From: an uncultured Fidelibacterota bacterium
GTDB taxonomy: Bacteria; Fidelibacterota; Marinisomatia; Marinisomatales; UBA8229
NCBI GenBank assembly: GCA_913041945.1
Contig: CAJWIT010000004.1
Location: 568 to 64,567 of the forward strand
Direction: 5' to 3'
DNA length: 64,000 nt
The notes under the pieces were generated by a model. It did not search any database and was not told the DNA's origin. It worked only from the letters and a program-made list of their open reading frames with translations. How positions within the stretch are numbered: the first letter of the stretch is position 1; every line of letters starts with the position of its first letter. The translations under genes were made by a program, and so were the position numbers. Below are positions 1 through 64,000 of this stretch, piece by piece.

Positions 1-436
1 TGGCAATTCCTAAAAGAAAATCACTTTTCTTGAATCCAGTTTTTTTTAGATCGGTAATTGCATCCTCAGGTTTGTCCTCTGCGCCCTCGATCGAGCGGAC
101 GAGTGCCTCTCTCCCTCCAGCAATGATCCCCTGAAACAGTTCCCGAGGAACCGAGAATGTTGGAGGCATTTCCGTAGCGTCCAATACACCGAGCCTGCCG
201 CTGGTTCCAGCGCCTATATAAAATATTTTTCCCCCTGAACGTATAACTTCTTCAGCAACATTGACAGCTTTCTCAATCTGAGGTAAAGCCTGATTAATTT
301 TCTGAGCTATTGTCTGGTCTTCACTGTTGACAATATGAAGGATCTCAGAAATAGATAATTTATCAATTTGTCGAGACTTGATATTTTGCTGTTCGGTGGA
401 CAGCTTTCTTCTGTCGGAAGGATTAACTATTTTCAT
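1..436 (-). CDS. murQ: N-acetylmuramic acid 6-phosphate etherase, N-terminal part (C-terminus lies beyond the window edge)
   Basis: My own minus-strand translation from ATG at 434-436 gives MKIVNPSDRRKLSTEQQNIKSRQIDKLSISEILHIVNSEDQTIAQKINQALPQIEKAVNVAEEVIRSGGKIFYIGAGTSGRLGVLDATEMPPTF... It has the SIS-domain GAGTSGRLG motif and a MurQ-like N-terminus. It is absent from the supplied ORF track because it runs off the edge. Confidence 0.8.
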   Translation of the reverse strand, partial: MKIVNPSDRRKLSTEQQNIKSRQIDKLSISEILHIVNSEDQTIAQKINQALPQIEKAVNVAEEVIRSGGKIFYIGAGTSGRLGVLDATEMPPTFSVPRELFQGIIAGGREALVRSIEGAEDKPEDAITDLKKTGFKKSDFLLGIA

Positions 437-457
437 CATTCAAAAAAGTAATTGCAA

Positions 458-1825
458 TTATTGCTCTAGTGTTGCAAAATATTTTTTTGCTGCTTGCATA
501 ACCTTTGGTGATAATAACAATGTAGATATCATTGTTGGAACTGCCATGAGAGCAAATAATCCATCTACAAAATTGATTGCAATATCAATTGAAATAACCG
601 AGGCTACAATAATTGCAAATATATAAAACCAGTTGTACACATCTTTGTATCGGGTACCAAATAAATGACCTGTGCATTTTCTCCCGTAATAAGAATAACC
701 GAACATTGTGGTTAAACTAAAAGTAAAAACAGCTATCATTAACAGGATTTTACCAGGGAAACCTAATTCATTTGTAAAAGCCATGGTTGTCAACGTAACA
801 CCATTTACTTCTGAAGATTCTATACCCGAGATTAAAATAACAAATGCAGTGATACTGCAAACAACAATTGTATCAATAAATGGACCAAGCATAGCCACAA
901 GCCCTTCCCTCACAGGCTCCTGAGTTTTTGCGGCTCCGTGAGCCATAGCTTCTGTACCAATTCCCGCTTCATTTGAAAACGCTGCACGCTTAATGCCAAC
1001 ACTAATTATCATTCCAAGAGATCCGCCAAGAACAGCATCACCAGTAAAAGCATCTTGAATGATTGTCAGAAATACATCAGGAATATCTGAAAAATGTTTT
1101 ATAAGTATAATAAAAGCTGCAACCAAATAGATTACAACCATAAACGGTACTAATTTCGCCGCTACTTTTCCAATGCGCCTTATTCCCCCAAATACAACCA
1201 GCGAAACAATAAATGCAGTACATATTCCCGTAACCAGATTTCCCAAATCCGGAGAATTTAAAAATAATTTGTTTGGCACATAAATTTCATCACGAACAAT
1301 TTGAGCTAATTGATTTGCCTGAAAAAGAACAAAACATCCAAATACTCCTGCAATACTAAAGAGCATAGCAAGCGGTTTAAATTTTTTACCTAATCCTTCC
1401 TGAATGACATACATGGGACCACCCTGAATTTCACCTGCATCATCTTTTCCGCGATACATGATACTCAGTGTGCATGTAAAAAACTTTGTTGCCATTCCAA
1501 TTATTGCACTAATCCACATCCAAAAAAGAGCTCCCGGGCCACCTGTATGAATTGCCAACGCAACACCGCCAATATTTCCCATTCCTACTGTACTCGCCAA
1601 AGCACTTGATAGAGCCTGAAAGTGATTGATCTGTCCCGGGTCATTGACTTTATCATATTTACCCCGCAGAATATTTACGGCATGTCCAAAGTATCGAAAC
1701 GGAATAAATCTACTAAAAGCAGTAAAGTAAATCCCACCACCAACTAGAAGCACAACCAGCGGGGTCCCCCACATAAATCCGGAGAATCCGGCCATAGCTT
1801 TATCTAAGAATTCTATAAAATTCAT
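458..1825 (-). CDS. Alanine/glycine:cation symporter (AGCS family amino-acid carrier)
   Basis: 455 aa polytopic membrane protein. The N-terminus FMWGTPLVVLLVGGGIYFT...FQALSSALASTVGMGNIGGVA is typical of AGCS carriers. Confidence 0.88.
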   Translation of the reverse strand: MNFIEFLDKAMAGFSGFMWGTPLVVLLVGGGIYFTAFSRFIPFRYFGHAVNILRGKYDKVNDPGQINHFQALSSALASTVGMGNIGGVALAIHTGGPGALFWMWISAIIGMATKFFTCTLSIMYRGKDDAGEIQGGPMYVIQEGLGKKFKPLAMLFSIAGVFGCFVLFQANQLAQIVRDEIYVPNKLFLNSPDLGNLVTGICTAFIVSLVVFGGIRRIGKVAAKLVPFMVVIYLVAAFIILIKHFSDIPDVFLTIIQDAFTGDAVLGGSLGMIISVGIKRAAFSNEAGIGTEAMAHGAAKTQEPVREGLVAMLGPFIDTIVVCSITAFVILISGIESSEVNGVTLTTMAFTNELGFPGKILLMIAVFTFSLTTMFGYSYYGRKCTGHLFGTRYKDVYNWFYIFAIIVASVISIDIAINFVDGLFALMAVPTMISTLLLSPKVMQAAKKYFATLEQ

Positions 1826-1917
1826 GATTGATTACACATTAATTATTTTCTTACCTATTTATTTCCAAAATATACCAATTATAGTGAAATTCAAGATGAA
1901 AATAATCAATAAAAAAA

Positions 1918-3006
1918 ATGAAACGATTAGATACATATCTCCTGAGACAGTTTTTAAATATTCTCGCAATAGGTTTATTGGGGTTTGTCACAGTTTTTAT
2001 TGTAGTTGATCTCATTGAAAACCTAGACCGTTTCATTGACAATGCAGTACCAATAGGTATCATTCTCAAATATTATCTTTTTACACTCCCCTGGTTCATC
2101 AATATCGCTCTCCCGATGGCAACCCTCATTGCAACCGTATTCAGTGTCGGTCTTATGGTGAAACGAAACGAATGGACTGCCATGAAAGCCACTGGTATCA
2201 GTTTGTATCGTATTTCGATACCACTTATCCTGGTAGGATTTGTTCTCAGTTTTATCTCTTATCAATTTGATAATAACTTGGTAAGCTGGGGACATGAAAA
2301 ACGATATTCTATCGAAAGAAAATATCAGAAAAAAAGATCCAAACAAAACCGTCGAATTCTTAAAGATATTTTTCTTCAAAAAAAAGAATCCACCCATATT
2401 GCTCTTTCAAAATATCGTATCAATAAAAAATTTGCTGAAGGAATAACAATCATCAAACTTGAAGAAGGGAAATTACATCAACGACTCGATGCGAAATCAA
2501 TGAGTTGGGTCGACTCCCTTTCTTCCTGGATACTATCGAATTATTCCATCCGTACATTTAATTCTTATGGCGTTGAAACCAACGTAATGATCTCAGAGAA
2601 AGACACCCTTTTTTCATTCGATTTAACACCGGAAGATATTTCCCAAAAATTTAAATCACCTGAAGAATTGAATTATAAGGAATTAACGAAGCGAATTGCA
2701 CTCTTAAAGGAGAATGGGGTAAAGACAACCCGATGGGAAGTGGAACAGTATTTTAAAGTGTCTTTTGCCTTCACCAATCTGATTGTAATTTTATTTGGAT
2801 TACCTTTAGTCGTAATAAAACATAAAGGCGGACTTTCCTTTGGTGCAGGTATGAGTGTGTTTGTGATCTTTGGATACTATGCTTTTATCAAGTTCGGACA
2901 ATCTCTTGGATATAAAGAAGTTCTTGAACCTTTGGCATCTGCATGGATTGGAAACGTAGTATTTTCAATCGGTGGTTTGATTTTGTTGTTCTTCACTAGG
3001 AAGTGA
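1918..3006 (+). CDS. LptF/LptG-family LPS export permease
   Basis: 362 aa. The start MKRLDTYLLRQFL, three N-terminal TM segments, a periplasmic insert and three C-terminal TM segments match the YjgP/YjgQ architecture. Confidence 0.85.
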   Translation: MKRLDTYLLRQFLNILAIGLLGFVTVFIVVDLIENLDRFIDNAVPIGIILKYYLFTLPWFINIALPMATLIATVFSVGLMVKRNEWTAMKATGISLYRISIPLILVGFVLSFISYQFDNNLVSWGHEKRYSIERKYQKKRSKQNRRILKDIFLQKKESTHIALSKYRINKKFAEGITIIKLEEGKLHQRLDAKSMSWVDSLSSWILSNYSIRTFNSYGVETNVMISEKDTLFSFDLTPEDISQKFKSPEELNYKELTKRIALLKENGVKTTRWEVEQYFKVSFAFTNLIVILFGLPLVVIKHKGGLSFGAGMSVFVIFGYYAFIKFGQSLGYKEVLEPLASAWIGNVVFSIGGLILLFFTRK

Positions 3007-3042
3007 TCCCGGTTTATTTAAATCTTTTTCCTCTGATTTATT

Positions 3043-4500
3043 TTAATCTACAGGACCAGGGAGTGGACCTCCATCAGTTTCTACGTCCTGAATTTCATCT
3101 TTTCTACTGCCAAAACTGGTAATCGTCACCCCCATTGAAAGATTAATCCCCTTCATTGTATGAATCCATATTCCATTACGAAAAGCCATACCTACATCAA
3201 AAATAATCGGTCCTTTATGTATCCCGAATCCCATTGAAAATTCCTTGAAATCTGATCCGCCATAACAATATCCTATCCTGAGAGGAACGCTGGGAAATCT
3301 ATTCGATTCCACAGCAAGTGACCATTTCCATTTTTTTCTCGCATAAAACCGGTTTTCAAATCCTGTCACCAGGTCAGATGCAATCACCAGTTCCGGTAAC
3401 CGGCGAGAAACACCGATTCGAAAAAGGGCGGGATAATCTGTAGTAAATTCATTCAGGTTGCCATCTTTATCCAGGTCTTTTACAATTTGTTCCTCGCTGC
3501 TAAAAAGAGAATCAGAAGTAAGGGAAGAAACACTTAGAGAATCTATTGAGTACGTATAGAGAACGGCGGAAGAGTCATCCAGTATCTCTCCACCCCAGGT
3601 CATATGCCATAAATCATCTTCATTTCCATATTTATTATCCGATCCCGCAAAAATATCCTTCACCATACTGGGTTTATTCCAATTTATACTACCAATAGCA
3701 TTAATAATGGAAAATCCTGCTCTCCATCCGTTGGTTTCTCGAGTTGACAATCCTAAATCGACACCAAAGCCGCTCCCACCAAAGCCCTGACGGATAAAAT
3801 ATGCGCCTTCTCCATAAACTGCTTCATCAGTTGTTACAAGATTTGCATAGCTTGAATCGGGGTCTATTCCAAAATAAAATAATCCCTGTAAATACTTTAC
3901 GGTCATTCCAACAGCAAATTGATCGTAAGGCACAGCAAACGAAAAACCAAATTCATTTACTCCTAATATCTCATAGTTCAATGTCAGGTCCAATTCCGGG
4001 TCATTTGCATTTCCATAAAGGAGCAAACGTAATAACCCAGATGGGATGCGAATATCACTCATCAAAAGCATATTGCTGGTGAAAGCCATATTCCCAGAGG
4101 CAAAGTTCAAACCTGGATAAGGCATGTGGAAATCCGGGAAAAAGGTTAATCCATTATCTTTAAAGTTATCGTATAATAAATCCTTTTCGTAATTCGACAA
4201 AGTATCTCCGCTGAGACTATATAAATTACTCAATGAAATATAATTGCCAACAACCCCAAGATCAAAACCACCCAATTGAAGCATGAATGGCTTCTCCTGT
4301 TGGTACGCAAGTAAAGATGGATTATATCCTACTGCAAAGATCCCATCCGCTATAGTGGTATAGGTACCTGCAAGAGCAACTGATCTGGGGTCACGTTTTG
4401 TCTGTGAAATCAAAACTGAAAAACTAATCAGTAAAAAAATGGTGAGTTCCAGGATTTTTTTTATGATTTTCATTGTAGAATGCATAATAACTGAAAACAT
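3043..4500 (-). CDS. Putative outer-membrane beta-barrel protein (FadL/PorV-like N-terminal motif), function unknown
   Basis: 485 aa with a signal peptide, then RSVALAGTYTTIADGIFAVGYNPSLLA, resembling the GxGGA..A.D..a..wNPAGL motif of FadL/PorV-type barrels. Aromatic-rich alternating pattern; ends ...GVTITSF. The start may be M10 (4473). Confidence 0.45.
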   Translation of the reverse strand: MFSVIMHSTMKIIKKILELTIFLLISFSVLISQTKRDPRSVALAGTYTTIADGIFAVGYNPSLLAYQQEKPFMLQLGGFDLGVVGNYISLSNLYSLSGDTLSNYEKDLLYDNFKDNGLTFFPDFHMPYPGLNFASGNMAFTSNMLLMSDIRIPSGLLRLLLYGNANDPELDLTLNYEILGVNEFGFSFAVPYDQFAVGMTVKYLQGLFYFGIDPDSSYANLVTTDEAVYGEGAYFIRQGFGGSGFGVDLGLSTRETNGWRAGFSIINAIGSINWNKPSMVKDIFAGSDNKYGNEDDLWHMTWGGEILDDSSAVLYTYSIDSLSVSSLTSDSLFSSEEQIVKDLDKDGNLNEFTTDYPALFRIGVSRRLPELVIASDLVTGFENRFYARKKWKWSLAVESNRFPSVPLRIGYCYGGSDFKEFSMGFGIHKGPIIFDVGMAFRNGIWIHTMKGINLSMGVTITSFGSRKDEIQDVETDGGPLPGPVD

Positions 4501-4504
4501 TTCT

Positions 4505-7303
4505 TTATTCTATTTTGAAGAACCACCCGCTTGAATCTGAAACAGATGAATTCAAATCAGATATATATATGCGTACTTTATTTAAGGTGGCATCTGGGAC
4601 ACTCCATAAAAACGAATCCACATTCGCAGTATCCGATGCAATACTGAAATTTGTTATTGTTGAATCGGGATTCACATTATAGTATCCAATCTTTACAGTG
4701 GATATTTCACCAAAAGTTTTCCACCGAATAACACTATTCTGTCCCTTGGAAAGGGTTTCGCCCCCGTTAGGATATGTAATAACAATCTCATCCTGTGCTT
4801 CTTCAAGCATCCCAGTACTTGAAATTCGGAATGTAAGGGTTGAAGTAACATCGATATTATCAGAGGTTGAGAGGAATGCCAACGTATCCCCGTTTAATCG
4901 AAATCTGGGCACTACAAAATGATCACCAAAATCTGTTAAAAGGCGAATTTTTTCTGCACTCATAATTGACGAATGAGTTGTATCACCCGGAGTACTTGCA
5001 GAACCATAAACCGGTGGTGCTGTTCCGTAAAACCGCGTGGGTTTTGGTAAAATAATAGTTGTCAAAGTATCAATATAAGAAACAAGGGTGTCCACCGATG
5101 AACCTGAACTTTTCACTAAATAAACCAAACCGTCAACACACTTGCTGAAATCATCCATAACATTAAAAATATAGACATCCCCAGAATCCAGATTCATCGC
5201 TTCACAATTCGTGACGACATACAAATCTTCACCTTCCAATAAATCTTCATGAGCGATTAAGGTATCACGATAAATAGCCAACATTTCAGTCGTAGTATCC
5301 AGTGGAAAAAATATGCTGTTAGAATGCAATATGGATAATTCACCATCAACAATACTGTTCACCACATGTGTTGTTAATGCTGCATGGGAAAGTGTACTAC
5401 GAATCCTGTTACGAGTGGAATGGTCAACCTCATCTATCGGTGTTCTGGCTACAGGAATAAAGGTCATTGAGTCCATTCTCACTTCAAATGGAGCTATCAT
5501 TCGGTATGTTCCGCCAATGGTTGCGCCCGCAACAATAACACCTTCCCCGTGTATTCGGGATGCCGAATTCACGGTAATAGTTGCAGGATTAAATGACATC
5601 AAATCAACAATGGTAGACGTGCCTTCTGCAGGTGGTGTGGTTACACTGTCTGTCCAGGTCGATGCATTTGCGGTGGCATAACTCAATACAGTAGTACCCA
5701 ACTTGCTTAAGCGAATAATGGTCTTAGTGCTATCTGAACCATAATCGCTTGGCTGAGCAATCGCTGCCCTGACAGCTACTTGAGAAGTATCACCAATTGT
5801 GTTGACACCGATCATATCTACATCCAAAGCAACTGGTAAATCAATCTGGTTAACCATATCAAATTCAAATTGAACCGCTGTAAAGGTCATGCCGGAAAAA
5901 CCGGATGGCATACCGTCAATATCCTGTACGGAAGGTGGAAACGACTTAATAATATTGGCTTCAAGTGATTCAAAATGTAGGCTTTCTACATCGACATTTA
6001 TGGTCATATTTCCTAATTCAGAACCATCCATCGGCATGTATGCCGTTTGCTCCCGTAACCGCACTGTTAGGTCTATATCCAATTTCGATAATGCGCTATC
6101 AGCACCTGCAGGATTTAAAAATGTATAACCATCGACCCGAAACGTGTCACTGTATGTTGCATAATCCTTAAATAATGCTGTATCCACTTTCACAGGATCG
6201 CCGCCAGAGGGTGGCGGCACAAAATTCCTGAAATCCATGATGAAGTCCATATAAAATGGATATGAACTACGGAGGTTGGAAATCACTATTTCATTAATCC
6301 CAGAAGATGTACCTGTTTTGAAAATCCCTGAGTATATCTCTATCGTTGAAGGAAATATTACTGGAGCCAGTTCAGTGGGCATGTTGTATTCGGCAATTTC
6401 AACGACAGCCGTATCTATACCGGCTATACGAATCCTGATTTGACAATTTATCTGAACAGAATCACCAGCGCTAATAGTCAGTGTATCTTCATCGTTACCA
6501 TGAGGAGACACATCAAAATCATATAACATCCTTATTGATTCTTCTAATTGCTGGCCACCAATTGTTGTTGTCTTGGTAAATGTGTCATTTTTTAATACTG
6601 TACTTTGTTCGTGATTAGCTAAAGTATTAGGGGACGTGCTGGCACCTGTTAACATTATGAAACGAACATCCGTAACATCCGTTAACATTCCATTATTCGT
6701 AATGGATGAAAAGAAATAACTGCTGTCACTGCTGCCGTCATCCTGGATCATTAAACCGGATATTTCCGTAATAAATGGGAGTTCGTCTGTAACGATAAAT
6801 GATGATAAATCTATTGCTGTATCAGGCAGTAGTATCTCATTAAAATTAGCAACAAGATTGTTCCATATTTCAGCTGATATTTGTCGATCGCTTGCAGGCG
6901 GAACGGTAAAAGGAATTTGATTTATATCGATCAACCCTTCTGAGGCGAATGGAATAGATACATTAATAGTCGTTACTACAGCTTCTTCACTAATATTTGT
7001 TGGCGTTCCTGCATAGACAATTTCAGCACCCACTGGTACCTCCAGCCAATCTGGATCGATTGAAGTTGACGGCAGGGTATCTTCAAAAACCAATTGCATG
7101 CCAGAGTCAGGGGTTAGGAAAATCTGTACGCTATCTACCATCCCCTCTAAATCATACCGTTCCTGAAGTAAGGGCAGCTGAATATCCACATACCAGGTAG
7201 GCATTTCAAATTCTGAGGGGCTTTCGAAATCACAAGATATGCTGAGAAATGAGAAAATCCCCAGAAGAGGAAAAACAAATATCTTGAGGAAGGATTCCCT
7301 CAT
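4505..7303 (-). CDS. Large exported protein, possibly a lipoprotein, with a C-terminal Ig-like (Kre9/KNH-like) beta-sandwich; function unknown
   Basis: 932 aa with signal sequence ...LGIFSFLSISC (relaxed lipobox). The C-terminal ~90 aa ITYPNGGETLSKGQNSVIRWKTFGEISTVKIGYY...FLWSVPDATLNKVRIYISD resemble the small Ig-like surface domain common in FCB bacteria. No other domain recognised. Confidence 0.5.
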   Translation of the reverse strand: MRESFLKIFVFPLLGIFSFLSISCDFESPSEFEMPTWYVDIQLPLLQERYDLEGMVDSVQIFLTPDSGMQLVFEDTLPSTSIDPDWLEVPVGAEIVYAGTPTNISEEAVVTTINVSIPFASEGLIDINQIPFTVPPASDRQISAEIWNNLVANFNEILLPDTAIDLSSFIVTDELPFITEISGLMIQDDGSSDSSYFFSSITNNGMLTDVTDVRFIMLTGASTSPNTLANHEQSTVLKNDTFTKTTTIGGQQLEESIRMLYDFDVSPHGNDEDTLTISAGDSVQINCQIRIRIAGIDTAVVEIAEYNMPTELAPVIFPSTIEIYSGIFKTGTSSGINEIVISNLRSSYPFYMDFIMDFRNFVPPPSGGDPVKVDTALFKDYATYSDTFRVDGYTFLNPAGADSALSKLDIDLTVRLREQTAYMPMDGSELGNMTINVDVESLHFESLEANIIKSFPPSVQDIDGMPSGFSGMTFTAVQFEFDMVNQIDLPVALDVDMIGVNTIGDTSQVAVRAAIAQPSDYGSDSTKTIIRLSKLGTTVLSYATANASTWTDSVTTPPAEGTSTIVDLMSFNPATITVNSASRIHGEGVIVAGATIGGTYRMIAPFEVRMDSMTFIPVARTPIDEVDHSTRNRIRSTLSHAALTTHVVNSIVDGELSILHSNSIFFPLDTTTEMLAIYRDTLIAHEDLLEGEDLYVVTNCEAMNLDSGDVYIFNVMDDFSKCVDGLVYLVKSSGSSVDTLVSYIDTLTTIILPKPTRFYGTAPPVYGSASTPGDTTHSSIMSAEKIRLLTDFGDHFVVPRFRLNGDTLAFLSTSDNIDVTSTLTFRISSTGMLEEAQDEIVITYPNGGETLSKGQNSVIRWKTFGEISTVKIGYYNVNPDSTITNFSIASDTANVDSFLWSVPDATLNKVRIYISDLNSSVSDSSGWFFKIE

Positions 7304-7319
7304 AGGGCTTTAAAAATTA

Positions 7320-8765
7320 TTAATATCGGTAATGTTCCGGTTTATATGGGCCCTTTTTGGATATTCCAATATAATCAGCCTGTTCATCAGTTAATTCTGT
7401 GAGCGTAACACCCAATTTATCCAGGTGAAGCCGGGCAACTTCTTCATCCAGTATTTTTGGCAACATATACACACCTAAACCGGGCTTTTCAGTTGCCAGT
7501 GCAATCTGAGCTAACACCTGGTTGGTGAATGAATTGGACATAACGAAGCTTGGGTGCCCTGTCGCACAGCCTAAATTGACTAAACGTCCTTCCGCTAAAA
7601 CATAAATTTGATTTCCAGTTTCAAAAGTATAGCAGTCAACCTGGGGTTTAATCACATCTCTTTTGACAGCAGGATCATCATTCAGTGCATTTACCTGGAT
7701 CTCATTATCAAAGTGACCAATGTTGCACACAATAGCCTGGTCTTTCATCGCTTTCATATGTTCCAGAGTAAGGACGTCTCTATTTCCTGTTGCGGTTACG
7801 AAAATATTTGTTTCGGGCAGTGCCTGCTCCACTGTTACTACTTCATAGCCCTCCATAGCTGCCTGTAAGGCACAAATAGGATCAATTTCCGTTATCATTA
7901 CACGGGCACCGTAACCACGCATGGACTGGGCACAACCACGTCCCACATCGCCATATCCGCATATGAGTACTGTCTTGCCCGCTACCATTACATCCATGGC
8001 TCGTTTTAACCCATCGGCGAGAGATTCTCTGCAGCCATAAATATTATCAAATTTTGATTTTGTAACTGAGTCGTTGACATTATACGCCGGGAATAACAAT
8101 GTTTGGTTTTTTTCCATCTGGTGCAGTCGATGAACACCGGTGGTTGTTTCTTCCGATACACCAATGATATTTTTTGCAACCTTGTGCCAGTGCAGTGGAT
8201 CCTTATCTAATATTTCACGTAATAATCCCTCAATAATTTGTTCTTCTTCAACTGTGGTGGTGATTTCTGGTGCTGATCCGTGTTTCGCGAAATATTCTTC
8301 AAGTTCATAGCCCTTATGAATCAATAATGTTGCATCACCACCATCATCAACAATAAGGTCAGGCCCTCCACTATCTGGAAAAGTTAATGCCTGCAATGTA
8401 CACTGCCAGTATTCTTCCAATGTTTCACCTTTCCATGCAAAAACGGGCACACCAGTCTCCGCTATAGCTGCTGCAGCGTCGTCCTCTGTAGAAAAAATAT
8501 TGCAGCTGGCCCAGCGGACATCAGCACCTAATTCAACCAGTGTTTCGATCAACACAGCTGTTTCTACAGTCATATGTAAGGAACCAGTAAGCTTTTTTCC
8601 AGCCAGTGGTTCCTTCGGTCCATATTTCTTGCGGGTTGCCATCAGGCCTGGCATTTCCTTCTCCGCAATTTCGATCCTTTTACGACCAGCTTTTGAAAGA
8701 TTCAAATCCCGTACTTTGTACGGTAATGAGTCAACAATTTGAACTGGTTTCACATCTACTGACAT
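7320..8765 (-). CDS. ahcY: Adenosylhomocysteinase (S-adenosyl-L-homocysteine hydrolase)
   Basis: 481 aa. Unmistakable SAHH sequence ([30 protein letters not shown]-binding [13 protein letters not shown]-terminal [11 protein letters not shown]). The start overlaps the metK stop by 10 nt. Confidence 0.96.
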
Positions 8766-9967
8766 AAAACTTCCTTTCCTGTTTCATTGTTCACTGAAGC
8801 CTGAAGAGTATCCACCATATCAGTGTGTTCCCAGGTAAATTCATCTCCGATCCTGCCGAAATGTCCATAGGCCGCTGTATCTCTATAACGAGGGGATTTC
8901 AAATCAAGATGTTGAATAATTTGACCCGGTTTCAGAGGAAAAACATTTTTGGCAATTTCTGTTAATTTTTCATCGCTGATTGTACCGGTATCAAAAGTAC
9001 GCACATAAAATGACGTAGGCTCTGCAACTCCGATGCCGTAGGCTAACTGCACCTCACATTTTTCTGCCAGCCCGGCAGCAACTATATTTTTTGCAATGTA
9101 TCTTGCCATGTAGGCTGCAGAACGATCAACTTTGGATGGGTCTTTCCCAGAAAATGCTCCACCGCCATGCGGGGCATACCCTCCATAGGTGTCCACAATT
9201 ATCTTCCTTCCCGTCAACCCAGTATCTGCATCCGGACCTCCATGAACAAAACGCCCGGTTCCATTGACAATAAATGATTCATTGTATGGTAATTCACACT
9301 TTTCCAGTACCGGCTCTATTATGTGTTTGATTACTTCAGCCTGAATAAATTCATGTTCCTTTTCCTCTGTACCAAAACGATCAAGCATATTATCATGTTG
9401 AGTGGCAATAACCACATTGTTTACGGAAACCGGTTTGCCATCTTCATATTGGACTGTCACCTGGGATTTGCCATCCGGGCCCAACCAGGGTAAGGATCCA
9501 TTCTTCCTTACTTCGGCAAGTCGTTCTGTTAAACGTTGGGCTAAATGAATGGGCAGGGGCATCAATTCTGGTGTTTCTGTGCAGGCAAAACCAAACATCA
9601 ATCCTTGATCTCCGGCACCTTGTTCATGATCATCAGAAACATCCACTCCCTGGGCAATTTGAGTGCTTTGCTGATGGAGCGTGGAAATGACACGAACTTC
9701 TTCTCCATCCATTCCATAAGATTCATCAGTATAGCCAATCTCTTTCAAGGTTTGCTTAACGATCCGTTCTACATCTGCAAATCCATCTGTACGGACTTCC
9801 CCAGACACCACTACCAATCCCTTTGTTGCCAGGGTTTCACAAGCGACATGCGATTCCGGATCTTGTCTAATAAAATCATCCACTAATGCATCTGAGATTG
9901 CATCACAAACTTTATCCGGATGACCCTCAGTTACAGATTCGGAAGTAAACAAATACATGTTCTTCAT
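8756..9967 (-). CDS. metK: S-adenosylmethionine synthetase
   Basis: 403 aa with [47 protein letters not shown]. An AAGGAG Shine-Dalgarno lies about 12 nt upstream of the ATG. Confidence 0.97.
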
Positions 9968-10144
9968 AGTCTATATATTTCTCCTTCTTAATTTACAAAT
10001 ATTTAACAATTTAATTAATTCAAAACAGATGTGGCTGCTTTTACCTTGTTCATGATGTAAAAAATTGTCATCATCTGTTTATTGGTGGTATCAATTGCTC
10101 TATGTTTAACCTACGGGTTTCAAACTGGTTTAATTTAAGTATTT
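9968..10144 (-). promoter_or_regulatory. 177-nt structured metK leader (candidate regulatory RNA, class unassigned)
   Basis: On the minus strand, an outer helix AAACAGATG/CATCTGTTT (plus-strand 10072-10080 and 10022-10030) encloses the hairpin ATGATG-ACAATTTTTTA-CATCAT (10052-10074) and the tract GGTAAAAGCAGCC (10033-10045). See findings. Confidence 0.3.
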
Positions 10145-11911
10145 TTATGATTTAAGAATTTGCTGCATCAAATCACCATCAACATAATCATTATCAACAA
10201 TATTAACTAAGTAATATGTATCATATATTTCTTTTATGAGTTTATATGATTCAGATTTCACTTTGTATATTGAAGCCCAATCATTCATCCACAAACTGAA
10301 TGCCTCATCCTTCCAGATTAAAAATGACCGCGTATCTACAATAGTAGGTTGAATAATTTCCTTATCAGGGAAAACACCCCACGTCACAGCCATTGCATTA
10401 TTTTCTGGTAAGTTTGTAATTAAATCACCATTAATGTTAATGGCCTCATAGGAAATATTTTCTTTTGACCTTACGCTTTTTAGCAACCTGTCTAATTTAT
10501 CCTTCGATGTAAAAAATTCCAGATAAGCTTTTTGATAAATTCTTCCGCCGAGGCCACCCCATCCGACCTCAGTATCTTCTGATGGTAAACCATTGATTTT
10601 AGGCTGAGAGTTTATAGTAAAATATCCCATCTTATTGAGATTAAGCAAATCATCAGAAATTTGTTTACTCTCTTGTGCAAGTGGCATCTCACACCATGGC
10701 AAACTATTTATCTTTCCTTTACAGAATGACACAAATACATCCGTTATATCTTTGATAGATTTTGGTTCTCCCCATATCTTTTTTCTTTTGGCTCTAATTT
10801 TGTCACTCTTAGAACCTGCTCTTATAGCATGGTACTGGTTGAGTTCACCAAAAGTTGGACTCTCTATATCACCCCATCGACCATTAGGAAAATCATCCCA
10901 GATTTCTGTACGCGTTAAATAGCTTACAGGTCTATTACTCCAATATATTGGGCGTACATCTTCACTTGTTTTTCTATCATCTGATGTTGATTGCCGCCAC
11001 GGCAATTCTTTTATGGTACCTGGGGATGAAACAAAACCAAGCGACTTTAATATTGCTGAAACAGAATGTTCCAGATTCAGTGTATAAAAATGTAAACCAG
11101 GCACACCATTTTCAATTAGTTTTTGACACATTGCCGTCGCCTGATCAATGCCATAATTAATCACACTGGAATCATCATACTTTATAGGTTCCAATTGGGC
11201 AGTGACGGAGTCAGGAATACTAACCTGACAAAATTGAGTAAATTTTATAAACCTGGCATAGTTATGTATAGGCATGATCCCGGGGATTATTGGTACTTTT
11301 ATACCTGCTTTAATACATTTATCTCTAAAGAAAAGAAATTTATCAACATCATAAAATAGTTGTGTCACTACAATGTCCGATCCTGCATCTACTTTTTCCT
11401 TTAGAAAAGATATATCAGCATCAAGATCACTTTGTTCATGATGGCATTCTGGGTAACCGCCAACACCTAAGCAAAAGTGGTTCCCAAACTCTTTTCTAAT
11501 ATATCGGACAAGATCAACGCTATAGCGAAATCCATCTTCATGCTGATCCCAAGTAGAGGATCCTTCTGGAGGATCTCCTCTTAGAGCTAATATATTGGAT
11601 AGACCATTTTTTTCCGCTTCTATAAGTACCTTTTTGATTGATGACACTTGCATATTTGTACAGGTAAGATGCATCATAACTTCCAAACCAAAATATTTAT
11701 TAATTGTTTTACTTATTTCCAGAGTTTTATCAGCGGTGACCCCTCCTGCGCCCCAAGTAATATCGATATAGGCTGGATGAAAGGATGCCATCCTATCAAT
11801 CCTACTATATAGGTTATCCAGCCCAAAATCTGTTTTTGGTGGAAAAAACTCAAAACTGTAAAACGTTTTGCCTTGGGTTTTATAATTAGCTATTTTTTCT
11901 GATATTTTCAT
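10145..11911 (-). CDS. metF: Methylenetetrahydrofolate reductase, long two-domain (eukaryote-type) form with a C-terminal regulatory domain
   Basis: 588 aa. The N-terminal half has FSFEFFPPKT...TWGAGG...HLTCTN. The C-terminal half contains VRPIYWSNRPVSYLTRTEIWDDFPNGRWGDIESPTFGELNQYH. As I recall it, the human MTHFR regulatory-domain segment [39 protein letters not shown] is nearly collinear with this. Confidence 0.92.
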   Translation of the reverse strand: MKISEKIANYKTQGKTFYSFEFFPPKTDFGLDNLYSRIDRMASFHPAYIDITWGAGGVTADKTLEISKTINKYFGLEVMMHLTCTNMQVSSIKKVLIEAEKNGLSNILALRGDPPEGSSTWDQHEDGFRYSVDLVRYIRKEFGNHFCLGVGGYPECHHEQSDLDADISFLKEKVDAGSDIVVTQLFYDVDKFLFFRDKCIKAGIKVPIIPGIMPIHNYARFIKFTQFCQVSIPDSVTAQLEPIKYDDSSVINYGIDQATAMCQKLIENGVPGLHFYTLNLEHSVSAILKSLGFVSSPGTIKELPWRQSTSDDRKTSEDVRPIYWSNRPVSYLTRTEIWDDFPNGRWGDIESPTFGELNQYHAIRAGSKSDKIRAKRKKIWGEPKSIKDITDVFVSFCKGKINSLPWCEMPLAQESKQISDDLLNLNKMGYFTINSQPKINGLPSEDTEVGWGGLGGRIYQKAYLEFFTSKDKLDRLLKSVRSKENISYEAININGDLITNLPENNAMAVTWGVFPDKEIIQPTIVDTRSFLIWKDEAFSLWMNDWASIYKVKSESYKLIKEIYDTYYLVNIVDNDYVDGDLMQQILKS

Positions 11912-11963
11912 TTAGTCAATCTTACAATATTAACACTGTAAACTTTCCTTAACCATCTATTTA

Positions 11964-12623
11964 TCACGCTAACTGCTCATTTGCTCGGTTTATTAGTGAA
12001 ATTAAAAAGGGGTTTTCTTTCATCTCATCCTCAAGGGTTGTGATCGGTCCATGACCGGAATGGATAGTATAACTTGGGTCGATATTCTCCATTAATTTCA
12101 TTAAAGAGGATTCTAAAACCTGCCAACTTCCACCAGGAAGATCAGTCCTGCCTACCGAACCTTTAAATAAAGTATCACCTGCAAACACCTGATCTTCAAT
12201 GATAAAGGTTGTTCCTCCTGGTGTGTGTCCGGGTGTAAACAATAAATTGATAGTGACATTCCCAAACGAAATTGATTTTTCATCTTTATACCAATGATCA
12301 ACATGAGGGGATCTGCCTGAAGCTAAACCAAAAGTCCTGCATGATTCTTCAAATGTATCTAAAATCATTTTTTCATCCTGATGAAGATAAAATGGGATTC
12401 GATATTTATCCTGAATTGCTTTTACTGCACCTATATGATCCATATGAGCATGAGTGTTGATTATGCCTAACGGTTTAAGTTCAGAAACGTTTATTTGATG
12501 CATAATCCTATCAGCATCATCTCCAGGGTCTATAAAAATTGCTTCCCGGGATTCAGGATGAAAAACAATAAAAGTATTTTCCTGAAATGGCCCTGTAATT
12601 ACTGTTGATACTTGAATACTCAA
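11964..12623 (-). CDS. MBL-fold metallo-hydrolase (hydroxyacylglutathione hydrolase-like)
   Basis: 219 aa with the HxHxDH motif (INTHAHMDHIG), downstream TPGHTPGG and GDTLF...GR.D. Confidence 0.8.
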   Translation of the reverse strand: MSIQVSTVITGPFQENTFIVFHPESREAIFIDPGDDADRIMHQINVSELKPLGIINTHAHMDHIGAVKAIQDKYRIPFYLHQDEKMILDTFEESCRTFGLASGRSPHVDHWYKDEKSISFGNVTINLLFTPGHTPGGTTFIIEDQVFAGDTLFKGSVGRTDLPGGSWQVLESSLMKLMENIDPSYTIHSGHGPITTLEDEMKENPFLISLINRANEQLA

Positions 12624-12745
12624 ATGTCAGAAATCCAGCGGTTTTTGGGAAACAATATCATCCAGATACCTTTTGCATTTTTAAGTGTTTAATTACTTTC
12701 ATGATTTTTCCTGATTGTTAATTTCTATTTCCTAATAGTAAAATT

Positions 12746-15700
12746 CTAATATCCAAGATGAGGTGCCAGCCACTTTTCAACAGCTTTGACTTTCATTCCT
12801 TTTCTCCTGGCATAATCTGTCACTTGCCCCCGGCTTATCCGCCCAAGGCCAAAATAAGTGGAGTCCGGATGAGAAAAATACCACCCGCTTACTGAAGCAG
12901 CGGGGATCATTGCATAGTTCTCTGTCAAAGTAATTCCCGTATGCCTTTCCACATCTAATAAATCCCACAAATTTGATTTTTCAGTATGATCCGGGCAGGA
13001 AGGATATCCCGGCGCAGGTCGAATTCCCCTGTATTTTTCACGAATCAAACTTTCATTGTCCATTACCTCATCCTTGGCGTATCCCCAAAATTCTTTCCGT
13101 ACACGCTCATGCATCCGCTCTGCAAATGCTTCAGCAAACCTGTCTGCCAGAGCTTTAAGAAGAATTTTTTTGTAATCATCCTCATCTTTTTCAAACCTTT
13201 TTGAGAGAGTATCTACTCCATATCCAACGGTCACTGAAAAGGCTCCAATCCAATCCTTAAGTCCGGATTCCTCCGGCGCAACATAATCAGCCAAACAGCG
13301 ATTGGGTTGTCCGTGAGATTTAGATATTTGCTGCCGAAGATGGTGAATCACACTTCCCTCCTGTTGTCTCCCCTCATCTCTAAAAATACGAATATCATCT
13401 CCAACACCCACCGCTGGGAAAAATCCAATCACCCCTTTTGCTGTGAGGAGGTTATCAGACACAATCTGTTTAAGGAGCTTCAAAGCATCTTCATAAAGCA
13501 CCTCTGCCTGGTGACCCACTTTTTCATCTTTCAAAATTTTAGGATATTTCCCCTTCAATTCCCATACGGTAAAAAAGGGAGTCCAGTCAAAATAATTTGT
13601 TAATTCATCCAAATCATAATTGTCAAAAACACGAATTCCATTCAATTCGGGTTCAGGAGGTATATAATTTTTCCAGTCAGGGCAGAACTTCCTTTCCCTT
13701 GCCTCAGACAGAGAAATCAAGTTACGCGCATTCCTGCTTTTCTCATGCATCCTCCGAATTTGGGAATATTCCTTACTTATCCCAGAAATAAATTCTTCCT
13801 TTTGTTTTTCATTCAGCAAGGATTGAACCGTACCTACGCTTCGGGAAGCATCCGCTACATGGACTGTGGGACCTGAATACTGCTGTGAAATTTTCACAGC
13901 GGTGTGTTTTTTCGAGGTTGTAGCTCCTCCAATAAGAAGGGGTATGGAAAGATTTTCCCTTTCCAATTCTCCCGCCATATAAATCATTTCTTCCAATGAA
14001 GGAGTAATCAACCCGCTGAGACCGATAATATCTACTTCATTATCTCTTGCAGTATTGATAATTTTATCCGGTGGAACCATGACTCCCAAATCAATAACTT
14101 TATACCCGTTGCATCCCAGAATGACTCCTACAATATTTTTCCCAATATCGTGCACATCCCCTTTCACTGTTGCCATTAAGATTTTTTTCTGTGATTTTTT
14201 CTTCCCGGATTGTTCCTTGTCGATAAAAGGGACAAGATACGCTACAGCTTTTTTCATAACCCTTGCACTTTTTACAACCTGAGGAAGAAACATTTTTCCT
14301 GCCCCAAAGAGATCGCCTACACGATTCATTCCATCCATAAGCGGACCTTCAATAACTTCAATTGGGTACCTGAACATTTTTCGCGCTTCCTCAATATCTT
14401 CCACAATAAAATCCGTAACTCCTTCCACTAGAGCATGTTCAATTCTTTTCTCAACAGCGCTCGTTCTCCAAGCGTTATCTTGAGTTGATTTTTGTTCAAC
14501 CTTCTTGAACGATTTCGCTATTTCTAATAAACGTTCGATAGCATCATCCCTACGATTAAAAAGAACATCCTCTACCCGTTGAAGGATGTCCGGACTGAGG
14601 TCATCATACACTGCTAATTGGCCAGCATTGATAATCCCCATATCCATCCCTGCCTGGATGGCGTGATAAAGAAATACAGAATGCATCGCTTCTCGGACAG
14701 CATTATTCCCTCGAAATGAAAAGGACAAATTACTCACTCCCCCGCTGATGTGAACACCGGGGCAGGAATTCCTAATCTGCCTGGTAGCTTCTATATAGTT
14801 AATGGCATATTCATTGTGTGCTTCGATTCCTGTGGCAACAGCAAAAATATTCGGGTCAAAAATAATATCTTCCGGGGAAAAACCTGTTGTTTCGGTAAGA
14901 AGTGTATACGCCCGCTGACAAATAGACACTTTCCGTTCTATCGTATCTGCCTGACCTTCCTCATCTAATGCCATTACAATGACAGCAGCGCCATAACGCA
15001 AAATCTTTTTGGCTTGTTCCAGAAATTTTTCTTCTCCTTCTTTTAAGCTGATGGAATTCACTACACCCTTGCCCTGGATATTCTTCAATCCGGTCTCAAT
15101 AACAGACCATTTTGAGGAATCAATTACAATCGGTATCCTGCTGATATCAGGTTCAGAAGCAATCAAACGAAGAAATTTTTCCATAGCTATTTCAGATTCC
15201 AAAAGACCTTCATCCATATTCACATCAATCAGCTGGGCACCGTTTTCAATCTGTTGACGGGCAACAGATAAAGCTTCCTCATACCGGTCTTCCTTAATCA
15301 GCCGACGAAAACGAGCCGATCCGGAAACATTGGTTCGTTCACCAATATTCACAAAATTTGAATCAGACCGAATTGTAAATGGTTCAAGTCCACTTAACCG
15401 TGTGAATGGGGCTATTTCCGGAATTTTTCGTGGAGAAAGATCACTTACAGCATCAGCAATAGCTGATATATGATCTGGTATGGTCCCACAGCAACCACCC
15501 ACAATATTCAATAGGCCCTCTTCTGCAAATTCCCTGATGAGACCTGCCATAAATTCCGGACTGTCATTGTATTCTCCAAATTCATCGGGAAGCCCCGCAT
15601 TGGGATGGACAGATACTAAGGTGTCCGCTATTCGTGAAATATCTTGAAGATGAGGACGAATCTGTTGAGCACCCAAAGCACAATTCAAACCTACACTTAA

Positions 15701-16408
15701 CAGATTCCCGTGGCGAATAGAAATCCAGAATGCCTCTGGAGTCTGTCCAGAAAGCGTTCTCCCACTGGCATCGGTAATGGTCCCGGAAACTAAAACGGGA
15801 ATTGGCTTGCGGGATTCTTCAATGATTTCCTGGACAGCTGCCAAAGCAGCTTTACAGTTGAGAGTATCAAAAACGGTCTCCACCATCAATAAATCCACAC
15901 CACCCTCAAGAAGAGCTTCAGCCTGTTCATGGTAGGCGGAAAATAACTCATCAAAAGTAATATTGCGAAAACCCGGATCATTTACATCCGGAGAAAGGGA
16001 AGCTGTCCGATTTGTGGGGCCTAAAACACCACAGACAAACCTTGGTTTTTCCGGTTCCTTTTTAGAGAATTTATCGGCCACCTGGCGACCAATTCGGGCT
16101 GCAGCAAGATTTATATCCCTCACAGCTTCTTCCATCCGATAATCACTTTGAGATATTCTGTTCCCATTAAATGTATTGGTCTCAATGATATCTGCACCTG
16201 CTTCAAAATATGCTCTGTGAATACCTTCAATGACTTCTGGACATGTTAACGATAATAAATCATGGTTTCCTTTCAAATCCACCGAGTGGTTTTGAAATAG
16301 ATCTCCTCTGTAATCCTCTTCTCCAAGAGAATGATTTTGAATCATCGTTCCCATGGCGCCATCCAGAATGACAATTCGCTGTTTCAGTATTTCTCGTAAC
16401 TTTTCCAT
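12746..16408 (-). CDS. metH: Cobalamin-dependent methionine synthase
   Basis: All modules are recognisable: Hcy-binding ([17 protein letters not shown]), pterin-binding, B12-binding ([11 protein letters not shown]) and the AdoMet activation domain. I place the start at ATG 16408 ([21 protein letters not shown]). The track's extra 26 codons begin at a TTG and read through a terminator hairpin. Confidence 0.95.
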
Positions 16409-16437
16409 AATAAAAAAGCCGGCACTTGTCCGGCTTT
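16409..16437 (-). terminator. Intrinsic-terminator-type hairpin 3 nt upstream of the metH ATG (candidate attenuator or expression platform)
   Basis: Minus strand AAAGCCGG-acaagtg-CCGGCTTT followed by TTTATT then ATG. The stem is 8 bp (5 GC pairs) and runs into a 6-T run. Confidence 0.55.
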
Positions 16438-16497
16438 GGTACACCTTTTTAGCACCTTTATTTATAGTCGCTGCAATATGGTTCAAATCACGACTAG

Positions 16498-16526
16498 TAT
16501 ATATTAGGACATTTACTCTTTTACAA
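16498..16526 (-). promoter_or_regulatory. Candidate sigma70-type promoter for metH
   Basis: Minus strand TTGTAA (16521-16526), a 17-nt spacer, then TATATA (16498-16503). It would give a leader of about 80 nt ending in the attenuator hairpin. Confidence 0.3.
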
Positions 16527-16566
16527 CAACTCTTTTTTCATTTTTTCAACTTTCCAGAAATATTAG

Positions 16567-16596
16567 AAAAAATTCGATAGATCACCTTCTGCTATC
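16567..16596 (-). terminator. Weak candidate terminator downstream of hpf
   Basis: Minus strand GATAG-cagaaggtgat-CTATC followed by GAATTTTTT. Only a 5-bp stem. Confidence 0.25.
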
Positions 16597-16658
16597 CAAC
16601 CTGCAATAGTTAATCCTTATAAGTCAGCACCTTCCAGAATGACATTGTTTTCAATAAA

Positions 16659-16946
16659 TTAGATTCCGTTTCGTTTCTCTTTGAATTTGGAAATCCGGCC
16701 TGCCATTTTAGATACAGCCCCGTCTATGGATTTGGTAGCATTATCCGTGGTTTCTTTTACATTTATTCTTCGTTTCGGGATGGAAAGATTGATTTCAGTG
16801 GTGTATTGATTATTTTCATGAGATAAAATCACCTGACACTGAATTATCCGCTTAAAATATCGTTTTAACCTCTGGACTTCATTCTCTGTATACATCCTGA
16901 GATTATCTGGTGCATGAAAGTGCCGGGCTGTAAACTCGATATTCAT
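16659..16946 (-). CDS. hpf: Ribosome hibernation promoting factor / RaiA family (short form)
   Basis: 95 aa. MNIEFTARHFHAPDNLRMYTENEVQRLKRYF...INLSI matches the sigma54-modulation/YfiA fold pattern. Confidence 0.85.
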   Translation of the reverse strand: MNIEFTARHFHAPDNLRMYTENEVQRLKRYFKRIIQCQVILSHENNQYTTEINLSIPKRRINVKETTDNATKSIDGAVSKMAGRISKFKEKRNGI

Positions 16947-17153
16947 ATGACTCCTTATTGTTAGGTTAATCTTTTAAAGTTGGAACTCCTTGTTTGACTG
17001 ATTCATCTCCGGTATCGTCCCCAGTAAAAGTATTGTGGAATTTTTCCACCAAGTTGGATACAGCTTGATGGTAATCTTTAGGGATAGGCATTCAATATTA
17101 ATGAGCCCAAGTGTATCCATCCCTAATTCTTTTGATGTGTATATATTTTCTCC

Positions 17154-18065
17154 TTACGATCCGTGGGGATGTGCTTGTTGATAAACTTTTTTCATTTTTT
17201 CCGGTTGAATATGGGTATAAATCTGTGTGCTTGAGAGGCTGCTGTGTCCCAATAATTCCTGCACAGCCCGGATATCTGCCCCTCGAGATAAGAGGTGGGT
17301 AGCAAATGAGTGCCTCAAGGTATGAGGTCCGAATCGTTCACCATCTGCTACCGTTTTCAAATACATTTTGATTCGTCTTTGTACAGTTCGAGGTGAAATT
17401 CGTTTTCCTTTTGAATTTATAAATAATGGCACAATGTCTTCTTTCTCAGATAATTGAATTCCACGAAATTCAAGGAATTTTTCTATAGAAAATTGGGCAC
17501 GTTTTCCATAAGGAATCAACCTTTCTTTGCCTCCTTTTCCGGTTACTTTTATTAATTGACTTTCGGTATGAAAATCATCCAGATTGATATTCACCAGTTC
17601 TCGAAGGCGCATTCCTGTGCTGTAAAAGAGTTCCAGCATCGCCCTGTCCCGCAATCCGATAAAGGAATCGCTGGCGGGCGCATCCATCAGTTTTTCTACC
17701 ATATCCTCGTTCACATAAACCGGAAGTGATTTTGGTGTTTTCGGTGTTTTTATATGAATGACAGGATTATCCTGAATTTCTTCAATCTTCAGTAAATATT
17801 TAAAAAAGGATTTTACAGATGCAAGGCGACGCGCTACTGTCTTGCTGGAATATCCCTCTTCAAACTCCTTTCCCAGAAAATGGCGAATTGCTATTTTATC
17901 CACATCACCAAAATCTGAAACTGGTGTACCAGAATATTCCTCGAAAAACTCAACAAACCGGTACAAGTCATATCCATAAGCATTTATGGTAAATTTCGAG
18001 TAATGGCGCTCTTTCTCTAGATAAGTAAGAAAATCAGAGATGATATCTTTGGTAAAGTCAGACAT
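17154..18065 (-). CDS. Tyrosine site-specific recombinase, XerC/XerD type
   Basis: 303 aa with an N-terminal SAM-like domain and catalytic HTLRHSFATHLL...LGHSSLSSTQIYTH. Housekeeping context; overlaps the rluD stop by 8 nt. Confidence 0.85.
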   Translation of the reverse strand: MSDFTKDIISDFLTYLEKERHYSKFTINAYGYDLYRFVEFFEEYSGTPVSDFGDVDKIAIRHFLGKEFEEGYSSKTVARRLASVKSFFKYLLKIEEIQDNPVIHIKTPKTPKSLPVYVNEDMVEKLMDAPASDSFIGLRDRAMLELFYSTGMRLRELVNINLDDFHTESQLIKVTGKGGKERLIPYGKRAQFSIEKFLEFRGIQLSEKEDIVPLFINSKGKRISPRTVQRRIKMYLKTVADGERFGPHTLRHSFATHLLSRGADIRAVQELLGHSSLSSTQIYTHIQPEKMKKVYQQAHPHGS

Positions 18066-19023
18066 TTAATTCCTTCATATCTTCGATTAAATTAGTAAAA
18101 TCCTCTGGAAGAGGTGCTTCAAACTGAAGTTGTTGTTCAGTGGTGGGGTGTATTATGGAAAGCTCATGAGCGTGCAGAGCCTGCCTGCTAATAGAATTCA
18201 GCATTGTTTTTAATTTTTTTGATATTTCCGGAAGAAATCCTTTAATCCGGTTTAATCCTCCATTGTATTTCTCATCGGAAAAAATAGGATTACCATGAAA
18301 AGCCGAATGGACACGAATCTGGTGTGTTCTTCCTGTTCGCGGAAAAAATCGTACAAGGCTCAGATATCGCGTTGCCTCAACCACTTCATAATCTGTACGT
18401 GCCAACCTTCCACTGGTTGAAACTGTAAAGGATGTGGGATCTGATCGTTTTCGGGAAATTGGTTCTTCGATCTTTCCTGAAATAGGTTTCCACTCTCCCC
18501 AGGTTATTCCCATATACTTTTTTACCACGCTACGGGTTTCAAACTGGTTTGCCAAGTGTAAATGAGCAGAATTTGTCTTGGCAACAAGGATCAATCCTGA
18601 AGTGTCCTTATCCAATCTGTGGACAATTCCAGGCCTGATTGAACCAGAAATATTTGACAGTGACTTAAAATAATACACAAGGCCATTCACAAGAGTTCCA
18701 TCTTTGATACCCGCGCCAGGATGTACAACTAATCCTGCTGGTTTATCAAGTACCAAAATGACATCATCTTCAAACAAAATTTTGAGGGGGATATTCTCCG
18801 GTTTCAGAATTTCCGGAACTGGATTTTCATCAAGTAGTTCTACCTTAATATTTTCTCCCCCAAAGAGGCGAAATCCAGGTTTTCTGATAGTCCCATTAAC
18901 CAGTACGAATCCCATCTTAATGAGCTTTTGAATATGGGTCCGGGAAAAATCTTGAAGTTCTGAGGAGAGATATTGGTCGAGACGAATATTTTCGTTCTCA
19001 GGGATGAACTGAACGGTGGTCAA
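18058..19023 (-). CDS. rluD: RluA-family 23S rRNA pseudouridine synthase (RluD-like)
   Basis: S4 domain (IRLDQYLS...SRTHIQKLIKMGFVLVNG) and catalytic HRLDKDTSGL. I place the start at TTG 19023, which overlaps the lspA TGA (TTGA). The longer track ORF (to 19131) would overlap lspA by 112 nt. Confidence 0.8.
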   Translation of the reverse strand: MTTVQFIPENENIRLDQYLSSELQDFSRTHIQKLIKMGFVLVNGTIRKPGFRLFGGENIKVELLDENPVPEILKPENIPLKILFEDDVILVLDKPAGLVVHPGAGIKDGTLVNGLVYYFKSLSNISGSIRPGIVHRLDKDTSGLILVAKTNSAHLHLANQFETRSVVKKYMGITWGEWKPISGKIEEPISRKRSDPTSFTVSTSGRLARTDYEVVEATRYLSLVRFFPRTGRTHQIRVHSAFHGNPIFSDEKYNGGLNRIKGFLPEISKKLKTMLNSISRQALHAHELSIIHPTTEQQLQFEAPLPEDFTNLIEDMKELNV

Positions 19024-19499
19024 ACGATGCTGTGTGTTGGCTGAACCTTTGGCTTGAACAAAAAAGAATAAAAGAGCATTGAAATAATTCCCACAGTGAC
19101 TGCTGAGTCCGCGATATTGAAAATGTACCAATGAAAATCACCAATCATGAAATCAAAGAAATCAACTACTTCACCAAATAGAATTCGATCAATCAAATTT
19201 CCGATTGCTCCTCCTAAAATCAAAGCAAGTGAAATCCTCATCAGAAGATTATTTTTTCTTTCACACCATAAGATCCATACCAAAAAACAGGTTATTATTA
19301 GGGAGATTCCAGAAAAAAAAGAGATACCAACAGGTAAATTTATTCCGAATGCCATTCCTTTGTTGGTGATATAAGTCAGCTGAAAAAATCCCGGGATTAC
19401 GGGGATAACATCGTAGAGTGCCATCGTGCTCTTAACAAGTGATTTTGAAATTTGATCCGCAGTTATAATAAGTGCAGTTATAAATAACACCCCCATCAA
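19020..19499 (-). CDS. lspA: Lipoprotein signal peptidase II
   Basis: 159 aa with NKGMAFG, GGAIGNLIDR and FNIADSAV motifs. Confidence 0.9.
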   Translation of the reverse strand: MMGVLFITALIITADQISKSLVKSTMALYDVIPVIPGFFQLTYITNKGMAFGINLPVGISFFSGISLIITCFLVWILWCERKNNLLMRISLALILGGAIGNLIDRILFGEVVDFFDFMIGDFHWYIFNIADSAVTVGIISMLFYSFLFKPKVQPTHSIV

Positions 19500-19891
19500 A
19501 GATTCAATTTATCCCTTGTTTTACAATCTACACATTTTGTTGCATTTAACACTTCCATCATTCGTTCTTCCGGGATCAACTCTCCACAAATCTGACAGAC
19601 ACCAAATACTTCGGAATCAATTCTTTCAAGCGCATTTTCAAGGTTTCGGTAATAACTGTCTTCCCGCGAAAGGAATAAAAAACTCTTCTCCCGTTCATGT
19701 GAATCCGTTCCGGCATCAGCCATATGAACACTGTAAATTGAATCCGGTGACATATTCGCCTTCGATGTATCTGTATTTAAAACACCATTCTTCATTTCGC
19801 CCATTTCCTTAGAAATATTTTCCATTTTATCTAGAATGGTTTTTCTGAATTTCTTGAGTTTTGTTTTAGGATATTTTATTTTTTTAGTCAT
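19496..19891 (-). CDS. DksA/TraR-family C4 zinc-finger protein
   Basis: 131 aa with C-terminal CQICGELIPEERMMEVLNATKCVDCK. ATGA overlap with lspA. Confidence 0.8.
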   Translation of the reverse strand: MTKKIKYPKTKLKKFRKTILDKMENISKEMGEMKNGVLNTDTSKANMSPDSIYSVHMADAGTDSHEREKSFLFLSREDSYYRNLENALERIDSEVFGVCQICGELIPEERMMEVLNATKCVDCKTRDKLNL

Positions 19892-19901
19892 TTATTTCCT
19901 C

Positions 19902-22900
19902 TCAATTCTTTGTTATGCGTTGAATACCAACGGTGATTTCCTCATCCCTGACTTTAAATGTGGAATGGTACTCGCCATGTTTAAATTTATTATTCATGTT
20001 AACGGTCAGTGTCTCATTGTAAAAATACTCTTTGAACACTTCAAGAGCCTTTCCACATTTTCCTTCAATCTTTCCGAAAATCTCAATTCGGTCTTCTACC
20101 GCAAAGCTTGCTTCTTTACGCATGATCTGAACTTGCCTGATAAAATCCCGAATAATGCCTTCCTGAACCAATTCATCGTTCAATTCAGTCAACAAACCTA
20201 CAGTGACCCCTCCATCAATAGCCGATGTAAATCCTTCCGCTGATTTTGGCTCAATGAGAAGATCTTCACGGGAAAGAACGAAAGAATCAGAACCTGAAAC
20301 AACTTTCAATTCACCTCCGCTTTCCAACTCATGTAATATGTAATCACTACCTTTCACATTCATAAATTTACGAATAATTTGAAGGTTTTCCCCATATTTC
20401 TGACCAAGGATCTTTAAATTGGGCTTTACATGAAAATTGATCAACATTTCAGGACTATCAACCCTCTCAATTGACTTGACATTTAATTCATCCAGTACTA
20501 CAGACTTTTGATCAAGAATAAATTCAGCCGAATCATCACTCTTAACAACAAATTTTAAACCGGATAAAGGCTGGCGAATCTTGAGATTTGCCTTGTTTCG
20601 TGCCGATCTTCCCAGTTCAACCAACTTTTTCAAAGTATCCACACGACGCATCAAGCTTTCATCAATATAGTCATCATTTACAGCTGGATAATCACACAAA
20701 TGAACACTCTCCACTGCATTTTGATCTGCATTCTTTATCAGATTTTGGTATATTTCTTCAGTGATAAAGGGAACCATCGGTGCCAGTAGTTTTATTGTAC
20801 TGAAGAGAACATCATATAAAGTTTGGTATGCAGCCAATTTATCCTGATCATCCACACTTTTCCAGAACCGGCGACGGTTTCTCCTGATATACCAGTTGGA
20901 CAGATCTTCAAAAAATTGATCCATTTTTCGCATAAATCTATCAACCGTAAAATTGTCAAAAGTAGAATGTGCATCCTGGATTAACTGGTGTGTTTTTGAC
21001 CGGATCCAACGATCAAGGACGGTCAAATCTTTTTCTTTTATTTCCCTTACACCTGGATCAAATCCATCAACTGCAGCATAGGTGGCAAAGAAAGAGTAAG
21101 AATTCCAAAGTGTAATCAATTTTTTTCTAACATTATTAGCTAAACCATATCCAAAAAGGAGATTATGTTCAACTTTTTGGCTAATATACATCCAACGCAT
21201 CACATCAACACCCATTTCTTCCGCTGCATCATCAAACCAGATAGCATTCCCTGAAGACTTATGCATATCCTGTCCTTTTTCATCCTTTACCATAGCATGA
21301 CCCAAAAGCGATTTGAAAGGTGCTTTTCCTTCCATTGTAGTAGACATTGCCAAGAGAGAATAGAACCAGTTTCGAAATTGACCGGGAAAACATTCCGTTA
21401 TGAACTCCGCTGGGAACCACTGTTTCCAATAGTCCCTGTCGGTTGTGTATTTTATTGTAGAATAGGGAACGATACCTGCATCCAGCCAGGGATTCCCAAC
21501 ATCCTTAATTCGTGTACCAATAAGACCAGTTTCCGGGTGCCGGATTTTTACCTTATCGATCCAGGGACGGTGGGGACTATTACCATCAAATTCATCCCAT
21601 CCTTCAACAGCCAGCTCTTTTAATTCTTTTTTTGAACCTACCACAAAAAAGGAATCATCCTCAAAAATCCATATAGGCAGTGCTAACCCCCAGAACCGCT
21701 TCTTGGAAATCATCCAATCCCCCATATTATCCAGCCATTCCATTTCCCGGTCATGACCCCATTCAGGAATCCACTGGATGTCGCTTACAATTTTCTTGAT
21801 CTGATCCCGCCAGTCCATATTGATGTACCATTCATCCACAATCCGGAAAACCAGTTCATCACCTGAACGCCAGCAATGAGGGTATACATGGGGATATTGT
21901 TCAACATGAATGAGTAAATTTCGATTTTTCAAATCAGCAATAATTTTGTCTTTTGTGTGCTTTGCGGTGGCACACAGACCTGTCAACCAGCCGAACCCGT
22001 CGATAAACATGGATTCCTCATCTAAAGGTGCGATATCAACCAATCCCTGGTCTTTTCCAATTCGATTATCTATATCACCACATCCGGGGGCAATATGGAC
22101 AATACCTGTTCCTTCTCCGGCTACAACAACATCATTTCCAAAATTATCTTTCCCGCCATCAATCACTTTATGACAGGAAACACCATTAACTTTCTTCTGT
22201 TCAAGATCTGGTTTTGTAAACGGATATCCGCCAGGGATTGACTGAGCTTCCAAAGAATCGAAAGGACCTTCGTACTCCCAACCTATCATTTCAGACCCTT
22301 TCACAGAGCCTTCAATTGTGAACCCGCCATGTTCTTTAAAAATCTGGGCAACGGTTTTTAGCTTTGGTACACCCTCAATCCATTCTTTTTTCTCCTTAAA
22401 CTGTTTTTCAAGACGCTGATGTTCGAGGTTTTCCGCAGCACAATAATAGACTGATCCATCCACAGAACGAATAATCGAATAGTCTAAATCTCTGTTTACC
22501 GCTGCTGCCACATTAGAAGTAAGTGTCCAGGGAGTAGTCGTCCAAATAAGCAGATTTTCATTCTTCCTCCCTTTTAAAGGAAATCGAATGAAAATAGCAT
22601 CATGAGCCACCAATCTCCTTCCCTCAATGATTTCCATCTGAGAATATGAAGTACCAGAGCGGCCAGACCAGGGAACCACATCCGTTCCCATATAAATTTT
22701 ATTTTCTTCAAATAATTTTTTTAAAAATGCCCAAATGGTATAATTATTCTCATCGGACATAGTGTAGTAAGAATTGTTCCAATCCATCCAATAGCCCAAA
22801 CGAATGGATTGATCGGATTGAACCTTTGAATATTTTTCTACCCGTTCCTTACATTTGTTAACAAATTTTTCAATTCCGTACTTTTCCACATCCCGTTTTG

Positions 22901-23213
22901 TGGTAAAACCTAGTTCTTTTTCTACTTCAATTTCCACCCAGAGCCCTTGACAATCAAAACCGTTCTGGTAACGAAGTTCATGTCCTGTCATGGCCTTATA
23001 GCGCTGGAAAAGGTCTTTTAAAGTTCTTCCCCAAGCATGGTGCACACCCATCGGATTATTTGCTGTAATGGGACCATCCAAAAAACTCCACTTGGATTTC
23101 CCTTTGTTCATTTCCACCCTTTTATTAAAAACCTGGTTCTTTTTCCAGAAATCCAGGATTTTATGCTCCATGGAAACAAAATCTATGTTTGAATCAACCT
23201 TCTTGATTGGCAT
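19902..23213 (-). CDS. ileS: Isoleucine--tRNA ligase (long, type-2-like form)
   Basis: 1103 aa with the HIGH-type motif (PMGVHHAWG), KMSKS-type motif (DMHKSSGNAI) and an editing-domain region. Confidence 0.97.
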   Translation of the reverse strand: MPIKKVDSNIDFVSMEHKILDFWKKNQVFNKRVEMNKGKSKWSFLDGPITANNPMGVHHAWGRTLKDLFQRYKAMTGHELRYQNGFDCQGLWVEIEVEKELGFTTKRDVEKYGIEKFVNKCKERVEKYSKVQSDQSIRLGYWMDWNNSYYTMSDENNYTIWAFLKKLFEENKIYMGTDVVPWSGRSGTSYSQMEIIEGRRLVAHDAIFIRFPLKGRKNENLLIWTTTPWTLTSNVAAAVNRDLDYSIIRSVDGSVYYCAAENLEHQRLEKQFKEKKEWIEGVPKLKTVAQIFKEHGGFTIEGSVKGSEMIGWEYEGPFDSLEAQSIPGGYPFTKPDLEQKKVNGVSCHKVIDGGKDNFGNDVVVAGEGTGIVHIAPGCGDIDNRIGKDQGLVDIAPLDEESMFIDGFGWLTGLCATAKHTKDKIIADLKNRNLLIHVEQYPHVYPHCWRSGDELVFRIVDEWYINMDWRDQIKKIVSDIQWIPEWGHDREMEWLDNMGDWMISKKRFWGLALPIWIFEDDSFFVVGSKKELKELAVEGWDEFDGNSPHRPWIDKVKIRHPETGLIGTRIKDVGNPWLDAGIVPYSTIKYTTDRDYWKQWFPAEFITECFPGQFRNWFYSLLAMSTTMEGKAPFKSLLGHAMVKDEKGQDMHKSSGNAIWFDDAAEEMGVDVMRWMYISQKVEHNLLFGYGLANNVRKKLITLWNSYSFFATYAAVDGFDPGVREIKEKDLTVLDRWIRSKTHQLIQDAHSTFDNFTVDRFMRKMDQFFEDLSNWYIRRNRRRFWKSVDDQDKLAAYQTLYDVLFSTIKLLAPMVPFITEEIYQNLIKNADQNAVESVHLCDYPAVNDDYIDESLMRRVDTLKKLVELGRSARNKANLKIRQPLSGLKFVVKSDDSAEFILDQKSVVLDELNVKSIERVDSPEMLINFHVKPNLKILGQKYGENLQIIRKFMNVKGSDYILHELESGGELKVVSGSDSFVLSREDLLIEPKSAEGFTSAIDGGVTVGLLTELNDELVQEGIIRDFIRQVQIMRKEASFAVEDRIEIFGKIEGKCGKALEVFKEYFYNETLTVNMNNKFKHGEYHSTFKVRDEEITVGIQRITKN

Positions 23214-23421
23214 CGAATAAAACCGTTGAGTTTAGACTGAAATTTCGGTCAGGAATTTAAATGTAAAACAAGTGTATACCAACGACAACAGTTTGATATT
23301 AACACCAGAGACAAATAAATATGATGTGATAGAGATTAAATCAACGTCACATGGGGAAATGACGGTGGAAAAAACATACGGAAGTCAGATACCTGATGAG
23401 CATAATCCAATACTCAATTAT

Positions 23422-24816
23422 CTATTCTTGTACCTCCAAAGCAACAAAACGGGACACGTCATCCCGTTTGACTAACAAAAGAACTGAACCTTGGTTCTTT
23501 GCTTTTTTCAATTGAGATTTGAATTCCCGCTTTGATTTTATTTTTTCGGTTCCCACTCTCGTTATAAGATCACCTTCTTGAATCCCAGCATCAAATGCCT
23601 CACTATTAGGAATAATATTTATAACAACAACTCCCTGCTCCATGGATACACCGTATTTTTCTGCAAGTGTTTTGTTGACATCTTTAACTTCCAATCCGAA
23701 ATCACGATCATTCAATGGCATTGAAGCAATCGTTTTATCGTCAGATTTTTTTATCTCCTCTAAGGTAACATTAACTGACTTCTTTTTTTCATCCCGAAAG
23801 ATAATTACTTTACTTAGAGTGCCAGGAGGTGTTGAGGATACAATATTTTTCAGGTGGGCTGAGTTGTGAATCAGGACATCATTAAATTCCACAATGACAT
23901 CCCCTTGCTCCAACCCTGCTTTTTCTGCAGGGCTTTTTTCCACAACATCACTCACAAGTGCTCCATCACGATTGGACAGCTTTAATGCTTTGGCTACATT
24001 ATCATCTACATTTTGAATATACACCCCAAGCCAGGAACGGACCACATAGCCTTTCGTAATAAGATCCTGCATGACTTTCTTAGCCATATTAGACGGGATT
24101 GCAAACCCCACACCCCGATTTGCTTTTTCAAATCCTCCCGTGACTATGGCAGTATTAATGCCGACAAGTTCACCCTCCATGTTGAGCAAAGCACCACCAC
24201 TATTTCCAGGATTGATTGCTGCATCAGTCTGAATAAAATCTTCATAATGATCCCGTGAAGAAATCACATTACTTCGCCCCAAAGCGCTCACAATTCCTGC
24301 AGTTACGGTATGACTAAGATTTGCTGAAAATGGACTCCCCACAGCAAGCACCCAATCTCCCACCCGCAATTTATCTGAATTTCCCAACTCTAGTTCAGAG
24401 AGATTATCTGCTTCGATCTGCAATACTGCCAAATCGGACTTAGGATCAGTACCAACAACAGTTGCTGAAATGACCCGTTTATCCATCAATTTAATCTTGA
24501 TCTCGTCTGCTTTATCAACCACATGGTTGTTCGTAAGAATGTAACCCTTTTCCGCTTCTACAATCACCCCGGATCCAAGTGCCTGTCCATGATATTCACG
24601 GGGTAAATCTCTTGGAAAAAAGAAAGGGTTATCAAACGGCAATCCCTGATGAAAATCCTCCATTTTATATTCCGTTTCAGTGATGATTGTCACCACAGCT
24701 GGATTTGCTTTTTCGGCAACATCTGCAAAAGCTTGACTAAACTGCTTTAATACAGAATTCTGAGCAAAAGTCAGGGATGTTATGATAACTATAATCCCAA
24801 AAACAATTTTTCGCAT
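23422..24816 (-). CDS. htrA: Periplasmic serine endoprotease DegP/HtrA (Do family), two PDZ domains
   Basis: Catalytic TNNHV, D..AVLQI, GNSGGAL. The start is set at ATG 24816 (MRKIVFGIIV...), preceded by AGGAG at 7 nt. The track ORF extends 19 codons further upstream. Confidence 0.9.
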   Translation of the reverse strand: MRKIVFGIIVIITSLTFAQNSVLKQFSQAFADVAEKANPAVVTIITETEYKMEDFHQGLPFDNPFFFPRDLPREYHGQALGSGVIVEAEKGYILTNNHVVDKADEIKIKLMDKRVISATVVGTDPKSDLAVLQIEADNLSELELGNSDKLRVGDWVLAVGSPFSANLSHTVTAGIVSALGRSNVISSRDHYEDFIQTDAAINPGNSGGALLNMEGELVGINTAIVTGGFEKANRGVGFAIPSNMAKKVMQDLITKGYVVRSWLGVYIQNVDDNVAKALKLSNRDGALVSDVVEKSPAEKAGLEQGDVIVEFNDVLIHNSAHLKNIVSSTPPGTLSKVIIFRDEKKKSVNVTLEEIKKSDDKTIASMPLNDRDFGLEVKDVNKTLAEKYGVSMEQGVVVINIIPNSEAFDAGIQEGDLITRVGTEKIKSKREFKSQLKKAKNQGSVLLLVKRDDVSRFVALEVQE

Positions 24817-24895
24817 GTTATTCTCCTGAATTTTTGTTGATTGTATGAATAAAAAAGAAAAAAGTTTCAACAAAACTCACCATCTGGATTATTGA

Positions 24896-27841
24896 TTAAA
24901 TCCCTTTGCTAAAACTGAACACTATCCGGGAAAAATCTATGGATTCTTCCTCCTTAGGTGTGCTCAGCCAGAATGGAGAGTCAATTCGAATGTATAGTGA
25001 CTTTCCGAAAATATTTTTTCCCAACCGAATTCCCAAACCAGCATCTGCCAGGAAATCTCCATCAAATCCGTTATCCCCCTGTATTAATTCACTTCCCCAG
25101 AGATATCCGGCATCAACAAAACCGGCGAACGTAAAATTAATTCCAAGCAACGATTGGGAATAATACACCTCCGCTGTATTGCTAATTATTGATTCCGTCC
25201 CGGCATATCCCTTTCCGACATATCCTCTCAAGTTTGCGTCTCCTGCAAGATGATAATGCGACCGTAACTCGGGTATCCCATAAAAACTGGACTCATCCCG
25301 TAAATATGGTTTGGAAAACACATCACCAGATCCGGCACCTTCAATTGTATATCTTTCCTGAGTGGGTACTCCTTCTTCATCAGACCAAATTTTTCCAACT
25401 GTCATCCGGTCAAGTATGCCGAATCTCTTCACAGAAATATCAGCATTCATTGTCACTGTGATTCGACTGAAGGACCAATCAGAGACACCTACCGGTGCCG
25501 TAGTCATTTCCAGTTCCGCTGATTGTGATCCAACCTGGATTTTATATCGTCCAAACACCCCTCGCACAACACCCGGATCAAATAAATCCGTTCGGGAAAT
25601 ATCCTTTGCATTTGATTCATACAATCCCAATGTCCAATTATGGAATGGCGGAATGGAATATCTTTTATTCCATCGACCATGAACGCGAACTGTGAATTGG
25701 CCTAGCGCAATTTGATCATATCCATATACATCCCACCACATTCCGGAAGTGGAATGAACCGGTTTTCTCCACAAAAAAACAGACCAGGATAGTTTCTGTG
25801 ATTCCAGACCATAGTTCAGTTTCAAGTCGGTTCCCTCCCAGGGACCATATTCACGGGATACATGTAATCCGGGCATATACCCATCTAATTCATGATAATA
25901 CAAAAGCGGTGACCAGCGAACAACATAGGCATCCCGCGGTTTGTAGGACATCCCCGGCCAATGAAACATCCATTCATGTTTCAGCAAACCAGTTTGATTA
26001 TTCCTGCGGTCCAGATCGATTGTCTGCCCGTCCGGATCCAAAATTATTTTCTCAGGTTTGTATGGCACGGTAAATACAAACCTGTCATTAAATCTCCAAA
26101 GATAGTTTTTATACCATGTTTCATGGATTTCTCCGTTTTTTAAAACCGAATGGATTTTCACCGGAAGAAATCTGTCTCCCCTCTGGCGGATATCCAACGA
26201 CACTTCCCAATTTCCACTTTCCAACTGCTTTTTCTTCCATCCGGTAACAGCGTAATCCAAAAGAGCAGTATCATGAAGCCACGCGTTAAAAAACCAACCT
26301 AAGTCTTGCCCTGATACTTCTTCGACTGTGGTAATAAATTTTTCTTCGTTGACATGTTGTAAATTCCACCGGGAAAAGTATGTCTTCATTGCTTTCTGGA
26401 ACAGTGAATCACCGAGGATATATTTTAATTCAACCAGCATCAGGGAAGGTTTTGTATACGCATTTTGCCGGTAGGATGACCCGCTGTTAAACAGGAAGGA
26501 TGACCGGCTGATCGGCTCATCAAATCCGCTTGTCATAAATCTGATAGCACTCCACTGTGCACCGTCCAATTGTGAAGCATACCGCCACCAGTTTTTTTGA
26601 TAGTTTTTATAGTAAGATAAACTGAAATCATGACCAGTCGGAGGATACCGGTTTCCCAAATACCAGCGTGTCTGAAAGGTGGTAAATCCTTCGTCCAGCC
26701 ATGCTTCGTCCACTTCGTTATTTGCCAGTATCCCATAAAACCATATGTGACCAATTTCGTGGACGATAAGCCCTTCTGAATCACGGCCGTTCATGACCAG
26801 CATGGGATATTCCATTCCACCGCCTTTAATCCTGTCCGTCGTTGTCACCTGCGGATATGGATACATGCCGAATTTACTCGATAACCATTCCAATGCACGT
26901 TCGGATCGTTCACGTACAACTTTCGTCCATTTTTTCCCGTTGCTTTCATTGTACAATACATGAACGTCAATCCCATTCCATGAACCGTGTTCATACAGAA
27001 ATGTTGGAGATGCAATCCATGCAAAATCATGAACTTTTTCCGCATGGAATGAGACAACCCTGTGTGCAGATGAATCGGGTTCAGTTTTATTTTTTTGGAA
27101 TTCTTTCAACCATTCATCAAATTTCTGCGATGTATCTACTTCTACTGATCCCCAACCTGGATCTCCCGATATTACAACTCCAGTCGCACCTACGATATAT
27201 TTTTCAGGAAGATCAAGTGTCACATCAAACGTGCCGAATTCTCCATAAAATTCTCCTTCAGCATGAAATGGATCATTATGCCATCCATTTTCGTCGTACA
27301 CAACTAATTTGGGGTACCATTGCGCTGAATTGTACTGGTCGCCAACATACCCGGCACGTTCGATTTGTTCACCAACGTGATGAGTCCATTCAATTTCAAT
27401 GATTAGTGAATCATCTGAAGAAAAAGATTTCGGAAGCACTACTTCCAAAATGGTATCTTCGATTTCAAACGATTCAGAAAAATGGTTCCCTCCCATGGAA
27501 ATCTTAAAACTATGAATTGAAATATCAGATTCATATGGCGTAATATCTTTCAACATTGAACCAATCCGGCCTAACCTGCCATATTTCTGTTGATATTCAC
27601 GGTATTTTACGGATCCCTCCTGGAATGCATTCGGATAAAGATGCATATAAATTTGATCTAAACTATCAGGAGAATTGTTTACATAAACAATATGTGATGT
27701 TCCTTTTATTTCATGAGTTTCCGGTATGAGTGTTACATTCATAGTGTAGTGAACATCCTGCTGCCAGTAACCTGCATCAAACGCCAATAAAAAATGGAAT
27801 AATATCCCAAAGATAATACAGGTTTGAAAAAAATATTTCAA
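24896..27841 (-). CDS. M1-family zinc metallopeptidase with a long C-terminal Omp85/surface-antigen-like region
   Basis: 981 aa with a TTG start and a signal sequence. HEIGH at aa 361-365 and E384 form HExxH-x18-E (WLDEGF). The C-terminal ~360 aa carry LAGDANLRGY, FVDAGYLW and AGLGIRL...LYIRIDSPF motifs. Confidence 0.85.
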   Translation of the reverse strand: MKYFFQTCIIFGILFHFLLAFDAGYWQQDVHYTMNVTLIPETHEIKGTSHIVYVNNSPDSLDQIYMHLYPNAFQEGSVKYREYQQKYGRLGRIGSMLKDITPYESDISIHSFKISMGGNHFSESFEIEDTILEVVLPKSFSSDDSLIIEIEWTHHVGEQIERAGYVGDQYNSAQWYPKLVVYDENGWHNDPFHAEGEFYGEFGTFDVTLDLPEKYIVGATGVVISGDPGWGSVEVDTSQKFDEWLKEFQKNKTEPDSSAHRVVSFHAEKVHDFAWIASPTFLYEHGSWNGIDVHVLYNESNGKKWTKVVRERSERALEWLSSKFGMYPYPQVTTTDRIKGGGMEYPMLVMNGRDSEGLIVHEIGHIWFYGILANNEVDEAWLDEGFTTFQTRWYLGNRYPPTGHDFSLSYYKNYQKNWWRYASQLDGAQWSAIRFMTSGFDEPISRSSFLFNSGSSYRQNAYTKPSLMLVELKYILGDSLFQKAMKTYFSRWNLQHVNEEKFITTVEEVSGQDLGWFFNAWLHDTALLDYAVTGWKKKQLESGNWEVSLDIRQRGDRFLPVKIHSVLKNGEIHETWYKNYLWRFNDRFVFTVPYKPEKIILDPDGQTIDLDRRNNQTGLLKHEWMFHWPGMSYKPRDAYVVRWSPLLYYHELDGYMPGLHVSREYGPWEGTDLKLNYGLESQKLSWSVFLWRKPVHSTSGMWWDVYGYDQIALGQFTVRVHGRWNKRYSIPPFHNWTLGLYESNAKDISRTDLFDPGVVRGVFGRYKIQVGSQSAELEMTTAPVGVSDWSFSRITVTMNADISVKRFGILDRMTVGKIWSDEEGVPTQERYTIEGAGSGDVFSKPYLRDESSFYGIPELRSHYHLAGDANLRGYVGKGYAGTESIISNTAEVYYSQSLLGINFTFAGFVDAGYLWGSELIQGDNGFDGDFLADAGLGIRLGKNIFGKSLYIRIDSPFWLSTPKEEESIDFSRIVFSFSKGI

Positions 27842-27878
27842 ATGAGTTGTGGTAATCGTATAGATTGAAGCTACCGGA

Positions 27879-28481
27879 TCAGATATATGGTTTTAGGTCG
27901 CGATACAGTATTTCTTCAGATTGAGGTCCAATATACATTTTTACAATATATCCGTCCCGATCAATGATAAAGGTTGTAGGAACACCGGTAATGGGTCTGC
28001 CTGTTGCCTGTCCGTATTGTAGAGTAACCAACTGAGTCTCCTGCCCCTGAATGTCGGTTAGGACGGTGTAATTCATTTCCCAGTTTTCGGCAAAGTTGGC
28101 AATAACATCCGGGGTACCGGAATCAATGGTGACACCGAGGATTTCTAAGCCATCATCGTGATATTTGTCGTGAAGCTTGATAAAATCAGGAATTTCCATT
28201 TTACAAGGGAAGCACCATGTAGCCCAGAAGTTGAGGATTATCACTTTCCCCCTGAATTCATTTAAGGAAATAATTTTACCATTAATTGTTTGTAGGGTAA
28301 AATCCGGGGCTAAAACGGAATTAACAGGACGTGTCGCTGGCTTTTTCTGTTCCTGCTTTTCCGAAGCAACAGGATCGTTTATAATTTTTTGTTTGTCTTT
28401 CTTTTGTGCACATCCGACAGTAAATATCACCAGCATCAGCATAAACAGCCTTATGAATGATCTCATCGTTATCCTCAACAT
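27879..28481 (-). CDS. TlpA/ResA-family thiol-disulfide oxidoreductase (lipoprotein)
   Basis: 200 aa with signal ...FTVGC and the thioredoxin-fold active site WATWCFPCKMEIP. Confidence 0.85.
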   Translation of the reverse strand: MLRITMRSFIRLFMLMLVIFTVGCAQKKDKQKIINDPVASEKQEQKKPATRPVNSVLAPDFTLQTINGKIISLNEFRGKVIILNFWATWCFPCKMEIPDFIKLHDKYHDDGLEILGVTIDSGTPDVIANFAENWEMNYTVLTDIQGQETQLVTLQYGQATGRPITGVPTTFIIDRDGYIVKMYIGPQSEEILYRDLKPYI

Positions 28482-30271
28482 TAATTCACGGCTTCTTTCA
28501 TTTTAGTCAGAAATTCCTCCGCTTCAATAAAACCAAAGAACCGAAGATGTTTCATCTCTTCACCATTCTCACCAATAAATACAATGGTTGGAACACCTTT
28601 TACCCCAAAATCCATTTTCAAATCTTTGGTTAATTGATCACTGCCGTGAGTCAAATCAACTTTTAACACAACAAATTCCTTGGACAGCTCAACAACTTCT
28701 TCATCGGTAAAAGTGTTGTGATCTAATTCCTTGCACGGAATACACCAGTCAGCATAAAAGTCTAAAATTACCGGATTGCCATCTGTTTTGGCTTGCGCTA
28801 GCAGTTTATAATCAAAGGTCTCCCAATTTATTTCCTGGTGCTCCTTCTCAGGGACTGTAAGCCAAACTGCGAAGAGTAGAGATGCTATACCTACCAGCCA
28901 ACGAAATACGGAGAACAGCTTGCCGCCAGTGGATTTTTCGATCCATCCCAGATAAACACCACCAACAATTAAAAGAACTGCCAAGACATATTGATAGATC
29001 CTAGCCGGAATCAGAGCCTCCAGGAAGTAAACAGCCATCCCAATAAGGATTACACCAAACAGTTTTCTGACCCAAACCATCCAGACACCGGAGCGCGGCA
29101 TGCCTGAAATCATTCCTGAAAAAGTCCCCAAAATTAGAAAAGGAACACCCAATCCAAGCGCTAACGTGAAGAAAAGCCAGAAACCGAGGAAAGGATTGCC
29201 CTGTTCGCCAACAAATATGAGCAGACTCAACACAAATGGACCGATACAAGGCGCGGCTATTATCCCAACCGTCAGCCCCATGAATAAGGCACCGAATATA
29301 CCCTGACGGGATTTCCCTCCAACCGAAGTCAGCGACTGAGGAACCCTGATTTCATAAAGCCCGAACATGCTTAATGATAAAGCGACAAGCACCAAGGAAA
29401 TGAATATCAACACCAGCGGATTCTGTAAAGCACTGCCCAGCATCGAACCCGTGCTGGCTGCTACTACGCCTAGAACAGAATATGTTAAAGCCATTCCGAG
29501 TACATAAAAAAGTGCCAGGACAAACGACTTGGAGATTTTTCCCGTGGACTGATTTGCAAAATAACTCACCGTAATCGGAATTAACGGGTACACACAAGGC
29601 GTCAGGTTAAGCGCCAGGCCCCCAAAAAACACAAGAATAAAGGTGATAAACATTCCTTTGCTCTGAATCCATCCTCCAATGGTACCGTCTTCATCGTTTT
29701 CCTCAACAGTTTTTTCATCATGAAATAAATCCTGATTAATCTCAGTAACAGCTTCACGTGCATTCACTACATCAATGTTAAAATTCCATGGAATTTCTAT
29801 CGGTGGAAGACATATGCGGTCATTACAAGCCTGATAATAGATTGAACCGCTTACAATCACTTCGCCAATAGGAAGATCATCAGCAAATGTCAGTGACGTT
29901 ATAATGTTGATCTTACCTTCAAAAACCGGGAGTGCATCTTCAGAAAATGGAAACTGTTTTCTCTCAAATTCAGGAAAAATGGAGCCCCTTGCAGTTACAC
30001 CCTCTAGAGAATCAATAAAAATTTCTGTCGGGATTGCAAATTCACTGTCAACCTGGTTGGCATTGATATGCCATCCTTCCTTGATTTCAGTAACCAGAGC
30101 AAATTTTACTTCCTCAATACGGTGGACCCTGTCCTGAGAAAGAAAAACATCCACTGATACAACATCTTTGGGGGAAATAAAGTCCGCCTGTCCCCAGCCT
30201 GTTGACAAAAAAAGAACGGACAACAGCACGATTAAAGGATTGATTCTTTTCCTGTTGGACTTGACTAACAC
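28481..30271 (-). CDS. dsbD: Thiol:disulfide interchange protein DsbD-like (N-terminal periplasmic domain, CcdA-type membrane core, C-terminal thioredoxin)
   Basis: 596 aa. The membrane core has LTPCVYPLIP and APCIGPF motifs. C-terminal YADWCIPCKELD. Confidence 0.85.
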   Translation of the reverse strand: MLVKSNRKRINPLIVLLSVLFLSTGWGQADFISPKDVVSVDVFLSQDRVHRIEEVKFALVTEIKEGWHINANQVDSEFAIPTEIFIDSLEGVTARGSIFPEFERKQFPFSEDALPVFEGKINIITSLTFADDLPIGEVIVSGSIYYQACNDRICLPPIEIPWNFNIDVVNAREAVTEINQDLFHDEKTVEENDEDGTIGGWIQSKGMFITFILVFFGGLALNLTPCVYPLIPITVSYFANQSTGKISKSFVLALFYVLGMALTYSVLGVVAASTGSMLGSALQNPLVLIFISLVLVALSLSMFGLYEIRVPQSLTSVGGKSRQGIFGALFMGLTVGIIAAPCIGPFVLSLLIFVGEQGNPFLGFWLFFTLALGLGVPFLILGTFSGMISGMPRSGVWMVWVRKLFGVILIGMAVYFLEALIPARIYQYVLAVLLIVGGVYLGWIEKSTGGKLFSVFRWLVGIASLLFAVWLTVPEKEHQEINWETFDYKLLAQAKTDGNPVILDFYADWCIPCKELDHNTFTDEEVVELSKEFVVLKVDLTHGSDQLTKDLKMDFGVKGVPTIVFIGENGEEMKHLRFFGFIEAEEFLTKMKEAVN

Positions 30272-30357
30272 AGTTTTTTGTATTTCCCTTTTTCCTTGCT
30301 TTGAATAATTGCGATTAACAGTATTAATCCATCATTATTGTAATGTTTTGATGAAAA

Positions 30358-31299
30358 TCAAGTGAAAAAGTAACGGAATTGTTTCGTTCGAACAAACCAC
30401 TGTTTCAAACGATAAGATGGAGATTTATGCCTGAAGATTTTCTTTTTCAATGCTGACAAGTTTTCTTCAGCAGATTTTCTCCCATTCTCTAAAAGCTCAT
30501 TAAAGTAATTAAATTGTGACCAGTGTAGGTTCATTGTGTTTGGTTTAATAACAAAATCAGCCTCTTTTAATAGATGATCCAAAAATTTTGTATGCCCTAT
30601 AAGTTCGGATCTTTGAAGAATCTCGTAAATGTTTAAATCACCTAAATCGGGGACAATTCTTCTTTTGACATCGACTGCGATTGTAAAATCTACCAAAGGT
30701 TTTAATATTGATACCGGGTTGGGTAACCCCACACCACCATCGACAATTATTTTATCTCCAGAATAGGTAGGCTCTATATAGCCCGGGATTGATCCACTTT
30801 GAACGACTGCCTCGAGTAAATCCCCTGAAGAATATATCTGATATTCTCCCGTTTGGATGTCTGTTGCAGTTACCTGAAAAGAAATTTTCAATTCTTCGAA
30901 CGTCTTAACTGGTAATAAGAAACTAAAAGCATTTTTTAGACGCTCTTTTTTGAGGATAAAAGTCTTATTCATAGACATAATAAGAACAAATTGATCACGA
31001 ACTTTTTTTGCTATCTGGCTCATAGGTGAATGGGGATCTCTATCCTTCACCATACGATCTGTTCCAAGATTTTTAAAATTTTCGCTGACAAGGAAATCCC
31101 TGAATCTTTGTTCAATCCATTCCGGGTCCATGGTCGCGGCATACATAGCGCCAACCACAGCACCGGCGCTAGTCCCTACTATCCGGTCAAACCTGATACC
31201 TCCTCTGTGCAGTGCCTGCAGTACCCCAATGTGAGCAGCTCCACGGGTACCTCCACCGCCAAGTGCTACACCAATGGTTTGTTTCCTCTTTTTCAACAT
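30358..31299 (-). CDS. Patatin-like phospholipase
   Basis: 313 aa with GGGGTRGAAHIGVL (oxyanion Gly-rich loop), GTSAGAV (GxSxG) and VDGGV (DGG). Confidence 0.85.
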   Translation of the reverse strand: MLKKRKQTIGVALGGGGTRGAAHIGVLQALHRGGIRFDRIVGTSAGAVVGAMYAATMDPEWIEQRFRDFLVSENFKNLGTDRMVKDRDPHSPMSQIAKKVRDQFVLIMSMNKTFILKKERLKNAFSFLLPVKTFEELKISFQVTATDIQTGEYQIYSSGDLLEAVVQSGSIPGYIEPTYSGDKIIVDGGVGLPNPVSILKPLVDFTIAVDVKRRIVPDLGDLNIYEILQRSELIGHTKFLDHLLKEADFVIKPNTMNLHWSQFNYFNELLENGRKSAEENLSALKKKIFRHKSPSYRLKQWFVRTKQFRYFFT

Positions 31300-31308
31300 T
31301 AGATAATG

Positions 31309-31947
31309 TTATTTTTTCAAAAACACCTTTTTGATCAATACATCATCAACAGGCCAATCTTTCGTTCCTCCCCGAGTTCCGGTCTTTACCTTTTTTATCT
31401 GTTTTACAATATCCATGCCGGAAACTACTTTCCCGAATACAGCATAACCAGGGCTGATAGAAGAATAATTCAAAAAACTATTATCTTTTACATTTATAAA
31501 AAACTGGTTAGTGGCACTGTCAGGAATATTTGTCCTCGCCATTGCGACAGTACCCAAATTGTTGGTTAAACCGTTATTTGACTCCAACTCAATAGGCGGA
31601 TTGGTAGGTTTCTTATTTCCATCCGGTGTAAAACCACCACCTTGAATCATAAACCCATCTATCACCCGGTGGAAAATAGTCCCATCATAAGTCCCAGACG
31701 TTACATAGCTTAAAAAATTCTTTACCGTAACGGGCGCTTTATTTTCATTCAGTTCAATCTCAATGGATCCCATGGATGTTTCCATGACCACAACTAAACC
31801 ATCCGTTTTTTTCTTTTTATTATTCACCATTTCCCCCTCATCTTTAGCATTTCCTGTTTTTTTTTCATGTTGTCTCCCCTCCTTTTGCTGTGAACATCCA
31901 CCAATCATTAACAAAATGATTATAGAAATCCCTATTACCTTTTGCAT
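31309..31947 (-). CDS. Cyclophilin-type peptidyl-prolyl cis-trans isomerase (lipoprotein)
   Basis: 212 aa with lipobox MIGGC and cyclophilin motifs FHRVIDGFMIQGGG and AMARTNIPDSATNQFFIN. Confidence 0.9.
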   Translation of the reverse strand: MQKVIGISIIILLMIGGCSQQKEGRQHEKKTGNAKDEGEMVNNKKKKTDGLVVVMETSMGSIEIELNENKAPVTVKNFLSYVTSGTYDGTIFHRVIDGFMIQGGGFTPDGNKKPTNPPIELESNNGLTNNLGTVAMARTNIPDSATNQFFINVKDNSFLNYSSISPGYAVFGKVVSGMDIVKQIKKVKTGTRGGTKDWPVDDVLIKKVFLKK

Positions 31948-31976
31948 TATTTAGCCTCCATTTTATTAAATTAAAT

Positions 31977-32549
31977 CTATTTCCCTGTCCGACCCCTATG
32001 GGTAAGTGGGATACCCTGTTTACACTGGGGACAGTCCTCCGGTTCCCATGAATCGATGACTTCTGCATAAAGTGAATGGGTAGGAATAGCAAAATTGACT
32101 TCCCCATCGGTGCGGTCAAACATGACTGCAATACCCACAATTACCGCTCCCATGGATTTTACCAATTCAATTAGTTCGAATATAGAACCGCCGGTTGTTA
32201 CTACATCATCAACCAGAAGAACACGCTGATCCTTTTCAAGGGAAAACCCACGGCGAAAAGTCATTTGCTCCTCAATTCGTTCTGAAAATATTCCTCTGGT
32301 ATCCAAATTTTTTCCCACTTCATAGGCCAAGATAATTCCACCGGTCGCCGCACCTACGACGATATCCACATCTTCATTCTTGAAATAATCCGCCATTGAT
32401 GCACACATTCTTTTTACAACATCCGGTTCAGAAAGAAGTGCGAACTTCTCGAAATACTTATCACTATGACGGCCACTTGTTAACAAAAAGTGACCATCCA
32501 ACAACGCCCCAGTAGTACGGAAACTTTTTATTAACTCTTCAGTTGTCAT
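31977..32549 (-). CDS. pyrE: Orotate phosphoribosyltransferase
   Basis: 190 aa with the PRPP-binding VLLVDDVVTTGGS. Confidence 0.9.
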   Translation of the reverse strand: MTTEELIKSFRTTGALLDGHFLLTSGRHSDKYFEKFALLSEPDVVKRMCASMADYFKNEDVDIVVGAATGGIILAYEVGKNLDTRGIFSERIEEQMTFRRGFSLEKDQRVLLVDDVVTTGGSIFELIELVKSMGAVIVGIAVMFDRTDGEVNFAIPTHSLYAEVIDSWEPEDCPQCKQGIPLTHRGRTGK

Positions 32550-33342
32550 TACCGATATCCCTCATTTGATTTACATAATTTTCAGCCGCCTGCCTGATTG
32601 CATTCTCAGATTTATCTCCCGCAAATAAAATCCCGCGGGAAATATTGATCAAAGCCACTCCGTTCGAATTCCCGTACCTCATACTTTTTTCCAGGTCCCC
32701 TCCCTGAGCACCGATCCCGGGCAGTAAAAATGGCAAATCCGGTGCAAACTCACGAATATGCCGGATTTCCTGAGGAACCGTTGCACCAACAACCAGACCG
32801 ACATTATCATTCTCGTTCAACTGGACAGCACATTGTGCAACGTTTTCGTACAATAAACCGGAAGGTGTTTCCTGGTCCTGCAGTTCACCTGCGGAAGGAT
32901 TGGAGGTCCTGCACAGGATAAATACTCCCTTCTCCGGTCGAGAAATGAAGGGGCGAATTGCATCTGAACCCATGTATGGATTCACCGTCACCGCATCGAA
33001 TCCAAAGTGATCAAACACAGATTTTGCATATTGCTTTGCAGTATTTCCGATGTCTCCTCTTTTCGCATCTGCTACTAGGATGTGCTCATTTCCGATGTAA
33101 TCCAGTGTCTCCTCCATCCACTCAAACCCTTTGCTTCCCCACCGCTCAAAAAAACCAAGATTTGGCTTATATGCCACAGCCAACTCCCTTGTAGCATCAA
33201 TAACCTTTTTAGCGTGAGCCTTCAGAAAATCAAGATCGGGGTCAGCACCCGGGAATGATTCAACAGCTATATCCAGACCCACGCATAGGTGTGAATTCTT
33301 TTCAAGAATCCGTTCTTCCAAATATGAATTAAAAGATTTCAT
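32539..33342 (-). CDS. pyrF: Orotidine 5'-phosphate decarboxylase (long/type-2 form)
   Basis: 267 aa with LCVGLD..., DAKRGDIGNT, LLPGIGAQGG. Confidence 0.9.
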   Translation of the reverse strand: MKSFNSYLEERILEKNSHLCVGLDIAVESFPGADPDLDFLKAHAKKVIDATRELAVAYKPNLGFFERWGSKGFEWMEETLDYIGNEHILVADAKRGDIGNTAKQYAKSVFDHFGFDAVTVNPYMGSDAIRPFISRPEKGVFILCRTSNPSAGELQDQETPSGLLYENVAQCAVQLNENDNVGLVVGATVPQEIRHIREFAPDLPFLLPGIGAQGGDLEKSMRYGNSNGVALINISRGILFAGDKSENAIRQAAENYVNQMRDIGNDN

Positions 33343-33475
33343 AAAAATAATTTACCGCTATATTTCCACAGAGGACACAGAGAAAATTATTTTATCCATG
33401 CTGGTACAGGAAAAATTATATTTTTATTCAAGTTTCAAGTTACCCTGATTGAATCCATCGTTGTAGATTTCGTCT

Positions 33476-34093
33476 GTGAACCAACTGTCTTTTAGCACTG
33501 AATCTACATCTAAAACCCGTGTAATTGCTTCAAGCGGAGTGTTCCAAATTGAACTGCTCGAACACGTTGGTCAAGGTGATTATCCTACTCTAATCGAAAT
33601 TTCTAAACATCTTAAAAGTCAGTATGGCGAAAAAGCAGTCCTCACAAAAACAACCATACAAAAATACTTTAATAAACCGGGCTCCTTACCCTTTATTGTC
33701 CGCTACCGAGGAGAAATTATTGGATACATAATCGGAGTCCCCCTCGAAGAGTTGAGTCACGAACCATGGGCTCGTCTTGATGAAAATTTTGGGAAAGAAA
33801 ATACCCTTTATACGTATGCTTTTTTGATCATGGCCCAATATAAGAATAATGGATACGCGAAAATGTTGAAGCGTGTGTATCTGAGCTGGGCTAAAAAACG
33901 TCTTTCAATCCGCTACATTACAGGACACGTCATATTAGGAGTTTCCTCCCGATTCTCTGGAGAAATCAAAATTGTTAACCGGGTGGATAATTGGCAGGAT
34001 ACAGGTAAAACGTTCGAATACTACCGGCGGGATTTAAATCCAAATAAGTCCCAGCTACAGAAAAATAATCCTCCAATCGCAGAAAAAGTTTAA
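33476..34093 (+). CDS. GNAT-family N-acetyltransferase (putative)
   Basis: 205 aa with a GTG start. The acetyl-CoA motif-A-like segment is FLIMAQYKNNGYAKMLKRVYLSWAKKR. Its stop overlaps the convergent SSF gene stop by 4 nt. Confidence 0.55.
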   Translation: MNQLSFSTESTSKTRVIASSGVFQIELLEHVGQGDYPTLIEISKHLKSQYGEKAVLTKTTIQKYFNKPGSLPFIVRYRGEIIGYIIGVPLEELSHEPWARLDENFGKENTLYTYAFLIMAQYKNNGYAKMLKRVYLSWAKKRLSIRYITGHVILGVSSRFSGEIKIVNRVDNWQDTGKTFEYYRRDLNPNKSQLQKNNPPIAEKV

Positions 34094-35523
34094 TTCTTTT
34101 TCTCCGTAATCAAACTCACACCCACCAGGGCGATGACCGAGCAGCAGATGGCTGGCAACACCTCATCCACGGAGCCATAAATGCCCGCAGGAAGCCACGT
34201 CCACAAGTTTGGTGCTTCTTTCCATAACAGCGTAACGACCGTCCCGGAAAGAATTGACGCCACGGCGCCTTCTTTGGTGGCATCTTTCCAAAACATAGCT
34301 GCTACCAGAGCCGGGGTGATGGCCGCGCCATAAATGGTATAGGCGTAAAGAGCCCGTTCGAAAAAGCCTTCTGATTCCGCAAATCCTTTAGAAACAATAA
34401 AGGCCACAATGCCCAAGGCCAATACCAGCAACCGGCTTAAGAGGACGATCTTTTTCTCCGATGCTTTAGGGTTGATATAATTAAGATAGATATCGCGCAT
34501 CAACGTGGTGGCCGGCACTAATAAATAGGAGTCCGCTGTGGAAATGATGATGCCCACGATAGTGGTCATCATGATAGCCCCTAGAATAGGAGGTAAAAAC
34601 CGGTGGGCGGCATAGATCAAGACGTGTTTACCTACTTCCGCATCAGGGATCATGGAGGCGCTGACCCAGGCGGAGGCAATAATGAGCAATTCAATTATAA
34701 GCACGGCGAACACAAGAATTGTAGTTGCGGAACGAGCGCCTTCAGCATCTTTACTGGCAAAGAAGCGCTGGTACATATTAGCATCGCCCAGGATCAGCAA
34801 AAAGGGTGGCAGACAAAAATTGATAATGTCCAGCCCTGAATACACGCCAAAGAACTGCATATGCTGACTCTTGCCCATGCCCGTAAAAGCAACTTCCATG
34901 CCGCTCCAGCCACCGGCCTTGAACCACAGGATGGGAAAAGCAATCAACAGTGCAATGGTCATAATAATGCCGTTGCCTACGTCCGTGTAGGCCACGCTCA
35001 CCAACCCCGCCAGCATGGTATAAGCGACGATAAACACCGCAGCAATAATGGTGGCCGTCTCCGCAGATATCAGTGCCTTCCCTGTTTCATCCGTCAGGAT
35101 GGTAGAAAGGACAGCGCCGCCGGCGTTGTATTGATAGCTCACGATAACCATATAGGCCATAACCAACGCCACTACGCTCAAGAGCCGGGCTACCTGGCCG
35201 TAGCGGTCGCCAATAATTTCCGGCACGGTGAATTTTTCATAACTGCGGACTTTTCCGGCAATGCGGGTTAGTAATATTATTCCTAATGTTCCGCCGATGG
35301 GCAGGATTAAGGCCGCCATGCCTGTTTCGTAAGTCTTGCCGGCGTTGCCCAGAATGGATCCGGTCCCAATCCACGTGGCCAGCATAGTGCCTACCAATAT
35401 CCACGGGGATAGAGTCCTTCCTGCCACAGCAAAGTCCGCCTGGGTCTTGATCTTTTTGGATTTATATATCCCTACACCGATCAGCAGGAATAAATAAATC
35501 AAAATGATTGTGAGGTAAAGCAT
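34090..35523 (-). CDS. Sodium:solute symporter family (SSF) transporter
   Basis: 477 aa polytopic protein. N-terminal ...DFAVAGRTLSPWILVGTMLATWIGTGSILG is typical of SSF. Markedly GC-richer than its neighbours (see findings). Confidence 0.85.
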   Translation of the reverse strand: MLYLTIILIYLFLLIGVGIYKSKKIKTQADFAVAGRTLSPWILVGTMLATWIGTGSILGNAGKTYETGMAALILPIGGTLGIILLTRIAGKVRSYEKFTVPEIIGDRYGQVARLLSVVALVMAYMVIVSYQYNAGGAVLSTILTDETGKALISAETATIIAAVFIVAYTMLAGLVSVAYTDVGNGIIMTIALLIAFPILWFKAGGWSGMEVAFTGMGKSQHMQFFGVYSGLDIINFCLPPFLLILGDANMYQRFFASKDAEGARSATTILVFAVLIIELLIIASAWVSASMIPDAEVGKHVLIYAAHRFLPPILGAIMMTTIVGIIISTADSYLLVPATTLMRDIYLNYINPKASEKKIVLLSRLLVLALGIVAFIVSKGFAESEGFFERALYAYTIYGAAITPALVAAMFWKDATKEGAVASILSGTVVTLLWKEAPNLWTWLPAGIYGSVDEVLPAICCSVIALVGVSLITEKKN

Positions 35524-35692
35524 TTTAGTTCCTTAGGCTGATCATTAGCATTTGATATACAGGTTTATTAATTATTATCCTGGTACCTAAAAATTAGGAT
35601 GATTTCTGTTAAAACCGTTAGCATTTAATCCATGAGAATTGTAATTAAGATTGTAAACTTATACGAATTATCCTCAAATTTCTAGGGTATCC

Positions 35693-37843
35693 GTGAAACA
35701 AACACTACCCAAACCCTTCATCCTTGTACTGGCATTATTCATTGCTTGCTCATCGGATGCCGGATCGAAGCCAAGCGTAGAACATTCAGATAAACACATG
35801 AACAGACTTTCCCAAGAATCCAGTCCGTATTTACTACAGCATGCTAATAATCCTGTAGATTGGTATCCCTGGGGCGAAGAAGCTTTTCAGGAAGCAAGAA
35901 AACGTGACAAACCAATCTTCCTTTCCATCGGATATTCCACCTGCCACTGGTGCCATGTGATGGAACACGAATCCTTTGAGGATGAAGAAGTGGCGCAACT
36001 CATGAACGATAATTTTATTTGTATTAAAGTTGACCGGGAAGAGCTGCCAGAGATTGATCATGTTTATATGTCAGTATGCCAGGCAATGACAGGACGAGGC
36101 GGCTGGCCCCTGACAATTGTCATGACACCCAATAAAGAACCATTTTTTGCTGGAACCTATTTTCCGAAAACCGGCCAAGGAAACCGACGGGGCATGATAC
36201 AATTATTACCAATGTTGGCTGATGCCTGGAAAAACCGAAAGCTAGAGCTTTCAGATAGTATTAATAGAATAAAACAATACCTTAGACAAACCAATTCAAA
36301 AACTGAGGGAGAATCATTAACCCCTGAAATACTCACCAAAACTTATAGTGAGTTTACAAACACATTTGATTCAGATAAGGGCGGGTTTGGAAGAGCACCA
36401 AAATTTCCTTCGCCCCATAACCTTCTTTTTCTTCTGCGCTACCATCACATGACGAAATCCAGGGAAGCGTTAAATATGGTGGAAACAACACTCCAAAATA
36501 TGAGAAAGGGAGGAATCTGGGATCACATCGGCTTTGGTTTTCATCGGTACTCCACTGATAAAAACTGGCTTCTCCCTCACTTTGAAAAAATGCTTTATGA
36601 CCAGGCAATGATCTCGATGGCCTACCTGGAAGCTTTTCAGATAACGGGCAACGAAGACTATGGAAGAACAGTTAGGGAAATCTACACCTACGTGCTCAGG
36701 GATATGACCAGTCCTGAAGGGGGCTTTTATTCTGCTGAAGATGCGGATAGCGATGGAGAAGAAGGAAAATTTTATCTATGGACAACTGATGAAGTCCAAT
36801 CCATATTGGGAAAAAAAGAAGGTGAACAGTTTAATGCTTTATTAAATATCAAGCCTGGAGGAAATTTTCGCGATCAAGCCAGTAGGCAGGAGTCAGAACA
36901 TAATATTCCACATATAACCACTCTGATTGAAGAAAATGATCTGAATTTTATGGAAAAACACAGAAAAACGCTTTTCGAAGTGAGGGAGAAACGGATTCAT
37001 CCGCTTAAAGATGACAAGATACTCACAGACTGGAATGGGCTTATGATCGCATCCCTTGCCAAAGGATCTGTTGCCTTGAATGCACCTGAATTTTATGACG
37101 CTGCCCGAAGGGGGGCCGACTTCATTCTAAAAAATCTCCGGTCAAAAGATGGACGCTTGTTGAAACGTTATCGCCAGGGGAAAGCGGGCCTTCAGGCTCA
37201 CCTGGATGATTATGTGTTCGTCATTTGGGGGCTGCTTGAACTGTACGAAGCCGGATTCGAGGAAGTGTATCTTCAGGAAGCGCTAAACCTGTCAAATATT
37301 TTAGTAAATAATTTCTGGGACGAAGCAAACGGTGGGTTCTTTTTGGGAAGTAAAAATGCTGAAAAACTCATCGCCCGCGCAAAAACAGGATATGACGGAG
37401 CAATCCCTTCCGGGAATTCCATTTCCGTTGGCCTTTTACACCGGTTGGCACGGATTACAGGAGACATGAAATGGGCTGGAATGGCAAATACAATTTTGAA
37501 AATATTTTCAAAAGATATTGAAAGATCGCCTAGAGGATTTTCAGCGATGTTGCTGGGCTATATCTTCGAAACAGATTCCCCAAAAGAAGTGGTCATTGTA
37601 GGAAATTCTAACCAGGAGGAATCCATGGTATTTCTTACTTCTGTTAATTCAAACTATGAACCGAATAAAATCATTCTTTTCAAAGATATGTCAAATAAAA
37701 ATTCAGTTCTTTCCACCCTTGCTCCATGGACAGAATCCCAGACAACTATAGATGGAAAAGCGACAGCATATATTTGTGAAAATTTTACCTGTAATCTGCC
37801 CACCACCGATCTTTCTATAACAATGGACTTTATCAAAAATTGA
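35693..37843 (+). CDS. Thioredoxin-domain protein of the YyaL/DUF255 (SPATA20-like) family with a six-hairpin glycosidase-like C-terminal domain
   Basis: 716 aa with a GTG start. [52 protein letters not shown] is diagnostic. The N-terminal signal has ...LFIAC. Confidence 0.9.
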
Positions 37844-37872
37844 TTGACATTCAATTCGTTAACCTGTATTTC
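37844..37872 (+). promoter_or_regulatory. Candidate promoter at the start of the cassette-like region
   Basis: Perfect -35 TTGACA (37844-37849), a 17-nt spacer, then TATTTC (37867-37872, a poor -10). It overlaps the GTTAACC core-like site. Confidence 0.2.
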
Positions 37873-37877
37873 AATTT

Positions 37878-38009
37878 ATGAAGTATCGTCATAAAGAACA
37901 GCCAATACAAACCGTTTATAGTATAGTTGCAAACTCAAAAATGAGCCAAGAACAACAAAAACTAATTGGTTCAATTGTAACTCCTGAATTAACACAAGGT
38001 AAAGAATGA
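37878..38009 (+). CDS. Hypothetical 43-aa ORF (first cassette-like unit)
   Basis: My own translation gives MKYRHKEQPIQTVYSIVANSKMSQEQQKLIGSIVTPELTQGKE*. There is no clear Shine-Dalgarno. It is supported only by its position 5 nt upstream of the first attC-like element. Confidence 0.2.
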   Translation: MKYRHKEQPIQTVYSIVANSKMSQEQQKLIGSIVTPELTQGKE

Positions 38010-38014
38010 TAAAT

Positions 38015-38106
38015 GCTTTCTAACCCCCACTCCACCGGACACGCAAACGTATCCGACAAAAACCGAACGGGACGTGGAATGCCGGTGAGTTTATTTGTTA
38101 GAAAGC
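38015..38106 (+). repeat. attC-like imperfect inverted repeat A (92 bp)
   Basis: GCTTTCTAAC (38015-38024) pairs perfectly with GTTAGAAAGC (38097-38106). An unpaired spacer follows (4 nt CCCC against 6 nt TTATTT). The inner helix ACTC(C)ACCGG/CCGGTGAGT has a bulged C at 38033. The centre is 43 nt and variable. Confidence 0.6.
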
Positions 38107-38122
38107 CTAAAAAGGAGCGAGT

Positions 38123-38710
38123 ATGATAGAAATTAGGTGTTTAAAATGCGGGACGATTCAAGAAGTTGAACCGCCACAACCAAAGGACATTTGCATTAAT
38201 TGTGGTCATAATTTATCAAAAGGTAGTTGGATGAGAGTTTCGGGTTTCGGTGAAACAGAATCCATAGTTGAGAAACTAATATTTACCTATGGTGGTTTTT
38301 GGAAAAGGTTTGCCACTTATGTTCTTGATAGCGTCCTACTACAATTTGTTATTTACATATTAGCGCTTGTTTTTGGATTCAAGTTTTTCCTAACTGAAGG
38401 GGGTTTAGGAGAATTAACTGCAATGTGGGTTATACTTTCTATTTTACTACCGTGGATTTATTTTGCGGCAATGGAAAGTTCTGATACCCGAGCAACTGTA
38501 GGAAAATTAGCATTAGGTATTATTGTCTCTGATTTACATGGTAAACAGATTACATTTGGTAGAGCATCTGGTAGATATTTTGGGAAAATAATTTCTGGAA
38601 TTATTTTAGGGGTTGGATTTATTATGGCTGGGTTCACTGACAAAAAGCAATCCTTACATGATATTATTAGTGACTGTTTGGTTATTGATAAAAAGCATAA
38701 AAATGAATAG
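38123..38710 (+). CDS. RDD-family membrane protein with an N-terminal zinc-ribbon
   Basis: 195 aa with CLKCGT...CINCGH (a CxxC pair) and RDD-family features: FWKRFATYVLDSVLL, RATVGKLALGIIV, SGRYFGKIIS, SLHDIISDCLVI. A strong Shine-Dalgarno AAGGAG lies 6 nt upstream. Confidence 0.85.
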   Translation: MIEIRCLKCGTIQEVEPPQPKDICINCGHNLSKGSWMRVSGFGETESIVEKLIFTYGGFWKRFATYVLDSVLLQFVIYILALVFGFKFFLTEGGLGELTAMWVILSILLPWIYFAAMESSDTRATVGKLALGIIVSDLHGKQITFGRASGRYFGKIISGIILGVGFIMAGFTDKKQSLHDIISDCLVIDKKHKNE

Positions 38711-38774
38711 GCTTTCTAACCCGCACTCCACCGGATTCACAGCTAACGCCGGCCAGTGAGTTTATTCGTTAAAC
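38711..38774 (+). repeat. attC-like imperfect inverted repeat B (64 bp)
   Basis: It begins 1 nt after the RDD stop. Its first 25 nt (GCTTTCTAACCCGCACTCCACCGGA) match element A at 24/25 positions. It shares the 4x6 spacer geometry and the bulged C (38729). The 3' end is GTGAGTTTATTCGTTAAAC, where GTTAAAC fits GTTRRRY. The centre is shorter and unrelated to A. Confidence 0.6.
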
Positions 38775-39012
38775 TAATAAGGTATTCCTAGTTTGAAAAA
38801 GCCGGAGAAATACGTAATTTCATCCAGGCTTATTGACAATTCCTGTTCCAGGATCTGTTAATTCAGGATCTTCAGTATCAAAATCTTGGAAGCTGTACTC
38901 CGAATGCAAAAAACGGGCCTTTCCGCAAACTGGCGGATGAAGGAAGTTTGCTGTATTTGGGAGGCATCCCAACATGTAAATAGCGGTCCTGAATAACTAC
39001 CTGAAACAGGTT

Positions 39013-39049
39013 AAGAAAGCCCTCCAAAACTAGAGGGCTTTCTTTTTAC
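39013..39049 (+). terminator. Intrinsic terminator (strong on the plus strand; also downstream of convergent hflX)
   Basis: AAGAAAGCCCTC-caaaacta-GAGGGCTTTCTT followed by TTTAC. 12-bp stem. Confidence 0.7.
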
Positions 39050-39053
39050 TGGC

Positions 39054-40319
39054 TCATTTTTCTGTGGAAAGAAGAATCCGGTTTATCCGCTGAGGGGACC
39101 CGCGGATCTTTAGCCGAACACCATCATCATCATACGACCGTTCCAAAACTTCAACCCCTTCCTGGGCAATAGCAAGTTCCCTCCCCTGATCAAATGGAAA
39201 AAATACATTTACAGTTTGAGCACTTTCATCCATGACCGTGGTAATATTTTTCATCAACTGATCAATCCGGAGATGGTTAAGTGCGGATACCAGTATTCCA
39301 TCCGGAAAAATTCGTTTCAGGTAAGCTATCCTGGCACTTCCATGAATCAAATCAATTTTATTAAGAACTAACAGGGTCTGGTGCTTGTCTGCTTTGAGTT
39401 CCTTTAAAACAGTTCGTATTGTTTCCAAGTGTTCCATAACCTGTTGTGAGGATGCATCCAATACAATCAGAATCAGGTCCCCTTCTATAACTTCTTTGAG
39501 AGTGCTCCGAAAACTAGCCACCAGATGATGAGGAAGTTTACGGATAAATCCAACTGTATCGCTTAAAAGAAAACTATGGGTACCCTTAAATGAAACAGAT
39601 CGGATTGTTGTATCTAAAGTGGCAAATAATTGATCTTGAATATAAATTTTCTCACCTGTAAGCGCCTGCATAAGTGTTGATTTTCCTGCATTTGTATATC
39701 CAACTATGGCAACCTTAAACTGATCTTTCCGCCGTTTTCCCTGGGTAACCCGTTCCCGGTCTATCCGATTTAGTTCCTTTTTCAACTTTCCAATCCGTTG
39801 CCGAATGAGTCTTCGGTCTACTTCGATTTGTGTTTCACCAGCACCGGCACGGGCACCAATCCCGCCCATCTGGCGCTCCAGATGCGTCCACATCCGGGTG
39901 AGACGAGGAAGAATATATTGAAGGTGAGCTAATTCCACCTGTGTTTTGGCTTCCTTGGTTTTTGCATGTTTCCTAAATATATCCAGGATCAGAGCGCTTC
40001 TGTCAATAACCTTCAGATTATCAGAGAGCCCTTGGAAATTTTTTGTCTGTGCCGGATTCAAATCCTCATCAAAAATGAGTAAATCTGCATCTAATTCTTT
40101 AGCCTGGCGAACGATTTGTTCAGCCTTCCCTTTCCCAATGAAAAAAGTAGGGTTAATCTTTAGTAGCCTCTGGGTGACTCTCCCTACAATTTCCGCACCT
40201 GCTGTTTCAGAGAGAAGTTCCAACTCATCTAAATGTTCATTAACAGATTGTTCATCGACCCTGCCGTGAATTGCTCCGATTAAAATTGCCTTTTCCAATT
40301 TTTCTGCTTCAAAAGACAC
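39054..40319 (-). CDS. hflX: GTPase HflX
   Basis: 421 aa with the HflX N-terminal domain (ELEELSETAGAEIVG...), G1 GYTNAGKST, DTVGF and NKID. Confidence 0.92.
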   Translation of the reverse strand: MSFEAEKLEKAILIGAIHGRVDEQSVNEHLDELELLSETAGAEIVGRVTQRLLKINPTFFIGKGKAEQIVRQAKELDADLLIFDEDLNPAQTKNFQGLSDNLKVIDRSALILDIFRKHAKTKEAKTQVELAHLQYILPRLTRMWTHLERQMGGIGARAGAGETQIEVDRRLIRQRIGKLKKELNRIDRERVTQGKRRKDQFKVAIVGYTNAGKSTLMQALTGEKIYIQDQLFATLDTTIRSVSFKGTHSFLLSDTVGFIRKLPHHLVASFRSTLKEVIEGDLILIVLDASSQQVMEHLETIRTVLKELKADKHQTLLVLNKIDLIHGSARIAYLKRIFPDGILVSALNHLRIDQLMKNITTVMDESAQTVNVFFPFDQGRELAIAQEGVEVLERSYDDDGVRLKIRGSPQRINRILLSTEK

Positions 40320-40321
40320 AG

Positions 40322-42403
40322 CTATTCAACTCCATTTTTCATGCTTTCCGGCCTTACTCTACCAAGTATTGTTTCAAGAAACAAAAGAATAATTGCCAAG
40401 ATAAGAAAAGTTCGCCATAAGGATTTTCCATGACGGATATTCTGAAGTTCCTTTGATAAATTCTTTGCAGGATCAATCCAGACCGCCTGTCCTGAAGGAA
40501 GAGTGTTCAAAACCTCAGCTTTGGTAACCCTTTTGGAGGGATATTCTAACGGCGATAAAAGTGCGGAAAAGGACGTATAGGGATATTCGTCTGATAACAC
40601 ATCATAAGATCCTATTTCACTTGTCTGGATGATTTTCAATGATTCGGTGTTAAAGTCTGGGATTAACAGAATGGTTTTCCCCGAAGGCGTTTTCAGAGAC
40701 CATTGAGAATTCATGTGTTCCTGATCAATGGAAATAATTTTTTCTTCATCTACAAAAACCGGTTTTGTGTTGAATTCATCAGTAGCAAGGAGGAGTAAAA
40801 TCCTGTGGAGTAAAGGCACCATAAGTCCTCGTACAGGAAGATCATTCCACGTTAAATCCATCAGGGAAGTAAAGTAATAAATTTGCCCACCGTTGGAAGA
40901 AAATTCAAGCAAAAAGGGATGATCATTATTTAATGACAAGATTTCATTCTGATTCTTTTGAGGGACAGATTCCAAATAACTGAACACCTGTGGTAATTCC
41001 CGATCTATATCCCTTAATTCTAAATCAGCAAGAATGGGGTGATCCTTCTTAGCAGGAATTACAGAAAAATATCCTTCTCCACTCAGCTTGTGAAGAACTT
41101 TGGACTCGGGAAGTTTCAAAGCAGTTACAGCATGAAGCGATAATTTTTCGGTCTGTTTGTCTCCTGCAAACCAAATCATCCCACCACCCCTGTATAGAAA
41201 GGTCTGAATATCCTCTACTGCTTTATCTGATAAATTACCGGGATTATGAAGGATTAAAACATCTGTTTCATCCAGGTATAATCTTTCCGGATCGGGATCT
41301 ACACGAGAATCCAGCAACAAAAACCCGGCTTGATTATCAATTGAAGATAATCCCATCTCCAAAAGAAAAATTTCCTCTGCAGTTCGTCCTACCAAGGTGC
41401 AGGCAATTTGTTCCGGTATAGACAGTTCAAATGTCCATACATTATCAAAGGCAAAATCATCCTCCAACAGTTCAACCCGGCCTTTGATCAACCCGCTTTT
41501 CCCCGGATAGGCCTGAAACATAAACTCTTTAGACTGGATAGGTTGAAATGTTGAAACAACTTGTCCAAGCCGTTTTTCATTTAAAAATAATTCTACAGGA
41601 TGGTTTCTTTTGTCCAGAGTACCATCGTTTACAATATTCGTATTTAACTTAAGAAGATGATTCGGGAGACGAATCTGACTTACAGCGGTGACTTGGCGAA
41701 TGGATAAATTATCCTTTGGTACCCCTTGACCAAGACAGTAAAACCTCCATTGAGGACGAGTAGTGTCCGGTCTCATTTCAACTAAAAAGGATTCAGATTC
41801 CGGCAAAGACTGAATATCGCTCAAGATAAAACATTCTCTATTTGGCTCATTTACCTTGAGGCTTTGCAATACGGAATTCACAGTAACCCATAAATGGTCT
41901 GTAGAAAATGTCTGCGGAATGGCCGTAAGAATATTACGAAGTGATGTATCCCCTGGTTTTCCATTGAACACGCGTTTTGCCGGAGTAGTTTGATAGATTT
42001 CAATCATTGTCTGCCCTTCAAAAGAATCTGCAATTTTCAGGGCGGATTCCTTAGCGTTTTCCAGTAGAGTAATTCCATCTGAAATGAGAGACATGCTGGC
42101 AGAATTATCTACAAAGATTACGACTCTTGTTTCTTTCTCTGCCGCCATCCAACCAGGTACAAATCCCTGTTGTACCGGACGAGCAACCATCAGTATCAGG
42201 CAGACGATCACCAAAGTCCTGAGGAGAACTAAAAACCATTGTCTCAATTTCAGTCGTCTAATGGTTTCATGTTCAAGTTCCTTGATGAAGCGCAGGGTAC
42301 TGAATTCCACATCACGTGTATGCCTTAAACTAAGAAGATGAATAATAATTGGAATTGATGCTGCCGCAAGTCCCCAAAGGACAGTAGGAGATAAAAATGT
42401 CAT
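40322..42403 (-). CDS. BatA-N (N-terminal double-transmembrane) domain membrane protein, vWA-like
   Basis: 693 aa. MTFLSPTVLWGLAAASIPIIIHLLSLRH...FSTLRFI is the aerotolerance-type double-TM N-terminus. There is a C-terminal TM segment. Confidence 0.6.
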   Translation of the reverse strand: MTFLSPTVLWGLAAASIPIIIHLLSLRHTRDVEFSTLRFIKELEHETIRRLKLRQWFLVLLRTLVIVCLILMVARPVQQGFVPGWMAAEKETRVVIFVDNSASMSLISDGITLLENAKESALKIADSFEGQTMIEIYQTTPAKRVFNGKPGDTSLRNILTAIPQTFSTDHLWVTVNSVLQSLKVNEPNRECFILSDIQSLPESESFLVEMRPDTTRPQWRFYCLGQGVPKDNLSIRQVTAVSQIRLPNHLLKLNTNIVNDGTLDKRNHPVELFLNEKRLGQVVSTFQPIQSKEFMFQAYPGKSGLIKGRVELLEDDFAFDNVWTFELSIPEQIACTLVGRTAEEIFLLEMGLSSIDNQAGFLLLDSRVDPDPERLYLDETDVLILHNPGNLSDKAVEDIQTFLYRGGGMIWFAGDKQTEKLSLHAVTALKLPESKVLHKLSGEGYFSVIPAKKDHPILADLELRDIDRELPQVFSYLESVPQKNQNEILSLNNDHPFLLEFSSNGGQIYYFTSLMDLTWNDLPVRGLMVPLLHRILLLLATDEFNTKPVFVDEEKIISIDQEHMNSQWSLKTPSGKTILLIPDFNTESLKIIQTSEIGSYDVLSDEYPYTSFSALLSPLEYPSKRVTKAEVLNTLPSGQAVWIDPAKNLSKELQNIRHGKSLWRTFLILAIILLFLETILGRVRPESMKNGVE

Positions 42404-42987
42404 ACGCCTAGACTACTCAAAAACATCATTATAGTTCCAGATATTATAGGAATCCGGATATTGTCATCCACAGGCAAAGGAATAAGCTCGGCAATCATGG
42501 CAGAAACAGCACCCCCTGTTCTGACCCAAACTGACATCCCCGGGAAACAGGCAGAGACCATCAAACAAACAACCAAGCCCGCCAGAGTGCCCTCAACCGT
42601 TTTATTCCAAATGCGAATCCTTCCAAACTTGGCTCCAAATAGTGCCGCAACTGTATCACCTAACCCCATGAATAAAAGTGCAAGAATTGCGATTTCTTTT
42701 TGAAATAAAGCTACCGTTAGAAAAGATCCTATAACCACCCAGGTCGCCCCTGTTAGTCGCCCATCTAACTCGTGAGTTCGAAGCATAAAATTAAACATTT
42801 TTCCGAAAATAGTCTTCATCCAACCAATCCGGGTCCTAGAGAAATCTAGAAAAATAAAAATAACCGATAAACAAGATAAAATTATTAACATGTGGATTTT
42901 GGAAGGAAAAAGAAACAGATAACCAACAGGAATAATAACGTTTGTTAAATGAATCAGTTTTCGGGAAACTTCACCTCTGTTGATCAT
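42400..42987 (-). CDS. Polyprenol/dolichol/phytol kinase-like (CTP-dependent, cytidylyltransferase family 1) membrane protein
   Basis: 195 aa, about 6 TM segments, with EVSRKLIHL at the N-terminus and GLGDTVAALFGAKFGR. Confidence 0.55.
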   Translation of the reverse strand: MINRGEVSRKLIHLTNVIIPVGYLFLFPSKIHMLIILSCLSVIFIFLDFSRTRIGWMKTIFGKMFNFMLRTHELDGRLTGATWVVIGSFLTVALFQKEIAILALLFMGLGDTVAALFGAKFGRIRIWNKTVEGTLAGLVVCLMVSACFPGMSVWVRTGGAVSAMIAELIPLPVDDNIRIPIISGTIMMFLSSLGV

Positions 42988-42992
42988 ACAGT

Positions 42993-43748
42993 CTATTTAT
43001 TCATCATTTGATTGAAAATATCATTAATATCAAGTACACTTACTGTAACATCTATTTTTTTAGGACTCTCAAGAACTGTACCTTCTTTAATAGACTGATC
43101 CAAAACTGTGAATGGAATTAGATCCTCATTTTGTTCATACGATACCTTCCCCAACTTCAAACCAGCTTGCTCTAATTCGAATTCAGCTTTTTCTTGGCTG
43201 AGCCCAAAGAGATTAGGGACCTGGAAAAAATTTGGGGGCATACCCTTGCTGATAGTTAAATGTACTCCCCAACCTCTCTTAAGCAGATCATTCCCTTTTG
43301 GTGATTGCCAGGCAACAGTTCCTTTGGGATACATAGGGTTGTATTCTGTATAAATCGTATCTATAGCTAAACCTAACTGATGGAGCATAATCTCAGCACT
43401 TCTCTGCGACTGGCCGAGTAGGTTTGGAACTGGAACCATTTTCTCTGGCTGGGCAATTTTTAGCCTTATAGTCCGGCCCGGTTTCACCCGGGAATCCGGC
43501 AGAGGGAATTGATCAATAATATAATTGGGGGTTACAAGATTCGTTAACACTGTATCCTCTACAATTCCTTTAAATCCTTCAGAATGAAGACGAGAAAGAG
43601 CAATTTCCAAAGGCAGATCTTTCACATCTATCAGATATCGAGTCTGACCAAATCGGATATAAGCTGGCATCAAAATAGTTTCCATGATCAATAGAATAAT
43701 ACAGGAAAAAATGAAAATGACAATCACAAAATGAAATGGTTTTTTCAT
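42993..43748 (-). CDS. PASTA-domain membrane-anchored protein (no kinase or transpeptidase domain)
   Basis: 251 aa with an N-terminal TM segment and repeated VPNLLGQSQRSAEIMLHQLGL / VPNLFGLSQEKAEFELEQAGLKLG PASTA signatures. Confidence 0.8.
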   Translation of the reverse strand: MKKPFHFVIVIFIFSCIILLIMETILMPAYIRFGQTRYLIDVKDLPLEIALSRLHSEGFKGIVEDTVLTNLVTPNYIIDQFPLPDSRVKPGRTIRLKIAQPEKMVPVPNLLGQSQRSAEIMLHQLGLAIDTIYTEYNPMYPKGTVAWQSPKGNDLLKRGWGVHLTISKGMPPNFFQVPNLFGLSQEKAEFELEQAGLKLGKVSYEQNEDLIPFTVLDQSIKEGTVLESPKKIDVTVSVLDINDIFNQMMNK

Positions 43749-43767
43749 AACATAATATCTATGGTCA

Positions 43768-44697
43768 TCAGGTTCCTAACTGATCTCCTTTCTTAATGGA
43801 AGATCCTTTGAGAAATTCTTGGATATCCATCTGTTTTTTTCCTTCCTTCTGGAGAGACTGAATGAATAACCCGCCTTCACCCGTCTGAATCAATAATCCC
43901 ATCTTCGTCCGCTCGATGATTGTTCCAGGTGTTAATTGATAGTTTTCATTTACTAGAGATGTATGGAATATTTTAATCCATTTACCATTCAAAGTCGTAT
44001 GGGCACCCGGTTTTGGATTTAGTCCTCGGACCTTATTTGTGATATTCACAGCAGTATCATTCCAGTTAATAATCCGTTCTGCCGATTGAACCTTTGGTGC
44101 CCGGGTTGCAATTAAATTGTCCTGTTTGACAGGAGTAATACTTTTTTCCATAAGATTATTAATGGTTTTCAAAAACAGGTCCGATCCAATTTGACTCATT
44201 CTTTCAGATAGGGTGCCATACGTATCATCAGGGTGGATAGTTACCTTTTCCTGATACAAGACATCTCCCGTGTCCACCGATGGTTTTAACAGAAAGGTTG
44301 TAAGCCCAGTGACCTTATCCCCATTCATTATTGCTCTTTGGATTGGTGCTGCACCACGATAAGAAGGAAGCAGCGAACCATGTAAATTCACCGAACCCAT
44401 TGATGGTATTAAGAGTAATTCCTTTGGGAGAACCCGGTAAGCTACAATTGCAAATAGATCTGGGTTCAATTCTGTTAGCTGATCAATCAAATCAATAGAA
44501 TTTAACAAACCTGCATGAATTACCGGGATGTTCAATTCACATGCAGCAGCGTCAATTTGTGATCGACGTTCCTTATTACCTCTGCCCATTTTCTTTGGTG
44601 GATTCGTCATCACCGCAGTTACATGGTGATCAGATTGAGCCAAACATTTCAAGCACGGAACAGCAAATTCCGGATTACCCATAAAAATAATATGCAT
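43768..44697 (-). CDS. fmt: Methionyl-tRNA formyltransferase
   Basis: 309 aa with IIFMGNPEFAVP..., NLHGSLLPSYRGAAPIQ. Confidence 0.93.
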   Translation of the reverse strand: MHIIFMGNPEFAVPCLKCLAQSDHHVTAVMTNPPKKMGRGNKERRSQIDAAACELNIPVIHAGLLNSIDLIDQLTELNPDLFAIVAYRVLPKELLLIPSMGSVNLHGSLLPSYRGAAPIQRAIMNGDKVTGLTTFLLKPSVDTGDVLYQEKVTIHPDDTYGTLSERMSQIGSDLFLKTINNLMEKSITPVKQDNLIATRAPKVQSAERIINWNDTAVNITNKVRGLNPKPGAHTTLNGKWIKIFHTSLVNENYQLTPGTIIERTKMGLLIQTGEGGLFIQSLQKEGKKQMDIQEFLKGSSIKKGDQLGT

Positions 44698-44807
44698 AGT
44701 AATTATACTCTACAAATAAATTGATTAAAGCAGGATATCAAAAAGGATTCTATATTATCTGAACCCACTTTGAGCTTACATGTTTGTCTTGAATATTTCT
44801 TTGAATA

Positions 44808-45356
44808 TTAAAGGACAATTCCCTGAATTTTTTCCCTCACTTTTGATTCCTTTAATGCATCCTCCTCAATTTCTTTAAGGTCTTTTTTATACTGCATTTT
44901 AACCAGATCACTTATACGGTCAACGATGAAGATTCCATTCAAATGATCCATCTCATGCTGGATTGCACGCGCCAATAGACCATTAAATTCTCTTTTCTTT
45001 TGTTCACCTTCCAATGAGTAATATTGTAATGTAATAAATTCAGATCGTTTTAGTTCCACCTGAATACCAGGGATGGATAAACATCCTTCAACAGATAAAC
45101 ATTCACCTTTTTTATCAATAATTTTGCTGTTAATAAAAACTCGTGGTTTCTCGGCTTCATCTTTGTGGCTGATGTCAATTACAAACAGATGTAAATCCTC
45201 ACCAATTTGGTTTGCAGCTAATCCTATACCATCTTCTTCATACATTGTATCAAACATATCCTCCACTAAGAGCGACACACTAAAAACATCTTCAACATCT
45301 CCACATTGTTTACGAAGGTTCATATCCCCATATTTGACAATCTCTCTGACTGCCAT
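44808..45356 (-). CDS. def: Peptide deformylase
   Basis: 182 aa with GIGLAANQIG, EGCLSIPG, HEMDHLNG. Confidence 0.95.
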   Translation of the reverse strand: MAVREIVKYGDMNLRKQCGDVEDVFSVSLLVEDMFDTMYEEDGIGLAANQIGEDLHLFVIDISHKDEAEKPRVFINSKIIDKKGECLSVEGCLSIPGIQVELKRSEFITLQYYSLEGEQKKREFNGLLARAIQHEMDHLNGIFIVDRISDLVKMQYKKDLKEIEEDALKESKVREKIQGIVL

Positions 45357-45700
45357 TAAGCTTTCTCTTCAATCGTTGTAATTTCATCTGGAGCGATATT
45401 TTTTTCCAAGCCGGCAACTGCAGAACGGTTTATGGAAATGTCCATATTTTTCCCTACCTTCAGAATAAGAATTGTCCCCTTTTGTTTGAATCCAACCACT
45501 GATCCATGAACACCTCCAATTGTGATAACCTTATCTCCTTTTTGAAGAGATTGGATCATATTTTGCTTTTCTTTTTGGCGTTTTGTCTGGGGACGAATCA
45601 TCAGGAAATAAATGATGAACATGATCAGAATAAATGGTAGAAATGCCGCGATTCCACCACCTTGCTGTCCGCCATTAGATAATGCATATATTATTTCCAA
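45356..45700 (-). CDS. yajC: Preprotein translocase subunit YajC
   Basis: FIIYFLMIRPQTKRQKE...LQKGDKVITIGGVHGSV. I set the start at in-frame TTG 45700, 6 nt after AAGGAG. The track ORF begins 18 codons earlier. The stop overlaps the def start (TAATG). Confidence 0.78.
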   Translation of the reverse strand: MEIIYALSNGGQQGGGIAAFLPFILIMFIIYFLMIRPQTKRQKEKQNMIQSLQKGDKVITIGGVHGSVVGFKQKGTILILKVGKNMDISINRSAVAGLEKNIAPDEITTIEEKA

Positions 45701-45811
45701 TTTTAACTCCTTTAAATTAGGATGAAAATTACCGATGTTCGCACCGAATGACAAGATAATCAGTTTTGAATTCTCCTTGAGTTAACGGATTATCATTATT
45801 AATCTATACGT

Positions 45812-46237
45812 ATGATTATTATCACTTCAACACTTTCTATTGATGAAAATGAACTACATTTCGATTTTATCCGTTCTTCCGGTCCAGGAGGTCAAAATGT
45901 GAATAAAGCCTCAACCGCGGTTCAACTTCGGTTTGATGTAGTCAATTCTGCAACTTTACCGGAAGACGTTAAAAAACGACTGATTCAAATCTCCGGAAAA
46001 AAAATGACTGAAAAAGGGATACTGATTATTGATTCTCGTCGTTATCGTACACAGTTAAGAAACCGTAAGGATTCAGTTGAACGCCTAATCACCCTTATTA
46101 AACAAGCCACGCAAAAGTCCAAACCACGCAAAAAAACGACTCCTCCCTTTGGATCTAAAGAAAAGAGATTAAAAAACAAACATCATCGAAGCGAAATAAA
46201 AAAACAGAGGCGGCCCATTGATCTATCAAACGAATAA
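45812..46237 (+). CDS. arfB: Alternative ribosome-rescue factor ArfB (peptidyl-tRNA hydrolase, YaeJ family)
   Basis: 141 aa with the GGQ motif (SSGPGGQNVNKASTAVQLRFD) and a basic C-terminal tail. Confidence 0.88.
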   Translation: MIIITSTLSIDENELHFDFIRSSGPGGQNVNKASTAVQLRFDVVNSATLPEDVKKRLIQISGKKMTEKGILIIDSRRYRTQLRNRKDSVERLITLIKQATQKSKPRKKTTPPFGSKEKRLKNKHHRSEIKKQRRPIDLSNE

Positions 46238-46239
46238 TA

Positions 46240-46908
46240 ATGCTGTCACGTAACTTTTTTAACCGGAATGCAATCACAACAGCTAAGGCATTACTAGGTA
46301 AAATTCTCCGCGCACGGTATGATAAAGTCTGGTTGTGTGCACAGATCATTGAAACGGAAGCATATTTTCAAAATGAAAAAGGGAGTCACACTTCCCTGGG
46401 ATACACTGACAAACGAAAAGCGTTGTTTATGTCTCCCGGTACAATTTATATGTACTATGCACGAGGGTCTGACTCCTTAAATGTAAGTTGCAGGGGAAAA
46501 GGAAACGCTGTACTCATTAAATTCGGATATCCTTATAAAAATGGGAAAAAACCAGATAAAATGATTCCAATGATGCAAAAATTGAACCCGCCAAAATACG
46601 GGAATGGTGTGCGTCCGATTGAACGACTCTGCGCTGGACAGACCCTCCTGTGCAGATCTCTAGGGATTACTGTCAAAGAATGGGATCAGCAACAGTCCCA
46701 TCCTAACCGATTCTATATTGAAGATATTGGGTCTACACCAACACAGATAATTCAAACAACCCGACTTGGAATACCTGTAAAAAGAGATGATCACCTATTG
46801 TACCGATTTATAGATAGTAAATTTTCCAAATTCTGCACAAGTAATCCTCTTATCAAAAGAAATTATTTGGAAGGAAAACACTACAGATTGATTCAGCATC
46901 TGAAATGA
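46240..46908 (+). CDS. mpg: DNA-3-methyladenine glycosylase (Mpg/AAG family)
   Basis: 222 aa with FFNRNAITTAKALLGKIL...IIETEAY...SH, typical of the AAG family. It starts 2 nt after the arfB stop. Confidence 0.82.
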   Translation: MLSRNFFNRNAITTAKALLGKILRARYDKVWLCAQIIETEAYFQNEKGSHTSLGYTDKRKALFMSPGTIYMYYARGSDSLNVSCRGKGNAVLIKFGYPYKNGKKPDKMIPMMQKLNPPKYGNGVRPIERLCAGQTLLCRSLGITVKEWDQQQSHPNRFYIEDIGSTPTQIIQTTRLGIPVKRDDHLLYRFIDSKFSKFCTSNPLIKRNYLEGKHYRLIQHLK

Positions 46909-46991
46909 TTAGAACTTTTCAAGTAAAAAATAATTACCCTTTCAAAAAATAAATTCAGGGCAACTTCGAAGTCCAGTTTTATTAAGTTTGT

Positions 46992-48164
46992 TCAAGTTGG
47001 AAGAATAATCTCAAAGGTCGTCCCTGAACCAGGTGAAGATTGTTTAATAAAGATCTTCCCGTGATGAATATCCTGAATTATTCGTTGTGTTAAGGAAAGT
47101 CCCAATCCCCAGCCACGGTTTTTCGTACTAAACCCGGGACGAAACACATTTTTCAAGTCTTTTTTCTCGACACCTTTACCATCATCATGAATCTGAATCC
47201 TCACTTCTTCTTTCTCCATTCGCAAACAGATTCGAACCTCTCCATTCTCTTTTGTAATGGCGTCAATTCCATTTTTGATGACATTTTCAATCGCCCAGAA
47301 AAGAAGTGTTACATTCGCATTGATATATGTTTTAGAGGTGATTTCATTCACCAGTTTAAGACTCTTTCCCTTGGTTGGGAGCCGTTTCTCCAGGTAATCC
47401 ACAACTGTTTTTACCAGTTCAGAAAGATCTGTCTCTTCCAGTTTGGGCGTCGAGCCCATCTGGCTAAACCTCTCACTAACTTGATTAAGACGATTCAGAT
47501 CTGCGTTCATTTCTTCAACAACGTCCAAAGTTTTTTCAGGATTTTCTCTAAGCCAGTCCACCCATCCCATAAGTGCTGATACCGGTGTTCCAAGTTGATG
47601 AGCTGTTTCCCGTGCCATCCCCACCCAAATGTGTTGTTTTTCACTATTTCTAATGAAGGAAAACCCAACAAAGCCCAGAAGTATAAATAAGGAGATAGCT
47701 CCAATTTCAAAATAGGGCAACCAAATTAAGCGTTGAATTAATTGTGAATCTCCAAAATGGAGAACTCCCCAAATATATTCCTCTCCTGTTTTTAAACCAT
47801 GATAAACGAGTGAAATAGGTTCATTCTGCCTATCCATTACTCCCACAATTGGCTTTACATCTTTGGATGTTTTTATATCTTCTGAAAGATTACGCCAAGA
47901 CAATGGCTCACCTTCTACATTTGTTTGAACAATGGGGAATTGAACTTTTTTAATTACGTTCTCAAAAATGAAATTTAAATTTTCATCGCTTTCATTAATG
48001 ACGGCTTTTGCCATTAACTCCGCATAAAGCTGGACAATTTCTCTATTATCTTCACGCAGGTTTTTTACCAGGGATTGGGTATGAAGCATTAATCCTGATA
48101 CCAGCACTAAACCAAGAACAAATAACCCGGCTTTGATATTTCCAGTATGTTGATATAGATGCAT
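46992..48164 (-). CDS. Sensor histidine kinase (membrane-bound, extracytoplasmic loop)
   Basis: 390 aa with H-box ETAHQLGTPVSAL, N-box NVIKNGIDA and G-boxes DDGKGV / GWGLGLSL. No adjacent response regulator. Confidence 0.85.
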   Translation of the reverse strand: MHLYQHTGNIKAGLFVLGLVLVSGLMLHTQSLVKNLREDNREIVQLYAELMAKAVINESDENLNFIFENVIKKVQFPIVQTNVEGEPLSWRNLSEDIKTSKDVKPIVGVMDRQNEPISLVYHGLKTGEEYIWGVLHFGDSQLIQRLIWLPYFEIGAISLFILLGFVGFSFIRNSEKQHIWVGMARETAHQLGTPVSALMGWVDWLRENPEKTLDVVEEMNADLNRLNQVSERFSQMGSTPKLEETDLSELVKTVVDYLEKRLPTKGKSLKLVNEITSKTYINANVTLLFWAIENVIKNGIDAITKENGEVRICLRMEKEEVRIQIHDDGKGVEKKDLKNVFRPGFSTKNRGWGLGLSLTQRIIQDIHHGKIFIKQSSPGSGTTFEIILPT

Positions 48165-48177
48165 ATCTAATCTGTCT

Positions 48178-49380
48178 CTATAGTAATTTACTAATATTTT
48201 CGACCCCAGAAAAAATATCTTGTTTCACTTGAGGAATATATGACTGAATTTCTTCACGTATACTTTCCTGATCTTCCCAAAGTGCTGCAAATTGAGTTTT
48301 GAGCATTCCTAAGTTCACATTTTGGATATCCAAAACCCACTTATGCTGGTTAAACAATTGCAATACGCCTACATATTTATGATGCCATCCAACCGCAATA
48401 GTAGGGATTCCCAATGAAAGACCTGCGACAATTGTGTGGTACCGGGAAGCAATTAGCAATTCGCAATGACTGATCATACCTTTTATTTCTGATGCAGTCA
48501 GATTTGAGGTGTCCAGCATTTTACATTCATCCCTAGCCACAGTCGATTCTATTTCCCAGGCAATTTTGTTATCGTCATCTATTCCTTGTTCTAGTTCATT
48601 TGGAATCAGTAAAACACTGATATTATAATCTTGAACCACATGTCGAATAAAAGATGTAATCATGGATATGTACTGATTTGGCTCACCAAACCGGTTTCGA
48701 GCCTGATAACTTACTGATATCCCAAGTACTTTTCTTTGTTGGAAAAATTCAGATAAATGAGCTGGAAAATCTATCGGTGTACTTAGTAAAAGAAATGCAG
48801 TATCCGGAGCAACAAAAACGGGGGTTCTTATTCCAAGAGACTTCAAATGCTCTTTCGTGACTAAATCTCTGGCTAAAATACCCTTCACATATTTATTCAG
48901 ATAATATTGAGCGAAAACCCGATTCCACTTCGATTGAAACGGTCCCATTGCTGAAGTATATTTAATGAATGGCTTTTTAAATAATCTACCAAGAATTAGT
49001 CGAAGACCTTCCCTGAATTTTGGGATAAAGGAAACTGAACGAAACGAATCAGCAAACATTATACCCCAGATATCAACAATAAAATCTGCATCTTCTAATG
49101 CGGTGATTGTCTTTTGAAAAGGAACAGAACCTAATGACAACCTCATCCATCGTTTTATGAATGAAAACAATACCACTTTATCAGTGTGAAATGGTAACAC
49201 AGTAACCGGGTATTTTGATTCCAGATTTTTATCTTTTTCATACGCTTTCTCAGGCACCAGTAACGTAAAGCCAGAATCTGAGTATACTGTATTCAAGGCT
49301 TCTACGGTAGACAAAGCAAGAGAGGGACCTCCAAAATTGTCACTTAAGCGCGCACCAATTAATACAATGTTCTTTCTCAT
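48178..49380 (-). CDS. Polysaccharide pyruvyl transferase family protein
   Basis: 400 aa. The C-terminal ELLIASRYHTIVAGLSLGIPTIAVGWHHK resembles the WcaK/CsaB-family signature. Polysaccharide-locus context. Confidence 0.72.
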   Translation of the reverse strand: MRKNIVLIGARLSDNFGGPSLALSTVEALNTVYSDSGFTLLVPEKAYEKDKNLESKYPVTVLPFHTDKVVLFSFIKRWMRLSLGSVPFQKTITALEDADFIVDIWGIMFADSFRSVSFIPKFREGLRLILGRLFKKPFIKYTSAMGPFQSKWNRVFAQYYLNKYVKGILARDLVTKEHLKSLGIRTPVFVAPDTAFLLLSTPIDFPAHLSEFFQQRKVLGISVSYQARNRFGEPNQYISMITSFIRHVVQDYNISVLLIPNELEQGIDDDNKIAWEIESTVARDECKMLDTSNLTASEIKGMISHCELLIASRYHTIVAGLSLGIPTIAVGWHHKYVGVLQLFNQHKWVLDIQNVNLGMLKTQFAALWEDQESIREEIQSYIPQVKQDIFSGVENISKLL

Positions 49381-50717
49381 TTCCCCTGTCTAAAATATTT
49401 TTTCATGATTCGGTTCGAGGAATTAATAATCCAGCGGCATATACGAACAATTGGTAAAAATAATCTTGCTACCGGGAATACAGTTACATAACTCATATAA
49501 TAGTTACCATAAGAAAAAATATCCCAAACTCTTTTTTTATATGATTTCCCCTTGTAAACTGGTGCAGGTAATCCCAATATCTGACGTATCCATACTCTGG
49601 AAGGAGCTCTCTTTTTAAATTCTATATTCTGTGATAACCGTACTTCACTGCTATCTGCTTCTTCGGATGCTATGATTCCGTTAAGAATAGCTTTGTCTAC
49701 CAACTGCATGCCAATTTCATTTCGTATAACCAGCATGGATTTTCCTTTACTTTCCTTTAGTAAAAAACGTTTATTCCATGGATCAGCAAAGGATATATCT
49801 GCTAATTCTGCTGTTAGATCAACACAGGTAAGACACCTTGGAATTTGGAAATCATAATGGAAAGCTGAACTGAATAACAGCTTTCGTTGCCACGAGGTTT
49901 CGGTTGTTCCACGTTTTATTTCTTTCATAGTCCCATCCTTCAATGTGACAATAATATTCCCCGGCCAACCTTTACCTCTATATCTTATATTTTTTACCTG
50001 TTCTGGATCGATATATTTTTGCCACAGAAAATATTCTGTGGCAAAAATAGTATTATTATTTGCACAGTAAAGACCAAGGTGTAATACAATCTTTTCTGCA
50101 ATTCCTGGGGTCATTTGCTCCCACTTACGGATCCCATGAATGTGACACGGTAATCCAACAACGGCATATTTTCCATCTGTTTTAAGTATCTCAGACAAGG
50201 GCTCACCAATATGTGCTGAACAGTATTTCGAACCGGATGCTGCTTTGATTTCTTCAGAAGTCGTTGCTAAGATACCCCTTGGGATTAAGGGATTATCTTC
50301 ATCAGACTTAACGACAATAGCTCCATCAATAATATTTTCTGTTAATGCAAAAATAAGGAGAGTGGGTATTAAGCCGCCTGAGGAAGAACGATACCGAATA
50401 TTTTCGTCTTTGGAATGTGCATAAACTGTCTTGACAAATGATCCCAATATATCCGCTTCTGCATTTCCATTAACCCAACGGTTGCCCAGCTTTTGAAAAT
50501 CGACTTCAACCCCAGGACATACAATCACACATTTCCCATTCTTCATTTGACCACAATAATTGCATGCATCATTATCAATCGATGGAACAAAATATCCTCT
50601 CTTTTGATCCATCCCTATTTGGATAGCATTTTCCGGACATATACTGCTGCAGACACCACATCCCATACACAGGTTGTCATTGACGACTTTTTCGACTGTC
50701 CGGTATTGTGTTAACAT
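49377..50717 (-). CDS. FrhB-like (coenzyme F420 hydrogenase/dehydrogenase beta-subunit family) Fe-S flavoprotein
   Basis: 446 aa with an N-terminal ferredoxin-type CMGCGVCSSICP plus a second Cys cluster. Length and context are typical of FrhB-like proteins paired with pyruvyl transferases. ATGA-type 4-nt overlap with the downstream gene. Confidence 0.7.
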   Translation of the reverse strand: MLTQYRTVEKVVNDNLCMGCGVCSSICPENAIQIGMDQKRGYFVPSIDNDACNYCGQMKNGKCVIVCPGVEVDFQKLGNRWVNGNAEADILGSFVKTVYAHSKDENIRYRSSSGGLIPTLLIFALTENIIDGAIVVKSDEDNPLIPRGILATTSEEIKAASGSKYCSAHIGEPLSEILKTDGKYAVVGLPCHIHGIRKWEQMTPGIAEKIVLHLGLYCANNNTIFATEYFLWQKYIDPEQVKNIRYRGKGWPGNIIVTLKDGTMKEIKRGTTETSWQRKLLFSSAFHYDFQIPRCLTCVDLTAELADISFADPWNKRFLLKESKGKSMLVIRNEIGMQLVDKAILNGIIASEEADSSEVRLSQNIEFKKRAPSRVWIRQILGLPAPVYKGKSYKKRVWDIFSYGNYYMSYVTVFPVARLFLPIVRICRWIINSSNRIMKKYFRQGK

Positions 50718-52028
50718 TTAGTTCTTTGATGATCCAAACCAATTTTTCCCTCGCGAATGATTATATAACACTGGCAACATCATAAGATAATATACTGAGA
50801 CTATCTTTGCGTAGAATGAAATGAATGTTTGAAAATCCACATGAAATACCTTTGTCCATACCAAAACAGTTAGTGTAATAATCAATAGGCCAATCTGCCA
50901 TATTAATGAGGCAATCTGTTTGTCAAAAATATTATTGATCGTGCTTAAAGGCGATACAATAAATTTCATCATAATAAACGGAATCAAGATTTTTGTGAAC
51001 TGGCCGGCGATTTTCCATTTGTCACCAAAAACAAAAGCAAAAATGTCTTCCACGACAAAATACAACGGAATAAAAATAACAAAGGATAGCATAACAAGTT
51101 TAGAAACTACAGCTTTGAATGTCTTAACAGATCTCCCCGTTTCTTGCTGCTCGCGCAATGCTTGTTGATAAAACACTTGACCAACGGACGTTCCAATTAA
51201 ATTGATCGGCATAGCAATTATTTTATTGGCAAAGGAATAAAAACCCAACGTAGTGATTGAAAAAAAGGAGGACACACTTACATTGACAACATTTTGCGTT
51301 AAAGCATTTGACATAATTGCCCAAAGAGAGTATTTAGGAAAGCGAATATATCGTTTTGCAAGCGAACGAATTTTCTCGAGAGTAACAACCTGAAATATTT
51401 TTCTCAGATTAACAGTATTTTTTACTAACGTCATAGTTGACGTAATTGTCGAAAAGATCTGTCCCGATATAAGACCGGAAACTCCCGATTTTACAACCCC
51501 TAAAATGATCTGAATCGTTGCAAGAACCAACGATTTATACACATTTGCCTTAGCTATCATTTTATATTGTTTCTGTCGTGTGGCGTATACATTTATAATA
51601 TTAAAGGATCCCAATAAAAAGATCATTAGGGGAACAAAATACAGCCAAACTGAAATCGCATCATTGTTGAGAAGAATAACAATCCGACCATAGAATAAAA
51701 GAATCACCATCAAAATCATACAACAGATCACAACCAAAAATGAGAGTGATAAAACGATTAGATTAAGAGCATCTTCATCTTTTTCCGGAAGAATAATCGC
51801 CTGCTCATATCTGGCACTTGCTATCGCTCCCACTAGCATAGAAACGGACAGGAACAGCGCCAGAACACCAAAATCCTCCGGAGTGTAAATTCTCGTCAGA
51901 ATTGGACTGATCGCGATGGGGATAATTTGTGCGATTGTCGTCCCTGTAACCAGAGTAAATACATTCCTGCTAAACTCCGTATTCAGGTTCAGTATTTTTT
52001 TTAGTTCATTCAACATCGGCTTATGCAT
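50718..52028 (-). CDS. Wzx-type oligosaccharide flippase (polysaccharide biosynthesis protein, MOP superfamily)
   Basis: 436 aa, about 12 TM segments, N-terminal FSRNVFTLVTGTTIAQIIPIAISPILTRIYTPEDFG. Confidence 0.8.
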   Translation of the reverse strand: MHKPMLNELKKILNLNTEFSRNVFTLVTGTTIAQIIPIAISPILTRIYTPEDFGVLALFLSVSMLVGAIASARYEQAIILPEKDEDALNLIVLSLSFLVVICCMILMVILLFYGRIVILLNNDAISVWLYFVPLMIFLLGSFNIINVYATRQKQYKMIAKANVYKSLVLATIQIILGVVKSGVSGLISGQIFSTITSTMTLVKNTVNLRKIFQVVTLEKIRSLAKRYIRFPKYSLWAIMSNALTQNVVNVSVSSFFSITTLGFYSFANKIIAMPINLIGTSVGQVFYQQALREQQETGRSVKTFKAVVSKLVMLSFVIFIPLYFVVEDIFAFVFGDKWKIAGQFTKILIPFIMMKFIVSPLSTINNIFDKQIASLIWQIGLLIITLTVLVWTKVFHVDFQTFISFYAKIVSVYYLMMLPVLYNHSRGKNWFGSSKN

Positions 52029-53172
52029 TCAGAATCGCTTGATAGAAAATCACAGTCTCTTTTACCATTTTTTTCACGGTAAATTCATTTACAGTGGAAT
52101 ACCCATTACTTATGATTTTTTTCCTAAATGCAACATCATTGATTTCCTTTTGAATTGCCTTCTTAAGAGCCTGACTATTCCGAGGCGACACTAAAATTCC
52201 ATTTTCCCCATCTTTGATCAATTCTAGTGTTCCGCCAACGTTTCCTCCAATGACGGGGAGTCCCTGTGCCATCGCCTCCAAAAACACCAACCCGAAGCCT
52301 TCCATCAGCGAAGGCATAACAAAAACAGAAGCTTTCCGATAATAAGTTTTTATCTTTTCGGGAGGAATCCATCCGATAAATTCCACGCTGTCCATCACAC
52401 CCAACTTACCCGCTAATTTCTTCATTCTACCTATGTTTTGGTTTTTGCCAATAACCTGTAATGTCAATCCAGGAATTTCTTTTAACAATTCAGGAATTGT
52501 TTTCAAAATGACCGGTAACCCTTTTCTCTGAACATTTCCTCCTACAAGAAGCATGATCGGTCTATGGAAGCGTTCTTTTTCCAGTTGATCATCAATAGGG
52601 ACGCAATCCAGATCCAATCCCAGATAAATTGTTTTTATTTTTTCAGATGGGATATCGTATGCCTTGGAAACAGTTTCTGCTGTTGCATTAGAATTGGCCG
52701 AAAGTCCAGCCAGCTTTCGCAGTGCTTTTCTTTCGGTCAGAGTGACGAAAGAATAATATAACCAACGTCTTATCCAATCCACATAATCATTTTTATAATA
52801 GAATGGATTCCAGTTATGTCTTGCGAAATAGTCATCGTGAAGTGTGCCTATTGCCGGGATATTTCCCTTATAGGCATATGATTCCCGTGCATCGGTAAAG
52901 TGAATAAGATCAGCATCAACTTTTTTGATAACCTCAGCATATGCGTAGGACAAAGAATACCACCCCCCGTGCGTCAAATCATGTTTAGATGGTGATACAG
53001 GAATAAAATCCATTCCTTCAGTATCCATTGGATTTCCTGGAGAGATCACTGTGACTTTTATACCTGACTTAACTAAACCTCTAGCTAAGTGTGTGGAATA
53101 CGCTCCAAGTCCAGACCAATAATTATTGAATTGCTGGGTACAGAGGACTATATGTTTTAAGGTAGATACCAA
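52021..53172 (-). CDS. Glycosyltransferase family 4 (GT-B)
   Basis: 383 aa with VMPSLMEGFGLVFLEAMAQGLPVIG (E-x7-E region). TTG start per the track. Confidence 0.85.
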   Translation of the reverse strand: MVSTLKHIVLCTQQFNNYWSGLGAYSTHLARGLVKSGIKVTVISPGNPMDTEGMDFIPVSPSKHDLTHGGWYSLSYAYAEVIKKVDADLIHFTDARESYAYKGNIPAIGTLHDDYFARHNWNPFYYKNDYVDWIRRWLYYSFVTLTERKALRKLAGLSANSNATAETVSKAYDIPSEKIKTIYLGLDLDCVPIDDQLEKERFHRPIMLLVGGNVQRKGLPVILKTIPELLKEIPGLTLQVIGKNQNIGRMKKLAGKLGVMDSVEFIGWIPPEKIKTYYRKASVFVMPSLMEGFGLVFLEAMAQGLPVIGGNVGGTLELIKDGENGILVSPRNSQALKKAIQKEINDVAFRKKIISNGYSTVNEFTVKKMVKETVIFYQAILNA

Positions 53173-53188
53173 AATTATTTTATTGATA

Positions 53189-55579
53189 TCAAGTCAATTT
53201 GAGGCGTTGTCGATTAATCCAGATGCCATAGCCTAGTAATACAATCAACACTGCAATGAAAATGGCCCTGCTTATAAATAGCGCCCGATAAAAAGATGGT
53301 AAGGCAAAACGAAATTCCACTTTATGATCCCCTGCGGGAACCATGACAGACTGCATAAAGTGATTCGTTTGATATATTTCGGTTTCTTCTCCATCTATGT
53401 AAGCATGCCAGCCAGGTGGATAATATCCCTCACTAAAAGCCAATAATGCATCATTTATCATTTCCACAGAAATTGTCGTTTTCTCCGATTTCCAATGTTC
53501 AATCTTAACTTTTGACCCTTCCGAATTAAACTGCATTTTAGGTATTTTTTTTGTAAGGACAGCTTTTTCAACAGGATTGAAATTGCTTGCTCTGATCAAA
53601 TTTAGTGTTTCTAATTTATCTTGAGATACAACCACGCTGTCAATCAGGAATACCCTCGGTAACCAGTTTTTCAACCGATAAATATGCTCTCCCTGTATTG
53701 ATTGTTCAAGAATCAATTCAGGGTGATTAAATCGTTTCCTTGAAATAGTATATTTTGTGTTTGTCAATCGAAGAAAATTTAAATTATCAAAAAAATTCTT
53801 ATCAATAAAATCCTGATAATTTGCCATCTTTGCGGCATGATAGCCCCCAACAGAAGAAATCCCAAACCAAGAATATTCATTGGTTGTAAAATTGTCTAAA
53901 GGCAGAATTCTGAACAGTTCCGAATCTTTTTTCAGATAATCAATAACACCCGTTTTCCGTGGTTCCATAGCGCGCCGGGATGTTTTAGAAAACATCGGCG
54001 GAATGACTTTTCGACCCACATATCCGAGATCAGCAATCATTAGGATAAGAATGATTACGACAAATGGTTTCATTTGTATTTTTTGTACCAAGGCAGCCCA
54101 GATAAGACCCAGTGTCCCTGCAGACAGCAAGATGGCTATCCACATATCTTTATAAAACATGTCAAACCTCATTTTATAAAGGTAATTGATTTGTTGTGGA
54201 CTTTGGAATTGTCGGATTCTTTCCGTTGCCTGATCCGCATGGTTATACACACCAAACATTAAGTTTTGTAATCCGTCTCTGAAAATCAGTACGATTACTG
54301 AAAATACGCCTATTCCTATCAATATGCGTATGAGTACCGTTTTCCATTCAGTTCCCTTTTGCTCGGTTATTTTTTCTAGGAAAATCTGAAATCCACAGCC
54401 TGCTAATACAGCCGTGGTCATTGCAAAAAGGATGAGTATCATGGATGGTTCCCGAAACTTATTAAAATAAGGCAAATAATTCAGGAGAAGGGACGATAAA
54501 ATGGAAAAATTCTTTCCCATCGCAATAAAAAAGGAAAATATAAGCATCATTACAAAAAACCAATAGTCACGTCGTTTTTCCCCTGCGATAAGTGCGATGA
54601 GGGCCAAAATCACCACGGGAATACCAAGATAATGAGGATATGAAGTGAATGGCATATCTCCCCAGTACGTATTGCCTCCGAATCCACTAAACCCCGGAAT
54701 AATAAAAGTGAATATTTCCCACCAGTCAAACGACCAACTCGTTGCATAATCAAAGGATAAACCACCTGCACCTGAGGAAGCCCCTGCTCCCCGAATGGAA
54801 AATGGAAGATATTCCTGCATGGGCATCAATACAATGGATGCCATGTAGTATCCTATCCCCAATGAAACTCCGGTCATTCCCATTGTGGTCATCAGTCTGG
54901 TCCATGTTTCCTTCTCGATTATCCCCTGAATCAGCCGATAAAGAGAATATAATCCAATCATCAGCAATCCATAGTACGCTACCTGAGGATGGTAACTGCC
55001 GATCTGAGAACCAACTGCACCGCCCAGAAGAACCATAAATATCCATTTTCGTGTATCCCATAATTGGCGCAGAGCATACAATATTAACGGAAGATGAATA
55101 AAAGTGACGATTCGATTTGTGTGTGGTGTCCCCAGTATTTTCGTCGTAAAAGCAAATGCAACCGCTCCAGCAAACGATGCATAATATCCCAATCCATAGG
55201 ATCTTAATAGCAGTAGCATGAAAATAGCTCCAGCTAGGATATTAAAGGTAAAACCCTTGGCAAGTCTCCGGAGAATATCACCTGGAATAATTTTATAAAT
55301 CGTCTCTAAATTATACTGTAATCGGTATGTTCCAGAAGCATGAAACGGCATTCCACAGAAAATATATGGATACCACAAAGCCTTTTCTCCAAATTCAGCC
55401 TGGTAGTCATTTCGATATTTTTCAAAGATAATTCCCTGGGTCTTCACATCGCCGATTGCAAGTTTTTGTCCCTGTATGACTGGTTCCTGATAAAGAAAAA
55501 CTATTCCCATAATCAATACAAGGATCATCGCAGTCCAAGGTTTCCACTGGATAGTTAGACGATTTATTTTTTTATCCAT
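53189..55579 (-). CDS. YfhO-like polytopic membrane protein (putative GT-C-type extracytoplasmic glycosyltransferase)
   Basis: 796 aa with many TM segments and a C-terminal soluble domain plus a final TM segment. The N-terminal WYPYIFCGMPF is YfhO-like. Confidence 0.6.
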   Translation of the reverse strand: MDKKINRLTIQWKPWTAMILVLIMGIVFLYQEPVIQGQKLAIGDVKTQGIIFEKYRNDYQAEFGEKALWYPYIFCGMPFHASGTYRLQYNLETIYKIIPGDILRRLAKGFTFNILAGAIFMLLLLRSYGLGYYASFAGAVAFAFTTKILGTPHTNRIVTFIHLPLILYALRQLWDTRKWIFMVLLGGAVGSQIGSYHPQVAYYGLLMIGLYSLYRLIQGIIEKETWTRLMTTMGMTGVSLGIGYYMASIVLMPMQEYLPFSIRGAGASSGAGGLSFDYATSWSFDWWEIFTFIIPGFSGFGGNTYWGDMPFTSYPHYLGIPVVILALIALIAGEKRRDYWFFVMMLIFSFFIAMGKNFSILSSLLLNYLPYFNKFREPSMILILFAMTTAVLAGCGFQIFLEKITEQKGTEWKTVLIRILIGIGVFSVIVLIFRDGLQNLMFGVYNHADQATERIRQFQSPQQINYLYKMRFDMFYKDMWIAILLSAGTLGLIWAALVQKIQMKPFVVIILILMIADLGYVGRKVIPPMFSKTSRRAMEPRKTGVIDYLKKDSELFRILPLDNFTTNEYSWFGISSVGGYHAAKMANYQDFIDKNFFDNLNFLRLTNTKYTISRKRFNHPELILEQSIQGEHIYRLKNWLPRVFLIDSVVVSQDKLETLNLIRASNFNPVEKAVLTKKIPKMQFNSEGSKVKIEHWKSEKTTISVEMINDALLAFSEGYYPPGWHAYIDGEETEIYQTNHFMQSVMVPAGDHKVEFRFALPSFYRALFISRAIFIAVLIVLLGYGIWINRQRLKLT

Positions 55580-55592
55580 AATTAGTTTTAAC

Positions 55593-56771
55593 TCAACCCA
55601 TTTTATTGTTAATGGATCTTTGAATTACATTGAGATATTCACTCACCCGGTTTTCCCAAGAATACTTTAATGCCCATTCCCTTCGGGAGACTGTATTGTT
55701 CCTATCATGATCAACCATAGCGTTTTCTATTCCCTGCACAAAGGCATCGTTATCATCTGCAAGATATAGAACCTCCTCAAATTGCTCCAAAACTTCTGAG
55801 GAAGTCGCCACTACCGGTTTACCTAGTGCAAGATACTCAAACATTTTCAAGGGAAGCAATCCTTTCCCAACCTCTGTACGATTGAACGGCATAAGGCATA
55901 CATCAAATCCCGAGATATATTGAGGAACTTCCTCGCGTGATTTCATTCCTAAAAAGTGTACATTTTCCAAATGTTGCAGTTTATGAATATTTGGATTTTT
56001 CTCATTTAATCCAATAATCACAATGGATACCTCCTCATAGCGTCTCGACACTTGGATGAGTAATTCAACATTAATCCATTTCCCAATAGATCCAGAGAAC
56101 CCGATGATGGGCCGTGGAAGGTTCTTCATGTCATCCTGCAGTGATTCATTTGAATAGCGTTCCGGATTAAATAAATCAATATCCACACCGTTAGGAATAT
56201 CAAAAACTTTAGTATTCGGTATTTTAAAATAGTCCAGCAATTTAGCTGAAACTCTAAATACAACATCCACACAGGAAATTAACTTTTTTTCATCTTTGCG
56301 AATCCTCTCCGGTTCCCCCATCCCTGCCATGGGTAAAAGTACCGCCCAATCATCAACACAATGATAAATTGCCACGGATTCATCCAGTTTCCCAATCAAA
56401 TCAGCAGTTTGGTGTAAAAAGGTCCAGAGTATAGGACGTTCAAAATTTAATTTTTTTGCTGCTCTTCGAATTTTTGCAAGAAGTAATTTTTGATTCAGCC
56501 ATCCAATCCACTGAAAGTGATTCCTGTAAGGTAATCGTGGATATGGAGTGAGTACGTATAAATTATCGGTTTCGTCCTGCAGTCTTCCGAATGGAACCAC
56601 GGGCCACTTTTTTCCCATCATTCCAGAAAGCAATTTGCCAAAAGAGTAATTTGCTTCAACATACAGCACACGGTTATTCCTGATGAGTTCCATGGTGATA
56701 TATTGCTTGGACGTCCAGTAACGGTCATCCAGCATTTGATTGGATATCAGAATAATATCTTTGCCTTGCAC
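55593..56771 (-). CDS. Glycosyltransferase (GT-B, family 1/4-like)
   Basis: LPLKMFEYLALGKPVVAT E-x7-E-type motif. I set the start at GTG 56771, 2 nt after the upstream stop. The track ORF would overlap the upstream gene by 100 nt. Confidence 0.72.
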   Translation of the reverse strand: MQGKDIILISNQMLDDRYWTSKQYITMELIRNNRVLYVEANYSFGKLLSGMMGKKWPVVPFGRLQDETDNLYVLTPYPRLPYRNHFQWIGWLNQKLLLAKIRRAAKKLNFERPILWTFLHQTADLIGKLDESVAIYHCVDDWAVLLPMAGMGEPERIRKDEKKLISCVDVVFRVSAKLLDYFKIPNTKVFDIPNGVDIDLFNPERYSNESLQDDMKNLPRPIIGFSGSIGKWINVELLIQVSRRYEEVSIVIIGLNEKNPNIHKLQHLENVHFLGMKSREEVPQYISGFDVCLMPFNRTEVGKGLLPLKMFEYLALGKPVVATSSEVLEQFEEVLYLADDNDAFVQGIENAMVDHDRNNTVSRREWALKYSWENRVSEYLNVIQRSINNKMG

Positions 56772-56773
56772 CG

Positions 56774-57886
56774 TTATAGATCCATCAGAATGGTTTTTAA
56801 TTCTGCTCCCAATTTTTCTATGGAAAGTTTTTCCTGAAAAATCTGATGCCCATTTATTGAAACCGTGTGGCAAATATTTTCATGTGTACGGATGAATCGA
56901 ATCTTTTCTGCTATTTTCTCCGGAGTAGGCTCCGAAGTGAAAATGTGTTCATCCGGTGTCAGAAGTTCACGGATAGCAGGCGTGTCAGCCGTTAAAGCGG
57001 GCTTACCGACAGCTAATGCCTGAAATAATTTATTGGGAATGACCCTTCTGGCTTTATCAGAATCTCCAAAAATTCCAAGAAGAAGATCTGCTTCTGCCAT
57101 CTTTTGTGATAATTGATTATAGGGAATCCAATCCATCAATCGAACATTATCCAACCCCTCTTCATTTATTTTTTTATCTATTTCAGACCGGAGCTGACCT
57201 AAACCTACTAACGTAAATATAATATCCGTTTCAGATTTTAGAATACCAGCGGTTTCAATTATTTTTTCTATTCCATGAAGAGGAATAAATTTTCCAATAA
57301 ACATCACATGAAAATTATTTTTAGGTTTTTCCGTTTGTTCGGGGGAAAATAACCGATCATCCGCTCCAACAAATAATCGTTTAAAATTTATGTTAGGTAG
57401 ATCGAGTTCATTTCTGAAATACTGAATATGGGCTTCCGTATCGAGTAAAACAACGTCCGACATCTTACAGGCGGATCTATCCAAAAAGCGCATCAACCGG
57501 GCTTTTAAGGAAGATGTTGTAAAATAACCACGGTCAACAATTACGGTATCATACAGCGACACTAAAGGATTGAACACCAATTTCTTTCGACAGAAAAACG
57601 CTATCATTTTAGCCAAAAATATATCCAGATGACCAATGTACCCGACAATGATAATATCATGCTTCGGGATGAAGAACACGTATCGAAAAAGAAGTCGAAA
57701 TTGTGCAATAAAAAAACGCAGAATAAAGGTTATTGAAAACCCAAACTTTTCCCCTTTGGTCACCGTTTTTTCCCACAAAGGAACATGGCATTCGAAAACA
57801 GTAACCGCATTCCGACGTAATCCTTCAAGAAATATAGAATTTCTTGGATAGTTTCTTTCGTAAGTACCAAAATAACAGACACTCAT
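56774..57886 (-). CDS. Glycosyltransferase (GT-B, family 1/4-like)
   Basis: About 370 aa with IPNKLFQALAVGKPALTAD. The start is set at ATG 57886 (MSVCYFGTYERNYPRN). The track start is a TTG 4 codons upstream. Confidence 0.72.
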   Translation of the reverse strand: MSVCYFGTYERNYPRNSIFLEGLRRNAVTVFECHVPLWEKTVTKGEKFGFSITFILRFFIAQFRLLFRYVFFIPKHDIIIVGYIGHLDIFLAKMIAFFCRKKLVFNPLVSLYDTVIVDRGYFTTSSLKARLMRFLDRSACKMSDVVLLDTEAHIQYFRNELDLPNINFKRLFVGADDRLFSPEQTEKPKNNFHVMFIGKFIPLHGIEKIIETAGILKSETDIIFTLVGLGQLRSEIDKKINEEGLDNVRLMDWIPYNQLSQKMAEADLLLGIFGDSDKARRVIPNKLFQALAVGKPALTADTPAIRELLTPDEHIFTSEPTPEKIAEKIRFIRTHENICHTVSINGHQIFQEKLSIEKLGAELKTILMDL

Positions 57887-57944
57887 GATTCTTCTCAAAA
57901 CAATTCAGAGGAGTTCCAGAAAATCCAGAAACGAAATAACAGAA

Positions 57945-58862
57945 TTAGATTATCTGTTTTACTCTTGATTCCTTTTCTTGAGCTCCCCTGGTTATCATTT
58001 CAGCAATCAATCCAATGGAAAAGAACCACAATCCAAGTATAAATAACATGGCACCAAATAGCATAAGAGCTAAATGTTCATAAAACGAATGTCCAGAAAA
58101 TATTTTTCTTCCAATTACGTAAAATTCCACAGTAAGTGATGCAAAACCACAAAAAAGCCCAAAAAATCCAAACAGATGGAGTGGTTGCTGAGTATAGCGG
58201 TTCATAAAAATTATCGAGATCAGATCAAAAAATCCATGAAACAACCTGGAACCACCATATTTCGTAACTCCATGAATTCGAGGTCTGTGATTAACTTGAA
58301 TTTCACTGATTCGAAATTTATTATGTCCGGCAAGGGCTGGAATATAACGATGACGTCCACCGTATAAATCAAGGGTCTTAATAACTGCTTTCCGATAAAT
58401 CTTTAGACCACAATTAAAATCATGGATTTTTACTCCCGTCATTATTCGTGTTACATAATTAAATATTTTTGAGGGAAATCTCTTCGAAATTGGATCCTTT
58501 CGCTCTTTTTTCCATCCAGATACAAGATCAAACCCTTCCTCAAGTTTTTTCATTAAATTTGGAATTTCGGCAGGATCATCCTGTAAATCTGCATCCATGG
58601 TAATGAGAAATTCTCCTTTAGCATGCTTAAACCCTTCTGCAAGAGCAGCTGATTTCCCATAATTTCGGTGAAATTGAATCAGGGTCACGTTTTCATCTTT
58701 TCTTGACAAATCGTTAAGAAATTCAGTAGAACCGTCAGTTGAACCATCATCTACAAATAGAATTTCCCACTTACTATAAATATGCAAAACCTTTCGAAGC
58801 TGATCCATTAACTCCGGAAGAGAACCAATTTCATTAAAAACTGGGATGATAACAGAAATCAT
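57945..58862 (-). CDS. Family-2 glycosyltransferase, polyprenyl-phosphate sugar synthase type (GtrB/ArnC/DPM1-like) with two C-terminal TM segments
   Basis: 305 aa with MISVIIPVFNE, FVDDGSTDGS, MDADLQDDP, then two hydrophobic helices at the C-terminus. Confidence 0.88.
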   Translation of the reverse strand: MISVIIPVFNEIGSLPELMDQLRKVLHIYSKWEILFVDDGSTDGSTEFLNDLSRKDENVTLIQFHRNYGKSAALAEGFKHAKGEFLITMDADLQDDPAEIPNLMKKLEEGFDLVSGWKKERKDPISKRFPSKIFNYVTRIMTGVKIHDFNCGLKIYRKAVIKTLDLYGGRHRYIPALAGHNKFRISEIQVNHRPRIHGVTKYGGSRLFHGFFDLISIIFMNRYTQQPLHLFGFFGLFCGFASLTVEFYVIGRKIFSGHSFYEHLALMLFGAMLFILGLWFFSIGLIAEMITRGAQEKESRVKQII

Positions 58863-58874
58863 TTGATCTGCCTG

Positions 58875-59507
58875 TTAATTATGTAAAATTGTTGGAGGAA
58901 TTGCTCTAATTAAACGAGGATAGGACATACCGTATTCCCGTTCTTTAATTTCAATCTCAATCTGGTTTTGATTATCATTAATCTGAAACATAGCCTTAGA
59001 CACCATGGATCCAACAGCGTCTGGTTTCGTTTGAAAGCTAATACTTATGGATTTATGGTCAAACATGAAATCCTTCGGATATTCTTTTCCTCTGAGTTGA
59101 GGGTCAATACCCCAGAAATACCTAGTCAAATCTGTTGGTTCAAGTACTATTAAAAAAGGATACTGACTCTGAATTTGAGTTGTTAAAAACCATTTGTCCT
59201 GGAGAATATCCCAAGCATAAACCTCATTTCCCAAAAGTTGAAGATATAATGTCCGCCGTCCGAGAAAATCACGGAATTGAATATAAGTACTGTCATTCCT
59301 TACTGTAAAATAAAAGGTCAATTTCCCCTGCAATTCTCCCTTTGATATTAGCTGGCCCTTTCCTCGACATTGTTTGTACTCTGATTTCAACTCTTCATAA
59401 GACCATTTATAATCTGGGATTATCATACCATATGCGGGTTTTTGGCTACAATTACTCAGAACAAAAAAAGACATAATTAATACAAGTATGAATCGATTAT
59501 AATTCAC
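58875..59507 (-). CDS. Small lipoprotein, LolB/DUF4292-like (tentative)
   Basis: 210 aa with signal ...FFVLSNC. The call rests mainly on size, the lipobox and the position immediately downstream of a TPR protein. Confidence 0.35.
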   Translation of the reverse strand: MNYNRFILVLIMSFFVLSNCSQKPAYGMIIPDYKWSYEELKSEYKQCRGKGQLISKGELQGKLTFYFTVRNDSTYIQFRDFLGRRTLYLQLLGNEVYAWDILQDKWFLTTQIQSQYPFLIVLEPTDLTRYFWGIDPQLRGKEYPKDFMFDHKSISISFQTKPDAVGSMVSKAMFQINDNQNQIEIEIKEREYGMSYPRLIRAIPPTILHN

Positions 59508-61107
59508 TTAATTTTTTTCTCAAAACTGCATTATTTGGATCTATTTCCAAAGCTTTTCGAAAATAGCGAATTGCCTCTTCGATTTCCGCATTTTTTATTA
59601 ATACATCACCAAAATGTTCGAGAACTACTGCATTGGTATCTTCAATTTCAACAGATTTTCTGATATAGGCCAATGCGCTGTCAATATTTCCTATTTTAAA
59701 ATGGATCCAGCCATATGTATCAAGATAAGCCGAGCTCTTCGGAGAAAGAGATATCGCTTTTTTGGACATTGCAAGTGCAATATCTAATTTTTCCCCGCGT
59801 TCAACCAAGCTATAGGAATAATTGTTGAGTGCCTGAGCATCAGTACTATCTAAATGAATCAATTCATTATAAATGCTGTCAGATTGTGACCATTGGATTG
59901 TTTTATCATAAATAATAGCAAGGGAATGAAGAACATTTCTCGATTTTGGATTAATGGCCAAAGCGTGTTTGAAAAATTGCTCCGCCATCTCATAATTATT
60001 ATCCAAATTATAACTCAAACCTAGCAAATATTGAATGGTAAATTCCTTTAGAAATATATCTGCCTGCTTTGAAAGAATTTGAATAACTCTCTCATGATTA
60101 TTCTGAATAAGCAGAGCAAGTGAAGCGTTAATATAACCTCTGGGTTCACCAGGATGAAAATAGATCATTTGATCTGCAAAATATTGGGCTTTCTCTATAT
60201 GTTCTTCTTCCCTGTTGATCTGTGATAGAAAATGAAGAGCTAAAATATTCAAACTATCCAACTCGTACACCTGCCTAAATACTTTCAATGCTGAATCAGG
60301 ATGATTTATTTCATAATACCATAAACCAATTTGATTGAGTACATCCGCTGATGGTCCTTCCAAATCGGCAATTTGTTTCAACGCCTTTATTCCCTCTTTT
60401 TTATCACCATTCGTGATAGCAATATCCGCATAGTTTTCAAGATATTGGATGTTGGATTTGTCTTCCAGAGTCATCCGTTTTATAATAAACTGTGCCAAGT
60501 CAAATCGTTTGATTTTCAAGGCTATTTCTGCTGCTTTTTTAAGAGACTCAATCCTATGAGGATCTAAATCAAATGCTTTTTGGTAATAATGAATTGCTTC
60601 CTCAAACTGATGTTGCAATTTAGCCAACTCTGCAAGAACTATTATATTTTCCACATTTTCTGGATCAGATTCAGCCAAAATCTTATATTGTTCCTTAGCT
60701 CTGTCAAACATTTGACGATTGATAAATTGATGAGCTAAAATGTTTCTTGCTTCGGTATCGTCCGGATTTAAATATATTGCTCTCTCAAGGTGAAAAACAG
60801 CGCGATCCGGTTTTTCAAGTGCCCAAAAACACTCTCCAAGGGAAATATGGATTGTACTAACATCCGGATCAAACCTCAGGGCTTCCTGAAACTCAGTCAC
60901 TGCCATAGGATAATTTCCCTGACTCATATAAAGCTGTCCATCCATAAAATGCTGGAGAGCTTCAGGATTGACAGTAGTTTCTTCTTTTCCCTGATCGATT
61001 GGTGGTAAATCTGAGGGCGAAACTTTTGAACCCGAATGACAGGATAATCCAAGCAAAATCAAAATAAGCAAAATCAAATTTTGATACATACGAATCACAC
61101 TATTCAA
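59497..61107 (-). CDS. Tetratricopeptide-repeat lipoprotein
   Basis: 536 aa with signal ...LLGLSC and many 34-aa TPR-like units (A..YY.KAL.LDP pattern). Confidence 0.85.
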   Translation of the reverse strand: MNSVIRMYQNLILLILILLGLSCHSGSKVSPSDLPPIDQGKEETTVNPEALQHFMDGQLYMSQGNYPMAVTEFQEALRFDPDVSTIHISLGECFWALEKPDRAVFHLERAIYLNPDDTEARNILAHQFINRQMFDRAKEQYKILAESDPENVENIIVLAELAKLQHQFEEAIHYYQKAFDLDPHRIESLKKAAEIALKIKRFDLAQFIIKRMTLEDKSNIQYLENYADIAITNGDKKEGIKALKQIADLEGPSADVLNQIGLWYYEINHPDSALKVFRQVYELDSLNILALHFLSQINREEEHIEKAQYFADQMIYFHPGEPRGYINASLALLIQNNHERVIQILSKQADIFLKEFTIQYLLGLSYNLDNNYEMAEQFFKHALAINPKSRNVLHSLAIIYDKTIQWSQSDSIYNELIHLDSTDAQALNNYSYSLVERGEKLDIALAMSKKAISLSPKSSAYLDTYGWIHFKIGNIDSALAYIRKSVEIEDTNAVVLEHFGDVLIKNAEIEEAIRYFRKALEIDPNNAVLRKKLSEL

Positions 61108-61190
61108 ACCTACTAATTCCCATTATTTTTTCAGTAACAATACAAATTGGTATCATATCAGTTTAAAAAAAGTAAAATAATTCCTCATAA

Positions 61191-62891
61191 TTACGCATAA
61201 ACTTCTACCGTATTCCCACCCAGTTTCTTTGCTTTATACATTGCTTTGTCTGCTTTTTCAATCAGTATTTTGATATTATCTGAGTCCTTTGGAAATTCGG
61301 CCATCCCCGCACTAATTGTCATTTTTTCATCAACCCCGTCCAAACTGAAATTAAATTTTTCAATATTATTAACAATTCGCTGAGTAACTGCTAAAGAATG
61401 TGTTTGGTCAGTATCTACCAATATAATCGTATATTCTTCACCGCCGTACCGGGCCACAACATCAACATTTCTGACGCTATTTTGTAGAATCTTGCCAACC
61501 TGTTTGATAACATAATCTCCATAGAGGTGTCCATGAGTATCATTGATCCGTTTAAATTTATCCAAATCGAGTACAACCAGAACATGTTTCTGCTGGAAAC
61601 GAATAGCACGTCTCACTTCATCTTCAAATCTATTCATAAATGCGCGGTGGTTCAATAATCCCGTTAACCCATCATGGATAGCACTTTCATACATTTCACG
61701 ATATCCTTCCTGCCAGGATAAAAAATGACCTACTGTAAATGCTAAATGTTCCATGAGCCTTTCATCCGAACTGCTATATGATCGGGATGTTAATCGTTCA
61801 AGTGCTATGCTACCGATTGATATTTTTTTCATTAAGATTGGAACAATTAAAACTGCAGAAAAATTTATGTTGAAATCTTCATCTTTTCTAAATCTTCCCA
61901 TTTCAGGATAATCATTTTCCCAATATCGTGAACGGATTTTGATGCCATCTTTTATTACCTTGCCATGTAGGGAAAAATCCAAAGAAAAGGTATCACCTGC
62001 ATCCACATCTTCCGTGATTCCATCTACCAATTTGACAATAGGTAAATTGTCAGACGAATCTACCATTGCAATTGTGAATTTATCATATGAAAAAAGCGAA
62101 TGACATAAGGTTTGAATGGAATCATATAAAACTTCCTCATCTGAAAAGATATCTACTGTATTAAAAAGATCAAAAATCCGGTCTTGATAACTATTATCAG
62201 CTAATAACTCTTCAATTTTTTCGATCTTTGCAATCCCCAGAGAAAGTAAATCCCCAAGATTAAATAAAATTTCACGATCCCTTTCCTGCGTTTTGCTGAA
62301 ATGATCAACAGTCATTAAAAGACACCCAACTGAAACATCCTTATTGACTATCCGTATCCCCAATATACATTCACTGCCTCTCCAGGTTCTTTCAGAAAAC
62401 AATTGTGTCCAACTATCACGGTTCTTGTTATATTGAAAAACCTGTACTTCCTTTTGCTTAAGAATTGTCGTCAATATCTCCTGATCATGAGGAACAAATC
62501 CTGAAAATTCGTTGGAAGTGGCACTTTGGAGTGCAAACCCATTCTTGTCATGATCAATGATATAAGCTGCTCCCTGGTAGTCCGGATTTATTGAACGAAT
62601 TGTATTAAAGATTGAATGAAGCAAATATTTATAACGATCCTGAAGTTCATCATCACTCTCAGAATTCTTTGGTGAATCAACTTGTTTCAGTTCATCGCCC
62701 ATCAATTTCCCAGAATAATTTTTCTTTTGCGAAGTAATAAACAAAATGAAAGCCCAAATAACACAGATTAAAACTAATCCTCTAAAAAAGTGGAGATAAA
62801 ATCCCCCCTCTTCAGGGGAGATGACTATACTTAAAATGAAAACTGTCACAGCAGACAGAAGAATTGCCGTAGATTTATTTTGAAAATTCAT
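61191..62891 (-). CDS. Diguanylate cyclase (GGDEF domain) with N-terminal TM segments and GAF-like sensor region
   Basis: 566 aa with DGLTGLLNHRAF, DLDKFKRINDTHGH and RNVDVVARYGGEEY. The RxxD I-site is present; the active-site motif reads GGEEY rather than GGEEF. Confidence 0.88.
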   Translation of the reverse strand: MNFQNKSTAILLSAVTVFILSIVISPEEGGFYLHFFRGLVLICVIWAFILFITSQKKNYSGKLMGDELKQVDSPKNSESDDELQDRYKYLLHSIFNTIRSINPDYQGAAYIIDHDKNGFALQSATSNEFSGFVPHDQEILTTILKQKEVQVFQYNKNRDSWTQLFSERTWRGSECILGIRIVNKDVSVGCLLMTVDHFSKTQERDREILFNLGDLLSLGIAKIEKIEELLADNSYQDRIFDLFNTVDIFSDEEVLYDSIQTLCHSLFSYDKFTIAMVDSSDNLPIVKLVDGITEDVDAGDTFSLDFSLHGKVIKDGIKIRSRYWENDYPEMGRFRKDEDFNINFSAVLIVPILMKKISIGSIALERLTSRSYSSSDERLMEHLAFTVGHFLSWQEGYREMYESAIHDGLTGLLNHRAFMNRFEDEVRRAIRFQQKHVLVVLDLDKFKRINDTHGHLYGDYVIKQVGKILQNSVRNVDVVARYGGEEYTIILVDTDQTHSLAVTQRIVNNIEKFNFSLDGVDEKMTISAGMAEFPKDSDNIKILIEKADKAMYKAKKLGGNTVEVYA

Positions 62892-62957
62892 TCCAGAAAA
62901 AAATCCCTACTAAAACTTACGTAAACAGCAGGGATAAAAAAATCAGATTGTTTTTAA

Positions 62958-63503
62958 TTATTTTTGATCTTTTACAAACGTAGCACCTCTTTTATCCAGA
63001 TCGAATGGTGCTTTCGCATCCTGGTCTTTAATTGCACTTGAATCCTGTTCCAATGTAACCATTTCATCCTTTTTAATATCAGGAGGAACGGGGTCAGGTA
63101 AGTCTTGGGGAAAACTTAGCTCAATATTTGGTTGAGCTGTTGGTATTGTTATCCCATTCGTTGGCAATAATTCCATTCCAACGAAAATAAGACCAACAAG
63201 CACCACAACCATCATTCCCAAATGGAAAGGTGCAAATCCCAGGTAAGTCCTTTTCTCAGGGGATTGTAGTGAAGGACGATTTTTCTCTGCCTCAATCCTC
63301 TGTTGAAGTTTCCCCATGAAATCGGGAGAAGCTTTAATTTCCGACATGGATTTCATTGAATCCATAAGTTCACGGACGGAATCAACCAATTCTTCCCCAC
63401 TGGAATGAGCTTTTAAGTACTCTTCGAATTCTTTCCGTTTCGAAGGGCTTAAGTTATTTTCTATATAATCGGATAAACAATCTTCAAACTGATAACGATC
63501 CAT
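62958..63503 (-). CDS. Putative anti-sigma factor (single-pass membrane protein)
   Basis: 181 aa. The N-terminal FEDCLSDYIENNLSPSKRKEFEEYLKAH resembles the anti-sigma N-terminal helix region. It has one central TM segment and sits directly downstream of an ECF sigma gene. Confidence 0.5.
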   Translation of the reverse strand: MDRYQFEDCLSDYIENNLSPSKRKEFEEYLKAHSSGEELVDSVRELMDSMKSMSEIKASPDFMGKLQQRIEAEKNRPSLQSPEKRTYLGFAPFHLGMMVVVLVGLIFVGMELLPTNGITIPTAQPNIELSFPQDLPDPVPPDIKKDEMVTLEQDSSAIKDQDAKAPFDLDKRGATFVKDQK

Positions 63504-63534
63504 CGATATAGTGTACTCCTCATTTATGTTAATA

Positions 63535-64000
63535 TTATTCTTTTAATTTACTTTTCAATTGCTGACGTGCACGATTAATACGCGACTTCACAGTCCCTAA
63601 AGGAACGTCAAGTATTTTACTAATGTCTTCATAGGAAAGTTCCTGAATATCTCGCAAAATGACGGGACTCCTAAAATGAACCGGTAATGATTGGAGCGCA
63701 TTCTGAATTTTTTGTTCTGAAAATTGGACATGAACACCAATATCGGGTTCTTGTTCCAAGTCTGGAATCTCATACACTTTATCCTCTTTACCCATGTGGC
63801 TCAGTTGAATAGTTTTCCGCCGTTTCCGTTTCCTCAACTCGGTTTTAGCATAGTTACCTGCAATAGTATAAATCCATGTGGATACTTTCGCTATCTCCTT
63901 GTAATAATGCCGGTGAGTAAAAACTTTTGCAAGAGTCTCCTGCACAATATCTTCGGCCTGTTCCATATCATTCACAAATCTATAGATGAAATTCATTAAA
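63535..64000 (-). CDS. ECF-type RNA polymerase sigma-70 factor (N-terminus probably beyond the window edge)
   Basis: Region 2 (AEDIVQETLAKVF, WIYTIAGNYA) and region 4 (LSYEDISKILDVPLGTVKSRINRARQQLK). Confidence 0.88.
   Translation of the reverse strand, partial: LMNFIYRFVNDMEQAEDIVQETLAKVFTHRHYYKEIAKVSTWIYTIAGNYAKTELRKRKRRKTIQLSHMGKEDKVYEIPDLEQEPDIGVHVQFSEQKIQNALQSLPVHFRSPVILRDIQELSYEDISKILDVPLGTVKSRINRARQQLKSKLKE

Follow-up and report, generated by a model that had tools for sequence, protein, structure and literature searches.

The locus downstream of yyaL in the window, the 64-kb stretch of marine Marinimicrobia (SAR406) chromosome analysed here, is very probably an integrase-less array of gene cassettes. 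It consists of a truncated cassette, made up of a 43-aa ORF and attC A, and an intact 671-bp cassette that carries an RDD/zinc-ribbon gene and attC B. The earlier interpretation of this DNA as a small cassette array is supported, with amendments to its first cassette, to the inner helix of attC B and to the way in which the array came to lie between yyaL and hflX.

An array counts as a CALIN if it has two or more attC sites within 4 kb and lacks intI (Cury et al. 2016, PMC4889954), and two cassettes is the commonest CALIN size (Loot et al. 2023, bioRxiv 10.1101/2022.09.11.507474). attC A and attC B lie 605 nt apart on the plus strand, without IntI in the 64 kb. The locus is an ordinary small CALIN that is fixed in the population and has displaced a transporter gene. 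Like other CALINs or SALINs, it is small, has at least two same-strand attC sites within 4 kb and no integrase nearby, and keeps cassettes of unknown function behind a resident gene that is able to supply transcription. Unlike them, it has an uncultured marine Marinimicrobia host, its first cassette is truncated, a core symporter gene was displaced, and the known polymorphism is a repeat-mediated hybrid with no clean excision.

The attC pair could be recognised by a reader from the raw sequence alone. It anchors an attC family and its integrase in Marinimicrobia (SAR406), an abundant uncultured phylum of the ocean; a full-text search found no integron literature on Marinimicrobia. Exact-protein look-ups placed the locus on numerous marine contigs from Tara and JGI. 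Among named genomes the nearest, with ~97% nucleotide identity, is that of a Candidatus Neomarinimicrobiota MAG (L016), in agreement with the non-proteobacterial lineage proposed in the initial annotation.

Architecture of attC A and attC B

attC A occupies positions 38015–38106 of the plus strand (92 nt) and was identified by reading the sequence, by its fold and by covariance models R1 and R3. attC B, at 38711–38774 of the same strand (64 nt), was identified by reading and by model R3. When read directly, attC A has the order GCTTTCTAAC / CCCC / ACTCCACCGG / 43-nt centre / CCGGTGAGT / TTATTT / GTTAGAAAGC. R'' lies within 38015–24, followed by the spacer (38025–28), L'' (38029–38, with a bulged C at 38033), the centre (38039–81), L' (38082–90), the second spacer (38091–96) and R' (38097–38103). 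attC B has the order GCTTTCTAAC / CCGC / ACTCCACCGG / 18-nt centre / CCAGTGAGT / TTATTC / GTTAAAC, with R'' within 38711–20, the spacer at 38721–24, L'' at 38725–34, the centre at 38735–52, L' at 38753–61, the second spacer at 38762–67 and R' at 38768–74. The 5' and 3' arms are common to both sites and the centres are unrelated.

The stop codon of the 43-aa ORF (38009) is separated from the start of attC A by 5 nt, and attC B begins with no gap after the RDD stop codon (38710). Each site is therefore located behind an ORF of its own strand, and both have one orientation. The arm motifs were found at these two places only in the 64-kb window, in that single orientation. In our direct reading of 37500–39100, the coordinates of both elements, their ends and their distances from the stop codons were as first described.

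All parts of the attC layout were present in both elements: R'', spacer, L'' with one additional base, centre, L', spacer and R'. The cores of attC A, TTCTAAC and GTTAGAA, each match 6 of the 7 positions of the consensus sequences (RYYYAAC and GTTRRRY) and form a helix of 10 bp. The cores of attC B are TTCTAAC and GTTAAAC, and its R' matches the consensus at 7 of 7 positions. The spacers are asymmetric, as in attC sites, with 4 nt (CCCC or CCGC) opposite 6 nt (TTATTT or TTATTC); in canonical sites they are 5 nt opposite 5–6 nt. In the inner helix, ACTC(C)ACCGG pairs with CCGGTGAGT, and the extra base is on the 5' arm of the top strand. The initial annotation gave both elements the same inner helix. 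The architecture and the bulge are indeed shared, but attC B differs from attC A by a C-A mismatch (CCAG instead of CCGG). The lengths of 92 and 64 nt fall within the range of attC sites (~57–141 bp, with a variable terminal structure).

The fold of attC A has a z score of −3.6 on the top strand and −3.3 on the bottom strand. In its array context attC B folds weakly, with z scores of −0.7 (top) and −1.8 (bottom). When the junction of the circular cassette was restored, the bottom strand of attC B folded at −12.7 kcal/mol with a z score of −3.1, forming an R helix of 11 bp, an internal loop of 6:4 and an L helix from which a single G bulges out. This bulged G is the extrahelical base that had been predicted for the bottom strand. 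Rfam gave no match on attC A or attC B at gathering or permissive thresholds; Rfam has no attC family. No tRNA or tmRNA was found.

The attC family and its integrases

We scanned one genome per species (596 Gb) with a 19-base pattern of the 5' arm, for which we estimate that about 4 chance matches are expected. The scan returned 15 loci, mostly in Neomarinimicrobiota MAGs. One of them, L004, looks like a chance match. In nearly all of the others, a centre of 20–110 nt is followed by the same 3' arm, ...CCGGTGAGTTTATTCG(TT), and the sequence identity of the family members ends at G|TT. The members are about 60 to 141 nt long. A long form of ~135–140 nt is conserved and was found repeatedly across several MAGs. 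When 19 members were aligned, TAAC and GTTA were nearly invariant and the L helix was 95% paired, with compensatory changes at 3 pairs.

Model R3 was built from elements of other contigs only, leaving out attC A, attC B and the homologous loci L016 and L032. It gave 60.3 bits (E 3.4e-13) on attC A and 49.7 bits (E 1.8e-10) on attC B, and its next-best match in the window was 11 bits (E 1.4). Model R1 gave 67 bits on attC A. Judged by these scores, the match of both sites to the family exceeds chance, and attC A and attC B are, as far as sequence and predicted structure can tell, members of an attC family of Marinimicrobia chromosomal integrons. With the family covariance models, same-strand arrays of elements, each behind an ORF, were found in L005, L011, L017, L026 and L042. 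Cassette genes in the related arrays include restriction-modification, GmrSD, Mrr-like and helicase genes. Such defence-type genes are in keeping with the idea that chromosomal integrons store genes for defence and accessory functions.

Integrase genes or their remnants lie beside arrays of the family. In L042, L040 and L047, a full-length intI is divergent from an array of family elements, and its product scores 434–441 bits on TIGR02249 (cutoff 265). IntI of the L042 type has 318–320 aa, matches TIGR02249 over the whole model and is 48% identical to IntI1. A second IntI type, of 331 aa, is encoded in L009 just upstream of a family cassette and in the same orientation; it was called by its 49% identity over the full length of the L042 IntI and not by a TIGR02249 score. 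Truncated intI remnants adjoin family arrays in L017, L020 and L026, and L007 has a remnant too. The remnant in L017 is a 95-aa ORF divergent from the array, which matches the first 81 positions of TIGR02249 (E 6e-24). The close homologues of this remnant in the protein database are short without exception (57–163 aa) and differ in their internal deletions. A metagenome scan seeded with the N-termini of the remnants returned full-length IntI genes that are 80–87% identical to the remnant. The candidate of pepA beside intI as a conserved platform locus found no support.

In the 64-kb window, tblastn with the L042 IntI found no intI or fragment of it. The sole match was an ORF at 17154–18065, 20 kb from the array, which is of the XerC/D type (334 bits on the XerC model and 134 bits on the IntI model, cutoff 265). 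The absence of IntI from the window, noted before, was borne out.

Compared with sedentary chromosomal integrons such as the Vibrio cholerae superintegron with its VCRs, the related Marinimicrobia arrays are similar in having a highly conserved long attC of ~135–140 nt and many cassettes of unknown or defence type, with intI alongside. They differ in that the sites belong to another sequence family, the IntI has only 48% identity to IntI1, as above, and many platforms have an internally deleted intI. Unlike the homogeneous VCRs, the sites in the window are short variants (92 and 64 nt) that combine the arms of the family with unrelated centres.

Compared with class 1 attC sites of the aadA1/aadA7 type (60 nt), the window sites have the same R''-spacer-L''(+1 base)-loop-L'-spacer-R' layout and the same G|TT crossover. 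The bulged base is 8 nt after the AAC of R'', as in the aadA1, dfrA17, VIM-2 and aac(6')-Ib sites. In contrast, the 5' spacer has 4 nt (5 in class 1), the L helix has 4+5 bp (3+5 in class 1), there is no sequence similarity beyond TAAC/GTTA, and the covariance models of either group recognise the other only weakly. When run on four class-1 plasmid arrays, the family model ranked the attC sites of aadA1, aac(6')-IIa and aadA5 1st, 2nd and 4th, in register, with weak E values of 0.15–2.3. Proxy model R2, made from nine class-1 attC sites whose centres were replaced by GAAA, was too insensitive to weigh either way: it missed attC A and attC B, found three short-form family members only and, across nine integron loci from other phyla, detected a single site. 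Full-length class-1 attC sites aligned by plain MAFFT were structurally inconsistent, and this alignment was discarded.

Crossover points and the two cassettes

We infer that crossover takes place between G38097 and T38098 in attC A and between G38768 and T38769 in attC B. If crossover is at G|TT, as the initial annotation proposed, the bases after GTT belong to the next cassette and pair with the R'' flank of that cassette. We measured the complementary run between the bases after GTT and the 5' flank of the next element. It had a mean of 7.2 nt and reached at least 7 nt in 11 of 14 adjacent pairs. In 494 non-adjacent control pairs the mean was 1.15 nt and 1.2% reached 7 nt; against the element's own flanks the mean was 1.3 nt. 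The pair in the window is complementary at 10 of 10 positions, TTAGAAAGCC (38098–38107) being the exact complement of GGCTTTCTAA (38710–38719).

L009 and L013 share a segment of 818 nt with 100% identity and unrelated flanks. The segment is limited by G|TTAGACCACTTG... (G|TTAGACC...) on one side and by ...TTATTCG|TT on the other, and from these limits it is read as one cassette in two contexts. The boundary statistics and this cassette settle the orientation, with the plus strand as the top strand, as was first suggested. The reverse orientation, with a crossover in the 5' arm and antisense genes, was prompted by the hybrid site in L016 described below. The asymmetric structure of the sites, their orientation with respect to intI and the boundary statistics for G|TT spoke against it, and it was rejected.

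Cassette 2 extends from 38098 to 38768 on the plus strand (671 bp) and contains TTAGAAAGCC, a ribosome-binding site, the RDD gene and attC B as far as its final G. The proposal that it can circularise agrees with the 10-nt complementarity and with the 11-bp R helix that was restored on folding. From what is established for integrons, each site would fold as its bottom (minus) strand into an R helix, a 6:4 spacer and an L helix with an extrahelical G. IntI supplied in trans would bind the folded bottom strand and cleave between A and C of 5'-AAC-3', which corresponds to G|TT on the top strand (38097|38098 and 38768|38769). The RDD cassette would then leave as a circle and regenerate the 11-bp R helix. 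The circle junction would read ...GAGTTTATTCG|TTAGAAAGCCTAAAAAGG, i.e. TTATTCG|TTAGAAAGCC, and the canonical excision product would be attC A ...TTATTTG|TTAAACTAATAAGG, i.e. attC A followed by TTAAACTAAT.

The RDD gene (38123–38710, plus strand) encodes a 195-aa membrane protein with an N-terminal CxxC...CxxC and an RDD domain (Pfam RDD, E 1.3e-24). An AGGAG ribosome-binding site is 6 nt upstream. Only two close relatives were found in the protein collection, and the next ones have at most 56% identity. A homologue that is 88% identical is located within the cassette array of L011, with a dN/dS of 0.11 at a dS of 0.62. By this measure purifying selection keeps RDD, and the gene appears to behave as a functional accessory cassette gene.

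Cassette 1 is different. Its content is the 43-aa ORF (37878–38009, plus strand), which has no Pfam match. The start that the 5' flank of attC A predicts for the cassette (GTTAGAAAGCATT) was absent upstream, the left junction (37877|37878) is not G|TT, and the ORF has 2 non-synonymous and 0 synonymous changes compared with L016. For these reasons cassette 1 is probably a truncated remnant, and its ORF is probably not a functional gene. A GTTAAC at 37859–37864 was considered as the start of cassette 1 and rejected, since homology to the relatives with an SDF symporter gene runs through to 37877 and no model match is found there. Of the two cassettes originally proposed, the RDD cassette is thus intact, but the cassette of the 43-aa ORF is truncated on its 5' side and probably contains no gene.

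The locus in relatives and its history

The junction between yyaL and hflX, whose comparison among related genomes had been suggested, differs in content among L016, L032, L033 and L034. In L032 (HflX 89% identical), the order after yyaL is SDF symporter gene, long-form attC and G|TTAAACTAATAAG; attC B has the same downstream flank, TTAAACTAATAAG. In L034 (HflX 72% identical), SDF adjoins hflX, with no attC and no intI. L033 (HflX 93% identical) has only a 5' remnant of SDF and a degenerate 3' attC arm, and was rejected as an empty site because both are still there. In L016 the 43-aa ORF is followed by a hybrid site, which has the 5' arm of attC A and the centre and 3' arm of attC B, and RDD is missing. 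Cassette 2 minus one repeat is absent from both L016 and L033.

To the left, homology of the window to L032 and L033 ends at 37877|37878. To the right, it begins again within the 3' arm of attC B (38753 in the comparison with L032, 38757 in that with L033) and continues through TTAAACTAATAAG. The restart within attC B is explained by the conservation of the 3' arm in the family. By these alignments, the block 37878–38768 replaces the ancestral SDF symporter gene. The array does sit between yyaL and hflX as described before, but it is no simple insertion, since the SDF gene was replaced.

IntI is known to insert cassettes at places other than att sites as well (Loot et al. 2023, bioRxiv 10.1101/2022.09.11.507474). 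Insertion by IntI behind SDF, at an attC already resident there or at a secondary site, is the most likely way in which the cassettes arrived. We infer the following order of events. An attC would have been acquired behind SDF. Canonical cassette insertion there would have left RDD-attC B next to TTAAAC. SDF, the first attC and the 5' portion of cassette 1 would then have been lost through an illegitimate, non-site-specific deletion. Finally, in the L016 lineage, a 696-bp deletion would have occurred between the 25-nt 5' arms of attC A and attC B. The hybrid site of L016, the one natural variant without the RDD unit, fits such a repeat-mediated deletion and not canonical IntI excision, since the latter would leave attC A followed by TTAAAC.

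At present the array is fixed in an oceanic population of high abundance. Among the 23–24 contigs read per protein (of 187–309 blocks listed) with an identical RDD, HflX or 43-aa ORF, no alternative arrangement was found. The same arrangement in every contig read gives no sign of ongoing shuffling at this locus. It is therefore a real possibility, although not the one we favour, that attC A and attC B derive from an integron and are now immobile relics on which no integrase acts any more, all variation at the locus coming from slippage or homologous recombination between the 25-nt arms. The L016 hybrid is the outcome expected of direct-repeat recombination and not of IntI, and attC B, whose L helix contains a C-A mismatch, forms a weak R helix in situ. 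On the other hand, full-length IntI genes of the cognate type are present in the same environment and phylum-level lineage, the R helix of attC B returns to 11 bp in the circular form, and both sites retain every conserved position of the family.

We consider it unlikely that a complete integron once sat here and decayed with loss of intI and attI, leaving the locus as its tail, instead of cassettes having been inserted in trans at a non-integron site. Integron decay is common in these lineages, where truncated intI genes are the rule, and cassette 1 is truncated on its 5' side, where the platform would have been. However, the flanking yyaL, SSF, hflX and small ORF are conserved core genes in relatives with and without attC. 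The more distant L034 has SDF beside hflX and neither attC nor intI, L032 has a single attC directly behind the core SDF gene, and the tblastn search of the window met XerC/D only.

The reading of both elements as REP/BIME-like, MITE-like or terminator-like palindromic repeats behind genes is effectively refuted: attC A does have, close behind a stop codon, a terminal inverted repeat that is nearly perfect over 10 bp, and no attC family exists in Rfam that could speak against such a reading, but there are only two copies in 64 kb, in one orientation and with no flanking duplication at either element; attC B has no terminal inverted repeat in situ and yet matches the sequence with which its own cassette starts; arrays of family members, all in one orientation, lie beside IntI genes; boundary complementarity ties each element to the next one (7.2 nt) and not to itself (1.3 nt); and no T-tract follows attC A (…GTTAGAAAGCCTAAAAAGG) or attC B (…GTTAAACTAATAAGG), neither of which was called by the terminator scan.

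The 43-aa ORF is linked to centre A in the window and to centre B in L016, where the RDD unit is lost. This raises the rather improbable idea that exchange within the conserved R''/L'' 5' arm may re-pair genes and attC centres in nature. If true, it would be a route for swapping attC sites between genes. If it were integrase-mediated (e.g. at TCTAA|C on the top strand, and not by RecA or slippage), it would represent a second, non-canonical crossover point of cassettes.

Under the favoured reading as an integrase-less array, the cassettes end at attC B and a fixed flank follows. A conserved 51-aa ORF (38820–38975, minus strand) is convergent with the array and lies outside the cassettes. It has 84–96% amino acid identity in L016, L032 and L033, and L034 has ~69% nucleotide identity over the region. 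Further downstream, at 39015–39047, a GC-rich hairpin of 10 bp (GAAAGCCCTC/GAGGGCTTTC) is followed by TTTTT on the plus strand. The consensus terminator scan did not list it, and no promoter stands out at the locus. The hairpin is likely a shared terminator, used by read-through from yyaL and the cassettes and, on the opposite strand, by hflX. The array would then probably be transcribed by read-through from yyaL up to this hairpin.

Sequences bordering the array

Directly past the yyaL stop codon, the window carries ATTCGTTAAC (37853-37866), which resembles the family 3' arm ATTCGTTA. This motif is possibly what remains of an R' box. It is kept in L016 and L033, two relatives with the corresponding yyaL-hflX locus, and a near-identical AATCGTTAAAC occupies a third, L032. 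Positions 37853-37866 gave no match to the family covariance model.

On the other side, the minus strand carries a 51-aa ORF (38820-38975), flanked by the array and the hflX terminator. The same three relatives keep it at 84-96% amino acid identity, and nucleotide identity over this region is ~69% in a fourth, L034. When compared with L033, its dN/dS is ~0.54. The ORF had no family match; it may be a real small gene.

An apparent variant of the RDD cassette gene

The same locus was found in a contig from another sample (L121, 5001-5588), which differs from the window at 13 nucleotides across 990 nt. All 13 fall within codons 79-119 of the RDD gene; the 43-aa ORF, the attC sites and the spacers are the same as in the window. 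The amino acid is altered in 9 of the 12 affected codons, and the residues hit are conserved in the RDD homologue of another array (L011). The patch probably stems from a local error of assembly or sequencing, or possibly it is hypervariable.

Cassettes and integrases of related arrays

Three contigs with family arrays (L005, 159-5332; L017, 117-4306; L026, 2516-9634) carry mostly defence-type cassettes. These include a DNA methyltransferase with a restriction-like ORF or RE_EcoO109I, GmrSD, a 957-aa SF1 helicase, a NucS-like nuclease and an Mrr-like protein, the last assigned from its own sequence without an NCBIfam match. The L026 array is interrupted by an inserted IS110.

The majority of intI genes close to the family are internally deleted stubs of 57-163 aa with differing deletion end-points. 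They were found in L017 (5934-6221), in its short database homologues P0001-P0017, and in the array contigs L020 and L026. P0001 and P0002 are 78% identical and have a common 95-aa architecture, the N-terminal domain plus the last 10 residues, which suggests an old deletion with the ORF still open. Contig L009 (5597-7587) encodes a second IntI type of 331 aa, 49% identical to the full-length L042 type. This IntI and its first cassette are co-oriented, not divergent.

The first L009 cassette is also 100% identical over 818 nt to a cassette of contig L013 (3763-4580), and the two contexts differ. Contig L003 (1-498), assigned by binning to a Woesearchaeota archaeon, matches the Neomarinimicrobiota contig L014 (1-505) at 97% identity along ~500 nt, a family attC included. 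This reflects either mis-binning or cross-domain cassette sharing, the latter of which has been reported (PMC9668308).

A riboswitch match elsewhere in the window

The sole Rfam match reaching the gathering score in the whole window was a SAM-II (SAM_alpha) riboswitch on the minus strand at 16428-16504 (39 bits; cutoff 36). The annotated TTG start of a 1246-aa ORF (12746-16486) falls within the matched stretch. The SAM-II family is described for Alphaproteobacteria, whereas the host here belongs to Marinimicrobia.
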